This document shows positions 1-64,000 of a stretch of 64,000 nt of DNA, one piece after another. Position 1 is the stretch's first letter; the number at the start of each line of letters is the position of its first letter. The stretch is from positions 1,881-65,880 of the forward strand of contig JAGVJQ010000091.1 in NCBI GenBank assembly GCA_020051015.1, given 5' to 3'. The DNA is from Gammaproteobacteria bacterium (GTDB taxonomy: Bacteria; Pseudomonadota; Gammaproteobacteria; UBA1113). A program made the position numbers and the translations under genes. The notes below the pieces were generated by a model, which was not told the origin of the DNA, searched no databases, and was given only the letters and a program-made list of their open reading frames with translations.

Positions 1-330
1 GAAGTTTTCTCGATACCAACAAAACGTGTCGACTCGATACAAGTTATTTTAACTGATGTGAAAGGGAATGTTTATAAATATGACATTCCTAATGGTACAC
101 CCTCATTCACCGTTGCCGCGCCCATATATCCATATAGTGTTATGTATCATGAAGAATTAACCACACCCAATAATACACAAAAAAATTGGACCACAACCTG
201 TACAGATACCACCGGTGGGTATAATCACGAAGAATATTTATTTGAGCCTACATGGGACTATAACGTACATTTTACCCAACCGAATGGCGATGTGACACAG
301 AATCCAGAATGTTATACTTATCATTCTTAA
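1..330 (+). CDS. 3' end of an uncharacterised protein, truncated by the window start
   Basis: Frame 1 has no stop from nt 1 to the TAA at 328-330. The track ORF 58..330 only starts at an internal GTG. Thr/Asn/Tyr-rich, no motif I recognise. Confidence 0.4.
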   Translation, partial: EVFSIPTKRVDSIQVILTDVKGNVYKYDIPNGTPSFTVAAPIYPYSVMYHEELTTPNNTQKNWTTTCTDTTGGYNHEEYLFEPTWDYNVHFTQPNGDVTQNPECYTYHS

Positions 331-344
331 ATATATCTAGTAGA

Positions 345-463
345 GTAGGGTGGATTAGAGCCGCGAGGCTCGTAATCCACCGCTGCTGGATGATCAAATT
401 ATGCATATGTGGAAAAATCAACTGATGGTGGATTACGAGCCTCGCGGCTCTAATCCACCCTAC
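345..463. repeat. MITE/REP-like palindromic element with 37-bp perfect terminal inverted repeats
   Basis: 345-381 GTAGGGTGGATTAGAGCCGCGAGGCTCGTAATCCACC is the exact reverse complement of 427-463. Each arm is itself a hairpin (GGTGGATTA...TAATCCACC). It sits between two convergent stop codons. The GTAGGGTGG head is shared with the 160-bp family. Confidence 0.85.
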
Positions 464-485
464 AACGAACGAACAGAAATAATCT

Positions 486-1520
486 TTACATCTTTAACTT
501 TAACATTTCCCAGTATTGGGCATAAAGCGCAACAGTTTGATCAGATAGATCCGTTTGGAATTGTCCATGTTTTAAAATCTCATGAGATGGATAAATCATC
601 GGATTGTTACGGATCTTTTCGGGCATCAATTTTTGTGCTTCTAAATTAGGTGTCGCATAAAAGTATGCCATACTGCTTTGTAGAGCAATATCTGGGCGCA
701 TCATAAAGTTAATAAATTTAAGTGCATTTTGATAATGAGGCGCATCTTTAGGGATAGCAAAACAATCAACCCAAATTACAAAACCATCTTTGGGATAAAT
801 AAATACTAAATTAGGATTATTTAGCTGAGCTCGATATAAATCCCCATTCCATGTCATGCCCACAGTTGCATCTTCATCAGTGATAATAGATGCAGCAGCA
901 TCGCTGACAAATAATTTAATATTGGCGCGCAATTTTAATAACTGCTCGTAAGCCTGTTTAATATGCTCAGAATTATTATCATTGGCTGAATAACCTAATG
1001 ACATAAGTGTCATTGGAATCACTTCACGGACATCGTCGAGAAGCAAGATTTGATTATCAAATCTTGGTTGCCATAAATCACTCCAACGCTGAATGGTATT
1101 AGGGTCAAAAAATTTTTTATTAACAAAAATACCAGTAACACCCCATAAATTTGGCATGCTATATTTATTGCCAGGATCATAAGGTTCATTCAAAAACTCT
1201 GGATCTAGATATTTCATATTAGAAATCTTGGTTAAATCCAAGGGTTCTAACATTTGTTCTTTGCGCATGCGGTCAACATAATAACTGGATGGCTCAATCA
1301 CATCATAACCAGGATTATCAACGGCTTTTAATTTGGCATACAACGTTTCATTACTATCGTAAGTGGAAAAATTAACTTTGATTCCTGTTTCTTTTTGAAA
1401 TTGTTTAACTACAGCATCAGGAATTTCACCTGACCAAGCATAAACATTTACCATATTATCATCAGCGAAAGCATAACAAGAAAAAGTCAACAAGAGTGCT
1501 GTCAGTAAGTTTTTTATCAT
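486..1520 (-). CDS. potD: spermidine/putrescine ABC transporter, periplasmic binding protein
   Basis: 344 aa with a signal peptide (MIKNLLTALLLTFSCYAFA) and a PotD/PotF-like SBP. Last gene of a potA-B-C-D ordered operon with overlapping stop/start codons. Confidence 0.85.
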   Translation of the reverse strand: MIKNLLTALLLTFSCYAFADDNMVNVYAWSGEIPDAVVKQFQKETGIKVNFSTYDSNETLYAKLKAVDNPGYDVIEPSSYYVDRMRKEQMLEPLDLTKISNMKYLDPEFLNEPYDPGNKYSMPNLWGVTGIFVNKKFFDPNTIQRWSDLWQPRFDNQILLLDDVREVIPMTLMSLGYSANDNNSEHIKQAYEQLLKLRANIKLFVSDAAASIITDEDATVGMTWNGDLYRAQLNNPNLVFIYPKDGFVIWVDCFAIPKDAPHYQNALKFINFMMRPDIALQSSMAYFYATPNLEAQKLMPEKIRNNPMIYPSHEILKHGQFQTDLSDQTVALYAQYWEMLKLKM

Positions 1521-2296
1521 GACTCTTTCCTCGTCAATTTTTGCGATAACACAACTAATAGCAACGTCAAAATAAATGTTACGCTACAAAGCGCATTTAA
1601 TTCGGGTTTAACGCCAAGTCTTGCCATCGAATAAATCTTCAATGGTAAAATTTCAAAGCCAGGGCCAGAAACAAAATAACTAATCATGACATCATCAAAG
1701 GACAACGTGAAGCATAGTAAAATTCCAGAGATAATGGCTGGCAATAATAACGGTACCGTAATTTTAGTGAAAATCGTTAACTCACGTGCGCCAAGATCTT
1801 TTGCGGCTTCAAAGATATTCTTATCCATACCGGATATACGGCTGTACACAGTAACGACTACAAAGGGAATGCAGAAGGTAATGTGAGCCAATAATAAGCT
1901 CCAAAAGCCTAAGGGCATATTCAAAATGCTAAATAATAATAATAACGAAATACCCATGACAATATCTGGCGTTACTATTAAAATAAAAATCATGCCATTC
2001 AGCAATCCTTTTCCCATAAAGCGATAACGATAAAGACTTACGGCAGCTAATGTGCCAATAATCGTCGCAAAGGTGGCGGCTAAAACACCGATAATGAGAG
2101 AATGCAATGCCGCAATCCACAAACCACTATCACTAAATAGAGAGTGATACCAATTGGTTGTAAAACCATGCCATACCAAAGAATAACTTGAGTTATTAAA
2201 TGAATAAACAATCAGTACAGCAATCGGTAAATAAAAAAACAAATAAATCAGAGCCAGATATATGGCATCGATAGGGCGAGTTTGTGATTTTTTCAT
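1517..2296 (-). CDS. potC: spermidine/putrescine ABC transporter permease
   Basis: 259 aa, about 6 TM, EAA loop EAAKDLGARELTIFTKITVP. Overlaps potD and potB by 4 nt. Confidence 0.85.
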   Translation of the reverse strand: MKKSQTRPIDAIYLALIYLFFYLPIAVLIVYSFNNSSYSLVWHGFTTNWYHSLFSDSGLWIAALHSLIIGVLAATFATIIGTLAAVSLYRYRFMGKGLLNGMIFILIVTPDIVMGISLLLLFSILNMPLGFWSLLLAHITFCIPFVVVTVYSRISGMDKNIFEAAKDLGARELTIFTKITVPLLLPAIISGILLCFTLSFDDVMISYFVSGPGFEILPLKIYSMARLGVKPELNALCSVTFILTLLLVVLSQKLTRKES

Positions 2297-3147
2297 AGAA
2301 AATCTTCCCCCGAACGATTTTTAGATGATAACCAATGAGCAACTAACATGATGCCCATCACTGCAGTTAATGTTACGCTGATGGCTGAACCTAAAGGCCA
2401 ATTGTGGGTAAGTAAAAATTGATTTTCAATTAAGTTACCCAGTAGCAAAGCCTTTGCCCCACCTAATAAATCAGGAATATAGAATAATGTCATGGCAGGT
2501 AAAAATACTAAAATAGAACCAGCCAAAATACCGGGCAATGATAAAGGTAAAATTACCTTAGTAAATGTTCGCACTTTACCCGCACCTAAATCACGCGCCG
2601 CCTCAATGAGTCGATTATCAAATTTTTCTAAATTGGCATATAACGGCAAAATCATAAACGGTAATAAGTTATAGACTAAGCCAATCATGACGGCAGTATT
2701 AGTAAATAAAAGTTGTAAGGGGTGATGAATGATCCCTAAATGGATTAAAAAATTGTTTAATACCCCTTTTGTTTTAAGAATTGCCACCATTGCATAGCTG
2801 CGAATAAGTGAACTTGTCCAAAATGGGATGATAAGCAGTAATAATAACAAATCTTTCCAACGGCTAGTCTTGCGCGCCAAAATATAAGCAAAAGGATAAC
2901 CAAGCAAGATACAAAACAAAGTACAAGCACCAGCAATATAAAATGACTTAAAAAAAACAATCACATATAAACTACTGAACAATGTCGTATAGTTGCTAAG
3001 CGTAAAATGGAAATTAAATATTTTGTTACTATCGGGTTGCATGAAGCTGGCGAACAAAACCAGCAAAAATGCAAATAATGCAAAAATGCCTAACCAGGTT
3101 GAAATGATTGCGACTGAAAAATTACGAAAGTTGTTATCACCCTTCAT
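2293..3147 (-). CDS. potB: spermidine/putrescine ABC transporter permease
   Basis: 284 aa polytopic protein with EAA loop EAARDLGAGKVRTFTKVILP. Operon context. Confidence 0.85.
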   Translation of the reverse strand: MKGDNNFRNFSVAIISTWLGIFALFAFLLVLFASFMQPDSNKIFNFHFTLSNYTTLFSSLYVIVFFKSFYIAGACTLFCILLGYPFAYILARKTSRWKDLLLLLLIIPFWTSSLIRSYAMVAILKTKGVLNNFLIHLGIIHHPLQLLFTNTAVMIGLVYNLLPFMILPLYANLEKFDNRLIEAARDLGAGKVRTFTKVILPLSLPGILAGSILVFLPAMTLFYIPDLLGGAKALLLGNLIENQFLLTHNWPLGSAISVTLTAVMGIMLVAHWLSSKNRSGEDFL

Positions 3148-4234
3148 GTGGTAGTATCACCTCCCAACCGTTAACCCAGTGTAACCAAACTTTTTCACCC
3201 AGTGTGTAAACCAGGCTATCATCGTCTTCATCAAAAAACTCAGTGGTAGCCAAGACTTTGCCACTATCAAGACGAACCATTAAATCTACTGTGGTTCCTT
3301 TATAGGTGAAGTCTTCGACAATGCCACGATACATATTAGACGTATCAGTGACTTCGTTTGAATCGTAGACTCGAACATCTTCAGGGCGGACAAGGACAAG
3401 AGCTTTGTCGCCAACAGAGAAATTATGTTTATTGGGATAGGTGTGCGGCATACCTTCAATATTAACGGTAATTTTACCATCCGTTATCGATGAAACATTA
3501 GTTTCAAAAATATTAACTTCGCCAATGAATTTGGCTACGCTGAGGCAAGCTGGTTCTTCATACACCTGACGAGGGGTTCCGATTTGAGTAATGACCCCTT
3601 CACTCATGACAACCACACGATCAGACATAGATAATGCTTCTTCTTGATCATGAGTTACAAATATAAAGGTAATTCCTAGCTTGCGTTGTAGTTGACGCAA
3701 CTCCATTTGCATGGTCTTGCGTAAACGATAATCTAACGAACTTAATGGTTCATCCAGTAATAAGACTAATGGTCGATTTACTACAGCACGAGCAATAGCA
3801 ACACGCTGTTGTTGGCCGCCACTTAGCTGTGCAGGTTTGCGATTGCCAAAATTTTCTAATTTAACCATGCGTAGTGCTTCTTCCACACGTGGTTTGACTT
3901 CATTTTCAGGAATACCATTACAACGTAAACCAAACGCCACATTATCCGAAACAGTCATATGAGGAAATAAAGCATAGCTTTGAAAAACGGTATGAACATG
4001 ACGTTCATGGGGCGGCAATCCTTTTGCATTTTTGCCATCAATATAAATATCGCCATTAGTCGGTTCTTCAAAGCCAGATATCATACGCAAAAGGGTGGTT
4101 TTACCACAACCAGACGGCCCTAATAATGTCAGAAACTCACCGTGTTTGATGGTAAGATCAATACATTTTAATACATCTTGGTCGTTAAAAGACTTAGATA
4201 CGCCTTTTATTTCTACGACGGTTTTATCTGACAT
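3137..4234 (-). CDS. potA: spermidine/putrescine ABC transporter ATPase
   Basis: Walker A GPSGCGKTT, signature LSGGQQQR, Walker B LLLLDEP, plus the C-terminal regulatory domain typical of PotA/MalK. Confidence 0.9.
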   Translation of the reverse strand: MSDKTVVEIKGVSKSFNDQDVLKCIDLTIKHGEFLTLLGPSGCGKTTLLRMISGFEEPTNGDIYIDGKNAKGLPPHERHVHTVFQSYALFPHMTVSDNVAFGLRCNGIPENEVKPRVEEALRMVKLENFGNRKPAQLSGGQQQRVAIARAVVNRPLVLLLDEPLSSLDYRLRKTMQMELRQLQRKLGITFIFVTHDQEEALSMSDRVVVMSEGVITQIGTPRQVYEEPACLSVAKFIGEVNIFETNVSSITDGKITVNIEGMPHTYPNKHNFSVGDKALVLVRPEDVRVYDSNEVTDTSNMYRGIVEDFTYKGTTVDLMVRLDSGKVLATTEFFDEDDDSLVYTLGEKVWLHWVNGWEVILPHEG

Positions 4235-4320
4235 AGGCTAACCCCTGAACATAGCTCTGCAAAAGCGCAAAAGTAGAATATTTAGGGGGTCACGTCAAGC
4301 ATTTTTTTCAAGAACAGACC

Positions 4321-5298
4321 TTAATCGATGTAAATGCCTTTGTCTTTCAACCAAGCAGCGTTATACATCTTGGATAAATACTTGTTCCCCGTATCGCAAA
4401 CAAAGGTTACCACGCGTTTAGGCGTCGTTTGTTCGCGGCAATATTTAAGGGCCCCAGCTAGTAACGTGCCGGTTGAAGAACCACCTAAAATGCCTTCAAG
4501 ACGCAATAAATCGTAGGCAGCCTGAAAAGCTTCTTGATCAGAAACATAATAACCTTTGCTAGCAAGGCTAATATCGCAAATACTGGGTACGAAGTCTTCG
4601 CCTATGCCTTCGACGAGCCATGAACCTACTTCCGTATGTTTACCTGTATTAATTAACTCTGCAATAATAGAGCCTTTAGGATCGGCAACAATAATTTCCG
4701 TGCTAGGAGATGTTTTTTTGAAGTAACGGCCTATGCCGCTCAAGGTGCCACCTGATCCAACACCACAGACAATCGCATCCACTTTATGGTTCATTTGTTC
4801 CCAAATCTCTGGAGCGGTCGATTGTTCATGAGCTAATGGATTTGAGGGATTATTGAATTGATCAATATAAAAAGCATTATCCATCGTTTCGGCCAAACGT
4901 TTAGCCATATCTTGATAGTATTCTGGATGGCCTTTGGTGACATCAGAACGGGTCATGATGACTTCGGCACCTAAAGCACGCAAATGAGCTATTTTCTCAG
5001 GACTCATTTTATCAGGCATAACAATCTTTAGATTGTAGCCTTTAAGTCGGGCTACCAATCCTAATGCAATACCAGTATTGCCGGCAGTTGCCTCAACAAT
5101 AGTGCCACCTGGTTTTAATTGTCCAGTTTTTTCAGCAGCTTCAATCATTGATAAAGCAATTCGATCTTTAATTGAACCACCAGGATTTTGATTTTCCAGT
5201 TTGACAAATAATTTACATTTTCCGGTATCAAGTTGGGTAAGTTCAAATAAGGGTGTATTACCAATCATAGAGAGGGTATTTTGAAAAACGGATTGCAT
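4321..5298 (-). CDS. PLP-dependent cysteine synthase / cystathionine beta-synthase family enzyme
   Basis: 325 aa. PLP-Lys motif NPGGSIKDR, plus GNTG and GVGSGGT loops of fold-type II PLP enzymes. No CBS domains. Confidence 0.8.
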   Translation of the reverse strand: MQSVFQNTLSMIGNTPLFELTQLDTGKCKLFVKLENQNPGGSIKDRIALSMIEAAEKTGQLKPGGTIVEATAGNTGIALGLVARLKGYNLKIVMPDKMSPEKIAHLRALGAEVIMTRSDVTKGHPEYYQDMAKRLAETMDNAFYIDQFNNPSNPLAHEQSTAPEIWEQMNHKVDAIVCGVGSGGTLSGIGRYFKKTSPSTEIIVADPKGSIIAELINTGKHTEVGSWLVEGIGEDFVPSICDISLASKGYYVSDQEAFQAAYDLLRLEGILGGSSTGTLLAGALKYCREQTTPKRVVTFVCDTGNKYLSKMYNAAWLKDKGIYID

Positions 5299-5314
5299 TT
5301 TTTCTTCCTAATAT

Positions 5315-5815
5315 TTAAAGCTTGGCTACAAATCGCCACGGCAACTCAGTTGCGACCGAAATGCCAATGCGTGGAGTAACTGATATTTCAAATTGATTGA
5401 CAGTATCCAATATAAATAATTCGCTTGAGTTTATCATATCAATAGCATTATGTCGTTTATCAATTTGCAAATAACGACATAATTTGCCAGGACCATTTTG
5501 ATGGGTGTCATCAATAAGTAAGCCACGAATTAATACCGCAGCAGCAAATCCTTCCGGCTCGGTGACAATATTCAAGCAATGGTACATACCGTAAATAAAG
5601 TAAACATAAGAAACACCGGGTTGACCAAACATGACTTCAGTCCGCGGCGTTTTACCACGCGAAGCATGGCATGCAGCATCATCAATCGACCTATATGCTT
5701 CAGTTTCAGTGATGATGCCATGTTTTATACCATAGACTAAAGTTTTGCCGATTAAATCTTTAGCTACATCGATAGTATTACGATTAAAGAAGTCACGACT
5801 CAGCCGGTTTGACAT
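5315..5815 (-). CDS. mpg: DNA-3-methyladenine glycosylase (AAG/Mpg family)
   Basis: 166 aa. ITETEAY...MFGQPGVSYVYFIYGMYHCLNIV matches the Mpg/AAG core. Confidence 0.8.
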   Translation of the reverse strand: MSNRLSRDFFNRNTIDVAKDLIGKTLVYGIKHGIITETEAYRSIDDAACHASRGKTPRTEVMFGQPGVSYVYFIYGMYHCLNIVTEPEGFAAAVLIRGLLIDDTHQNGPGKLCRYLQIDKRHNAIDMINSSELFILDTVNQFEISVTPRIGISVATELPWRFVAKL

Positions 5816-6335
5816 TCATATTACCTTTAGGATGATTAGCTTTATGCCACCAAATTAATAAAATAAAACCAATTGCGGGTAATAAAATATCTGTATATAA
5901 AATACTACCAGCATTACCGGGCGCTAAATTATGTTGGGAGATAATTTGGTAAATATGACCACATGCAGCACCCCACAAAAACATGGCGGGCCCTAAAATA
6001 GCACAAAAACGCGCTTCGAAGCTACGTCGCCAAGCATAAAAACCAACTAAGGCAAATCCTAAGCTGGCAAAACCTACTTCGGCTTGGAAAGGGCTTTGTG
6101 CCCATCCAATAAAATGAGCGACATAATCACCATAAAAGACATGGACAACAAAATTATATAAATATCCCACAGCAATATTAAATAAGATAAAAAAAGCTAA
6201 TATTTTTTCTATGACAAATGCATGATTAATGGACTTCGGCTTCATAATAATGGCAATAAATGCGAAGAGTAAACCAAGAATAAATGTGGTGATAGTAAAG
6301 TTGCTTAGTGCAAGCGTAAGGTACTTTTCAATCAT
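5793..6335 (-). CDS. integral membrane protein, unknown function
   Basis: 180 aa with about 5 hydrophobic helices. Its 3' end overlaps the mpg start by 23 nt. Confidence 0.6.
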   Translation of the reverse strand: MIEKYLTLALSNFTITTFILGLLFAFIAIIMKPKSINHAFVIEKILAFFILFNIAVGYLYNFVVHVFYGDYVAHFIGWAQSPFQAEVGFASLGFALVGFYAWRRSFEARFCAILGPAMFLWGAACGHIYQIISQHNLAPGNAGSILYTDILLPAIGFILLIWWHKANHPKGNMNVKPAES

Positions 6336-6344
6336 GGTATTTCC

Positions 6345-6677
6345 TTATTTAGTAAACATTTCCTGTAAAATGGCTAACATTTTATCTGCAGTTGTATTAT
6401 TAAGATGATCGATATAGGTTAGAAGGCGTGTTTGATCAATCGCACGAATTTGGTCAAGCACAATTTCGCCATCAATGCCTTTTAAAGTGATTGGTATTCT
6501 AGTGGGAAGTTGCCGTGTTTTTGATGTTATGGGCGCAATAAGATAGGTTTTCAAAAAATGAATTTCATTTGGAGAGATAATGACACAAGGACGTTTTTTT
6601 TGTATTTCTGCGCCAATGGTGGGATCTAAATTGGTCCAATATATATCAAATCGCTTTATTTTGTGGGCCATTCCCAT
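6345..6677 (-). CDS. mazF: type II toxin, MazF/PemK family endoribonuclease
   Basis: 110 aa. FDIYWTNLDPTIGAEIQKKRPCVIIS...LDQIRAIDQTRL fits the PemK/MazF pattern. Overlaps the upstream antitoxin gene by 22 nt. Confidence 0.8.
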   Translation of the reverse strand: MGMAHKIKRFDIYWTNLDPTIGAEIQKKRPCVIISPNEIHFLKTYLIAPITSKTRQLPTRIPITLKGIDGEIVLDQIRAIDQTRLLTYIDHLNNTTADKMLAILQEMFTK

Positions 6678-6904
6678 TCATCCGTATCAAATTGATTACT
6701 GACAAAATCACTGTCCGATAAATTTTCTTTAGCTGCCTGCTTAAATTGTTTTTCCCAATCGGCACGAACAGCGATTAATGGCTTAACCAATAAACCGTTT
6801 TTTGTTACAAGAAGTTCAAGCTCAGTATCATTCAAATGACATTGTTCAATGAGTGCTTTGGGGATACGGATGCCATACGAATTACCAATTTTAACTAAAT
6901 GCAT
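6656..6904 (-). CDS. mazE: type II antitoxin, MazE/AbrB (SpoVT-AbrB) family
   Basis: 82 aa. N-terminal swapped-hairpin motif VKIGNSYGIRIPKALIE and an acidic C-terminal tail. Lies upstream of, and overlaps, mazF. Confidence 0.75.
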   Translation of the reverse strand: MHLVKIGNSYGIRIPKALIEQCHLNDTELELLVTKNGLLVKPLIAVRADWEKQFKQAAKENLSDSDFVSNQFDTDEWEWPTK

Positions 6905-6927
6905 GATTAAGGACTCATCGCGTAAAT

Positions 6928-6944
6928 AATGTAATTACATTGTA
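6928..6944 (-). promoter_or_regulatory. candidate mazEF operator overlapping a -10 element
   Basis: Perfect 14-bp palindrome AATGTAATTACATT (6928-6941), 24 nt upstream of the mazE ATG. On the coding strand it overlaps TACAAT (6939-6944). Confidence 0.4.
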
Positions 6945-7089
6945 GCACCATGCGGGTGAGTTTTCAAGCATGCAAATAAGTACTATAAGAAACTAGGCGA
7001 TTATGCTATATTAAATTAATTATTCATAGCATTCTTTATGTAAAAAATTGATTTTTAAGGTTAATTTTTTATCTAGTTCGAGGTGGTTA

Positions 7090-7713
7090 ATGGCAACTTA
7101 CATTTTTGATTTCGATGGTACTCTCGCTGACAGTTTTGCCATTGCGTTTGAGATATTATTAACTCAAGCTTCTGCATTAGGCTGTAAGCAATTACATCCT
7201 AGTGATTTAGATAAAATTAAACAAATGCATGCGCGGGAATTACTTAAATATTTACATATCCCTTTTTGGAGAGTTCCTCGATTCGTCAAAAAATTACGTA
7301 AATTAGGTAAAACAAAAATAGCAGAGGTAACTATTTTTCCTGAATGGCATGAAGTACTCACACACTTAAAGAATAATAATCATACGCTAGGCATTCTAAG
7401 CAGTAATGCTCATGGTAGTGTGGAGATAGTTTTAAGAAAACATGGATTATATGAATTATTTGATTTTGTTATTTCAGGAAGATCCTTATTTGGGAAGGGG
7501 CGCTACTTAAAACGCTTAATGAAGCAATTTAATTGTATTCATGCTGAGACCTATTATATTGGCGATGAAGTGAGAGATATAGAAGCAGCTAAGGCAAATA
7601 AGATTCAGGCTATTGCCGTGGCATGGGGGTTTAATTCACCTAGCCGATTGCAGGCAGCGCAACCGACATTCATTATCCAACATCCAAGTGAGATATTAGC
7701 TCTTGCGGATTAA
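7090..7713 (+). CDS. HAD-superfamily phosphatase (phosphoglycolate phosphatase-like)
   Basis: Motif I FDFDGTLADS, motif IV YIGDEVRDIEAA. I prefer the ATG at 7090 (GAGGTGG SD 4 nt upstream) over the track TTG at 7048. Confidence 0.75.
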   Translation: MATYIFDFDGTLADSFAIAFEILLTQASALGCKQLHPSDLDKIKQMHARELLKYLHIPFWRVPRFVKKLRKLGKTKIAEVTIFPEWHEVLTHLKNNNHTLGILSSNAHGSVEIVLRKHGLYELFDFVISGRSLFGKGRYLKRLMKQFNCIHAETYYIGDEVRDIEAAKANKIQAIAVAWGFNSPSRLQAAQPTFIIQHPSEILALAD

Positions 7714-7742
7714 TATATCCATTACACACCAACTAGATCATT

Positions 7743-7778
7743 CGTAGGGGCGTATGCAATACGCCCCTACGATAGATT
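7743..7778. repeat. REP family copy (GTAG-headed hairpin)
   Basis: CGTAGGGGCGTAT-GCA-ATACGCCCCTACG is a perfect 13-bp stem, followed by the tail ATAGATT. Confidence 0.85.
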
Positions 7779-7868
7779 GGTGATGGCATTAATCGACCAT
7801 AGCGAAACTAGGGTATAGTGCTTGCTTAAAATCCCGACATTCGTTAATATACGCGCTCTTAATGATCC

Positions 7869-7959
7869 GGAGAGATGGCCGAGCGGCTGAAGGCGCACGC
7901 CTGGAAAGTGTGTATACGGCAAAACCGTATCGAGGGTTCGAATCCCTCTCTCTCCGCCA
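7869..7959 (+). tRNA. tRNA-Ser (anticodon GGA)
   Basis: Acceptor GGAGAGA/TCTCTCC, discriminator G and encoded CCA. Anticodon loop CTGGAAA, long variable arm (TATACGGCAAAACCGTAT), T-loop GGTTCGAATCC. Confidence 0.9.
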
Positions 7960-8003
7960 AATTTTGAAAAGATAGAATTCGTCGATTCATTTATAATTTT
8001 CCC

Positions 8004-8110
8004 GTTCGACAAATCGGCAGGAAGCCGATTTGCACGGGCGAAGCCCGCCCGAAGGGCGAAGGCCAGGGATGGCCTGAGTGAATCCCTCTCTCTCCGCCAA
8101 TTTTCAAAAA
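8004..8110 (+). repeat. second partial copy of the tRNA-Ser 3' end (att-like direct repeat), interrupted by a hairpin element
   Basis: GTTCGA (8004-8009) plus ATCCCTCTCTCTCCGCCAATTTTCAAAAA (8082-8110) repeats tRNA/flank 7936-7970 with 1 indel and 1 mismatch. Confidence 0.8.
8010..8081. mobile_element. four-hairpin GC-rich miniature element, copy A
   Basis: Four consecutive stems: AAATCGGC/GCCGATTT, GGGC/GCCC, GCCC/GGGC, AGGCCA/TGGCCT. Homologous to 52650-52719. Deleting it restores GTTCGA^ATCCC of the tRNA T-arm. Confidence 0.65.
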
Positions 8111-8961
8111 AACTCCGCCAATCCTAACCAATCATCTGGATCCATATTATCCTCAACCGCCCAGCAAGCAGCCAAAATACATTGTACATAACTCCAATCT
8201 CGAATTCGTTGTGCATCAATACTTAAATTATCAGCAAATAATTTAATTCGGGTTTTAATTAAATCCGGATGAGTCTGTATTTCAGGGATAGGATTACGAA
8301 TAAATGCTCCTACTTCATAGGCAGGCTCACCAATAACACCTTTCGGATCAATAGCGATCCATTTATTTATACCATTCGATAAAATATTGTCATGATGTAA
8401 ATCGCCATGCAACAAAACAAGCTCGGTAGACGTTGCCAATAATTGTGTACGTAAATTTCTTGCTTGTTGCAAATGATATAATGGTAAGGGATGATCTTTA
8501 TCAAGGGTTTTTAACCACTCTGCAATTGTAGGAAAGTTAAGATTGTCTTTAATGGGCGCGGAGTGCAATTCATGCATAATGGTGCAAGTAATCTCAACGG
8601 CTTCCTTATCTTGCTGTGGGAATAATTGCTTCAGTGATTGTCCAGGGATTGCTAACTCAAGCAATAATGCATTTTGTGCAGGAAGATATTCAAACAATTT
8701 AACGCAGCCATGACCATCAAAAGCACGCAATGCTTTTATTTCTCGTTGCATACCCATGACATCAAGACCCAATTTCAGAACGATAGCTTTGCCGTACTGA
8801 GCTCCAGCGAGCAGATAATGATAAGAATGTTCGCCTAAAGGTTGTAAATCTTGCAAATGTAATTGTTGTGCAAGTTGTTGGATCAAAGATGGCAACTGGA
8901 TAAGCCACGTTTTGCCTTGTTGCCCCCAGATATTGATAATGTTATTTTCAAATGTGTCCAT
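8104..8961 (-). CDS. aminoglycoside phosphotransferase, APH(6)/StrB-like
   Basis: Catalytic loop LLHGDLHHDNIL, IDPKGVIGEPAYE, and a C-terminal CILAACWAVED resembling StrB. I prefer the ATG at 8961 (MDTFENN...). The longer track ORF would overlap the divergent gene. Confidence 0.75.
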   Translation of the reverse strand: MDTFENNIINIWGQQGKTWLIQLPSLIQQLAQQLHLQDLQPLGEHSYHYLLAGAQYGKAIVLKLGLDVMGMQREIKALRAFDGHGCVKLFEYLPAQNALLLELAIPGQSLKQLFPQQDKEAVEITCTIMHELHSAPIKDNLNFPTIAEWLKTLDKDHPLPLYHLQQARNLRTQLLATSTELVLLHGDLHHDNILSNGINKWIAIDPKGVIGEPAYEVGAFIRNPIPEIQTHPDLIKTRIKLFADNLSIDAQRIRDWSYVQCILAACWAVEDNMDPDDWLGLAEFF

Positions 8962-9003
8962 AAGAGGTATTATGCCAATAAAATCACTAAATGCACATTG
9001 CTT

Positions 9004-10053
9004 ATGAGTAAAGTAAATCCAGAATCTATTATTATCGAACCTTATGATCCGACGTGGCCACAACAAGCTGAGCAAGAAATTGCTATGTTGAAAGATTGTT
9101 GCGCATTTCCATGGGTGATGGACATCCAACATGTTGGTAGTACAGCGGTGCCTGAATTAAATGCCAAACCGATTATTGATATTATGATAGGCGTGAAAAA
9201 TATTAATGAAGCACGAGCATTAATTCCACTATTGGAAACCATGGGTTACATTTTTTGGGATAAAAATCCTAAACCAAATCACTTGGTTTTTATTAAAGGT
9301 ATGCCTCCTTATGGCAAAAAGCGCACGCATCATGTACATGTATTTAAAATGGATTCATACGAGTGGTTAATTCACCACGTTTTTCGTGATTATTTACGTA
9401 TGCATCAAAATACAAAAGTTGCCTATCAACAATTAAAAGAAGAATTGGCTGAAAAGTTTAAAGACGACCGTGAGGCATATACTGCAGCAAAAGCTGAATT
9501 TATAAAAAGTATTCTGCAATCGGCTGCAAAAAAATTAATTACATTTACATCTTTATCCAAAGTTGATTTTCCACTAGTTTATAATTGGTTTAATGAACCG
9601 CACGTACAAGAGTTTTACTCCTTGCGGTCCTGGACGTTAGATGAAGTCACTAAAAAACTGGCTCCGTATATCGACGGTAGTAAAAAAGTAAATGGTTTTA
9701 TTTGTCATATTGATAAAAAGGCGATTGGCTATATTCAATATTACAATCTAGCGGATTATCCAATACCCGATCAAGATATTGCACAAGATGTCGTTATTAA
9801 GGCAGCTGGCATAGATTTTTTTATCGGTGATAAAGGTTTTCTGAAGAAAGGATTGGCTGGGATTATTTTAGAAGAATTTTTGCATCAGCAAATTTGGCCT
9901 CATTATCAATATTGCATTGTTGATCCTGATATACGCAACCAGCGATCGATTGATTTTTTTGCGAAACATGGTTTTAAGAAGCATAAAATAATTGTCACAA
10001 AAGATGTACTGCAAAGAGAGGTTAAGTTGCAGTTGATGATTAGAAAGAATTAG
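9004..10053 (+). CDS. fusion protein: GrpB nucleotidyltransferase-fold domain + AAC(6')-Ib-type GNAT acetyltransferase
   Basis: The N-terminal half has DIQHVGSTAVPELNAKPIIDIMIGV (GrpB/UPF0157). The C-terminal half has NEPHVQEFY, IGYIQYY, GIDFFIG, KGLAG and VDPDIRNQRSIDFFAKHGF, collinear with AAC(6')-Ib / Acetyltransf_8. Start moved to the ATG at 9004. Confidence 0.65.
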   Translation: MSKVNPESIIIEPYDPTWPQQAEQEIAMLKDCCAFPWVMDIQHVGSTAVPELNAKPIIDIMIGVKNINEARALIPLLETMGYIFWDKNPKPNHLVFIKGMPPYGKKRTHHVHVFKMDSYEWLIHHVFRDYLRMHQNTKVAYQQLKEELAEKFKDDREAYTAAKAEFIKSILQSAAKKLITFTSLSKVDFPLVYNWFNEPHVQEFYSLRSWTLDEVTKKLAPYIDGSKKVNGFICHIDKKAIGYIQYYNLADYPIPDQDIAQDVVIKAAGIDFFIGDKGFLKKGLAGIILEEFLHQQIWPHYQYCIVDPDIRNQRSIDFFAKHGFKKHKIIVTKDVLQREVKLQLMIRKN

Positions 10054-10071
10054 GTTGATTAGGAAATTAAT

Positions 10072-10482
10072 ATGATAACAGGCATGAATCACATTACGCT
10101 TGCGGTAAAAGACATTAAAAAGTCTTTTGAATTTTATCATCAAGTATTGGGTTTAAAACCACTTTGTTGCTGGGACAAAGGCGCTTATTTTTTAGTGGGT
10201 GATTTTTGGTTTTGCTTAAACGTAGATGATAAGCGTGAAGTTAACTCATGTTATACACATTATGCTTTTAGCGTTTCAGCCAGTGATTTTCAAACAATGA
10301 GTGAGAAAATAATAACATCAGGAGCAATCGTTTTTAAAGAAAATACGTCACCCGGTGAATCATTATATTTCCTAGATCCTGACGGACACAAACTGGAAAT
10401 TCATGCTAGTGATTGGCAAACGAGAATTTTAACTAAAAAAGCAGAGCCTGGGCATTGGACAGGAATAGAATGGTTTGTATAA
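10072..10482 (+). CDS. fosA: FosA-like fosfomycin-resistance glutathione transferase (VOC superfamily)
   Basis: 136 aa. MNHITLAV (His7), YTHYAFSV (His), YFLDPDGHKLEIH (Glu) align with the FosA metal ligands and length. Confidence 0.75.
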   Translation: MITGMNHITLAVKDIKKSFEFYHQVLGLKPLCCWDKGAYFLVGDFWFCLNVDDKREVNSCYTHYAFSVSASDFQTMSEKIITSGAIVFKENTSPGESLYFLDPDGHKLEIHASDWQTRILTKKAEPGHWTGIEWFV

Positions 10483-10517
10483 TGGCATATTAATAATAAT
10501 TTACCAGGCGTAAAATA

Positions 10518-11366
10518 ATGAGCATACTTTCAATTCAATCACATGTCGCGTATGGCTATGTGGGTAATAAAGCGGCAGTTTTCCCATTGCAATCAATGGG
10601 TTATGACGTTTGGCCGGTTAACACCGTACAATTTTCTAACCATACAGGTTATGGCAAATGGACGGGCGAATTATTTACCGTACAACACGTTAATGACGTT
10701 GTCAGCGGCATTGAGCAATTAGGTGTAGCAGAACAATGCCAAGCTATATTATCGGGTTATCTTGGTAGTGGTTTAATTGGTAATAGTATTTTAGATATTG
10801 TTGGTCGGTTTAAAAAATATAATCCTAATTTAATTTACTTATGCGATCCCGTCGTTGGTGATATTGGCCGAGGAGTGTTTGTTAAATCTGAAGTATTAGA
10901 GTTTTTTAAATCACATTTACATGCAGATATTATTACGCCGAATCATTTTGAAGCTGAAATTTTATCAGGTAAGACTATTACAAACTTAAGTGACGCCAAA
11001 CAAGTTGCAAATTATTTTCATCAACGTAATGTTAAAATAGTGATAATCACTAGTTTACGAATAGAAGAAGCGGCAGCGGATAAAATTCATGTTTTCCTAT
11101 CACATAATGGTAATTCTTATTTAGCCGAAGCACCACTATATCATTTTCCCATCGCACCTAATGGCACGGGTGATTTATTTTCATCTTTATTTTTAGGCAG
11201 TTACTTGCAACTACACGATAATGCAAAAGCGCTTGAACAGAGCTTGGGTTTGATGGATACCGTAATGGCTGAAACATTTAAACATAATAGCCGGGAATTA
11301 AAAGTTGTAAATGTTGACTATCGACATTTGCCAATAGAGAAACGAGTAACTGTTAAAAGTGTATAG
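10518..11366 (+). CDS. pdxY: pyridoxal kinase
   Basis: ILSIQSHVAYGYVGNKAAVFPLQ...WPVNTVQFSNHTGYGKWTG closely parallels the E. coli PdxY N-terminus. Ribokinase-type GTGD motif present. Confidence 0.9.
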   Translation: MSILSIQSHVAYGYVGNKAAVFPLQSMGYDVWPVNTVQFSNHTGYGKWTGELFTVQHVNDVVSGIEQLGVAEQCQAILSGYLGSGLIGNSILDIVGRFKKYNPNLIYLCDPVVGDIGRGVFVKSEVLEFFKSHLHADIITPNHFEAEILSGKTITNLSDAKQVANYFHQRNVKIVIITSLRIEEAAADKIHVFLSHNGNSYLAEAPLYHFPIAPNGTGDLFSSLFLGSYLQLHDNAKALEQSLGLMDTVMAETFKHNSRELKVVNVDYRHLPIEKRVTVKSV

Positions 11367-11373
11367 GCGTTGA

Positions 11374-11398
11374 TGGGGTTGAGTTTCTCTCAGCCCCA
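11374..11398. terminator. hairpin between convergent genes (possible bidirectional terminator)
   Basis: TGGGGTTGAG-TTTCT-CTCAGCCCCA is a 10-bp stem with one G-U pair. There is no clear U-tract. Confidence 0.35.
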
Positions 11399-11418
11399 CC
11401 GGAGACCCTAATTAGGGG

Positions 11419-11592
11419 CTATCGTACTACCACAGTAGAAGGTGTTCTAACAACGGTTGGTTGTTGTTTAACCACGACTGTATTAGCTGGATGGCCTACA
11501 TAAGTACGATTAGGGTAATTATATTCATTGGTACAACCCGTTAAAGTTACCAAACTCACTGCAGCAAGCACAATAAAAAGACATTGTTTCAT
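11419..11592 (-). CDS. small lipoprotein
   Basis: Starts MKQCLFIVLAAVSLVTLTGC with a lipobox LTGC. ATG at 11592 with AGGA upstream. Val/Thr-rich mature part. Confidence 0.6.
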   Translation of the reverse strand: MKQCLFIVLAAVSLVTLTGCTNEYNYPNRTYVGHPANTVVVKQQPTVVRTPSTVVVR

Positions 11593-11701
11593 AATAAAAT
11601 CCTGTTGAAATGTGATTAACATAAATTTCTAAAACTCATGCGTGTTGAGTATAACATCGACTAGTTATAAAAAGAACAATTAATTAACAAATGCAGTTAC
11701 C

Positions 11702-11986
11702 TTAATCAACTAAGTTCTTAACAAGAAATTTTTTCAAATCCGGTGCAATTCGCTTTAACTCATTAGAACCGCGGGTAATTTTTGCAATGCTGACATGTAA
11801 TTCATCCGCCATTTGTCGTTGTGGTAATTCTTGTTTTAATAATGCTTTAATAATCAAACAGCGGGTAGAAACCGCATCCTTTTCCTCGGCAGTGAGAAAA
11901 AGCTCCAATAAGGTAGATAATGCTTTTTCATTTTTAGCCGATAAACATAATTGAATAAACTCATGCCAGCCTTGTTCGTTTGTCAT
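11702..11986 (-). CDS. trpR: Trp operon repressor
   Basis: 94 aa. LTAEEKDAVSTRCLIIKALL...SQ/RQMADELHVSIAKITRGSNELK parallels E. coli TrpR ([20 protein letters not shown]...GIATITRGSNSLK). AGGAG SD, 22 nt after the trpA stop. Confidence 0.85.
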   Translation of the reverse strand: MTNEQGWHEFIQLCLSAKNEKALSTLLELFLTAEEKDAVSTRCLIIKALLKQELPQRQMADELHVSIAKITRGSNELKRIAPDLKKFLVKNLVD

Positions 11987-12008
11987 GAAAAGTTGCTCCT
12001 ATTTCCTA

Positions 12009-12785
12009 TTAATTACCAATTGGATTTAACGCTTGTGCTAATGCACATAAGTTATCTGACGATACGCCATCTTCAATTGCTTTAACAAAACGTGAACCAA
12101 TTACAAAACCATCGGCATATTTTAATACATCTGCAGCCATTTCACGATTTGAAATCCCAAATCCGACTACCAGTGGTAATGTAGTATTAGCTTTAATTAA
12201 TTGAATTTTTTCTGCAAGATCAGCGGGTAATTCATTTTTCATACCAGTGGTGCCTTTACGACAAGCATAATATAAAAAGCCTTGTGCTTTTTCATTTATT
12301 AATTGCATTCGGTCTATGGATGTTGCTGGAGTAAGTACATAAATAGGTGCAATATCCCGCATTATGCATTGTTTATGAAACTCTTCTGATTCCTCAAGCG
12401 GGCAATCAACTAATAAAATTCCATCAATTCCTGCATCACGTACTTTATCAAAAAATGAAGGATTAATATTAGCTAAAATAGGATTGTAATAGCTAAATAA
12501 AACTAACGGAATATCACTCTGTTTTCTAATAGCCGTCGTTAACTTTAATATGTCGCGCATGGTGGTACCATTTGCTAAAGCACGCGTCGCAGCTCGTTGA
12601 ATAACGGGTCCATCAGCAATAGGATCTGAAAATGGCACGCCAATTTCCAGAATATTTACACCACCTTTAATTAATGCTAATGCCGCATTAAGTGATTGTT
12701 GCATGCCACCATCACCTGCTGTTAAATATCCAACATAAGCCTTACCATGCTTAAAAATACTGTCAATGCGTTTTGCCTTATTCAT
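12009..12785 (-). CDS. trpA: tryptophan synthase alpha chain
   Basis: GVPFSDPIADGPVIQ motif. Follows trpB with a 1-nt overlap. Confidence 0.9.
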   Translation of the reverse strand: MNKAKRIDSIFKHGKAYVGYLTAGDGGMQQSLNAALALIKGGVNILEIGVPFSDPIADGPVIQRAATRALANGTTMRDILKLTTAIRKQSDIPLVLFSYYNPILANINPSFFDKVRDAGIDGILLVDCPLEESEEFHKQCIMRDIAPIYVLTPATSIDRMQLINEKAQGFLYYACRKGTTGMKNELPADLAEKIQLIKANTTLPLVVGFGISNREMAADVLKYADGFVIGSRFVKAIEDGVSSDNLCALAQALNPIGN

Positions 12786-13984
12786 TATTCGATTACCTTT
12801 TGTTGCATTAGTTGTGGCAAGTCTTTGTCACCACGGCCTGATAAATTAACAATAATAATTTGCTTTTTATCCAGGCTCGGTGCAATTTTAATTAAGTACG
12901 CAAGTGCATGTGCTGATTCTAACGCACAAATAATTCCTTCAGTTTTTGCTAAAAGTTGCAACGCATGAATTGCTTCATCATCACTGACAGCAACATATTC
13001 TGCACGGTGTGTGTCATATAAATCAGCATGCTGTGGCCCAATTGCAGGATAATCTAACCCAGCTGAAATAGATGCCGTAGTTGCGATCTGACCTTCTTCA
13101 TTTTGCAGAATATAGGTAAAACAACCATGTAAAACACCGCGTGATTTCGCACGAAATCGCGCTGCATGTTCACCTAATTTCATACCATGACCACCCGCTT
13201 CAACGCCAATTAGTTTTACCTTAGGATTATCAAGAAAACCAGAAAAAATACCAATGGCATTGGATCCCCCGCCAACACAGGCGATAACTAAATCAGGTGC
13301 AGAACCATTTTGAGTCTGACATTGTTCTTTGCATTCTGTACCTATTACTGATTGGAAGTGTGCAACCATTTCAGGAAACGGATGAGGGCCCAATGCCGAA
13401 CCAAGACAATAATGGGTATTATCAAATGACTCAGACCAATCACGCAGCGCTTCATTGACAGCATCTTTTAACGTAGCAGTACCATGATTAACAGGAACCA
13501 CTTCCGCACCCATTAAGCGCATGCGCGCTACATTAGGTGCTTGACGTTCCATATCCGTACTTCCCATGTAAATAACACACGGTATGCCAAGATGAGCACA
13601 AGCAGCAGCTGTTGCTACGCCATGTTGTCCAGCACCTGTTTCAGCAATAATACGTGTTTTTCCCATGCGTTGTGCTAACAAACATTGCCCTAAGGCATTA
13701 TTAAGTTTATGCGCACCGGTATGCAATAAATCTTCACGTTTAAGGAATATACGGGGACCACGAATTGTATTAGCAAAACGTGTGACTTCAGTCAGTGGAG
13801 TAGGGCGTCCAGCATAATTAGCTAATTTCTGTTTATACATTATTTCAAAATTTTTATCATGCTTTGCTTTATTCCATGCATCTGTTAACGCTTGAATGGG
13901 GGCAATCAATAATTCAGGAATAAACATGCCACCATATTCACCATAACGGCCATTATTTGATTCAGTTGTAATATGTTCGTTCAC
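12785..13984 (-). CDS. trpB: tryptophan synthase beta chain
   Basis: PLP-Lys motif HTGAHKLNN, plus GGGSNAIG. Confidence 0.95.
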   Translation of the reverse strand: MNEHITTESNNGRYGEYGGMFIPELLIAPIQALTDAWNKAKHDKNFEIMYKQKLANYAGRPTPLTEVTRFANTIRGPRIFLKREDLLHTGAHKLNNALGQCLLAQRMGKTRIIAETGAGQHGVATAAACAHLGIPCVIYMGSTDMERQAPNVARMRLMGAEVVPVNHGTATLKDAVNEALRDWSESFDNTHYCLGSALGPHPFPEMVAHFQSVIGTECKEQCQTQNGSAPDLVIACVGGGSNAIGIFSGFLDNPKVKLIGVEAGGHGMKLGEHAARFRAKSRGVLHGCFTYILQNEEGQIATTASISAGLDYPAIGPQHADLYDTHRAEYVAVSDDEAIHALQLLAKTEGIICALESAHALAYLIKIAPSLDKKQIIIVNLSGRGDKDLPQLMQQKVIE

Positions 13985-14631
13985 CGTTTTGTCTCCAATG
14001 AGGCATTCTTTACTGCCGTAATAAATTGAGTAATAAGGTTAATATCTTTTTTGCCAGGTGTTGATTCAACTGCACTTGAAACATCAACTGCGGTCGGATT
14101 TAATAATTGAATGGCTTGCGTAACATTCTTGATCGTGAGACCACCTGCTAAAAACCAAGGGAAATAATTGTCATACTTAAATTTCTGCCAATTAAATAAT
14201 CTACCTTGTCCTGGCGTCATACTATCAAATAGTAAAAAGTCACGAGTTCTATCACATGCTGATAAGCCGCTTTCATTAATATTTAATAAGCGGCCATTAG
14301 TCGTAACTGGTTGTACATAAATTCGCTGATAATGAGATGGCAATAAATGATGCTGTTGTCTTGCTGGGCTGCCATGCAATTGTATTATTTTAATGTTGGC
14401 ATCTTCACAGATTTGTTGCATTTCATCTGCATTTTGATTGACAAAGACAGCAACTGGCTCAGCACCACCATTTCTTGTCGCAATAACAATGTCTTTGGCT
14501 TGCATAGAAGTAACATAGCGCGAAGAAGCCGGATGAAATATCAGGCCAATAAAATTGGCGCCAGTATGAGCGGTTTTTTCTGCGATATCAGGTGTTGAAA
14601 CTCCACATATCTTTATCAAGGTGTTAGACAT
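13981..14631 (-). CDS. trpF: phosphoribosylanthranilate isomerase
   Basis: 216 aa, starts IKICGV... with a TIM-barrel PRAI pattern. Sits between trpC and trpB. Confidence 0.85.
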   Translation of the reverse strand: MSNTLIKICGVSTPDIAEKTAHTGANFIGLIFHPASSRYVTSMQAKDIVIATRNGGAEPVAVFVNQNADEMQQICEDANIKIIQLHGSPARQQHHLLPSHYQRIYVQPVTTNGRLLNINESGLSACDRTRDFLLFDSMTPGQGRLFNWQKFKYDNYFPWFLAGGLTIKNVTQAIQLLNPTAVDVSSAVESTPGKKDINLITQFITAVKNASLETKR

Positions 14632-14635
14632 CTAA

Positions 14636-15439
14636 CTAACCTCCCTGACAAGCGCGGATAAAGTGTTGCGGATTATTTGATTTTACTAGCGCTTCGCCAA
14701 TTAAAACTGCATTAAAACCAGCCTCTCTATATCTGACTGCATGCTCAGGTGTCTCAATGCCTGATTCCGCTACCGTGACAATATTATCAGGAATGAGCGG
14801 TTTTAGTTGAAGAGCTGTATCTAGATTAACTTCAAATGTTTTTAAATTGCGGTTATTAATGCCAATAATATCCGCATCGCTTGCTAAAGCAATGTCTAGT
14901 TCTACTTTATCATGAACTTCAACCAAAACATCTATGCCTAATTTCTTGGCATAATTAATAATGGTTTTTGTATTATCCCCATGTACGGCAACTATACATA
15001 AAATTGCATCAGCACCCGCAGCAATTGCTTCAGCAATTTGAATTTCGTCAATCATAAAGTCTTTACGCAAAACGGGTGGGCATGATTGATGGAGGCTTTT
15101 AATGACGGTAGTTAAATCATTAAGGTGACCACCAAAAAATTTTTCATCCGTTAAAATGGACAATGCATCAGCTCGACCGGCGACATATTGATTTGCTAAA
15201 AGTATGGGATCGGCAATGTCGGCTAATGCTCCTTTGCTAGGTGACTTGCGCTTGATTTCAGCAATGACAGCCAAATTACTTTGCTGTAGAGCACGCTTAA
15301 AATTACGAGTAGATGATCTTTTAATTTCACCACGTAATATCTTATTGATTGCATGCTCAGGATGAAGCTTCAATTGCTGTTGCAGTATTGCAACTTCAAT
15401 TTGTTTTTGCTTAATAATAGGATCAAGCCGATTGATCAT
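14636..15439 (-). CDS. trpC: indole-3-glycerol phosphate synthase
   Basis: IAEIKRKSPSKG and GINNRNL motifs. Confidence 0.9.
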   Translation of the reverse strand: MINRLDPIIKQKQIEVAILQQQLKLHPEHAINKILRGEIKRSSTRNFKRALQQSNLAVIAEIKRKSPSKGALADIADPILLANQYVAGRADALSILTDEKFFGGHLNDLTTVIKSLHQSCPPVLRKDFMIDEIQIAEAIAAGADAILCIVAVHGDNTKTIINYAKKLGIDVLVEVHDKVELDIALASDADIIGINNRNLKTFEVNLDTALQLKPLIPDNIVTVAESGIETPEHAVRYREAGFNAVLIGEALVKSNNPQHFIRACQGG

Positions 15440-16439
15440 GAGAAAACTCCTTCCATCGATTGAGTAATTTCATAGCTTGACCACTAAAAAGCACATCTTT
15501 AGCATAGCTAATACTATCAGCTAAATTTGGGTACAAACCATAAATAAACAGAGCCATCGCTGCATTTAAAATTAACGTATCAGCTACGGCACTTTTATTG
15601 CCTTGCAGCGCATTAATTAAAATTTCAGCGTTTTGTTTACCATCACCACCTTGTAAATCTACTAATGAACATATTTCAAAACCGAATTCAGCTGGATTTA
15701 AGGTTGATGCATGAATTTGATTTTCATTAATCTCAACAATAGTGGCGGGGCCAATACAACTCAACTCATCTAAACCTGCACCATGGACAATGACAGAATG
15801 AGAAGTACCGAGCTTTTTTAAGACTTCTGCCATTCTTATCATCATTGTTTTGTCATACACACCTAACACATAATGATCAGCATTGGCAGGATTTAATAAT
15901 GGACCTAAAAAATTAAGGCTTGTGGGAAAGCCAAGTTCGCGTCGCAATGGTCTTAATTTCAACATGGTTGGATGAAAATGTGGTGCATGACAAAAGCCAA
16001 TACCAATTTCATCAATACTTGCACTAACTTGCTCAGGCGATAAATTAATTACAATTCCCAATGCTTCCAAGACGTCAGCGGAGCCAGCTAATGATGAAAC
16101 AGCGCGACTGCCATGCTTAGCAATTTTCACACCGCAACTAGCCGCCAAAATAGCACTGCCGGTTGAAATATTAACAGTCTTGGTGCGATCACCTCCTGTG
16201 CCAACCAAGTCTAATATTTTATGCTTCGTTTTGACTGGAATCATCATGTTGCGCAAGCCTTTTACCATGCCAAATAACTCATCACTGGTTTCAGATTTAG
16301 CTCGCAATAATGATAAAAAAGCTGCTGTTTGCAAAGAGCTGGTATCATCTTTTGCAATTTCTTCGATAATTTTTTCACATAAATCCGTATCAAGATTCTG
16401 CATTTGTGTGAGTTGTGCTATACCGGCTTGTAAATGCAT
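15423..16439 (-). CDS. trpD: anthranilate phosphoribosyltransferase
   Basis: LDLVGTGGD motif. I prefer the ATG at 16439 (GAAGGT SD) over the track GTG at 16475. Confidence 0.9.
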   Translation of the reverse strand: MHLQAGIAQLTQMQNLDTDLCEKIIEEIAKDDTSSLQTAAFLSLLRAKSETSDELFGMVKGLRNMMIPVKTKHKILDLVGTGGDRTKTVNISTGSAILAASCGVKIAKHGSRAVSSLAGSADVLEALGIVINLSPEQVSASIDEIGIGFCHAPHFHPTMLKLRPLRRELGFPTSLNFLGPLLNPANADHYVLGVYDKTMMIRMAEVLKKLGTSHSVIVHGAGLDELSCIGPATIVEINENQIHASTLNPAEFGFEICSLVDLQGGDGKQNAEILINALQGNKSAVADTLILNAAMALFIYGLYPNLADSISYAKDVLFSGQAMKLLNRWKEFSHDQSA

Positions 16440-16464
16440 GTTTATTACCTTCTTTAAATAATTG

Positions 16465-17034
16465 TCAACAGCCACTAGTACAAAATGTTTTTAATAACAT
16501 ATTTCCATCAGGTGTTAAAATTGATTCGGGGTGAAATTGAACTCCGTATATGGGGTATTTTTTATGCTTAATACCCATGATTAAACCTGTGCTATTTTCA
16601 GCTTCGATGATTAAATCAGCAGGTAAAGAATTCTTATCTGCCATTAATGAATGATAACGTCCAGCTTTAAATGGTTTAGGTAAGTCACGATATATTCCTT
16701 GCTGATGATGGGATATCATATCAGCTTTTCCATGCACAATTTCAGGTGCTTGAATTACTTTCCCACCAAATGCAATAACAATCGCTTGATGTCCTAAACA
16801 AACACCAAGTATAGGAATATCTTTGCCTACATTTTTAATTAGCTCAACGCATATTCCTGCGTCTTCTGGTCTGCCTGGCCCTGGCGAAAGAATAATAGCG
16901 GTGGGTTGCAATTTTCTTATTTCGGTTATCGTTATTTTATCATTACGAAACACACGAATATCAGTGACATGTGAGGCAATAGATTGATAAAGATTATAAG
17001 TAAAGCTGTCGTAATTATCGATTATTAGAATCAT
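16465..17034 (-). CDS. trpG: anthranilate synthase component II (glutamine amidotransferase)
   Basis: Catalytic GVCLGHQ and HPES motifs, 189 aa. Confidence 0.9.
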   Translation of the reverse strand: MILIIDNYDSFTYNLYQSIASHVTDIRVFRNDKITITEIRKLQPTAIILSPGPGRPEDAGICVELIKNVGKDIPILGVCLGHQAIVIAFGGKVIQAPEIVHGKADMISHHQQGIYRDLPKPFKAGRYHSLMADKNSLPADLIIEAENSTGLIMGIKHKKYPIYGVQFHPESILTPDGNMLLKTFCTSGC

Positions 17035-17036
17035 AG

Positions 17037-18494
17037 CTATATTCCTTGATGTGCAGCACGAATGGTTTCTAGCATATTACGTGCCTTATGTCGTGTTTCA
17101 TGTGCTTCGGCTTCAGGATTGGAATCGTATACAATACCAGCGCCTGTGCGTATGGTTGCTACACCGTCTTTTAGGATAGCCATTCGAATAGCAATACAAG
17201 TATCTAAATTGCCTATATGATCTAAACGGCAAATGGCACCACCATATAAGCCACGGCGTGATGTTTCAAGTTCATCTATAATTTCCATGGCTCTAATCTT
17301 GGGGGCGCCACTTAATGTACCCGCTGGGAAAGCGAATGAAAGGGCATCTAATGCATCATATTTGGAATCTAATTTGCCAGTGATGAGTGACGTGATATGA
17401 CTAATATGTGAATAATGCTTTACATGCAGTAATTCTGAGATTTCAATAGAGCCAGGCTTACAAACTGCACCAATATCATTGCGTGCCAAATCAACCAACA
17501 TCATGTGTTCAGCTATTTCTTTTTCATCTGTTAATAAGTCTTGCTCTATTTCTTTTTCAGTTTTAGTGTTATCTCGTCTGCGTGTACCAGCGATGGGATT
17601 AATACTAATAGTACCATCTTCAACACTGATGAGACGTTCTGGTGATGCGCCGATAATTATTCGATCAGCTAGTGGAATAAAAAACATATAAGGAGCAGGA
17701 CTAATTTGACATAGTGCTTGATAAATAGTTAAGGGTGATACGGTATATTTTTCAGTAAAACGACGTGATAAAACGATCTGAAATGCATCACCTTGTTGAA
17801 TGTATTGTTTTGCAGCAGCCACCATTTGCATAAATTGGGTATCATCCAAATCAGATTCATAAGCTTTTTGTTGATTATTTGTTTGATTAAATTGTAATGG
17901 CTGAAAAGATTGAGCAGATTGAATTTGTGTTACTAATTTATCAATGATTTCTTGCGCCGAAGTATTGTTATTGGTATTAGTATTAGATAAAACATTGATA
18001 GTAATTTTTTTATTTAAATGATCATATGTTAGTGTGGTTTGATAAAAGTTAAATAAAATATCGGGTAGCGCATCGCTAGTATGGCGATCGGGGATATCTT
18101 CAAACAAACGCACAGCGTCATAGGCAATATAACCGATGGCATGAGTTGAAGGTAATGCTTTATCATTGATAGTCGTTTGTTTTTTTAGTGCGCGAAGCAC
18201 GGTGAATGGGTGTTCATGATGTAATGTCGTCAAACCATGAATCGTTTTATATGTCAGGTTTTTAGTGGTTCTGACTTGCGCATAAGATTCAATCCCAATG
18301 AACGAAAAACGATTATTATTGCTGGTTGCAGCAGATTCCAGCAAGCCAGCATCTGGATAAATCTTATGAATAACAGCAAAAACAGCTAATGGCGACAAAT
18401 TATTTGCTTCCATAGTGTGGCTGACTAGCATCATTTTTTCGTTAATATTAAGCTTTGTATCGGTTTTTTGCTGTGACATGATAGCACCATCCAT
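17037..18494 (-). CDS. trpE: anthranilate synthase component I
   Basis: LLESA Trp-feedback motif and C-terminal chorismate-binding GAGIVYDSNPEAE. An alternative ATG lies at 18479. Confidence 0.9.
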   Translation of the reverse strand: MDGAIMSQQKTDTKLNINEKMMLVSHTMEANNLSPLAVFAVIHKIYPDAGLLESAATSNNNRFSFIGIESYAQVRTTKNLTYKTIHGLTTLHHEHPFTVLRALKKQTTINDKALPSTHAIGYIAYDAVRLFEDIPDRHTSDALPDILFNFYQTTLTYDHLNKKITINVLSNTNTNNNTSAQEIIDKLVTQIQSAQSFQPLQFNQTNNQQKAYESDLDDTQFMQMVAAAKQYIQQGDAFQIVLSRRFTEKYTVSPLTIYQALCQISPAPYMFFIPLADRIIIGASPERLISVEDGTISINPIAGTRRRDNTKTEKEIEQDLLTDEKEIAEHMMLVDLARNDIGAVCKPGSIEISELLHVKHYSHISHITSLITGKLDSKYDALDALSFAFPAGTLSGAPKIRAMEIIDELETSRRGLYGGAICRLDHIGNLDTCIAIRMAILKDGVATIRTGAGIVYDSNPEAEAHETRHKARNMLETIRAAHQGI

Positions 18495-18500
18495 AATTTG

Positions 18501-18549
18501 TAATGTAATGTTACACCATTACATTAATCTATACAAGAGGGAGATGCAA
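18501..18549 (-). promoter_or_regulatory. candidate trp promoter with overlapping palindromic operator
   Basis: On the coding strand: TTGCAT (18544-18549), 17 nt, then TAATGT (18521-18526). Inverted repeat TAATGTAATG-N6-CATTACATTA (18501-18526) overlaps the -10. There is no room for a leader peptide or attenuator. Confidence 0.35.
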
Positions 18550-18560
18550 TATTTTCCAAT

Positions 18561-18775
18561 GTAGCCCGTATTAGCGCGGCTGGAACATAAAAAAGAGGTA
18601 TTACTTGCTATGTTTAAAATATAAAAAAATGCTATCGCGCGTAATACGGGATCGTGCTATGGGTAACCACTGTTCCCGTATTACGCTCTTATGGTTAATC
18701 ATCTTGTTACTATCATTTTACGCCTTCAGTGAAATCCAAATTTACACTCATTTTTCCCGCTTTAATACGGGCTAC
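18561..18775. repeat. 215-bp MITE-like element
   Basis: Terminal inverted repeats GTAGCCCGTATTA / TAATACGGGCTAC. Internal hairpin GCGTAATACGGGATCG...TGTTCCCGTATTACGC (18638-18686). Confidence 0.7.
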
Positions 18776-18786
18776 ATTTCTGAAAT

Positions 18787-18847
18787 GGTGGGCACAAATA
18801 GTTATGCGATACCTCTTCGAGGGCAACTATTTTTAGCCCACCCTACA
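18787..18847. repeat. half copy (inverted) of the 160-bp GGTGGGCAC MITE family
   Basis: GGTGGGCACAAATAGTTATGCGATACCTCTTCGAGGGCAACTATTTTTAGCCCACCCTAC matches the reverse complement of the left half of 57773-57932. It abuts the spoVR stop. Confidence 0.8.
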
Positions 18848-18849
18848 TG

Positions 18850-20376
18850 TTAAGCGCCTGATTCAGTCGGAGGTTTTTCTGGACACTCAAATGAACCCAC
18901 AAAAGTACCAGATGGAGTAACAGATTCTAACTTCACATCAAATCCCCAAAGATAATGTAAATGTCTTAACACTTCTGGTGTCGTGTCCGAAAGCGGTTTG
19001 CCATCTTGTTGGATATGTCGCAATGTCAACGAACGATCGCCACGTACATCAACATCATAAACTTGAATATTAGGTTCAATAACACTTAAATTATATTGAC
19101 TTGATAGTAACTCACGTATTTTTCGATAGCCATCTTCATCATGAATGGCTGACACAATGAGTTCATTATTTTCTGGTTCATCCAAAATCGAAAATAATTT
19201 CATATCACGCATGACGTTGGGTGAGAGATATTGTGCAATAAAACTATCATCTTTAAAATTACGCATTGCAAAGTCAAGAGCAGCTTGCCAGGGTTGATTA
19301 GCAAGCTCTGGAAACCACAGCTTATCTTCGGCAGTTGGATTTTCACAAATACGTTTCATATCAGAAAAAATATGATATCCCAATGCATAGGGGTTGATGC
19401 CATTATAGTGCGGATCACTGTATTCACGTTGTTGGATGACACTGGTGTGATTTTCAATAAACTCTAACATGAATTCATCAGATAATAAGCCCTCATCGTA
19501 CATAGTATTAATGATGGTATAATGCCAAAAGGTTGCCCAGCCTTCGTTCATTAGTTTTGTTAACCGTTGTGGGTAAAAATACCGAGCAATTTTTCGTACA
19601 ATACGAATGATTTCACGTTGCCATGGTTCGAGCAAGGGGGCATTTTTTTCGATAAAATATAAAATATTTTCTTCTGGCTCTTTCGGGAAATGGACTTGCT
19701 CTTGTCTTGATATTTCGGGTGTTTTTGTTTGACCAGGGATAGTACGCCATAATTCATTGACTTGCGCTTGCATATAAGCTTCACGCATTTTTTGGCGAGC
19801 TTTTTCTTCTTGCAGTGATAATGCTTGTGGTCTTTTATAACGATCAACCCCATAATTCATTAATGCATGACAGGCATCTAATAGTGTTTCTACTTCATCA
19901 ATGCCATGATGTTGCTCGCATTCGGCAATAAAATTACGAGAAAAAACTAAATAATCAATAATTGATTCTGGACTAGTCCACGTTTTAAATAAGTAATTGC
20001 CTTTAAAGAAAGCATTATGTCCATAACAAGCATGAGCCATCACAGTGGCTTGCATGACGAGAGTATTTTCTTCCAATAAATATGAAATGCAAGGGTTTGA
20101 ATTAATAACCATCTCATAAGCCAAACCCATTAATCCGCGCTTATAACTTTTTTCAACATTAATATATTGTTTGCCAAATGACCAGTGATAATAAGCAAGC
20201 GGCATGCCGATGGTAGCATAATTATCAATCATTTGTTCGGCATTAATGACTTCGATTTGGTTTGGATAAGTATCCAATCCATAATGTGCAGCAACGCGAC
20301 TAATTTCACGTTCATAGTGTTTTAAGGTTTCAAAATTCCATTCGGAACCTGAAGGAAGCGGATGCTTTTTTTTCAT
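18850..20376 (-). CDS. ycgB: SpoVR/YcgB family protein
   Basis: 508 aa. Third gene of the conserved prkA-yeaH-ycgB triad, overlapping yeaH by 4 nt. N-terminal region typical of SpoVR (WNFETLKHYEREI...YPNQIEVI). Confidence 0.8.
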   Translation of the reverse strand: MKKKHPLPSGSEWNFETLKHYEREISRVAAHYGLDTYPNQIEVINAEQMIDNYATIGMPLAYYHWSFGKQYINVEKSYKRGLMGLAYEMVINSNPCISYLLEENTLVMQATVMAHACYGHNAFFKGNYLFKTWTSPESIIDYLVFSRNFIAECEQHHGIDEVETLLDACHALMNYGVDRYKRPQALSLQEEKARQKMREAYMQAQVNELWRTIPGQTKTPEISRQEQVHFPKEPEENILYFIEKNAPLLEPWQREIIRIVRKIARYFYPQRLTKLMNEGWATFWHYTIINTMYDEGLLSDEFMLEFIENHTSVIQQREYSDPHYNGINPYALGYHIFSDMKRICENPTAEDKLWFPELANQPWQAALDFAMRNFKDDSFIAQYLSPNVMRDMKLFSILDEPENNELIVSAIHDEDGYRKIRELLSSQYNLSVIEPNIQVYDVDVRGDRSLTLRHIQQDGKPLSDTTPEVLRHLHYLWGFDVKLESVTPSGTFVGSFECPEKPPTESGA

Positions 20377-21641
20377 GTTGTTTTCCGTTTAAATAATTCA
20401 TGAAAAACTGGATAAATATCTTTTACCGCACTAATACTACGCATCGAGAAGTTTTTATAAACTTCTTGAACGGTTAAGTAAGTTTTCCATAAGCTTTGAT
20501 GATGTCGCGGCATGATTTCAATATAGGCATAATATTGCACAAATGGCATAATTGATTTCGTCAATACTTCACCGCACAATGGTGAATCAGCATTCCAATT
20601 ATCACCATCTGATGCTTGTGCGACATAAATATTCCAATCAGCAGTTGGAAAACGTTCCGAGATAATTTTATTCATTAACTCTAATGCACTGGAAACAACC
20701 GTACCGCCTGTTTCGCGAGAGTAAAAGAATTCTTGCTCATCAACTTCTTTTGCTGTGGTGTGATGTCTTATAAAGATAATATGAATTTTTTGATAATTTC
20801 GTGTTAAAAATAGGTAGAGTAAGATAAAAAAACGTTTAGCTAATTCTTTCTTTTGTTCATCCATTGAGCCGGAAACATCCATTATACAAAACATCACGGC
20901 TTGTGTTGTGATTTTAGGGCGCTTAGCTCTTGTATTAAAACGCAAGTCAAAACTATCAATAAAAGGCACTGCTTTTTTCTTGCGTTCAAGTTCAGCGATG
21001 TCTGCGTCAACAGCAGCTAGTTTTTTTTCAGGCAACGGTTTTTGTGCAAGTAGTTTCTTTTTTATTGCTTCAAGTTTTACGATTTTTTTATCGTAATTGC
21101 TATGAAATGCTAAACGGCGAGAAATAGCATTTCTGAATGAACGTAAAATATTTAAATTAGGCGGGGTACCGACTTTGCTAAAACCAGTACGAACGGTTTC
21201 AATACTTGGTATTTCAGCTAACTTAGTTTTTACCATGTCAGGTAATTCAAGGTCATCAAAAAAGATATTTAAGAACTCTTCTTTCGTTAGGTAAAAACTG
21301 AAGTCATCCAGTCCTTCACCGTCATTAGTAGCTTGGCTTTCATCGCCACCGCCACCAACATCAGTTGGTGGGCGTTGTATTTTATCGCCACGTAAAAACT
21401 CTTTATTGCCAGGCAAAACGAATTCACGTTTGCCACCAGCGCCATGATGAATTTTTGGTTCAGAAATATCTTTGCGTGGAATGATAATACGTTCACCACT
21501 TTCAATATCTTTAATGCTGCGTTTTTGAATAGCTTCAGAGACAGCCTCTTTTATTTGTTGTTTAAAACGACGAATAAAACGTTGTCGGTTGACGGCGCTG
21601 CGATTTTTGCTATTTAATCGTCTGTCGATGAACTGACCCAT
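20373..21641 (-). CDS. yeaH: YeaH/DUF444 (vWA-like) protein
   Basis: 422 aa. Starts MGQFIDRRLN...KNRSAVNRQRF, characteristic of YeaH. vWA-like DVSGSM motif. Confidence 0.8.
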   Translation of the reverse strand: MGQFIDRRLNSKNRSAVNRQRFIRRFKQQIKEAVSEAIQKRSIKDIESGERIIIPRKDISEPKIHHGAGGKREFVLPGNKEFLRGDKIQRPPTDVGGGGDESQATNDGEGLDDFSFYLTKEEFLNIFFDDLELPDMVKTKLAEIPSIETVRTGFSKVGTPPNLNILRSFRNAISRRLAFHSNYDKKIVKLEAIKKKLLAQKPLPEKKLAAVDADIAELERKKKAVPFIDSFDLRFNTRAKRPKITTQAVMFCIMDVSGSMDEQKKELAKRFFILLYLFLTRNYQKIHIIFIRHHTTAKEVDEQEFFYSRETGGTVVSSALELMNKIISERFPTADWNIYVAQASDGDNWNADSPLCGEVLTKSIMPFVQYYAYIEIMPRHHQSLWKTYLTVQEVYKNFSMRSISAVKDIYPVFHELFKRKTT

Positions 21642-21653
21642 GACAGCGCCTCC

Positions 21654-23576
21654 TTACGAGGATTTTCGTACGCGTAAATACCAGTCGCACAATAAACGTA
21701 CTTGTTTTGGTGTGTAACCTTTGTTTACCATACGAGAAATAAATTCTTCATGTTTCTTCTTATCTTCAGCAGAGGCTTTGGGATTAAATGAAATCACTGG
21801 CAGTAAATCCTCAGTATTAGAGAACATTTTCTTTTCAATGACTGAGCGCAGTTTTTCATAACTATTCCATACTGGATTTTTACCTTTGTTATTAGCGCGA
21901 GCACGTAATACAAAGTTCACTACTTCATGTCGGAAATCTTTTGGATTACTAATACCGGCGGGTTTTTCGATTTTTTCTAATTCTTCGTTTAATGCCCCAC
22001 GATCATAGATTTCGCCGGTGTCCGGATCGCGATAATCTTGATCTTGAATCCAAAAATCAGCATAAGTAACGTAACGATCAAAAATATTTTGACCGTATTC
22101 TGAATAAGACTCGAGATATGCAGTTTGAATTTCCTTACCAATGAATTCAATATAACGTGGGACCAAATATTCTTTTAAATAACGCATATATTGATCATGT
22201 GTTTCTTTTGGAAATTGTTCTTGTTCGATTTGACGTTCAAGAATATAGAATAAATGCACTGGGTTTGCTGCAATTTCACTATGATCGAAATTAAATACTT
22301 TGGATAGTATTTTAAAGGCAAAGCGAGTTGATAATCCTGTCATGCCTTCATCAACACCAGCATAATCTCGATATTCTTGATATGATTTTGCTTTTGGATC
22401 GGTGTCTTTTAAATTTTCGCCGTTATAAACCCGAATTTTTGAAAAAATGCTAGAGTTTTCTGGTTCTTTAATTCGAGATAAGACAGAGAATTGTGACATG
22501 ATTTCTAAGGTGTCAGGGGCACAATGTGCATCTCGTAATGAGCTATTTTCGATGAGTTTTTTGTAAATCTTAACTTCTTCTGAAACACGTAACACATAAG
22601 GAATTTTTATAATATAAATACGATCTAGAAATGCCTCATTATTTTTATTATTTTTAAAAGCGACCCATTCTGATTCATTAGAGTGAGCCAAAATAATGCC
22701 ATCAAAAGGAATGGATGATAAACCTTCAGTTGGATTGTAATTGCCTTCTTGTGTAGCCGTGAGTAAAGGATGTAATACTTTAATTGGAGCTTTAAACATT
22801 TCCACAAATTCAAGTAAGCCTCGATTGGCAAGACACAAACCACCGGAATAACTATAAGCATCGGGATCGTTTTGGGAATAGTTTTCTAATTTACGAATAT
22901 CAACTTTACCGACTAATGATGAAATATCTTGGTTATTTTCATCACCGGGTTCTGTTTTAGCGATAGCAATTTGATCATAAATTGACGGATAAAGTTTCAC
23001 TACGCGGAATTTACTGATATCGCCATTAAATTCTTGTAATCGTTTTACAGCCCAAGGTGACATAATCGTTTGAATATAGCGACGTGGAATATTATATTTT
23101 TCTTCTAAAATAGCACCATCTTCTTCCGGCGAAAATAAACCTAATGGTGATTCATGTACAGGTGAGCCTTTAATCGCATAAAAAGGTTCTTTGTGTAATA
23201 AAAATTTTAAACGTTCAGCTAATGAAGATTTACCGCCACCAACCGGGCCTAATAAATAAAGTATTTGTTTTTTCTCTTCTAATCCTTGCGCAGCATGTTT
23301 GAAAAAGGCCACGATTTGAACGATGGTTTCTTCCATACCATAAAAATCTTCAAAAACACTGTAATGAGGGATAATTTTATTAGAGAAAATACGGCTTAAT
23401 ACCGGATCTTGCCGTGTATCAATTAACTCTGGTTCGCCAATGGCTTTTATCATTCGTTCTGCCACATTGGCATATGCACCAGGATCGTTTTTACAAAGTT
23501 CAAGATATTCTTCCAACGAATATTCTTCTTCCTTTCGTTGTTCATAACGAACTTGGAAATCTTTCATAATCCCCAT
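21654..23576 (-). CDS. yeaG: PrkA/YeaG family serine protein kinase (AAA-like N-terminal domain)
   Basis: 640 aa. P-loop LLGPVGGGKSS. The N-terminus (YEQRKEEEYSLEEYLELCKNDPGAY) parallels E. coli YeaG. Confidence 0.9.
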   Translation of the reverse strand: MGIMKDFQVRYEQRKEEEYSLEEYLELCKNDPGAYANVAERMIKAIGEPELIDTRQDPVLSRIFSNKIIPHYSVFEDFYGMEETIVQIVAFFKHAAQGLEEKKQILYLLGPVGGGKSSLAERLKFLLHKEPFYAIKGSPVHESPLGLFSPEEDGAILEEKYNIPRRYIQTIMSPWAVKRLQEFNGDISKFRVVKLYPSIYDQIAIAKTEPGDENNQDISSLVGKVDIRKLENYSQNDPDAYSYSGGLCLANRGLLEFVEMFKAPIKVLHPLLTATQEGNYNPTEGLSSIPFDGIILAHSNESEWVAFKNNKNNEAFLDRIYIIKIPYVLRVSEEVKIYKKLIENSSLRDAHCAPDTLEIMSQFSVLSRIKEPENSSIFSKIRVYNGENLKDTDPKAKSYQEYRDYAGVDEGMTGLSTRFAFKILSKVFNFDHSEIAANPVHLFYILERQIEQEQFPKETHDQYMRYLKEYLVPRYIEFIGKEIQTAYLESYSEYGQNIFDRYVTYADFWIQDQDYRDPDTGEIYDRGALNEELEKIEKPAGISNPKDFRHEVVNFVLRARANNKGKNPVWNSYEKLRSVIEKKMFSNTEDLLPVISFNPKASAEDKKKHEEFISRMVNKGYTPKQVRLLCDWYLRVRKSS

Positions 23577-23940
23577 GGGACCAACTCCTATTTATAATAA
23601 TATCGGGCACTTAGCTTCAATTTGGCGAGAGTGCCCTTGACTTAAGTATAGTAGAGAATAGGTGGTGGATGAGCTGAAAAGAAGAATAGTTAAATAATAT
23701 ATTTGCATAATTTTTATCCATAAAAATCAACTTAAATGATTTGTAAAAAAATAAATAAATGCATGGTTTGTTGGTGTTTAAGTTTTCGATTAGCAGAGTA
23801 AGTTTGTGTTCGTTTTGGAATGAAAATATCTCATTGCCTTTTAGGAGAGTATTAGGCAAAATGCCATCTTCTTAAGTTCATCTTAAAAAATGAAAACGAC
23901 AACAATTTATTAGAATTATTAACCTTAAGTGAGGTACCTG

Positions 23941-24363
23941 ATGAGCGTGACTGAAGAAAAGGTGCAGGAATTAATCAAGCAAGTTGAATCGACAGAATAT
24001 GGTAGTGTTAACGCTGTTCCTAGTGAGGCGGCCTGGGAAAAAGATAAAACATCATGTATGTCCCAAAATCCGGTAATAAGTTGTATTGCTGCTGCATTTA
24101 GCAGCCCAGGAACTGGAGCAATGGTAGGCGGCGGCATGGGTGCTGTTGGTGGAGGAGCGGCGGGATTCTTGATTCCACCTGCGTGGGTAGCAATAAAAGG
24201 CTCTTTATCTGCATTGACAAAATTGGAAAGGGTTGCATTAGTTGAAGTTACTCTATTGTCTATGATAGTTGCTGCTTTTGTATTGATGTTAGCAGGAATA
24301 GCTGCTGGTGCGGCAGTGGGGAAATACAATCAGTCAAAAGCAGAGAGACCTTTTAACCTGTAG
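23941..24363 (+). CDS. small glycine-zipper membrane protein, unknown function
   Basis: 140 aa from the ATG at 23941 (AGTGAGGT SD). Soluble acidic N-terminus, then two hydrophobic segments rich in GxxxG/A (GTGAMVGGGMGAVGGGAAGF; MLAGIAAGAAVG). Confidence 0.6.
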   Translation: MSVTEEKVQELIKQVESTEYGSVNAVPSEAAWEKDKTSCMSQNPVISCIAAAFSSPGTGAMVGGGMGAVGGGAAGFLIPPAWVAIKGSLSALTKLERVALVEVTLLSMIVAAFVLMLAGIAAGAAVGKYNQSKAERPFNL

Positions 24364-24406
24364 CATTTCATAAAATTATTTCTTTTAAAAAGGGTATAGC
24401 AAGAAT

Positions 24407-24835
24407 ATGACAACCAAAGCATTTGAAGAACTAGAAGAAGATTTAAAAAAAGAACACTCAAGGGATGACGAGGGTGTTACTACTCCCTTGCTGCACGAAT
24501 ATGATACTCCACCCGCGCAACTTGAAGCCGGCGGGGTGCCTGTAGCCAAAACGACACCGGGATTATATGATCGTGCGAGTCAATTTTGCTCTGACCATGA
24601 ACGCTCGATAGTTGATGGTGCATCGGCATTGATTGGCCTTGGAGCTGGGTTGGGTGTTCCTGAATTAGTTGAGAGTTGGCTAGGTGTACCCGTTAGCAAT
24701 GGTGTTAAGGCACTGTGTACAGGATTAGGATTTTTTGCAGGTATTATTGGGGCCGAAGGTGGTCGAGCCCTTGCTAATGCTGATTTAGATCCAGCAAGAG
24801 GTTGTTCAGCCTCGAAGTATAATAATCGACGTTAG
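24407..24835 (+). CDS. small glycine-zipper membrane protein, unknown function
   Basis: 142 aa. Acidic N-terminus (EELEEDLKKEHSRDDE), then GLGAGLG and GLGFFAGIIGAEGG segments. Same architecture as the upstream gene, 43 nt apart. Confidence 0.6.
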   Translation: MTTKAFEELEEDLKKEHSRDDEGVTTPLLHEYDTPPAQLEAGGVPVAKTTPGLYDRASQFCSDHERSIVDGASALIGLGAGLGVPELVESWLGVPVSNGVKALCTGLGFFAGIIGAEGGRALANADLDPARGCSASKYNNRR

Positions 24836-24837
24836 GA

Positions 24838-24997
24838 TGTAGGGGGGCTAAATATTGTTGCCCTCGAAGAGGTATCGCATAACAATATGTGCCCACCATT
24901 GGTGATGTATGCTGGCATGATGGTGGGCACACATCACTTCATTATCGTGCCAGTTTGTTCTCTTTGTACGTGATGCGATGTTTAGGCCCATCTTACA
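24838..24997. repeat. 160-bp MITE (GGTGGGCAC family), full copy
   Basis: Collinear with 57773-57932, including the central hairpin TGTGCCCACCAT/ATGGTGGGCACA. Termini are degenerate (TGTAGGGGGGCTAAA ... TTTAGGCCCATCTTACA). Confidence 0.85.
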
Positions 24998-25001
24998 TAA
25001 C

Positions 25002-25043
25002 TAATGAGGGATCGGTGCTTTGTTATAGTATGCTCCCTCATTA
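25002..25043. repeat. hairpin repeat with GGGATCG core
   Basis: TAATGAGGGA...TCCCTCATTA is a 10-bp stem. The GGGATCG core recurs in hairpins at 18650 and 33163. Confidence 0.5.
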
Positions 25044-25128
25044 AATAGGCAATTACTTTCTTTTGCTTAATCTGTTTTAATGATTTGATATTGTGCTTTT
25101 CGCTTGTTTCTTGCCTATTTAATAAGGG

Positions 25129-25791
25129 CTACATTCCTATATTCATCAATTTATAAATCTCATCAATGCCATTAATCATGCTATTAGCCTCCCACCCAGT
25201 GAGATCGGCATTTACAGGCACATAACCATAACGAGCGACGATGGTATAGGTTCCCGCCGCACGACCGGCAATAATATCGCGTTCATGATCACCTATAAAA
25301 GCACAGGTTGCAGGCAATAGTTTTAATTGCTTACAAGCGTGTAATACTGGGTCAGGATGGGGTTTATTTTTTTTCAATGTATCGCCACTAACGACAGCTT
25401 TAGCCCGAGCTAATAAAGGAAAATGTTGTAAGGCAATATTGGTTAAACGTGTGGGTTTATTCGTGACAATACCCCATGGGTAATTGATCTCAGTAAAATG
25501 CTGAATTAATTCAGCTACTCCAGGAAATAATTCCGTATGTTGGCCAAATTGAGTTAAGTAAATATCGATAAACTCCTGCCGTAAGGCGTTTTGATTTTGA
25601 TTACCTTTACCAAAAACTAATTCAATAAAAGCTAATGCACCATCGCCAGCCAGTGGGCGTAATATCTCAAACGGTTGTTCGCGTTTACCATATTTTTTAT
25701 AGAGGGTATTAGCGGCTTGTGCAAGCTCTGGCGCGGTGTCGAGCAGTGTGCCATCTAAATCGAATAATAAGCCTTGGAACGTTTGTTGCAT
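25129..25791 (-). CDS. gph: phosphoglycolate phosphatase (HAD)
   Basis: LFDLDGTLLDT motif I, FIGDHERDIIAG motif IV. I prefer the ATG at 25791, downstream of the ubiG stop. The ubiG-gph pairing is typical. Confidence 0.8.
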   Translation of the reverse strand: MQQTFQGLLFDLDGTLLDTAPELAQAANTLYKKYGKREQPFEILRPLAGDGALAFIELVFGKGNQNQNALRQEFIDIYLTQFGQHTELFPGVAELIQHFTEINYPWGIVTNKPTRLTNIALQHFPLLARAKAVVSGDTLKKNKPHPDPVLHACKQLKLLPATCAFIGDHERDIIAGRAAGTYTIVARYGYVPVNADLTGWEANSMINGIDEIYKLMNIGM

Positions 25792-25840
25792 GAATTCACC
25801 TGTTTCTAATTGTCGGAAGATTTGCGAGTGTTCCCGAGCT

Positions 25841-26542
25841 TTATACACCCTCAAAACACGCCATATAATTCACTTTTACATCGCTAGTTAATTCACATTG
25901 CCGGCTAAATGGTTGGTAACTAACACCACTGATGGCCACCATTTCTAAACCATTATCGCGTGCCCAGCCAGCCAACTCAGAAGGCTTGATAAATTTTTGA
26001 TAATCATGCGTGCCGCGTGGTAATAAATTTAATATATATTCGGCGCCGACCACCGCCATAGCATAGGCTTTGGGGTGACGATTAAGGGTCGATACAAATA
26101 ATTTCCCCTCTGGTTTCAATAAATTAGCGCAAGCTGTAATAATGGCTGCTGGATCGGGAACATGCTCGAGCATTTCCATGCACGTGATGACATCAAAACT
26201 ATGAGCATGGCTGTCCGCAAGGCTTTCAACTGTTTGGTGACGGTAATCAATATTTAATTGACTGGTTTTGGCATGGGCCTTGGCTGTTTCAAGCGCTGCT
26301 GCATCCATATCAATGGCTGTAACCTGGGAGCCCGCTTTGGCTAATGATTCTGATAAGATACCACCACCACAGCCGACATCTAATACTGTTTGATTAGCAA
26401 GCATGGCGTGATTGGTAATAAATTGCAGACGGATAGGGTTAAGGTCATGTAATGTCTTTAACGGACCTTCGGTATCCCACCAGGTTGATGAAAGTTGGGT
26501 GAATTTGGCAATTTCTTCCGGATCGATGTTTGATGTTGTCAT
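25841..26542 (-). CDS. ubiG: ubiquinone biosynthesis O-methyltransferase
   Basis: SAM motif VLDVGCGGGILSE. N-terminal EIAKFTQLSSTWWD typical of UbiG. Confidence 0.9.
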   Translation of the reverse strand: MTTSNIDPEEIAKFTQLSSTWWDTEGPLKTLHDLNPIRLQFITNHAMLANQTVLDVGCGGGILSESLAKAGSQVTAIDMDAAALETAKAHAKTSQLNIDYRHQTVESLADSHAHSFDVITCMEMLEHVPDPAAIITACANLLKPEGKLFVSTLNRHPKAYAMAVVGAEYILNLLPRGTHDYQKFIKPSELAGWARDNGLEMVAISGVSYQPFSRQCELTSDVKVNYMACFEGV

Positions 26543-26591
26543 ATTGGATTACCTAAATTAACAATATGGTGATTATACCTCATAATCAAAT

Positions 26592-26627
26592 CGTAGGGGC
26601 GTATTGCATACACCCTTACGATAGATT
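26592..26627. repeat. REP family copy
   Basis: CGTAGGGGCGTAT-TGC-ATACACCCTTACGATAGATT. Loop inverted relative to copies 7743 and 56953. Confidence 0.8.
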
Positions 26628-26714
26628 GTCATATATACCCAAAACAAATCCCCCTTTTTCTTCAATAATATGATATCATTTACCTTTATTTCTTACTCTA
26701 AAGAGACGACTAGG

Positions 26715-29276
26715 ATGAGTGAACTGGCTAAAGAAATTACCCCAATTAGTATTGAAGATGAATTAAAGCAGTCATACCTTGCTTATTCGATGAGTGTGAT
26801 TGTCGGACGCGCATTACCAGATGTACGTGATGGGTTAAAACCGGTACATCGACGTGTGTTATATGCAATGAGTGAGTTAGGCAATGATTGGAATAAAGCC
26901 TATAAAAAATCAGCTCGGGTAGTGGGTGATGTAATTGGTAAATACCATCCCCATGGCGATACAGCTGTTTACGATACGATTGTGCGTATGGCGCAACCCT
27001 TTTCATTACGATATATGTTAGTTGATGGACAAGGTAACTTTGGTTCAGTTGATGGTGATGCACCAGCTGCGATGCGTTATACCGAAGTAAGAATGTCAAA
27101 ACTCGCCCATTCATTACTAGCTGACCTAGAAAAAGAAACCGTTGATTTCCAGCCAAACTATGATGGCACCGAAATGGCGCCAGTAGTATTACCAACTCGT
27201 GTGCCTAATTTATTAATTAATGGGTCATCCGGTATTGCGGTTGGTATGGCAACGAATATCCCGCCACATAATTTAGGCGAAGTCATTGATGCTTGTTTGG
27301 TATTATTAAATGAACCAGAAACCGGTGTTGATGTATTAATGCAATACGTACAAGGACCCGATTTTCCAACGGCCGCCATTATTAATGGCCGCATGGGTAT
27401 TCAAGAAGCGTACTTAACTGGTCGCGGCAAAATTTATATTCGTGGTCGTACAGAAATTGAAACGGATGAGAAAAATGGTCGTGAAACCATTGTTATCACG
27501 GAATTACCTTATCAAGTAAACAAAGCGCGATTAATTGAAAAGATCGCTGAATTAGTCAAAGAAAAACGTATTGAAGGTATTACTGCACTACGTGATGAAT
27601 CAGATAAAGATGGTATGCGTGTAGTGATTGAGTTACGTCGCGGTGAAAATAGCGAAGTCATGCTCAATAATCTTTATACGCAAACACAATTACAAACCGT
27701 GTTTGGTATTAATATGGTCGCGTTGATGGATGGTCAACCGCGCGTATTAAATCTCAAACAAATGTTAGAAGCATTTCTAAAGCATCGACGTGAAGTAGTT
27801 ACTCGTCGTACCTTATTTGAATTACGTAAAGCAAAAGAACGTGCTCATATTTTAGAAGGTTTAGGAATTGCATTAGTAAATATCGAGCCAATTATTGCTT
27901 TAATTAAAGCAGCACCGAATCCTGGTGTGGCGAAAGAACAGTTACTCGCACAAGTGTGGGAAGCCGGTCTTGTTGCTGGTATGTTGGAACGTGCTGATGC
28001 GAGTATGACTCGTCCGGATACCTTAGCTGATGATCTTGGGTTAACACCACAAGGTTATCGTTTATCGACAGAGCAAGCGCAAGCAATTCTTGATTTACGT
28101 TTACATCGGTTAACTGGCTTAGAACAAGAAAAGATTTATCAAGAATATAAAGAGTTAATTGAAGCGATTAAAGCCTATATTGAAATCTTAATAAATCCAG
28201 AACGGTTACGACAAGTGATTGAACAAGAATTGCGTGAAGTGAGAGCTGAATTTGCTGATCCACGTCGTACTGAAATTATCGAAGACCAATCTGATTTGTG
28301 CATCGAAGATTTAATTCCACGACAAGATATGGTGGTTACCTTATCTAATCAAGGTTATGTTAAAACACAAACTCTTGATACTTATCAAGCACAACGTCGT
28401 GGTGGTCGTGGTAAGTCGGCAACGCAAGTTAAAGACGAAGATATTATTACTAAATTATTAGTCGCCAATAGTCACGATACATTATTGTGTTTCTCTGATT
28501 TTGGTAAAGTGTATTGGTTAAAAGTATATAAATTACCACAAGCAAGTCGCGAATCACGCGGCAAACCCATTGTGAATTTATTACCGTTAGTTGAAAACGA
28601 ACGCATTAGTGCTATTTTGCCAGTAAATGATTTTACTGCAGAGCAATTTGTCTTTATGGCAACCGCAAGAGGTACGGTTAAGAAGAGCAGTTTAGCTGAT
28701 TTTTCACGTCCACGTGCAAACGGTATTATTGCTGTCGATTTAGATGAAGGTGATAAGTTAGTTGGCGTGGCATTAACTGATGGCAAGCAGCATATTATGT
28801 TGTTCTCTGATGCCGGTAAAGTCATTCGATTTGAAGAAGATGATGTTCGTGCAATGGGTCGTCAAGCGCGCGGGGTACGTGGTATTCGCTTACAAGATGA
28901 TCAACGCGTCATTGCTTTGATTGTTGCAGGCGCTGATACCAGTGCTATTTTAACTGCAACGGCTAATGGGTATGGTAAACGTACTGCCCTTGATGAATAT
29001 CGCCTCACCGGTCGCGGCGGTCAAGGTGTAATATCAATCCAAGTTACTGAACGTAATGGCGCCGTGGTTGGTGCATGCCAAGTTGATGAAAATCATGAAG
29101 TCATGTTGATCACTGATGGTGGAACCTTAGTCCGTATTCGTGCAGCTGAAATTTCACTGGTTGGTCGTAATACACAAGGTGTGCGATTAATTCGTTTATC
29201 CGAAGGTGAGCATTTGGTTGGCTTGCAACCTATCGCTGAATTAGAGGTTGCAGAAGAGGATGTAATACCAGAATAA
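26715..29276 (+). CDS. gyrA: DNA gyrase subunit A
   Basis: Active-site AAMRYTE. QRDR reads [11 protein letters not shown] (Thr at the E. coli Ser83 position). ATG at 26715 ([17 protein letters not shown]). Confidence 0.95.
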
Positions 29277-29288
29277 GGAAGGGTATCT

Positions 29289-30368
29289 ATGCGTAAGTGG
29301 AATTTTAACGCAGGCCCAGCAGCACTTCCATTCGAAGTGCTGGAACAAATTCGCGATGAATTGTTTGATTGGCAGGGGCAGGGAGCCTCAGTGATGGAAA
29401 TTAGTCATCGCAGTGAAGCATTTTTAACATTATTGCGCACAGCAGAACAAGATGTGCGCGATTTATTAAAGGTGCCAGATAACTACGCCGTATTATTTAT
29501 GAGTGGCGGTGGTAATGCACAATTTGCCGCTATTCCTATGAATCTAGCGGGTCCCGATGATGTCGTTGATTATATTGATACAGGCATCTGGTCGCGGCGA
29601 GCTATGAGTGAAGCCAAACGCTATACCAATGTCAATCTAGTTGCATCAGGTGCTGAATCAGGTTATACCGATGTGCCATCACAATCGCAGTGGAAGTTAA
29701 GTCCTAATGCGGTTTATTTTCACTATACCCCGAATGAAACGATTGATGGTGTTGCATTTAATTGGGTACCTTATGTAAAAGCACCTTTAGTGGCGGATAT
29801 GACTTCTTGCTTGTTTTCACAACCGATTGATGTAAGTCAATTTGGCATTATTTATGCCGGTGCACAAAAGAATTTTGGCATTGCTGGATTGTGTTTAGTG
29901 ATCATTCGTCGAGATTTAATTAAAGCAGCACCTGATTATGTTCCATCTGTGCTGCAATATCAAATACAAGAAGCTAATGCTTCGGTCTATAGTACACCAC
30001 CTGTTTTCTCTTGGTATGTTGCCAGCTTAATGTTTAAGTGGATGAAACAACAAGGTGGCGTAGAAAAATTCGCCTTACAAAATCAATGTAAAGCAAATGA
30101 TTTATATCAAGCAATTGATGAAAGTAACGGTTTTTATCGTAATAGTATTGCCGATTCGGCACGTTCAATATTGAATGTACCATTTCGATTAGCGACTCCC
30201 GAATTAGAATATCAATTTATTACCGAAGCAACAGCCGCGGGATTTATTGGATTAAAAGGGCATCGTTTGCAAGGCGGCATTCGGGTCAGTATCTATAATG
30301 CAGTGCCACAGCAAGCGGTGACGGAATTGATTCAATTTATGCGAGCTTTTCAGCAGCGTCAACATTAA
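29289..30368 (+). CDS. serC: phosphoserine aminotransferase
   Basis: 359 aa, starts NFNAGPAALP, with a class-V aminotransferase pattern. Confidence 0.9.
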   Translation: MRKWNFNAGPAALPFEVLEQIRDELFDWQGQGASVMEISHRSEAFLTLLRTAEQDVRDLLKVPDNYAVLFMSGGGNAQFAAIPMNLAGPDDVVDYIDTGIWSRRAMSEAKRYTNVNLVASGAESGYTDVPSQSQWKLSPNAVYFHYTPNETIDGVAFNWVPYVKAPLVADMTSCLFSQPIDVSQFGIIYAGAQKNFGIAGLCLVIIRRDLIKAAPDYVPSVLQYQIQEANASVYSTPPVFSWYVASLMFKWMKQQGGVEKFALQNQCKANDLYQAIDESNGFYRNSIADSARSILNVPFRLATPELEYQFITEATAAGFIGLKGHRLQGGIRVSIYNAVPQQAVTELIQFMRAFQQRQH

Positions 30369-30386
30369 AGTAACGAGAATTCAAGA

Positions 30387-31694
30387 ATGCAAATATTTAA
30401 AGTAAAACGATCAGAGCCAATGCAAGTAGAAATTACCGTGCCTGGTGATAAGTCAGTGTCTCATCGTGCCGTGATGTTAGCATCCATTGCCGATGGCGAT
30501 ACCGTGATTCAAAATTTTCTGCCAGGTGAAGATTGTATTTCTACTATTAATGCAATGCGTGATATGGGTGTAAGTATTGAAGGACCTTTTGAAAATAATG
30601 ACGTAATCGTTCATGGTGCAGGCAAATATGGCTTAAAAGATCCGCAATCGGTACTTAATTTAGGTAATTCAGGCACATCAATGCGATTATTGGCTGGCTT
30701 ATTGGCGGGTCATGGCGTGAATGTAATTCTGGAAGGAGATGCGTCATTAATGTCGCGTCCAATGCGCCGTGTTGTCGAGCCATTAACGCACATGGGAGCA
30801 CAAATTGCTTGTGCAGAAACCGGGTGTGCGCCGATCATTATTCAACGAACGAAACAACAACTAACGGGCATGCACTTTAATTCTTCTGTTGCAAGCGCGC
30901 AAGTAAAATCAGCTATTTTATTAGCTGGATTGTATGCGGAAGGTGATACGAGTGTCACCGAACCGGTATTAACTCGCGATCATACTGAGCGAATGTTAGA
31001 AGCATTTGGTTATCCCATTATACGTGATGGAAAATGTGTGACATTAACAGGCGGCGGTCGTTTAACAGGTACTACCATTCAAGTGCCTGCGGATATTTCT
31101 TCTGCAGCATTTTTTCTGGTAGCGGCTGCCATGACGCCAGATGCAGAAATGATCATAAAAGACGTTGGGATTAATCCCGCACGGATTGGTGTGATTAATA
31201 TTTTGTGGGAAATGGGCGCGCAAATTACTATTGAAAATACCCGAGACGTTGGTAATGAACCTGTTGCTGATTTACATGTTATTGGTAGGAATTTACGCGG
31301 CATTCAAATTCCATTACAACATATTCCTTTAGCAATCGATGAGTTTCCTGCTATTTTTATTGCGGCTGCTTGTGCTACTGGAACCACCGTATTACGTGGT
31401 GCGCATGAATTACGTTTGAAAGAAAGTGATCGTATTCAAGCTATGGCTAAAGGATTAGCTGAATTAGGGGTAGTGGTTGAGCCGCAAGATGATGGCATTA
31501 TTATTCACGGCGGCGATTTACATGGAGGTACGGTTGATAGTCACGGTGATCATCGAATTGCCATGGCGTTCGCTATTGCCGGTTGGGCTGCACGTGGGAC
31601 TATTACCATTTTAAATTGCGAAAATGTTGCAACCTCTTTTCCTAATTTCGTTGAGATTGCTAAGTTTTGTAAGTTGGATATTTCAGTTGAGTGA
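30387..31694 (+). CDS. aroA: 3-phosphoshikimate 1-carboxyvinyltransferase (EPSP synthase)
   Basis: VPGDKSVSHRAVMLA and LGNSGTSMRLL motifs. Confidence 0.9.
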   Translation: MQIFKVKRSEPMQVEITVPGDKSVSHRAVMLASIADGDTVIQNFLPGEDCISTINAMRDMGVSIEGPFENNDVIVHGAGKYGLKDPQSVLNLGNSGTSMRLLAGLLAGHGVNVILEGDASLMSRPMRRVVEPLTHMGAQIACAETGCAPIIIQRTKQQLTGMHFNSSVASAQVKSAILLAGLYAEGDTSVTEPVLTRDHTERMLEAFGYPIIRDGKCVTLTGGGRLTGTTIQVPADISSAAFFLVAAAMTPDAEMIIKDVGINPARIGVINILWEMGAQITIENTRDVGNEPVADLHVIGRNLRGIQIPLQHIPLAIDEFPAIFIAAACATGTTVLRGAHELRLKESDRIQAMAKGLAELGVVVEPQDDGIIIHGGDLHGGTVDSHGDHRIAMAFAIAGWAARGTITILNCENVATSFPNFVEIAKFCKLDISVE

Positions 31695-31700
31695 GGATTA

Positions 31701-31748
31701 TTTACAATTTTACTCTGCTGGGCACAAAGCCTAGCGAATTGTAAACAG
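31701..31748. repeat. short hairpin repeat (TTTACAATT...AATTGTAAA), uninterrupted copy
   Basis: 9-bp stem with loop TTACTCTGCTGGGCACAAAGCCTAGCG. The same element, carrying two nested inserts, occurs at 52529-52730. Confidence 0.75.
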
Positions 31749-31771
31749 CCTCTTGCTAAATTAAGGAAAAA

Positions 31772-32380
31772 ATGATGAAACTATATTACACGCCTGGTGC
31801 TTGTTCATTAGCAGTACGTATTGTGATTAATGAATTAGGGTTACCATGCACCTATGAAAAAGTTAATTTAAGTACCAAAAAATTAAGTAATGGTGATGAT
31901 TTTTATAAAGTCAATCCAAAAGGTTCTGTGCCGGCATTGGAAATTAAACGCAATGAAATTTTAACTGAAAATGCGGCTATTCAACAGTACTTAGCTGATA
32001 CGCATCATAATACCAACTTGTTACCAGCGGTGGGTGATGACCGTCGTTATCGTGTCTTGGAATTATTAAATTTTATTAGTACAGAGTTACATAAAGGCTG
32101 TGCACCGTTGTTTAATCCTGCGCTACCTGCTGAGGCAAAAACTAATATATTTAAACCCACATTGCAAAATAAATTAACGTATACTAATCGATTATTAGAA
32201 AACAAGCCTTACTTATATGGTGATACTTTTACATTAGCTGATGCTTACTTATTTGTGGTTTTAAGTTGGATGCCGCATTTACAAATCGATATGAGTAAAT
32301 ACCCCAATTTAACTCGTTATTTTGAAGCGTTGAAAAAACGGCCAGCGATTACCAAATCGTTGGTGGAAGAACAGCAATAA
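31772..32380 (+). CDS. gstA: glutathione S-transferase (GstA-like)
   Basis: MKLYYTPGACSLAVRI..., VNPKGSVPAL, FTLADAYLFVVLSW are collinear with E. coli GstA. Confidence 0.85.
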   Translation: MMKLYYTPGACSLAVRIVINELGLPCTYEKVNLSTKKLSNGDDFYKVNPKGSVPALEIKRNEILTENAAIQQYLADTHHNTNLLPAVGDDRRYRVLELLNFISTELHKGCAPLFNPALPAEAKTNIFKPTLQNKLTYTNRLLENKPYLYGDTFTLADAYLFVVLSWMPHLQIDMSKYPNLTRYFEALKKRPAITKSLVEEQQ

Positions 32381-32383
32381 TTT

Positions 32384-32417
32384 GTTGGGGCGTATTGTAT
32401 ACGCCCTTACGATGGAT
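32384..32417. repeat. REP family copy (degenerate)
   Basis: GTTGGGGCGTAT-TGT-ATACGCCCTTACGATGGAT, 3 nt after the gstA stop. Confidence 0.7.
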
Positions 32418-32427
32418 CCATCATAAT

Positions 32428-32964
32428 TTAACGACCAAGACGGCCTGGAGTTGGTGCTGTTCGAGTTTCTGCTATTGCAGTATGCGAAGCTACCGTTACA
32501 ACAACAGGGTATTTATCATCACGTTGAGATAACCCCATTTCTTTTAAACGAGTAATTAACTGTTTAGTGAATGCTTGCTCAAGTTTAATAGTTATATGAT
32601 TACCGGGAGTGGCATCACATCGCAAAACAAATGAATTTTTTTCATTTTGAATAACAGGATGCGTAGCACTATAGCCGAATATAACATAATTACTTTTAGC
32701 AGGAATGAGTTTCAATTGCTCTAATATCATTTTAATTGGTGATAATGCTTTTTCATAAGCAGGTAATTCGCCACCCAAATTATCAACAGTAGAAAAAGAC
32801 TTTCTTAAACCAAGTTGAAGAATATATTGACCATCATGTTCAACTAAATAGAAATCAGAAAAAACGGATGATGTGTTTGCGTTAAGTGTTTGTTTAGAAT
32901 TAAATGATGAAAACAATGCAGAATTGTTCTTTTTAGGGGGCGAGAATTTATCTTTACCGGGCAT
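32428..32964 (-). CDS. ORFan, candidate PmrA-regulated Dot/Icm substrate
   Basis: 178 aa from the ATG at 32964 (AGGTGA SD). No recognisable domain. Preceded by a near-consensus PmrA box (see 32989-33021). Confidence 0.5.
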   Translation of the reverse strand: MPGKDKFSPPKKNNSALFSSFNSKQTLNANTSSVFSDFYLVEHDGQYILQLGLRKSFSTVDNLGGELPAYEKALSPIKMILEQLKLIPAKSNYVIFGYSATHPVIQNEKNSFVLRCDATPGNHITIKLEQAFTKQLITRLKEMGLSQRDDKYPVVVTVASHTAIAETRTAPTPGRLGR

Positions 32965-32988
32965 AACTTTCACCTTTGTTTTTTTATT

Positions 32989-33021
32989 ATTCTAATGGAT
33001 TTAGATTAAGCAAAAATTAAG
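32989..33021 (-). promoter_or_regulatory. candidate PmrA-dependent promoter
   Basis: The coding strand reads CTTAATTTT-TG-CTTAATCTA (33021-33002), then 7 nt, then TAGAAT (32994-32989). Legionella PmrA consensus is cTTAATatT-N2-cTTAATatT; matches are 8/9 and 7/9 with correct 11-nt phasing. Confidence 0.55.
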
Positions 33022-33072
33022 CACGGGTTATTATTATTTGCGGCAATGCAATATATAAAATTTCAATATCTC

Positions 33073-33286
33073 ATGTAGTCCAGGTAAGCACGTTTTGAAG
33101 TAGAACAATGGAATGATATTAACTTAACATGGATGCTTAATAATAATGAACGTGCGCAACTCGGGATCGAGAGTGGTATATACCTCGTTCCCGGGTTTCA
33201 TGCATTAGACATGGACGTTTCAAGTATTACAAATAGTGAATAGTATTACATTTTTTAGGCTTGTAATGCATCCACCCTGGTTACAT
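33073..33286. repeat. candidate MITE or structured RNA in a 350-bp intergenic region
   Basis: Imperfect termini ATGTAGTCCAGGT / ACCCTGGTTACAT. Central 14-bp hairpin AACTCGGGATCGAG...CTCGTTCCCGGGTT (33158-33197) has the GGGATCG core shared with 18650 and 25008. Confidence 0.4.
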
Positions 33287-33320
33287 TACTAGGCACATAA
33301 CTTCATCCTGCAGATAAAAC

Positions 33321-34424
33321 CTAATCTTCAGGCGAAACCTTGATAGTTTGACGTTGATCAAATTTTTCCATCGCTAACTGGATCAAGCGATCAAGCAATT
33401 CAGTGTAACCAACACCACTCGCTTCCCACATTTTGGGATATTGACTAATGCGAGTAAAACCAGGGATGGTATTTATTTCGTTCAATAAAAGAGTGCCATC
33501 TTTTTTCAAGAAGAAATCGACTCTTGCCATACCATCACAGTCAAAAGTTTTAAAAGCTTTAATAGCTAACTCTTGAACTTTCTTCACAATATCAGCTGGT
33601 AAATCAGCTACTGCAATAACTTCAGCACCTTCTGGATCGAAGTATTTTGCTTCATAAGTATAAAATTCAGCTTTCGGAATAATTTCACCAGGAACTGATG
33701 CAATAGGATCATCATTACCTAATACGCCGCACTCAATTTCGCGACCTTCAATGCCTTCTTCAACTAAAATTTTATTGTCAAATAACATAGCTTTTTCAAT
33801 GGCAGCACGTAATTCAGTTTTGGTTTTGACTTTGTTAATGCCAATGGAAGAACCAAGGTTTGCTGGTTTAACAAAACAAGGTAAACCCACTTCTTTGATA
33901 ATTTGCTCTTCTTTGATATTTGCTAAGTCGCGACGGTAAATAGTAACAAATTTTGGAATAGGAATGCCCGCATCACGCGCTAAACGTTTTGATATGTCTT
34001 TATCCATGCATACGGCAGAGCTTAATACATCAGAGCCGACAAAGGGCACGTTGGCCAATTTCATCAAACCTTGAATTGTGCCATCTTCGCCATAAGGACC
34101 ATGTACAACAGGGAAAATAACATCTAATGTTGTAATTTGTTCTTTCGACATTAAGCCGGTTAACAGGGTATGGCTTTGTCCTGGTACGATGGTTACCCAA
34201 TCGTTTAAATGAGTAGTGACGGTTAATTGACCGGGTTGCTGATGGGGTATATTAGCTATTGCTTCTTGAATATACCATTGCCCACGTTTATCAATGCCAA
34301 TTAAAATTACTTCATATTTCTTTTTATCGAGTGCATTAATAACATTACGTGCCGATTGCAGTGAAACATCATGTTCTGCTGATTTACCGCCAAATAATAC
34401 CCCGATTCTAATTTTTGCTGTCAT
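33321..34424 (-). CDS. ddl: D-alanine--D-alanine ligase (DdlA-type, 367 aa)
   Basis: N-terminal IRIGVLFGGKSAEHDVSLQSA. ATP-grasp motifs (FVKPANLGSSIGI, EINTIPGFT). Confidence 0.9.
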   Translation of the reverse strand: MTAKIRIGVLFGGKSAEHDVSLQSARNVINALDKKKYEVILIGIDKRGQWYIQEAIANIPHQQPGQLTVTTHLNDWVTIVPGQSHTLLTGLMSKEQITTLDVIFPVVHGPYGEDGTIQGLMKLANVPFVGSDVLSSAVCMDKDISKRLARDAGIPIPKFVTIYRRDLANIKEEQIIKEVGLPCFVKPANLGSSIGINKVKTKTELRAAIEKAMLFDNKILVEEGIEGREIECGVLGNDDPIASVPGEIIPKAEFYTYEAKYFDPEGAEVIAVADLPADIVKKVQELAIKAFKTFDCDGMARVDFFLKKDGTLLLNEINTIPGFTRISQYPKMWEASGVGYTELLDRLIQLAMEKFDQRQTIKVSPED

Positions 34425-34445
34425 TTACGCTGTCCTGCTATTGCT

Positions 34446-35348
34446 TTATTTACTGGTTTCTAATGCTTTAATACGATCGTCTAAAGGCGGATGGCTAGCT
34501 AATAATGCCAAAAATCCCTTTGGATGACCGTTAATTTTCATTGCTTCAAAACTAGGTGCTCGATTGTCTTGTGGACCGTCTTGCATTTGTTTTAATTTTT
34601 GTAACGCTAAAATCATTTTCTGCTTGCCAAGTATTCGAGCTGAGCCGGCATCAGCACGATATTCACGATGGCGTGAAAACCACATGACAATAAATGATGC
34701 CAAAATACCAAATACGATTTGAAAGACGATTTCAACCAAGAAAAATACCATACTATTTAACGCACTTGGTTGTTCACTTTCGCCACGATTAATAAACTGC
34801 GTAACAAAGAATGCAGCAATTCGTGCAAAAAATAATACGAAAGTATTTAATACACCTTGTAATAAAGTTAAGGTAATCATATCGCCATTAGCAACGTGTG
34901 AAATCTCATGGCCTAAAACACCTTCAACCTCATCACGATTCATAACGCGTAATAAGCCAGTAGATACACAAACTAATGCATTATTTCGATTCCAGCCTGT
35001 GGCAAATGCATTGGGTTCAGGACTATCATAAATGCCTACTTCGGGCATGCCAATATTAACGTTGTTTGCTAATTTTTCAACGGTACTAATTAACCATGCT
35101 GTATCACCACTTGCTTGGCCGCGATCGATAATTTGCACGCCCATTGACATTTTGGCAATCGTTTTTGACATAAATAAAGAAACAAAGGAACCCAAGAAAC
35201 CAAAAATTGCCGAGTAAATTAACAAGTTAGTGTAATTTAGTCCATATTGACTGATCATGGGTCCAACATTAAAAATCCGCATAATGATGGAGAAAATCAC
35301 TAAGACTGCGATATTAGTCATTACGAATAATAAAATACGCTTACCCAT
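34446..35348 (-). CDS. htpX: membrane zinc protease HtpX
   Basis: HEISHV (HExxH). N-terminus MGKRILLFVMTNIAVLV aligns with E. coli HtpX MMRIALFLLTNLAVMV. The track start at 35363 is an alternative. Confidence 0.9.
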   Translation of the reverse strand: MGKRILLFVMTNIAVLVIFSIIMRIFNVGPMISQYGLNYTNLLIYSAIFGFLGSFVSLFMSKTIAKMSMGVQIIDRGQASGDTAWLISTVEKLANNVNIGMPEVGIYDSPEPNAFATGWNRNNALVCVSTGLLRVMNRDEVEGVLGHEISHVANGDMITLTLLQGVLNTFVLFFARIAAFFVTQFINRGESEQPSALNSMVFFLVEIVFQIVFGILASFIVMWFSRHREYRADAGSARILGKQKMILALQKLKQMQDGPQDNRAPSFEAMKINGHPKGFLALLASHPPLDDRIKALETSK

Positions 35349-35380
35349 AGTTGTTAACCTCATGTATTGTGAGTGATTGT

Positions 35381-36166
35381 TTAACCAGCTCTACTGGCAT
35401 GTAACCCTTGCAGTATACCTTTAAATACTTTGGGCGCACCAGCAACAATATTACCAGTTTCTAAATAAGATTCACCACCATGAACATCACTTACCATACC
35501 ACCAGCTTCTTTCACTAATAAAGCCCCAGCAGCGATATCCCATTCAGCTAATCCCATTTCCCAATGCGCATCGAGACGACCCGCTGCAACATAAGCTAGA
35601 TTTAAAGCGGCAGATCCGCAATGTCGTAAACCAGATGTATTGCCATAGATTTTAGCAAAACCAGACATATATTCACCAAAATATTCTTTTTCCGTAGTGG
35701 GAATGGCGGTGCCAAGTAACGCTCCTTGATAAGTTTGATTTTCGGCTACACGAATACGGTGATCGTTTAAACGAGCACCTGAACCACGAGTGGCGGTGAA
35801 TAACTCATCACGAACAGGATCATAGATTAAAGCGTGTTCCAATCGATCTTTTTGTTTAATCGCAATGGAAACACAAAAATGGGGAAAACCATGAACAAAG
35901 TTCTTGGTACCATCTAATGGATCGATTACCCACAAATATTCATCACCGGCGGTATAGCCAGTTTCTTCACCTAAAATGCCATGTGAAGGATATGCTTTGC
36001 GAATTGTCTCAGTGATGATATGTTCTGCTTTGTGATCGACTTCAGTGACGTAGTTATAAAGTCCTTTTTCACTAACTTTTAATGTTTTAACATCACGAAA
36101 CGCTGTCATCATGACAGTTGAAGCCTTGCGTACCGCAGGGAAAACGGTATTAAGGTATGGATGCAT
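35381..36166 (-). CDS. suhB: inositol monophosphatase family protein
   Basis: WVIDPLDGTKNF and GEE motifs. Divergent from iscS as in E. coli. Confidence 0.9.
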   Translation of the reverse strand: MHPYLNTVFPAVRKASTVMMTAFRDVKTLKVSEKGLYNYVTEVDHKAEHIITETIRKAYPSHGILGEETGYTAGDEYLWVIDPLDGTKNFVHGFPHFCVSIAIKQKDRLEHALIYDPVRDELFTATRGSGARLNDHRIRVAENQTYQGALLGTAIPTTEKEYFGEYMSGFAKIYGNTSGLRHCGSAALNLAYVAAGRLDAHWEMGLAEWDIAAGALLVKEAGGMVSDVHGGESYLETGNIVAGAPKVFKGILQGLHASRAG

Positions 36167-36243
36167 ATTTTGTTAACCTTTGATTTAATGTAAACTAGTA
36201 GCGAAATGCAAAATTGCATTAGAAAACGAAATTATATATTGAA

Positions 36244-45602: not shown

Positions 45603-46874
45603 TTGACATTATATCAAGCAGTTAGAGGGATGAATGATATTTTGCCGGAGCAGGCAACGTTGTGGCAATGGGTTGAAACTAAGTTAAAAAATGTAGTTTC
45701 TCATTATGGTTACCAGGAAATTCGTTTCCCTATTGTCGAGTCCCTTGCTTTATTTAAACGCACTATTGGTGAGGTCACTGATATTGTCGAAAAAGAAATG
45801 TATGCCTTTGAAGATCGCAATGGCGACTGGCTAGCCCTGCGCCCTGAAGGTACTGCTGGTTGTGTGCGAGCAGGTATCGAACAAGGGATCTTGTACAATC
45901 AATTACAAAAATTGTGGTATAGTGGGCCGATGTTTCGGCATGAACGTCCGCAAAAAGGGCGTTGCCGCCAATTCCATCAGTTTGGTGTTGAAGCCTTTGG
46001 TTACGCCGGCCCGGATGTTGATGTTGAAATCATACTCATGACAGCCAGATTGTGGCGTGAGTTGGGTTTGGAATCACACATTGCTTTAGAGATAAACTCC
46101 CTTGGTTCATCTGCTGCAAGAGCTAATTATAGGCAGCAATTAGTGCAATATTACGATGCACACATTGACAGTTTGGATGAAGATAGCAAACGGCGATTAC
46201 ATACCAATCCCATGCGTATTTTAGATAGTAAAAATCCAGATATGCAAAAATTAAATACAAGTGCACCAAAGTTAAATGACTATTTAGATCCAGAATCACA
46301 ACAACATTTTGCAAAACTCTGCCAACTCTTGGATATTGCGCATATTAAATATACGGTTAATCCATGTTTGGTACGAGGATTGGATTATTATAACGGTACG
46401 GTATTTGAGTGGGTTACCACTAGTTTAGGCGCGCAGGGTACCGTTTGTGCTGGTGGTCGTTATGATGGCTTAGTTGAGCAATTGGGTGGCAAGACAACGC
46501 CAGCAATTGGATTTGCGTTAGGTTTGGAACGATTGGTTGCTTTAGTTGAGCAATTTGCTATGCCGCAATTGAATAGCAGTGCGGATATTTTTATTGTAGC
46601 GGTAGGTGAAGCTGCGGAATTACAAAGTTTGCAATTAGCTGAACAGTTAAGGAATGAATTTCCTCAACGCATTATTTTAACCAATTTGAATGGTGGTAAT
46701 TTCAAAAACCAAATGAAACGTGCTGATAAATCAGGCGCCCAATTAGCATTAATTATTGGTGATGATGAAGTCAATCAACAGACGGTGACAGTTAAAAATT
46801 TACGAATAGATGTATCGCAGCAAACAGTCAAATGTGTCGATTTGATTGATTTTATATCGATGAAAATTAAGTGA
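45603..46874 (+). CDS. hisS: histidine--tRNA ligase
   Basis: [15 protein letters not shown] and RGLDYY motifs. TTG start at 45603. Confidence 0.9.
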
Positions 46875-46884
46875 GGGAGTAAGA

Positions 46885-47547
46885 ATGAGCGAATATATGA
46901 CCGACCATGATCGGGTTGAGGCACTCAAACGATGGTGGGATAACAATGGAACGGCATTGATAGTTGGTATTGTTTTAGGTTTAGCGGTTATTTTTGGGTG
47001 GCAATATTGGCAAAAACACCAATTAAATAAAGCTGCAGCCGCATCTCAAGCGTATCAAGTATTATTAGCAACCTCTATTCATAAAGATACGGATGTTTTT
47101 ATCCAACGTGCGCAAGCCATTATTAAAACTTATCCGCATTCTCCCTATGCATCTTTAAGCAGTTTATTATTGGCACATGTACAAGTTGATCAACATAATT
47201 ATCAAGCTGCATATGATAGCAACATGTGGGTAATCAATAAGTCAAATGATGCTGCATTAAAGCAAATCGCAAGAGTGCGTGCAGCAAGATTATTATTGGC
47301 AATGCACAAGCCTGATCAAGCATTAGCTTTATTAGATACAATGGACGATAAGAATTTTGCAATTTTAGTTGATGAAGTGCGTGGCGATATTTATGTTGTT
47401 AAACGCAACTTTCAAGCCGCTCGCCAAGCCTATATGCAAGCTCAGCAAGATGCTCCGGATAGCCCAGTATTATTGCCTATTTTGCAATTGAAATTAAGTA
47501 GTTTACCTGCGAGTGCAGCTGGAACATCTGTACCGACAGCAAAATAA
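46885..47547 (+). CDS. yfgM: YfgM family membrane-anchored TPR-like protein
   Basis: N-terminal EALKRWWDNNGTALIVGIVLGLAV anchor. Position hisS-yfgM-bamB conserved. Confidence 0.8.
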   Translation: MSEYMTDHDRVEALKRWWDNNGTALIVGIVLGLAVIFGWQYWQKHQLNKAAAASQAYQVLLATSIHKDTDVFIQRAQAIIKTYPHSPYASLSSLLLAHVQVDQHNYQAAYDSNMWVINKSNDAALKQIARVRAARLLLAMHKPDQALALLDTMDDKNFAILVDEVRGDIYVVKRNFQAARQAYMQAQQDAPDSPVLLPILQLKLSSLPASAAGTSVPTAK

Positions 47548-47553
47548 AATCAT

Positions 47554-47586
47554 CAGGGCGTATTGCATACGCCCATCGTATAAATT
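47554..47586. repeat. REP family copy (degenerate)
   Basis: CAGGGCGTAT-TGC-ATACGCCCATCGTATAAATT, 6 nt after the yfgM stop and inside the yfgM-bamB spacer. Confidence 0.7.
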
Positions 47587-47599
47587 TAGGAGTCATAAC

Positions 47600-48739
47600 G
47601 TGAGCTTTAAAAAGCCCTTCATATTAGCTATTTGTGCGATGCCTTTTATCGCAGCATGCACAAGTAAACAATCGTCATTGCCACCGTTAGCACCAGTAAC
47701 CTCATCGGTACCGGTTAATACTGTCTGGTATAAACATATCAATGCCAGTACCAAAATTGATTTTACTAAATTCACGCCAGCAGTAGATGGTTCGCAATTA
47801 TTTGCCAGTGATGTCAATGGTGATGTTGGATCTTTCCAATTAAATAACGGCTCAGACAATTGGCGTACACGGTTGAAGAAAGCTGCTAGTGGCGGTGTCG
47901 CTGTTGGTGGTGGTGCTGTATACGTTCCTACGGTGAATGGTGAATTGTATGCATTGAACGAACAAAATGGCGCCGTATTATGGCATGTGACATTACCTGA
48001 TCAATCAAATACTGCGGCAACTTACGCTAATGGCCAAGTGTATGTCAAAACGATCGATGGCAAATTAGTCGCATTAAATGCAAGCAATGGTCAAACGGTT
48101 TGGACTTATGATGAAGGTGCTACTGAATTACAATTATTGGGTAGTAGCCGTGCGGTTGTGTCAGGTAATACAGTTATTGCTGGATTCTCTGATGGCAAAG
48201 TAGATGCAATTAATGCTAATAATGGTCAATTGATCTGGCAGACTATCGTCGCAACTCCGCAAGGTTTTTCTGATGTTAGTCAGATGGTTGGTGTTTTTGC
48301 TGATCCAGTTATTTCTGGTAACGCAGTTTATGTTGCAAGTTACCATGGCACCATATCGGCATTGGATTTAAGCTCTGGTCGAATGATATGGCAACATCCC
48401 ATCTCAAATTATGCTGGTATTGCTGTGGATGACGATAGCGTATTTGCTACCAATACAGGCGGTACTATTTTTGCTTATAGCAAAGACGATGGTACTGTTT
48501 TGTGGAAACAATCTGCATTACATGGTCGAGAATTATCTGGTCCAGCTATAAATGGTAGTAACATCGTATTGGGTGATAATGAGGGTAATGTGCATTGGTT
48601 GTCTGAACAAGACGGGCATTTTACTGCCAGAACATTTGTTGGCAAATCTCCTATTGCGGTAACTCCGTTAGTCGTATCGGGTAATGTTATTGTGTTATCA
48701 CAGAATGGTAATGTATTTGTATTGAGGTTGGCGGCATGA
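47600..48739 (+). CDS. bamB: outer membrane protein assembly factor BamB
   Basis: GTG start at 47600 (AGGAG SD). Lipobox IAAC. Repeated PQQ-like beta-propeller blades (G.VYA.N...G..LW). Confidence 0.85.
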
Positions 48740-50112
48740 TTCCTGTTATTGCAATTGTTGGCCGTCCCAATGTTGGAAAGTCGACCTTATTTAATCAATT
48801 GACTCGTTCACGCGATGCTTTAGTCGCAGATATGCCAGGCGTAACACGTGATAGGCAATATGGTGAAGGTAAAATTGGTGATGTACCTTTTATTGTGATC
48901 GATACGGGCGGGATTGCAGGCGAAGAATTTGGTATTCATGGTTTAACCAAAGAACAAGTAAAATTAGCTTTACATGAAGCAGACCGAGTGTTGTTTGTGT
49001 TGGATGCTAAAGAAGGGTTGACTGTTGATGACGAACATATTGCTCAAGAGTTACGTCAATTAGGTAAACCTATTTTTGTTGCGATCAATAAAGTAGATGG
49101 TAGTGATGAAGATCAAGCGATGGCTGATTTTTATCAACTCGGTTTTGATCGGTTGGTACCGATTGCAGCGACACATGGGCGTGGAATTCGGCATTTGGTA
49201 GATGCCATATTAGAAGGCGTTGAAGTTGTTGCAGAAGAACTACCACCAAGTATAGAGCAAGGTGTTAGAGTTGCTATTATTGGTCGTCCTAACGTTGGTA
49301 AATCAACATTAGTTAATCGTATTCTAGGTGAGAATCGCGTTATTACTAGTGATGAAGCAGGGACTACTCGTACCAGTATCTATATTCCTTTTGAACGACA
49401 AGGCCAAAACTACACGTTGATTGATACTGCTGGTGTTCGTCGGCGCGGTAAAGTTTTTGAAGCGGTAGAAAAATTTTCAGTGATTAAAACATTACAAGCA
49501 ATTGAAGCATGTAATGTGGCTGTTCTCGTCATTAGTGCACGCGATAATATTACCGAGCAAGATTTGCGATTATTAGGATTTATTCTTGAAGCGGGTAAAG
49601 CGGTTGTCATTGCTGTTAATAAATGGGATGGCATGGATAGTTATGATCGTGACCGTGTAAAAGTAGAGATTGATCGTCAGTTAACGTTTGTTGATTTTGC
49701 TCGTATGCATTTTATTTCAGCGTTACATGGCAGTGCTGTCGGTGAATTATATGCGTCGATTATGGAAGCCTATCATTCAGCCATGGTACCTATGCAATCA
49801 TCAGAACTAACGCGAATTCTGGAGCAAGCAGTAGCAGATTTTCAACCGCCCATGTCGCTTGGTCGTCGTATTAAATTACGTTATGCGCATCCCGGTGGAC
49901 ATAATCCGCCCGTGATTGTCATTCATGGTAATCAAACAGAGAAGCTACCAGATTCTTATCGTCGATATTTGATGAAAACATTTCGTCATGCTTTAAAGAT
50001 AATGGGCACACCGGTACGTCTGGTATTTAAGACCGGTGAAAATCCCTATGCAGGTAAGAAAAATCAATTAACGCCGCGACAAATTAAGAAAAAGCAGCGG
50101 ATTAGAAAATAA
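48736..50112 (+). CDS. der: ribosome-associated GTPase Der/EngA
   Basis: Two G domains, each with [17 protein letters not shown] and NKxD. KH-like C-terminus. Confidence 0.95.
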
Positions 50113-50140
50113 CGTAGGGGCGTATTGCATACGCCCATTT
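50113..50140. repeat. REP family copy
   Basis: CGTAGGGGCGTAT-TGC-ATACGCCC, immediately after the der stop and convergent with the kinase gene. Confidence 0.8.
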
Positions 50141-50200
50141 ATCAAACATCACAAATCATTCATATTGGCAAGTATCTAATTAATTGCACTTAGTTTCACC

Positions 50201-51613
50201 CTATATGATTTTATATTTCTTTGGAAAGCTTACAGTAACTTGCAGGCCAATGCCATTATCAGGCGTACCTAATTTTACTCTGGCATGATGTAACAAGGCA
50301 ATTTGTTGCACGATAGCAAGGCCTAAACCACTACCAGATTGTTTGGTACCTAGTACACGATAAAAGCGTTCAAATACACGTGAACGTAATTCAGCAGGAA
50401 TGCCAGGACCATTATCTGTTACGGTCATAATAACTTCATTAGCTAAATTTTCTAACTTAACTTTTACAAAACCATTGGCTGTACTATAACGAATAGCATT
50501 ATCAACTAAGTTTCTTAACATAATACTCAAGGCAGTGGTATTACCTTCAATGCTCGTTGATTCATCTGGGCAATCTAATTCTAGTTCAATATTTTTTTCC
50601 ATTGCAGCAGGAACTTGCATGCTAATTTCTTCAACAGCTAATTTATGTAAATTGACAAGAGTGATATCTTGTAAAGTTTGTGCTTCTTCAGGCACGATGC
50701 GACTTAATGTTAATAATTGTTGTACCACGTGTGCACTGCGATCAACACTAGAAATAAGTTTTTGAATGATTTCTTGTTGCTGTTGTTGATCAGTCACTTT
50801 TAAGGCTAATTGTGCTTGAGTTTTTAATGCAGCAAGTGGTGTTCGTAATTCATGCGCAGCATCGGCTGCAAAACGTTTTTCACGTTCCAATGCTTGCCGC
50901 AGTCGTAAAAATAAACGATTTAATTCATCAACCAGTGGTTTAATTTCAATAGGAACTGATGTTAAATCTACAGGTTCAAGATAATGCGGTTCGCGATGTG
51001 ATACTTCGTCGGCAACACGTCGCAATGAATCTAAGCCTTTACCAATAATAAGCCAAATATTTAAACCTAATAAAGGATAAACTAATAGCATGATATATAA
51101 ATCATCACGCGCCATGCGATTACCTAGTTCAGCACGTACATCATAACGTTCGGCAATATCAAGTATTAATCCAGTGTCATGATCTATTGCGGTAAAAACT
51201 CGCCATGATTGTTTCTTAATTTGTTTATTACTAAAACCGGGTTTATATGCGGATAGTGGTTCCGTTGGTGCATTCGCTGAGTGAATCAATAGTTGGTGAT
51301 CTTTATTCCAGACTTGGAATTGGAATTTATCTTCATAATTGTAATTAAACGGGTTGTAAACATTGTCGTAATAATTTTTGCCAATTTCAGGTACGCTATC
51401 TAATTCTTCTTGTATATTTTCTAAATCTTTTTGGCTGGTTTTATTGCCAATTAAAGCAATGAACGCTAAACCGGATTGGCTTAATAAGGAATCTAGGTGG
51501 TATTGAATATCTTTTTGATCGAGGATGTAATTACCAATTGCGGTGACGCTTGTGGTAATCACAATGCTAATGAGCAGATTAACGAGTAAAAACTTCCGTA
51601 TTGATAATAGCAT
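50201..51613 (-). CDS. sensor histidine kinase (QseC/PmrB family)
   Basis: Two TM segments, H-box AADAAHELRTPLAAL, N/G boxes LVDNAIRY and DNGPGI. I prefer the ATG at 51613 over the track TTG at 51631. Confidence 0.85.
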   Translation of the reverse strand: MLLSIRKFLLVNLLISIVITTSVTAIGNYILDQKDIQYHLDSLLSQSGLAFIALIGNKTSQKDLENIQEELDSVPEIGKNYYDNVYNPFNYNYEDKFQFQVWNKDHQLLIHSANAPTEPLSAYKPGFSNKQIKKQSWRVFTAIDHDTGLILDIAERYDVRAELGNRMARDDLYIMLLVYPLLGLNIWLIIGKGLDSLRRVADEVSHREPHYLEPVDLTSVPIEIKPLVDELNRLFLRLRQALEREKRFAADAAHELRTPLAALKTQAQLALKVTDQQQQQEIIQKLISSVDRSAHVVQQLLTLSRIVPEEAQTLQDITLVNLHKLAVEEISMQVPAAMEKNIELELDCPDESTSIEGNTTALSIMLRNLVDNAIRYSTANGFVKVKLENLANEVIMTVTDNGPGIPAELRSRVFERFYRVLGTKQSGSGLGLAIVQQIALLHHARVKLGTPDNGIGLQVTVSFPKKYKII

Positions 51614-51705
51614 TTGTATTGTATTTACCAAATGTTAAAAGGCAGCAACATGCTGCCTTTAATGGAGCTATTAATATTTCATCAATAGCCCCTAATTATA
51701 AAGGA

Positions 51706-52374
51706 TTAAGCTGTACCTTCTTTTGGAACCATGTATCCAATACCACGAATGGTGCGGATAAGATCGGAACCAAACTTTTTACGTAAGTTGTGAATATGCA
51801 CTTCAAGTGCATTACTGTCAACATCTTCGTCCCAATTGTATAGGCTTTGGCTAAGTTGTTCACGTGATAAAGCTTTGCCTTGATTTTCTACTAACTTTAA
51901 GAGTAGGGCAAATTCACGTCGTGGTAGATTCATTAATGCGCCTTCATACAATACCGTATGTGAAGTAGCGTCAATTTCAATCTTGCCATATTTAAGTGCA
52001 GAAGACGCACGCTCAACACTACGTCGTTGTAGTGCACGCAAGCGAGCGATGACTTCGTTTAAATCAAATGGCTTAACCATATAATCATCAGCGCCCATAT
52101 CAAGACCTTTTATCCGATCATCAACGGCATCACGTGCGGTTAAAATCAAGACCGGTGTTTTGTCTTCACGCAGACGTAAATTATCTAATACGCGCAGTCC
52201 TGGCATTTTGGGCAAACCCAAATCTAGCATAACGATATCGAAATGCTCTGAACGTAAGGCTTGGTCAGCAGAAATGCCATCCTTTACCCAATCAACTGCG
52301 TAACCTTCATGCTTCAAGCCTTGATAGAGGCCATCGCCTAAGGTTTCATCATCTTCAACCATTAGCACTCGCAT
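51706..52374 (-). CDS. OmpR-family response regulator (PmrA/QseB/BasR-like)
   Basis: MRVLMVEDD...DLGLPKMPGL...PVLILTARD...GADDYMVKPF is collinear with E. coli BasR/QseB. Winged-helix C-terminus. Confidence 0.9.
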   Translation of the reverse strand: MRVLMVEDDETLGDGLYQGLKHEGYAVDWVKDGISADQALRSEHFDIVMLDLGLPKMPGLRVLDNLRLREDKTPVLILTARDAVDDRIKGLDMGADDYMVKPFDLNEVIARLRALQRRSVERASSALKYGKIEIDATSHTVLYEGALMNLPRREFALLLKLVENQGKALSREQLSQSLYNWDEDVDSNALEVHIHNLRKKFGSDLIRTIRGIGYMVPKEGTA

Positions 52375-52528
52375 ATTAACTTCTCCTTAGGGACACACTT
52401 TAGTTATAGCGCTATTTTACGTCACTTGCAATTTTGTCTCATATAACTCAATGAGTTATCGCTATGTAACGTGTTTTGTTAATGGGCATTTTATAGGCAA
52501 AACCTTAATGAAATCTGAACTAGGGTTT

Positions 52529-52730
52529 ATTTACAATTCTACTATGCTGGGCATTAAGCCTCGATTTTCGGCGCTCCGCTGCTCACAGACGGCCAAGTAT
52601 GCTCCGCTGCGGTGCTCGAAAATCAAGTCTTTCTGCCACAGCCTAGCGACAAATTGGCGCCAGCCAATTTGGACGGCTAAAAGCCGCCCCGCAGGGGTGA
52701 GGGCCGAAGGCCCGAATCAATTGTAAACAG
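52529..52730. repeat. composite repeat: TTTACAATT hairpin element carrying two nested miniature inserts
   Basis: The outer sequence matches 31701-31748. An 83-nt insert (52562-52644) has IR CGATTTTCGG/TCGAAAATCA. The 70-nt four-hairpin insert lies at 52650-52719. Confidence 0.75.
52650..52719. mobile_element. four-hairpin GC-rich miniature element, copy B
   Basis: Stems AAATTGGC/GCCAATTT, CGGC/GCCG, CCCC/GGGG, GGGCC/GGCCC. Collinear with 8010-8081, with compensatory stem changes. Confidence 0.65.
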
Positions 52731-52733
52731 ACC

Positions 52734-53462
52734 TTATGCGTTCTTAAAAATTAAATTAAAAGGTTGAAAAAAAATTTGTACATCAGGATTGGTTATAAAC
52801 GACAAATTATAGGGGTGTTCGGCAATAAAGCTATTGTCTGATAAGGGAGGATACAAAGCAGGTATGATTTCGGCAATTTTTCCTAATAAAATCAACTTAA
52901 TATTGGGTTTTTCATGATGAATTTTAGTTAATAGGGTACGCATAAAGGGTTGCCAAGCTTTGGCATCATATTTCACGGGATTATTACTTAAAACCAGGCT
53001 TGCATTTAATAATAAGATCCCTTTTTTTTGCATATTACCAAATAAATCTGCTGCTGTGCATACTAAGTCAGTTTTAGGTAATGCACTAATGGCCGGTTGT
53101 GATAAATCATCAATAGTCAAACGGCCGTGTGTTAATAACAACATTTTGATGAAATTTCGTAGCGAAGTTGCCCGATTCACGGTTTTACTTAATCCTTGCG
53201 GCGACCATAAATCAGTGACGGCATTATCCCAAAAAGCATAGCCATTTGCTGATTGAGCGCGTGGGTAGGGTGATTCACCAAATAAAATATAATTAGTCTC
53301 AGACAGTGGCAAAGAAAATGCATTAAATATCATATGGTTACCAGGTAACCAATCCGTATGAGCAGTAAGTTCGCATAAATATTCTGGATTAACTTGAGCT
53401 AATGCTTCCTTGATCAGTGGTTGCCAGCTTGGGTGAATATTATTTAAATTTAATTCAGGCAT
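52734..53462 (-). CDS. family-1 uracil-DNA glycosylase-like protein with altered catalytic motif
   Basis: Collinear with E. coli Ung: [26 protein letters not shown]. Motif A is GESPYP instead of GQDPYH. ATG at 53462 (GGAG SD). Confidence 0.65.
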
Positions 53463-53547
53463 GAGATTCTCCGTAAGATACTTGCAACCTGGTTTGATCA
53501 TCACTTATGATGACAACCATCATAAATATGAATCAAAGGTAACGCTC

Positions 53548-53730
53548 ATGGATAAACAATTGTTGGCGATGTTAGTATGTCCACAGTGTAAAGGCAAGCT
53601 GGATTATCAAGCGAGTAAAAAAGAATTAATTTGCCGGTTTGATAAATTAGCCTTTCCTATTCGCGACGGTATTCCCGTCATGCTAATCGAAGAAGCTCGA
53701 CATGTGACGTTGGAGGAATTAGAGCGGTGA
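53548..53730 (+). CDS. ycaR: Trm112/YcaR family zinc-ribbon protein
   Basis: 60 aa, [14 protein letters not shown]...[11 protein letters not shown]. Precedes kdsB as in E. coli. Track start 53461 rejected. Confidence 0.85.
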
Positions 53731-54503
53731 AATTTCATGTCATTATCCCAGCGCGCTTACAATCTTCACGTTTACCACGCAAAGTCTTATTAGATATTGG
53801 CGGTAAAGCGATGGTGCAACGAACCTATGAACAAGCTTGCGCAAGTAATGCTGCGTCGGTGCATATCGCTACTGATAGCGAAGAAGTTTATGCAGCCGTA
53901 AAGCAATTTACCGATCATGTTTTAATGACTAAAGAATCGCATCCAACGGGCACAGATAGAATTGCCGAAGCTATTACATTATGTAATTTGCATACCAATG
54001 ACATTATCGTCAATTTACAAGGCGATGAGCCTTTTATTCCACCCATAATGTTAAATCAAGTGGCGGAATTATTAAATAAACATTCACAAGCGGCAATGGC
54101 TACCTTGTGCGAACCCATCAATGAATTGAAAGACGTGTTTAATCCAAATGTGGTTAAAGTGGTCATGAATGAAAAACAAGAAGCGCTTTATTTTAGCCGT
54201 GCACCTATTCCATGGCAGCGTGGCGTATTTCATCATGATATTTCGCAAATACCCGATGAGCTTGAGTTAAATGAACAATATTTTCGCCATATTGGGTTAT
54301 ACGCTTATCGAGCAGGTTTTGTTACAGACTATGTGCAATGGCCAGTTGATCCCGTTGAGCAATTAGAACAATTAGAGCAACTTCGTGTTTTAAGACGTGG
54401 CTATCGGATTGCAATTGCCCCAGCATGTGCGACATCGCCGATTGGAGTTGATACGGCAGAAGATTTGGCTGTGGCAAGACAGCTAGCAGAAAAATTTCAA
54501 TAA
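53727..54503 (+). CDS. kdsB: 3-deoxy-manno-octulosonate cytidylyltransferase
   Basis: [17 protein letters not shown] and NLQGDEP motifs. The GTG start overlaps the ycaR stop. Confidence 0.9.
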
Positions 54504-54560
54504 CCCCTTTTGTTTATTCATTAAATCATAAATAATAAATTGATTTAATGGTGGGGTTGT

Positions 54561-55092
54561 ATGTCATCAATATTCTATAAAAGCGGTTTTGGTCTAATCG
54601 AGTTAATGGCGACATTCGTTATTGTCAGTGTATTATTAATGATGGGTTTGCCCATGCTTAATAATTATATGGAGCAGACCCGTGCCGATGTTAGAATCAT
54701 GCAACTCTATAACACACTTTTATTTGCACATAATACAGCTTTAAATGCAAATCAACCCATTATTATTTGTCCAACTAGTAATAGGCAATCTTGTGGGGGA
54801 AGTTGGAGTGGTGATTTAATGGTTTTTACTGATATCAATCATAACCAGCGAGTTGATAGCAATGATCGCATTTTGCGAATCCTTGAACCCAATACGGCAG
54901 GAACGTTAACGTGGAAAGGGTTTGGTTCAAGTAATTATTTACTCTTTGTGCCATATGGCTTAAATAATCAACAAAATGGCACATTTATTTATTGTAGCCC
55001 CTCTCATCAAATGAGCCTTGCTCGTGGTATTATTGTTAATAAATCAGGGAGAGCGCGTTTAGCGCAGGTGACTAACCAAGGTGGAATAGTTG

Positions 55093-55121
<29 letters not shown>
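54561..55121 (+). CDS. fimT: type IV minor pilin, FimT/GspH family
   Basis: Prepilin leader plus G^FGLIELM N-methylation motif. GspH-like body. Confidence 0.7.
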
Positions 55122-56948
<1,827 letters not shown>

Positions 56949-56952
56949 TAAA

Positions 56953-56988
56953 CGTAGGGGCGTATGCAATACGCCCCTACGATAGATT
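56953..56988. repeat. REP family copy between convergent serS and lpxH
   Basis: CGTAGGGGCGTAT-GCA-ATACGCCCCTACGATAGATT is identical to the copy at 7743. It starts 4 nt after the serS stop and abuts the lpxH stop. Confidence 0.85.
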
Positions 56989-57704
56989 TACATCATCAAC
57001 TCAAAACTTCCATCATCATGTACCCACAATGCACTGTATCGTTCTTCATGCCAATCACCTAACACGATCCAGCGTTTGAAATTATTACCATCGCGATACA
57101 AGTGAATACCTGGTCGATGAGTATGACCATAAATCAATAAATCAGCATTACTCAGCTGAATTTGTCTTAAAATTTCATTTTGATTCGCATCTAAAATAAC
57201 GTGTTGCTGTTTTTTTTGATGGCGTATGCTTAATAAACGCATAGTTGCTGCAACTGCTTTGCGAAACCAAAGTGGGGTGCGTAAAAAACGCTTTATTGTG
57301 ATAGGATTTCGACTTTTGATACGATATGCTTGATAGCGTTTATCATCAATACACAATAAATCACCGTGCATTAACAACGTTTTCATGCCATATAAATTTA
57401 TAAGCACGGGCTCTTGTAATAACGTAACCCCCGTTTCTCTGCAAAATTGCTCGCCGATTAAAAAATCACGATTACCAACAATAAAATAACAAGGAATATG
57501 TTGCGTTAATGATTTTAAGGCAGCATAGATTGGCACTAAATAGGGCTGCAGATTATCATCACCAATCCAACGATCAAATAAGTCGCCAAGAATATATACG
57601 GCTTCGGCTTCGGTTTGAGCTTGTTCTAACAATACAATAAATTGTCGATTCAGCTCAGGCTGAGTGGCGGCAAGATGTAAGTCAGAGATAAATAATGTGG
57701 TCAT
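56988..57704 (-). CDS. lpxH: UDP-2,3-diacylglucosamine diphosphatase
   Basis: LFISDLHL, GDLFD, GNRD and HGD metallophosphoesterase motifs. 238 aa. Confidence 0.9.
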   Translation of the reverse strand: MTTLFISDLHLAATQPELNRQFIVLLEQAQTEAEAVYILGDLFDRWIGDDNLQPYLVPIYAALKSLTQHIPCYFIVGNRDFLIGEQFCRETGVTLLQEPVLINLYGMKTLLMHGDLLCIDDKRYQAYRIKSRNPITIKRFLRTPLWFRKAVAATMRLLSIRHQKKQQHVILDANQNEILRQIQLSNADLLIYGHTHRPGIHLYRDGNNFKRWIVLGDWHEERYSALWVHDDGSFELMM

Positions 57705-57772
57705 AATATTATGAAATATAATGTAATTTGAGGATATCTACAAATCAAATAAAGTTTTGCAAAAATTATGAA

Positions 57773-57932
57773 CGTAGGGTGGGCTAAATATTGTTGTCCT
57801 CGAAGAGGTATCGCATTACAATATGTGCCCACCATTGGTGGTGTGTGTTGGCATGATGGTGGGCACACATCGCCTCATTATCCTACCAGATTTCAATTTT
57901 GGTACGGGATGCGATGTTTAGCCCACCCTACG
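57773..57932. repeat. 160-bp MITE (GGTGGGCAC family), best-preserved copy
   Basis: 16-bp perfect TIRs CGTAGGGTGGGCTAAA / TTTAGCCCACCCTACG. Central hairpin TGTGCCCACCAT / ATGGTGGGCACA. Confidence 0.9.
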
Positions 57933-58023
57933 CATATTTTCCAAGATACTGTTAGCCCCTAGCCGAACCCGCCAAAATCCTGTAAAATTCCAATCTTTAG
58001 AACATTTTATATTGAATACTTAT

Positions 58024-64000: not shown

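What the first reader, a model, noticed from the sequence alone, without database searches (positions are those of the whole stretch)
7869..10482. tRNA-Ser-anchored islet with three putative antibiotic-modifying enzymes, one a GrpB-AAC(6')-like fusion
The last roughly 26 nt of tRNA-Ser(GGA) plus about 10 nt of flank (7936-7970) are repeated at 8004-8009 + 8082-8110. This is the signature of site-specific integration at a tRNA 3' end, but no integrase remains.

Three genes sit directly beyond the second copy:
- An APH(6)/StrB-like kinase (HGDLHHDNIL).
- A 349-aa fusion, 42 bp away and divergent. It joins a GrpB nucleotidyltransferase-fold domain to a GNAT collinear with AAC(6')-Ib.
- A FosA-like VOC enzyme with all three metal ligands.

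That is three resistance chemistries in 2.4 kb. The NTase-fold + acetyltransferase fusion would be a new bifunctional architecture, by analogy with AAC(6')-Ie-APH(2'')-Ia.
Basis: partly seen in the sequence, partly recalled or inferred. Interest (0 to 1): 0.65.

Follow-up and report, generated by a model that had tools for sequence, protein, structure and literature searches.

The report
Putative drug-modifying gene trio beside tRNA-Ser
Three intact genes for likely small-molecule-modifying enzymes (a kinase, a GrpB-acetyltransferase fusion and a FosA-like enzyme) lie between a serine tRNA and pdxY in an uncultured Legionellales bacterium, but they sit outside the small tRNA-end duplication, and every gene type, including the fusion, already occurs in other intracellular bacteria, so this is an ordinary accessory cluster.

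Summary
The sequence facts mostly hold. tRNA-Ser(GGA) is at 7869-7959. Its last 20 nt plus 11 nt of flank recur at 8080-8110, and no shuffle gave this. The three ORFs are intact.

The island reading is weak:
- The two repeat copies are 140 nt apart and bracket only about 109 nt. This includes a 77-nt GC-rich hairpin element that has a second copy at 52647.
- The three genes lie outside the repeats, there is no third copy and no integrase, and GC and GC3 match the neighbouring genes.
- The kinase stop codon is 4 nt from the second copy, so the kinase looks like the tRNA's native neighbour.

Relatives give a mixed picture. The closest one (PdxY 82% identical) keeps GNAT, an extra GNAT, fos and pdxY in order. 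A more distant one (73%) has tRNA-Ser next to pdxY with no block, in the opposite orientation.

All three proteins belong to the named families and keep the catalytic residues, but all score below NCBI's curated resistance cut-offs.

The fusion's GNAT half is closer to AAC(6')-Im/Ie/Ib than to siderophore acyltransferases. The GrpB-GNAT architecture is not new: about 25 clusters at 90% identity and about 8 at 50% have it, and several lie beside other GNAT and APH genes. GrpB has no known activity.

Verdict: a new member of known kinds, of low to moderate interest.

The parts
7869..7959 (+). tRNA-Ser(GGA), intact
   Evidence: ARAGORN. Rfam RF00005 at 56.2 bits. It is 96-97% identical to the tRNA-Ser(GGA) of Legionellales MAG 29, locus L001.
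7940..7970 (+). Repeat copy 1: the last 20 nt of the tRNA (from the T-loop to CCA) plus 11 nt of downstream flank
   Evidence: the repeat finder family D1. The exact 20-mer occurs twice in the window, and none of 100 shuffles gave a match.
8007..8083 (+). A 77-nt GC-rich (65% GC) multi-hairpin repeat element, copy E1. It fills most of the interval between the two tRNA-end copies, and its last 4 nt overlap repeat copy 2.
   Evidence: A second copy lies at 52647-52722 (alignment; a motif with 2 hits and 0 expected; nhmmer 70 and 67 bits). The fold z-score for 7960-8110 is -3.1. Two stems show compensatory changes. There is no Rfam family match.
8080..8110 (+). Repeat copy 2: an att-like duplicate of the tRNA 3' end plus flank. 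Its flank part overlaps the last two codons and the stop of the kinase gene.
   Evidence: The kinase stop codon is at 8104-8106.
8104..8961 (-). APH(6)/Hur-family small-molecule kinase, 285 aa. It has the VLK lysine (K63), HGDLHHDN at 185-192 and IDPKG at 204-208.
   Evidence: Pfam PF04655 at 136 bits. NCBIfam APH_6 scores 121 bits against a cut-off of 325. Homologs at about 50% identity occur in Legionella, Tisiphia, Orientia and TM6. The motifs are conserved in 120 homologs. No PDB sequence hit.
9004..10053 (+). GrpB-GNAT fusion, 349 aa. The GrpB domain covers residues 9-172 (nt 9028-9519). The AAC(6')-like Acetyltransf_8 domain covers residues 188-330 (nt 9565-9993).
   Evidence: Pfam. AlphaFold2 model with pLDDT 91.3 and pTM 0.85. 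Foldseek matches 2NRK at TM 0.90 and AAC(6')-Ib at TM 0.79. Profile against PDB. Invariant residues are H43, G45, S46, T47, K55, D59, R107, H109, H110, H112, K145 and E157 in GrpB, and Q245 and D271 in the GNAT.
10072..10482 (+). FosA-like VOC metalloenzyme, 136 aa
   Evidence: NCBIfam Fos_GSH scores 155 bits against a cut-off of 180. The PDB search gives FosA 1NPB 125 bits, FosB 79 and FosX 53. It is 45% identical to 1NPB. H7, T9, W34, Y39, W46, C48, H63, K89, N91, S93, G95, S97, Y99, E109 and R118 are invariant or nearly so (at least 99%) in 120 homologs.
10518..11366 (+). pdxY (pyridoxal kinase), the housekeeping gene at the right-hand boundary
   Evidence: NCBIfam PdxY scores 309 bits against a cut-off of 292. 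It is adjacent to fos in relative L041 as well and adjacent to tRNA-Ser in relative L001.

Best explanation
This is a chromosomal accessory cluster in an uncultured Legionellales bacterium. It holds three independent enzymes that probably modify small molecules such as antibiotics or other xenobiotics.

1. An APH(6)/Hur-family kinase that would phosphorylate a hydroxyl group using ATP.
2. A GrpB-GNAT protein. Its C-terminal AAC(6')-like domain would N-acetylate an amine on a probably polycationic substrate using acetyl-CoA, with D271 as the general base. The role of its N-terminal GrpB domain is unknown.
3. A FosA-like Mn/K-type thiol transferase that would open an epoxide such as fosfomycin.

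The cluster lies between tRNA-Ser(GGA) and pdxY. The duplicated tRNA 3' end is a separate small scar, probably a vestigial att pair from an integrated element that was later almost wholly deleted. It encloses only about 109 nt, which includes a dispersed GC-rich hairpin repeat. The three genes lie on the chromosomal side of that scar, so that event did not deliver them. The kinase was probably already the tRNA's convergent neighbour.

The cluster is old and turns over genes. Its right part is conserved in the closest relative with one extra GNAT gene, it is absent from a more distant relative, and its composition is fully ameliorated. The gene types belong to the pool shared among amoeba-associated intracellular bacteria.

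Shown here: coordinates, domains, conserved catalytic residues, synteny, and the distribution of the architecture. Inferred: the substrates, the resistance phenotype and the history of the scar.
For: Repeat geometry and uniqueness. The kinase stop is 4 nt after the second CCA.

No mobility genes: the flanking genes are a potABCD-like transporter, a PLP enzyme, MPG, DUF6790, MazEF, a HAD hydrolase, pdxY, a TrpR-family gene and trpA/B/F.

Composition: the three genes have GC 0.35-0.38 and GC3 0.26-0.30. Their neighbours have GC 0.35-0.41 and GC3 0.20-0.33.

Relatives:
- L041 (PdxY 82%, Fos 79%, DNA 78% identical) has the order GNAT8 (59% identical), an extra 150-aa GNAT, fos, pdxY.
- L001 (PdxY 73% identical) has tRNA-Ser 110 bp from pdxY with no block.

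Family and active-site evidence.

Homologs of the fusion lie in similar clusters:
- L046 has an APH gene directly upstream.
- L035 has three other GNAT genes (one of them Acetyltransf_8) and an APH.
- L037 has NUDIX, GNAT, RibD_C and GFA genes.
- L036 has a beta-lactamase-fold gene and an MFS gene.

Fos and APH homologs are spread across Legionella, Holosporales, Rhabdochlamydiaceae, Rickettsiales and TM6. Fos homologs lie beside an integrase, transposases or AbiE genes elsewhere.

PMC3220658 lists APH-family, GNAT and AAC(6') genes among candidate transfers between intra-amoebal bacteria.
Against: - No activity has been measured for any of the three proteins.
- All three score below NCBI's curated cut-offs. 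The whole Fos clade scores about 152-158 against 180.
- The Fos clade carries P94 and N50 where, from memory, FosA has E95 and S50. The metal, K+ or thiol requirements may therefore differ.
- Only two relatives could be found, and only 64 kb of the genome is visible.
- L001 has the tRNA in the opposite orientation relative to pdxY, so a simple insertion or deletion does not link the two arrangements.
- The L041 contig ends inside the GNAT gene. Neither the fusion nor the kinase nor the tRNA can be checked there.
- A tandem-island history, in which the second copy is the attL of an older island, cannot be formally excluded.
Confidence: 0.62

Rival explanations
1. The three genes are the cargo of a genomic island that integrated at the 3' end of tRNA-Ser. 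The copy at 8080-8110 is then the attL of an older island in a tandem array. The integrase and the distal att site have since been lost.
For: - The att-like duplication of the tRNA 3' end is real.
- L001 has tRNA-Ser and pdxY as direct neighbours without the block.
- The cargo is of accessory type. Fos homologs elsewhere lie next to an integrase, transposases or AbiE genes.
- The gene content at this spot differs between the window and L041, which has an extra GNAT.
Against: - There is no third repeat copy, even allowing 3 mismatches in 16 or 20 nt.
- No integrase or remnant was seen among the neighbouring genes scanned.
- The kinase stop lies 4 nt from the second copy, leaving no room for a recombination module.
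- Composition is identical to the flanks.
- GNAT..fos-pdxY is conserved in a relative whose PdxY is only 82% identical.
- The tRNA orientation in L001 is inverted.
Confidence: 0.2
2. The proteins are not antibiotic-resistance enzymes. They would act on endogenous or host-derived metabolites, or on host targets. The kinase and GNAT would be metabolite or host-directed modifiers, and the FosA-like protein a general epoxide or electrophile detoxifier. GrpB would be a CoA- or nucleotide-handling accessory domain for the GNAT, not a second drug-modifying activity.
For: - All three score below the curated resistance cut-offs.
- The families are abundant in obligate intracellular bacteria such as Orientia, Tisiphia, Holosporales and Rhabdochlamydiaceae, where exposure to antibiotics is doubtful.
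- GrpB is fused to partners that handle CoA or nucleotides: dephospho-CoA kinase CoaE (NCBIfam PRK03333 at 81 bits; PDB 6N39), GNATs of several Pfam families, NUDIX and a metallophosphoesterase (P0094, P0112, P0116 and P0087). A NUDIX gene lies next to the fusion in L037.
- The only experimental report found on UPF0157/GrpB assigns it a folding role in M. tuberculosis CoaE (PMC2765170).
Against: - The FosA substrate-binding and metal-binding residues are invariant or nearly so. The protein is much closer to FosA than to FosB, FosX or glyoxalases.
- The GNAT half is closest to bona fide AAC(6') enzymes.
- Three-domain homologs add a GNAT like PA3944 (123 bits). PA3944 is, from memory, an enzyme that acetylates polymyxin in vitro.
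- The genes co-localise with APH, beta-lactamase-fold and MFS genes.
Confidence: 0.15

Closest known systems
FosA (Mn2+/K+-dependent fosfomycin:glutathione transferase; PDB 1NPB, 1LQP, 5V3D)
   Same: Both are 136-aa VOC-fold proteins. The window protein is 45% identical to Tn2921 FosA. The metal ligands H7, H63 and E109 are invariant or nearly so, as are the equivalents of T9, Y39, W46, C48, K90, S94, S98, Y100 and R119. The residue roles are from my knowledge of the FosA literature.
   Different: It belongs to a distinct clade of several hundred proteins 65-79% identical to it, from Legionella, Holosporales and chlamydial MAGs. The members tested here all score about 152-158 bits, below the Fos_GSH cut-off of 180. 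The clade-specific residues N50 and P94 lie in the GSH and K+-loop region. Activity is untested.
AAC(6')-Ib, -Ie and -Im aminoglycoside 6'-N-acetyltransferases (Pfam Acetyltransf_8)
   Same: The fold matches (Foldseek TM 0.79 to 2VQY). These are the best profile matches, at 81-90 bits. The equivalents of the catalytic Asp (D271), Q245 and D307 are conserved.
   Different: Identity is only 19-24%. TIGR04431 scores 54 bits against a cut-off of 260. Several residues that I recall as contacting the aminoglycoside differ (W49 to Y, E73 to K, W102 to D, by the alignment). The domain is fused to an N-terminal GrpB domain.
GrpB / UPF0157 (PF04229; E. faecalis EF0920, PDB 2NRK; C-terminal domain of mycobacterial CoaE)
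   Same: Pfam scores 174 bits. The PDB sequence match to 2NRK is 92 bits and the structural TM is 0.90. The GS...D and HHxH signature is invariant.
   Different: Here the domain is fused to an AAC(6')-like GNAT. The family has no assigned catalytic activity.
APH(6)-I (StrA/StrB) streptomycin 6-kinases and Hur (PF04655)
   Same: It is a member of the Pfam family (136 bits). The HGDLHHDN catalytic loop and the IDP metal-binding motif are present.
   Different: NCBIfam APH_6 scores 121 bits against a cut-off of 325. It groups with uncharacterised homologs about 50% identical to it, from intracellular bacteria. There is no solved relative.
att-flanked remnants of tRNA-integrated elements (CIME-like: att sites without recombination genes)
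   Same: There is a direct repeat of the tRNA 3' end, from the T-loop to CCA plus flank, just downstream of an intact tRNA.
   Different: The enclosed DNA is only about 109 nt, with no genes, and is mostly a GC-rich hairpin repeat that also occurs elsewhere in the genome. No cognate integrase is visible.
AAC(6')-Ie-APH(2'')-Ia bifunctional resistance enzyme
   Same: Both are two-domain proteins that contain an AAC(6')-type GNAT. The GNAT half is the best single-sequence PDB hit (4QC6, 39.5 bits).
   Different: In the known enzyme the partner is a proven kinase, C-terminal to the GNAT. Here the partner is N-terminal and is a domain of unknown activity. No evidence shows that both halves act on a drug.

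Membership tests
tRNA-integrated genomic island | An intact tRNA gene at one boundary | tested here: met
   tRNA-Ser(GGA) at 7869-7959.
tRNA-integrated genomic island | Direct repeats of the tRNA 3' end bracket the cargo genes | tested here: not met
   The copies at 7940-7970 and 8080-8110 bracket about 109 nt. The genes (8104-10482) lie outside. No third copy was found with up to 3 mismatches.
tRNA-integrated genomic island | An integrase or recombinase gene, or its remnant | tested here: not met
   The genes scanned from 486 to 11986 fall in housekeeping or toxin-antitoxin families only. The trpA/B/F labels beyond that were read from the ORF translations.
tRNA-integrated genomic island | Base composition deviates from the host genome | tested here: not met
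   The three genes have GC 0.35-0.38 and GC3 0.26-0.30, within the range of the flanking genes. Window GC is 0.382.
tRNA-integrated genomic island | Presence or absence varies among relatives at the same site | tested here: inconclusive
   The block is absent in L001, where the tRNA is inverted. Its right part is present in L041. Only two relatives were found.
FosA fosfomycin glutathione transferase | VOC fold with a His/His/Glu metal site and the substrate and K+-loop residues | tested here: met
   H7, H63, E109, T9, K89, S93, S97, Y99 and R118 are invariant or nearly so (at least 99%). P94 replaces the loop Glu.
FosA fosfomycin glutathione transferase | Score at or above the curated NCBIfam Fos_GSH cut-off (180 bits) | tested here: not met
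   155.2 bits. Clade relatives score 152-158.
FosA fosfomycin glutathione transferase | Inactivation of fosfomycin dependent on glutathione | not testable with these tools
   This needs MIC measurements and an enzyme assay.
AAC(6') aminoglycoside acetyltransferase (AacA4 / Ib-Ie-Im group) | Acetyltransf_8 GNAT fold with the catalytic Asp | tested here: met
   PF13523 at 81 bits. TM 0.79 to 2VQY. D271 is invariant in 25 homologs.
AAC(6') aminoglycoside acetyltransferase (AacA4 / Ib-Ie-Im group) | Closer to AAC(6') than to siderophore acyltransferases (MbtK, IucB, DfoC) | tested here: met
   The family profile scores AAC(6')-Im 90, -Ie 89 and -Ib 81 bits, against MbtK 47, Rv1347c 22 and DfoC 20.
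AAC(6') aminoglycoside acetyltransferase (AacA4 / Ib-Ie-Im group) | Score at or above the curated cut-off (TIGR04431 260; NF012165 280) | tested here: not met
   54 and 52.7 bits.
AAC(6') aminoglycoside acetyltransferase (AacA4 / Ib-Ie-Im group) | 6'-N-acetylation of aminoglycosides | not testable with these tools
   This needs an enzyme assay and MIC measurements.
APH(6) streptomycin kinase | PF04655 membership and the kinase catalytic motifs | tested here: met
   136 bits. HGDLHHDN at 185, IDPKG at 204 and VLK at 61-63.
APH(6) streptomycin kinase | Score at or above the curated NCBIfam APH_6 cut-off (325 bits) | tested here: not met
   121.1 bits.
GrpB (PF04229) | Match to the domain model and to the fold of 2NRK | tested here: met
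   174 bits. 2NRK matches at 92 bits and TM 0.90.
Bifunctional antibiotic-modifying enzyme | Both domains belong to families with demonstrated drug-modifying activity | tested here: not met
   No activity is known for GrpB. No ANT-type nucleotidyltransferase appears among the top 50 structural matches.

The most novel reading that the evidence does not exclude
The GrpB domain is catalytically active and works together with the fused AAC(6')-like GNAT. It might nucleotidylate the same polycationic antibiotic, or it might act on the adenylate or CoA part of the acyl donor. Either would give GrpB/UPF0157 its first biochemical function and define a rare family of dual-chemistry modifying enzymes in amoeba-associated bacteria. 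The strictly invariant GrpB site (H43, GST 45-47, K55, D59, R107, HHxH 109-112, K145, E157) and the confident inter-domain packing (pTM 0.85) fit an active, coupled domain. So do the recurrent fusions of GrpB to GNATs, CoaE and NUDIX.
Probability: 0.12. Interest if true: 0.6.

Novelty: new member of a known kind. Interest (0 to 1): 0.27.

Why it matters
This adds one more example of the resistance-like enzyme clusters (APH, GNAT, FosA-like) that are shared among Legionellales, Rickettsiales, Holosporales and Chlamydiae.

The most useful lead is the GrpB-GNAT family. It has about 8 clusters at 50% identity among 1.84 billion representative proteins. GrpB is a widespread nucleotidyltransferase-fold domain with no known function. 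Its repeated fusion to enzymes that use CoA suggests a concrete biochemical test.

The finding has no clinical relevance as it stands. The genes sit in the chromosome of an uncultured bacterium, fall below the curated resistance thresholds, and are not linked to any mobility genes.

Tried and rejected
1. Looked for a third att copy that would close an island around the genes. None was found with up to 3 mismatches.
2. Tested the 'split' tRNA copy (GTTCGA at 8004-8009). Rejected: the CGA is the start of a repeated GC-rich element.
3. Looked for close relatives with PdxY. The genome scan gave one usable relative, L001, and 21 unrelated contexts. The metagenome scan gave nothing above 60% identity and no synteny. 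The best relative, L041, came indirectly from the Fos homolog list.
4. An exact look-up of the fusion protein in assemblies found nothing on record.
5. A PDB sequence search for the kinase gave no hit.
6. An Rfam search for the inter-repeat segment and the GC-rich element returned only the tRNA.
7. The promoter and terminator scan was not enriched over shuffles. The only strong promoter-like site lies before pdxY.
8. A literature search for a GrpB function found none beyond the CoaE folding report and fold classifications.
9. Considered a tandem duplication as the origin of the repeat. Rejected because similarity stops after 31 nt.
10. Considered a frameshift artefact creating the fusion. Rejected because more than 20 collinear homologs exist.


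Full report
**Observation**

The window has 38.2% GC. It carries a single tRNA, tRNA-Ser(GGA), at 7869-7959 on the + strand (Rfam 56 bits).

The last 20 nt of the tRNA (GAATCCCTCTCTCTCCGCCA) plus 11 nt of flank recur at 8080-8110. The repeat is 31 nt at 90% identity. The 20-mer occurs exactly twice in 64 kb, and none of 100 shuffles gave a match. A 16-mer search allowing 3 mismatches found the same two sites and no third.

Three intact genes follow the second copy:
- A kinase at 8104-8961 (-), 285 aa, carrying HGDLHHDN.
- A 349-aa ORF at 9004-10053 (+), divergent from the kinase across a 42-bp gap.
- A 136-aa ORF at 10072-10482 (+).
- pdxY follows at 10518-11366.

The raw observation is therefore largely correct.

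**What lies between the repeat copies**

The two copies are only 140 nt apart. The interval holds about 40 nt of AT-rich sequence and a 77-nt segment at 65% GC (8007-8083). This segment folds into several hairpins; the z-score for 7960-8110 is -3.1.

The segment is a repeat element. A second copy lies at 52647-52722. The motif GACAAATYGGC-N3-8-GCCRATTTG has 2 hits against 0 expected, and nhmmer scores the copies at 70 and 67 bits. Two stems show compensatory base changes.

In the second copy that start follows a different flank. Only three bases are left unexplained. I treat that part of the observation as chance.

**Is it an island?**

Under site-specific integration at a tRNA 3' end, the cargo lies between the two repeat copies. 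The distal copy is followed by the original chromosomal flank. Here the genes lie beyond the distal copy.

The kinase stop codon (8104-8106) is 4 nt from the second CCA and lies inside the repeated flank. The simplest reading is that the kinase was already the convergent neighbour of the tRNA when the duplication arose.

Further points against an island:
- There is no third copy.
- No integrase is present. The neighbours are a potABCD-like transporter, a PLP enzyme, MPG, DUF6790, MazEF, a HAD hydrolase, pdxY, a TrpR-family gene and trpA/B/F.
- There is no compositional signal. The three genes have GC 0.35-0.38 and GC3 0.26-0.30, within the range of their neighbours.

A tandem-island history with complete loss of the recombination module and the distal att site cannot be excluded. 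It needs more assumptions.

**Relatives**

The lineage is poorly sampled.

- A PdxY-based scan of 185,579 species genomes gave one informative relative, Legionellales MAG 29 (L001, PdxY 73% identical). There a 96-97% identical tRNA-Ser(GGA) lies 110 bp upstream of pdxY with no intervening genes. The tRNA is in the opposite orientation. Carbonic anhydrase and ankyrin-repeat genes lie on its 3' side.
- The metagenome scan gave nothing closer than 60% and no synteny.
- The closest relative came from the Fos homolog list. It is a 2.4-kb contig, L041, with PdxY 82%, Fos 79% and DNA 78% identical. Its gene order is an AAC(6')-like GNAT (59% identical to the fusion's C-terminal half, cut by the contig end), an extra 150-aa GNAT, fos and pdxY.

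The right part of the block is therefore conserved in a clearly diverged relative, with gene turnover. The block is missing in a more distant relative.

**The proteins**

- Kinase. Pfam APH_6_hur scores 136 bits. NCBIfam APH_6 scores 121 against a cut-off of 325. The catalytic motifs are conserved across 120 homologs. Those homologs are about 50% identical and come from Legionella, Tisiphia, Orientia, Rickettsiales and TM6. No solved relative exists.
- FosA-like protein. NCBIfam Fos_GSH scores 155 against a cut-off of 180. The PDB search gives FosA at 115-125 bits, FosB at 70-79 and FosX at 45-53. It is 45% identical to Tn2921 FosA. All residues that I know as FosA metal, fosfomycin, K+-loop and GSH contacts are invariant or nearly so in its clade. 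The exceptions are the clade-specific N50 and P94. The clade holds hundreds of 136-aa proteins, 65-79% identical to it, from Legionella, Holosporales, Rhabdochlamydiaceae and other MAGs. The members tested score 152-158 bits, just under the curated threshold. Elsewhere these genes lie beside integrase and KfrA, transposase or AbiE genes.
- Fusion. GrpB scores 174 bits and Acetyltransf_8 scores 81 bits. The AlphaFold2 model has pLDDT 91.3 and pTM 0.85. Foldseek matches the N-terminal half to GrpB 2NRK (TM 0.90) and the C-terminal half to AAC(6')-Ib (TM 0.79). The Im enzyme, L. pneumophila 3F5B, EryM/MbtK and Rv1347c follow.

With the single sequence, AAC(6')-Ie, AAC(6')-Ib and MbtK score nearly alike, at 39, 34 and 30 bits. 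With a profile of 25 fusion homologs the separation is clear. AAC(6')-Im, -Ie and -Ib score 90, 89 and 81 bits. MbtK scores 47, Rv1347c 22 and DfoC 20. The GNAT half is therefore AAC(6')-like and not siderophore-like.

The curated AAC(6') models still score only 54 against 260. Several aminoglycoside-contact positions, as I recall them from the AAC(6')-Ib structures, differ. The substrate remains open.

**Novelty of the fusion**

The same two-domain order occurs in about 25 clusters at 90% identity, which are 40-50% identical to the window protein. About 8 clusters at 50% identity have it among 1.84 billion representatives.

These include NCBI-annotated proteins from a Rickettsiales endosymbiont of Stachyamoeba and from a Rickettsiaceae MAG.

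Many homologs are three-domain proteins of about 530 aa. Their extra N-terminal GNAT matches PA3944 at 123 bits.

The GrpB signature residues are invariant in all of them.

Genomic contexts of the homologs resemble the window:
- An APH gene lies directly upstream in L046.
- Three more GNATs (one of them Acetyltransf_8) and an APH lie in L035.
- NUDIX, GNAT, RibD_C and GFA genes lie in L037.
- Beta-lactamase-fold and MFS genes lie in L036.

GrpB is also fused to CoaE, NUDIX, a metallophosphoesterase and other GNAT families, and occurs as tandem GrpB-GrpB proteins.

The open literature holds no catalytic function for GrpB/UPF0157. It holds only a folding role in M. tuberculosis CoaE and classification of the fold. 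Calling the protein an 'NTase plus acetyltransferase bifunctional resistance enzyme' is therefore conjecture. A role linked to CoA or a nucleotide is at least as plausible.

**Conclusion**

This is an ordinary, old, ameliorated accessory cluster of putative small-molecule-modifying enzymes. Its gene types are known to be exchanged among amoeba-associated intracellular bacteria; PMC3220658 lists APH, GNAT and AAC(6') genes among such candidates.

The cluster lies next to a tRNA that carries a small, separate att-like scar. The island inference and the novelty claim are not supported.

The remaining interest lies in two things: the uncharacterised GrpB-GNAT family, and the GC-rich hairpin repeat.

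Noticed in passing
window 8007-8083 and 52647-52722: A 77-nt GC-rich (65% GC) multi-hairpin element is present in two copies in this 38% GC window. The alignment that contains the two copies has 77% mean column identity, and two stems show compensatory changes. Both copies are intergenic. There is no Rfam match. It may be a REP- or MITE-like repeat or a structured RNA or terminator family of this lineage.
   Followed up: partly
window 52540-52646: Just upstream of the second element copy lies another GC-rich stretch with a long inverted repeat (GCCTCGATTTTCG...CGAAAATCAAG). It was seen only by reading the sequence.
   Followed up: no
L041:592-1044: The closest relative carries an extra 150-aa GNAT gene (Acetyltransf_1/3/4-type) between the AAC(6')-like GNAT and fos. 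The window has only 18 nt at that spot, so genes turn over there. The protein has no NCBIfam match at E<=1e-10.
   Followed up: partly
homologs P0005, P0006, P0008-P0011, P0013-P0015, P0017-P0020, P0022 (not in the window): Most relatives of the fusion are three-domain proteins of about 530 aa, in the order GNAT, GrpB, AAC(6')-like GNAT. The extra N-terminal GNAT matches P. aeruginosa PA3944 at 123 bits.
   Followed up: partly
homologs such as P0043 and P0047 (Rickettsiella) and P0364-P0367: GrpB proteins of about 358 aa that match the query's GrpB domain are abundant among the hits, including in Rickettsiella and Thiotrichales. In the representative search, several proteins of about 350 aa (P0364-P0367) match it twice, which suggests tandem GrpB-GrpB. 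GrpB is also fused to NUDIX (P0116), a metallophosphoesterase (P0087) and other GNAT families (P0094, P0112).
   Followed up: no
window 6345-6904 (-): A MazF/PemK toxin (110 aa) and a MazE antitoxin (82 aa) lie two genes upstream of the tRNA, between DUF6790 and the HAD hydrolase.
   Followed up: partly
window 486-4234 (-): A four-gene ABC importer: an SBP_bac_8 binding protein, two permeases, and an ATPase with a TOBE_2 domain. It resembles the potABCD polyamine transporter and may be relevant if the GNAT acts on polyamine-like amines.
   Followed up: no
window 10456-10483: A near-consensus sigma-70-like promoter (TGGACA, 16 nt, TATAAT; 11 of 12 matches) lies inside the 3' end of fos, 35 nt before pdxY. 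This suggests that pdxY is transcribed on its own.
   Followed up: no
window 8114-8123: A third short occurrence of CTCCGCCAAT (10 nt, matching the tRNA end plus flank) lies inside the 3' end of the kinase gene, 14 nt after the second repeat copy. It could be chance.
   Followed up: no
L001 1-5700: In Legionellales MAG 29 the 3' side of tRNA-Ser(GGA) carries a beta-carbonic anhydrase, an ankyrin-repeat protein and large proteins that look effector-like. The flank of this tRNA is therefore variable between the two genomes.
   Followed up: no

What the first reader, a model, noticed from the sequence alone, without database searches (positions are those of the whole stretch)
8010..8081. About 70-nt four-hairpin GC-rich element with compensatory stem changes and a shared CGA^AT insertion site
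Copy A (8010-8081) and copy B (52650-52719) are collinear strings of four short GC-rich hairpins in an otherwise AT-rich genome.

The stems differ by paired changes:
- AAATCGGC/GCCGATTT versus AAATTGGC/GCCAATTT
- GCCC/GGGC versus CCCC/GGGG
- AGGCCA/TGGCCT versus GGGCC/GGCCC

So structure, not sequence, is conserved.

Removing copy A restores GTTCGA^ATCCCTCTCTCTCCGCCA, the tRNA-Ser 3' segment. Removing copy B restores the uninterrupted hairpin repeat seen at 31701-31748 (AGCGA^ATTGTAAACAG). Both copies are therefore inserted immediately 3' of CGA and 5' of AT. They have no terminal inverted repeats and no clear target duplication.

Subterminal hairpins plus insertion 3' of a short specific sequence is the behaviour of IS200/IS605-type (HUH, single-strand) transposition and its non-autonomous derivatives. 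No such transposase is in this window.
Basis: seen in the sequence. Interest (0 to 1): 0.6.

Follow-up and report, generated by a model that had tools for sequence, protein, structure and literature searches.

The report
RtT-type four-hairpin mini insertion element
The two GC-rich 70-base hairpin strings are copies of a small gene-less insertion element, a distant relative of the core of the long-known but unexplained E. coli RtT repeats. It lands just after a TCGA-like step in hairpin loops (mostly tRNA T-loops), has recently spread in this genome, and is moved by an enzyme that is still unidentified.

Summary
Copies A (8010-8081) and B (52650-52719) belong to a family of 24 copies in this 2.5-Mb, 37.7% GC genome. 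All four hairpins are held by compensatory changes: 24 of 24 pairs, 98% paired, 0 of 500 shuffles as good.

Copy B is one of 12 near-identical inserts (95% alike). They sit at exactly TAG(C/T)GA^ATTGT in a palindromic host repeat that also has about 44 empty copies. The closest relative of each occupied site is an empty one, so the 70-nt unit inserts on its own, with no terminal inverted repeats and no target duplication.

Copy A lies in the T-loop (GTTCGA^AT) of a partial second tRNA-Ser 3' end. This is the layout of the E. coli tyrT/rttR 178-bp "RtT" repeats.

The element occurs in 27 of 61 genomes sampled from the class and 40 of 121 from the phylum. It usually lies next to an intact tRNA, and 91% of insertions follow an A (TCGA in 52%).

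The IS200/IS605 (HUH) mechanism is not supported. The only Y1 gene is a RAYT with different flanking repeats. Orientation shows no replication-strand bias (34:39), and co-occurrence with Y1 genes is weak.

This scan has found RtT-like elements before on other DNA.

The parts
7869..7959 (+). Intact tRNA-Ser(GGA). Its T-loop TTCGA|AT is at 7937-7943 and its 3' segment ATCCCTCTCTCTCCGCCA at 7942-7959 (direct repeat 1).
   Evidence: ARAGORN; Rfam tRNA 56.2 bits; sequence.
7960..8003 (+). AT-rich spacer of the RtT-like unit. AGATAGAATTCGTCGA (7970-7985) weakly resembles the GGATGAGAAGCTTCGA motif (an inverted T-arm copy) of E. coli RtT and of relatives.
   Evidence: Sequence compared with the E. 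coli tyrT repeats and the upstream motifs of relatives. The resemblance is an inference.
8004..8009 (+). GTTCGA: the 5' half of a second, partial T-loop. This is the left target flank of copy A.
   Evidence: Sequence. TCGA is the left flank in 45 of 86 non-redundant contexts.
8010..8081 (+). Element copy A, tRNA-linked type. Hairpin 1: 8010-8018/8024-8032. Hairpin 2: 8035-8039/8043-8047. Hairpin 3: 8047-8050/8054-8057. Hairpin 4: 8060-8065/8070-8075. Tail GAGTGA: 8076-8081.
   Evidence: Model R1 83.9 bits; DNA fold -24.4 kcal/mol, z -6.0; covariation.
8082..8109 (+). Direct repeat 2. ATCCCTCTCTCTCCGCCA is identical to 7942-7959, followed by ATTTTCAAAA, which resembles the tRNA trailer AATTTTGAAAA.
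   Evidence: Sequence; BLAST of tRNA tails.
52525..52649 (+). Left part of the palindromic host repeat 'R1' (5' arm TTTACAAT at 52531-52538). It carries another nested small repeat (about 52551-52626) and ends in CCTAGCGA, the left target flank of copy B.
   Evidence: Sequence. This flank is 93% identical to an empty R1 copy on contig C46.
52650..52719 (+). Element copy B, one of the young dispersed type: 12 inserts about 95% identical to one another.
   Evidence: Model R1 89.1 bits; the DNA fold is exactly the four hairpins, z -4.2.
52720..52730 (+). ATTGTAAACAG: the 3' arm of host repeat R1 and the right target flank of copy B.
31699..31748 (+). Empty copy of host repeat R1. The insertion point is between 31737 (A of TAGCGA) and 31738 (A of ATTGT).

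Best explanation
The element is a gene-less, 70-75-nt insertion element defined by structure. It is a diverged relative of the four-hairpin core of RtT-type tRNA-linked repeats (E. coli tyrT/rttR).

It is joined as a discrete unit, in a fixed orientation relative to the target motif, immediately 3' of the A of a (T)CGA-like step. That step usually lies in the loop of a DNA hairpin: most often the T-loop of a spare tRNA gene copy, and in this genome also the loops of other palindromic repeats.

- Copy A is an older tRNA-Ser-linked insertion (an RtT-like unit).
- Copy B belongs to a recent burst into one palindromic repeat family.

Shown:
- It is a discrete unit with an exact junction and has inserted independently many times.
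- The target motif is defined.
- The stems are kept strictly Watson-Crick with no excess of wobble pairs.
- Either DNA strand of the T-arm can be used.

Inferred:
- The hairpins are recognised as folded DNA by a trans-acting nuclease or recombinase encoded elsewhere. That enzyme is not identified.
- The flanking partial tRNA copies survive because an intact tRNA copy lies beside them.
For: Family and structure:
- 24 copies in the genome.
- All four helices covary: 24 of 24 pairs, 97.8% paired, 0 of 500 shuffles as high; slid controls are far lower.

Independent insertion:
- 12 occupied against 44 empty R1 sites.
- Inserts are 95% identical, while 82 nt of their flanks average 46% identity.
- For 8 of the 10 occupied sites with enough flank, the nearest neighbour is an empty site (for example copy B is 93% identical to an empty copy on C46).
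- The same insert subtype occurs on both arms of R1.

Target motif, from 86 non-redundant contexts in about 30 genomes:
- Position -1 is A in 91% and position -2 is G in 80%.
- TCGA is the left flank in 52%.
- The right flank is less constrained (AT in about 58%).

tRNA linkage:
- Three tRNA-linked copies (Ser, Arg, Glu) lie 35-75 nt after intact tRNAs, between (G)GTTCGA and a repeated tRNA 3' end.
- Of 34 loci scanned (5 of them from this genome's non-tRNA contexts), 20 carry an intact tRNA close to the element.

RtT kinship:
- The E. coli tyrT repeats have the same order: GGATGAGAA...GGTTCGA + 4 GC hairpins + GAGTA + ATCCTTCCCCCACCACCA.
- The broad model R2 hits all four tyrT-region units and nothing else (18-21 bits, E 3e-5 to 2e-4).
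- The five best matches of Rfam RtT in this genome all fall on element copies.

DNA level rather than RNA level:
- G.T cells number 23 against 21 A.C cells among 2055.
- Insertions antisense to the tRNA occur (L049, probably L041), and one lies in an anticodon loop (L037).

Breadth: 27 of 61 genomes in the class sample and 40 of 121 in the phylum sample carry it.
Against: - No mobilising enzyme was found.
- No orthologous empty site could be obtained. The only same-genus genome is about 76% identical and not syntenic at either locus.
- Spread among R1 copies by gene conversion is not formally excluded.
- Kinship with RtT rests on shared architecture and sub-threshold scores: at most 17.3 bits against a 45-bit cut-off, and no locus of relatives reaches the Rfam cut-off.
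- The origin of the duplicated tRNA 3' ends and of the inverted T-arm motif upstream of many units is unexplained.
- The pairing counts on A4 come from an alignment fitted to the model, although the MAFFT alignment A2 gives the same picture.
Confidence: 0.75

Rival explanations
1. It is a non-autonomous derivative of an IS200/IS605-type element, or a REP mobilised by a RAYT. On this view a Y1 HUH transposase cuts single-stranded DNA 3' of the target tetranucleotide and at the element's 3' end, using the hairpins as recognition sites.
For: - There are no inverted ends and no duplication.
- Insertion is 3' of a TCGA-like tetranucleotide, and the element's own 3' end (ATCA/GTCA) is of a similar type.
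- Immediate head-to-tail tandems occur after ...GTCA (L071).
- One intact RAYT is present in the genome.
- Co-occurrence with Y1 genes is mildly positive: 17 of 26 against 14 of 34 genomes, and 27 of 39 against 35 of 81.
Against: - The RAYT is flanked by a different REP, and none of the Y1 genes in the relatives compared by coordinates lies next to an element copy.
- A 99%-complete genome with 28 copies has no Y1 match.
- There is no orientation bias against local GC skew: 10:11 and 24:28.
- Hairpin 1 starts at the very first base, so there is no room for the spacer and guide layout of IS608-type left ends (established knowledge).
Confidence: 0.15
2. It is not mobile. On this view it is a functional structured RNA domain (an RtT-like small RNA released from tRNA transcripts) that multiplies only by local duplication, and the dispersed copies ride passively on the amplification of their host repeats.
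For: - Structure is strongly conserved over a whole phylum, with conserved loop and junction bases.
- The element is linked to tRNA operons.
- E. coli RtT is reported as a stable processed RNA (Bosl and Kersten 1991, as cited in PMC4986893 and PMC7542023).
Against: - Inserts are 95% alike inside flanks that are 46% alike, and nearest neighbours are empty sites.
- Copies sit in several unrelated repeat families and on both arms of R1.
- Some copies are antisense to the tRNA.
- G.U pairs are no more frequent than A.C mismatches.
- No terminator or promoter signal lies beside copy A.
Confidence: 0.07
3. The repeated tRNA-Ser 3' end beside copy A is a scar (attL/attR) of integrase-mediated integration of the downstream gene islet. 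On this view the element merely landed later in that spare T-loop.
For:
- This genome has true scars of that type elsewhere. For example, a 45-nt tRNA-Thr 3' copy lies 4.6 kb from the gene.
Against: - Only 44 nt plus the element separate the two repeats, and the islet lies outside them. No third copy and no integrase were found.
- The same close-range layout recurs at tRNA-Arg and tRNA-Glu here, at many tRNAs in other genomes and in E. coli tyrT.
- The classic scars in this genome carry no element, even where an intact TTCGA is present.
Confidence: 0.08
4. It is a mini-element moved in trans by an IS110/IS1111-family recombinase guided by a bridge RNA. These elements also lack inverted ends and duplications and target palindromic repeats.
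For: - The insertion behaviour is similar.
- In genome G073 an IS110-family IS (28 copies) repeatedly sits between two inverted element copies in the same host repeat.
Against: - No IS110-family gene was found in this genome, which is 88.7% complete.
- There is no association across genomes: 12 of 39 genomes with the element against 32 of 81 without.
- In G073 the IS occupies its own site about 10 nt from the element, and that site is also found empty.
Confidence: 0.03

Closest known systems
RtT RNA / rttR: the 178-bp repeats after tyrT-tyrV in E. coli K-12 (Rfam RF00391)
   Same: - The order of parts is the same: tRNA 3' end, spacer with a GGATGAGAA-type motif, (G)GTTCGA, four short GC-rich hairpins including CCCGAAGGG, a GAGTA/GAGTGA tail, then the tRNA 3' segment from the T-loop to CCA.
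- The models recognise each other weakly but specifically.
- Both form tandem arrays beside tRNAs.
   Different: - Scores are far below the Rfam cut-off: at most 17.3 against 45 bits.
- The core here also occurs alone, away from tRNAs, as recent insertions in other repeats.
- In the literature I could search, RtT is treated as a small RNA of unknown function, not as an insertion element (PMC4986893, PMC7542023, 10.1101/2024.07.17.603846).
IS200/IS605 family and its palindrome-associated non-autonomous derivatives
   Same: - No inverted ends and no target duplication.
- Hairpins near both ends.
- Insertion 3' of a short specific sequence.
   Different: - There is no cognate TnpA and no copy carrying a gene.
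- There is no replication-strand orientation bias.
- It has four hairpins rather than one per end, and the first hairpin starts at base 1.
REP/BIME or REPIN elements with their RAYT transposase
   Same: - Short, GC-rich, hairpin-forming and intergenic.
- Nested and mosaic with other repeats.
- A RAYT is present in this genome.
   Different: - The RAYT's flanking REP is a different sequence.
- There is no GTAG-plus-single-palindrome layout and no inverted doublets.
- Its T-loop targeting is not a described REP property (from my own knowledge).
Rickettsia palindromic elements (RPE) and MITEs such as Correia or ERIC elements (comparison from my own knowledge)
   Same: - Small, gene-less, structured repeats that spread within a genome.
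- One copy here (C47:17140-17208, 69 nt) is in frame in the leader of a pilin-like open reading frame, as RPEs can be.
   Different: - Unlike MITEs, it has no terminal inverted repeats and no TA or other duplication.
- Its distribution is phylum-wide and tRNA-linked, unlike RPEs.

Membership tests
RtT (Rfam RF00391) | Reaches the family's gathering score (45 bits). | tested here: not met
   The best match in this genome is 17.3 bits at C123:1636-1766. No match at or above the cut-off in the window or in 34 loci.
RtT (Rfam RF00391) | Lies in a tRNA operon next to an intact tRNA and ends in a copy of that tRNA's 3' segment. | tested here: met
   Copy A, C47:35108 and C123:1655 meet this. Copy B and the 20 other copies do not.
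RtT (Rfam RF00391) | Same internal architecture as the E. coli units: half T-loop, multi-hairpin GC core, other half of the T-loop. | tested here: met
   Side-by-side sequences. Model R2 hits only the four tyrT-region units in a 2.5-kb E. coli stretch, at 18-21.2 bits.
RtT (Rfam RF00391) | Released as a stable RNA from the tRNA transcript. | not testable with these tools
IS200/IS605-type non-autonomous element | Insertion 3' of a specific tetra- or pentanucleotide, with no inverted ends and no duplication. | tested here: met
   TCGA in 45 of 86 contexts and position -1 = A in 78 of 86. Exact junctions against empty sites.
IS200/IS605-type non-autonomous element | A cognate Y1 (HUH) transposase whose own element carries the same ends. 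| tested here: not met
   There is one Y1 gene, a RAYT, flanked by unrelated repeats. None of the Y1 genes in the relatives compared by coordinates is adjacent to an element copy.
IS200/IS605-type non-autonomous element | Orientation bias with replication (top strand on the lagging-strand template). | tested here: not met
   Measured against local GC skew: 10:11 in G000 and 24:28 in G073. The proxy is noisy in draft genomes.
IS200/IS605-type non-autonomous element | Co-occurrence of element and Y1 gene across genomes. | tested here: inconclusive
   17 of 26 against 14 of 34 genomes and 27 of 39 against 35 of 81. G147 has 28 copies and no Y1 match. Related genomes are not independent.
REP/REPIN with RAYT | The repeat flanks the RAYT gene and carries the conserved GTAG plus a single palindrome. 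| tested here: not met
   The RAYT flanks are GTAGCCCTCCATTAAGC...GCTTAATGAGGGATC, and the element has no GTAG.
Integrase att scar at a tRNA gene | Direct repeats of the tRNA 3' end bracket an island that carries or once carried an integrase. | tested here: not met
   The repeats are 44 nt plus the element apart. The gene islet lies outside them and there is no third copy.
MITE | Terminal inverted repeats and a target site duplication. | tested here: not met
   The ends are CAAAT... and ...GAATCA. The junction is ambiguous by 1 nt only.
IS110/IS1111-mobilised element | A DEDD transposase is present where the element is active. | tested here: not met
   None found in G000. 12 of 39 genomes with the element against 32 of 81 without.

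The most novel reading that the evidence does not exclude
The four-hairpin RtT core is a phylum-wide (possibly wider), gene-less mobile DNA that needs no element-encoded enzyme. A conserved host or still-unknown nuclease/recombinase recognises the folded element and joins it 3' of TCGA in extruded hairpin loops. tRNA T-loops are its natural home. The 45-year-old puzzle of tRNA-linked repeats such as the tyrT 178-bp units would then be the by-product of these insertions and of their repair by duplication.
Probability: 0.4. Interest if true: 0.8.

Novelty: new variant of a known kind. Interest (0 to 1): 0.6.

Why it matters
RtT repeats have been known since the first tRNA gene sequences, but they have neither a function nor an origin.

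This genome gives unusually clean evidence that their core is an insertion element in its own right. A dozen near-identical 70-nt inserts sit at one exact position in a repeat family that also has about 44 empty copies. Older copies lie in tRNA T-loops.

That turns a descriptive puzzle into a testable one:
- the target is defined (3' of TCGA in a hairpin loop);
- the substrate is 70 nt;
- there is a clear question, namely which enzyme moves it.

If the enzyme is a host protein or a new recombinase acting on folded DNA, it would be a new transposition route. It would also explain why spare tRNA fragments accumulate next to tRNA genes. For annotation, the element accounts for many 'att-like' tRNA 3' repeats that are not integration scars.

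Tried and rejected
- **Rfam:** gathering and E-value scans gave no family for the element.
- **Orthologous empty sites:** the same-genus genome G001 is too diverged (76%) and not syntenic; its tRNA-Ser(GGA) simply lacks the unit.
- **Organism name:** a cysteine-synthase search in genome contigs returned only 63-69% relatives from many groups, so it was uninformative. The look-up of encoding contigs found nothing.
- **Plasmids:** no match to the copy A unit.
- **IS110-family mobiliser:** rejected.
- **RAYT as mobiliser:** not supported.
- **Terminator role for copy A:** no terminator-like site.
- **Coding role:** only two copies lie in long open frames. One is an N-terminal extension artefact between divergent genes; the other is listed under noticed in passing.
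- **'Anti-3'-end' pairing segment upstream of tRNA-linked copies:** present in only about 10 of 46 contexts (exact match of 7 nt or more), so it is not a general rule.
- **Literature:** Bosl and Kersten 1991 (PMC329039) is not held. The current version of the CoCoNuT preprint no longer mentions RtT.

Full report
**Observation**

The window holds two collinear GC-rich strings, copy A at 8010-8081 and copy B at 52650-52719. The genome is 2.52 Mb, in 150 contigs, with 37.7% GC.

- Copy B folds into exactly four hairpins, as DNA or as RNA. Copy A folds into three in the minimum-energy structure because hairpins 2 and 3 share one G.
- DNA z-scores are -6.0 and -4.2, and none of 200 shuffles folds as well.

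**Family in this genome**

nhmmer, and then a covariance model built from 13 copies, find 24 solid copies (35.8-95.2 bits), plus one truncated copy and one marginal hit. They fall into these groups:

- Twelve full copies and one truncated copy of the copy B type, inside a palindromic repeat I call R1.
- Five inside a larger palindromic repeat, R2.
- Four single copies in the centres of other palindromes.
- Three downstream of intact tRNAs: copy A after tRNA-Ser(GGA), one after tRNA-Arg(TCG) and one after tRNA-Glu(TTC).

**Structure is what is conserved**

- On the MAFFT alignment of own-genome copies, 98.7% of cells pair and 10 pairs change on both sides; no shuffle of 500 does as well.
- On 97 copies from about 30 genomes, all 24 pairs show double changes and 97.8% of cells pair. 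The covariation score is 0.566, against 0.135 for shuffles and at most 0.083 when partners are slid. That alignment is fitted to the model, but the MAFFT result agrees.
- Among 2055 cells there are 23 G.T and 21 A.C. Wobble pairs are therefore no commoner than the mismatch that would be a wobble on the other strand. This is what a DNA-level structure predicts and is unusual for a functional RNA.
- Several unpaired bases are also conserved: GGA in loop 4, GA after hairpins 1 and 3, and the tail GARTCA.

**It inserts as a discrete unit**

The R1 repeat has about 44 copies with the uninterrupted sequence TAG(C/T)(G/A)A|ATTG, one of them in the window at 31732-31748. Twelve copies carry the 69-70-nt insert at exactly that point.

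- The inserts are 95% identical to one another, whereas 82 nt of their flanks average 46% identity.
- For 8 of the 10 occupied sites with enough flank, the nearest neighbour is an empty site. Copy B's flank is 93% identical to an empty copy on contig C46.
- The same insert subtype is found on both arms of the palindrome.
- These are therefore separate insertions into different R1 copies, not amplification of one R1-plus-insert block.
- The junction can slide by one A only. There are no inverted ends and no duplication.

**Target**

In 86 non-redundant contexts from this genome and about 30 others, the base before the element is A in 91% and the one before that is G in 80%. The tetranucleotide is TCGA in 52%. 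The right flank begins with AT in about 58%. In nearly all cases the site lies in or at the edge of a hairpin loop: tRNA T-loops, the R1 and R2 palindromes, and others.

**The tRNA-linked copies are RtT-type units**

- Copy A lies between GTTCGA (8004-8009) and ATCCCTCTCTCTCCGCCA (8082-8099). The latter repeats the last 18 nt of tRNA-Ser (7942-7959), which lies only 44 nt upstream of the half T-loop.
- The Arg and Glu copies have the same layout, with the tRNA 3' end plus 38-55 nt of trailer repeated.
- Across relatives the element is typically flanked by ...GGTTCGA and ATCC...CCA. It often forms arrays with periods of 170-240 nt and is often preceded by a GG(G)ATGAGAACCC-type motif, which is an inverted copy of the local T-arm.
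- The E. coli K-12 tyrT-tyrV trailer, the classic 178-bp repeats that encode rttR/RtT RNA, reads GGGGAAGGATGAGAAGCTTCGACCAAGGTTCGA + four GC hairpins + GAGTA + ATCCTTCCCCCACCACCA.
- My broad model hits all four units there and nothing else (18-21 bits).
- The five best matches of Rfam's RtT model in this genome all lie on element copies, though at 17.3 bits or less against a 45-bit cut-off.
- I therefore read the element as a diverged relative of the RtT core. This is kinship by architecture and weak reciprocal scores, not formal Rfam membership.
- The searchable literature treats RtT as a tRNA-operon small RNA of unknown function (PMC4986893, PMC7542023, 10.1101/2024.07.17.603846).

**Breadth**

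The element is found in 27 of 61 genomes sampled from the window's class (many families) and in 40 of 121 sampled from the phylum. Some genomes carry 20 to more than 50 dispersed copies. Of 34 loci scanned (5 from this genome's non-tRNA contexts), 20 hold an intact tRNA close to the element. Particular cases:

- In one relative, three full-length tRNA-Ser copies, each interrupted in the T-loop, precede the intact gene.
- In another, a spare tRNA-Ser copy carries one insert in the anticodon loop (after GA) and one in the T-loop.
- In at least one locus the element is antisense to the tRNA, inserted after TCGA on the other strand of the palindromic TTCGAA.
- I saw no case where the only copy of a tRNA was interrupted.

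**Mechanism**

The behaviour fits: a target 3' of a tetranucleotide, no inverted ends, no duplication, and immediate head-to-tail tandems after ...GTCA. The specific tests do not fit:

- The genome has one Y1 gene, a RAYT (176 bits to NF047646), bracketed by a different REP.
- None of the Y1 genes in the relatives I compared by coordinates lies next to the element.
- Co-occurrence is only mildly positive: 17 of 26 against 14 of 34 genomes, and 27 of 39 against 35 of 81. One near-complete genome has 28 copies and no Y1 match.
- Orientation relative to local GC skew is 10:11 here and 24:28 in a genome with over 50 copies. IS200/IS605 elements are strongly biased.
- An IS110-family recombinase was a second candidate, because in G073 such an IS repeatedly sits between two inverted copies. 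It uses its own site about 10 nt away, it is not found in this genome, and it shows no association across genomes.

My best reading is DNA-level, site- and orientation-specific joining of the folded element by a trans-acting enzyme that remains unidentified.

**What stays unexplained**

- Why each tRNA-linked unit carries a repeat of the tRNA 3' end.
- Why many units also carry an inverted copy of the T-arm matched to the local tRNA.

Classic integrase scars exist in this genome, for example a 45-nt tRNA-Thr copy 4.6 kb from its gene. They look different and carry no element. So the short-range repeats seem tied to the element, perhaps through duplication-based rescue of the hit tRNA. That is inference only.

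**Relation to earlier notes of this scan**

After I had reached the RtT comparison, the scan's index showed that other windows had led to the same family. Those notes include 'RtT-type mini-element inserted in tRNA loops' at GA^A steps, with an unknown mobilising enzyme. My results agree. They add the occupied-versus-empty site analysis, the wobble symmetry, the orientation test, and the Y1 and IS110 cross-tabulations.

**Verdict**

This is a new variant of a known kind: the RtT core behaving as a free-standing insertion element.

Noticed in passing
G000 contig C47:17140-17208 (locus L021:1482-2111): This copy is 69 nt, not 70. It lies in frame inside the leader of a type IV pilin-like open reading frame (MQQHLA[23 aa]NCKQSRWRQSG|FGLLEILLAIAV...). 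Removing it leaves an 18-residue leader in the same frame, so the 1-nt shorter length may have been selected.
   Followed up: partly
G000 contig C60:36213-36647 (locus L001): A single intact REP-associated tyrosine transposase (RAYT) gene. It is bracketed by its own repeat family (GTAGCCCTCCATTAAGC...GCTTAATGAGGGATCG), which differs from the four-hairpin element.
   Followed up: partly
window 52525-52730 and 31699-31748; many contigs of G000: The genome is dense in nested small palindromic repeats. R1 (about 55 copies) often contains a second inserted repeat (...CTCGATTTTCGGCGCTCCGCTGCTCACAGACGGCC...GGTGCTCGAAAATCAAG). R2 and other palindromes carry the element at their centre. Many contigs end in these repeats.
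   Followed up: partly
window 8104-10482: Directly beyond the second tRNA-Ser 3' copy lie an aminoglycoside-kinase-like open reading frame (8104-9132, minus strand), a GrpB-plus-acetyltransferase-like open reading frame (8863-10053) and a glyoxalase/fosfomycin-resistance-like open reading frame (10072-10482). No integrase and no third tRNA 3' copy were seen.
   Followed up: no
G073 (another class of the phylum), e.g. L110:657-2134: An IS110-family insertion sequence (347-aa DEDD transposase, 28 copies) repeatedly occupies one fixed site in a mosaic repeat, between two inverted copies of the four-hairpin element. The same mosaic repeat is also found with each of the three sites empty.
   Followed up: partly
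L037 (G013), L029 (G010), L049 (G035): Spare tRNA-Ser copies beside the intact gene take three forms. One carries inserts in both the anticodon loop and the T-loop. One locus has three tandem full-length copies, each interrupted in the T-loop. One partial copy has the element antisense to the tRNA.
   Followed up: partly
G000 contig C61:35076-35120 against tRNA-Thr at C61:39656-39731: A 45-nt exact copy of the tRNA-Thr 3' half lies 4.6 kb from the gene. This is a classic integration scar bounding a small island, and it carries no four-hairpin element although its T-loop TTCGA is intact.
   Followed up: no
E. coli K-12 NC_000913 1286700-1287240 (L056): The annotated 'protamine-like protein' gene tpr (b1229) lies wholly inside the GC-rich hairpin core of the first RtT unit. 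Its arginine-rich reading frame may simply reflect the hairpin sequence.
   Followed up: no
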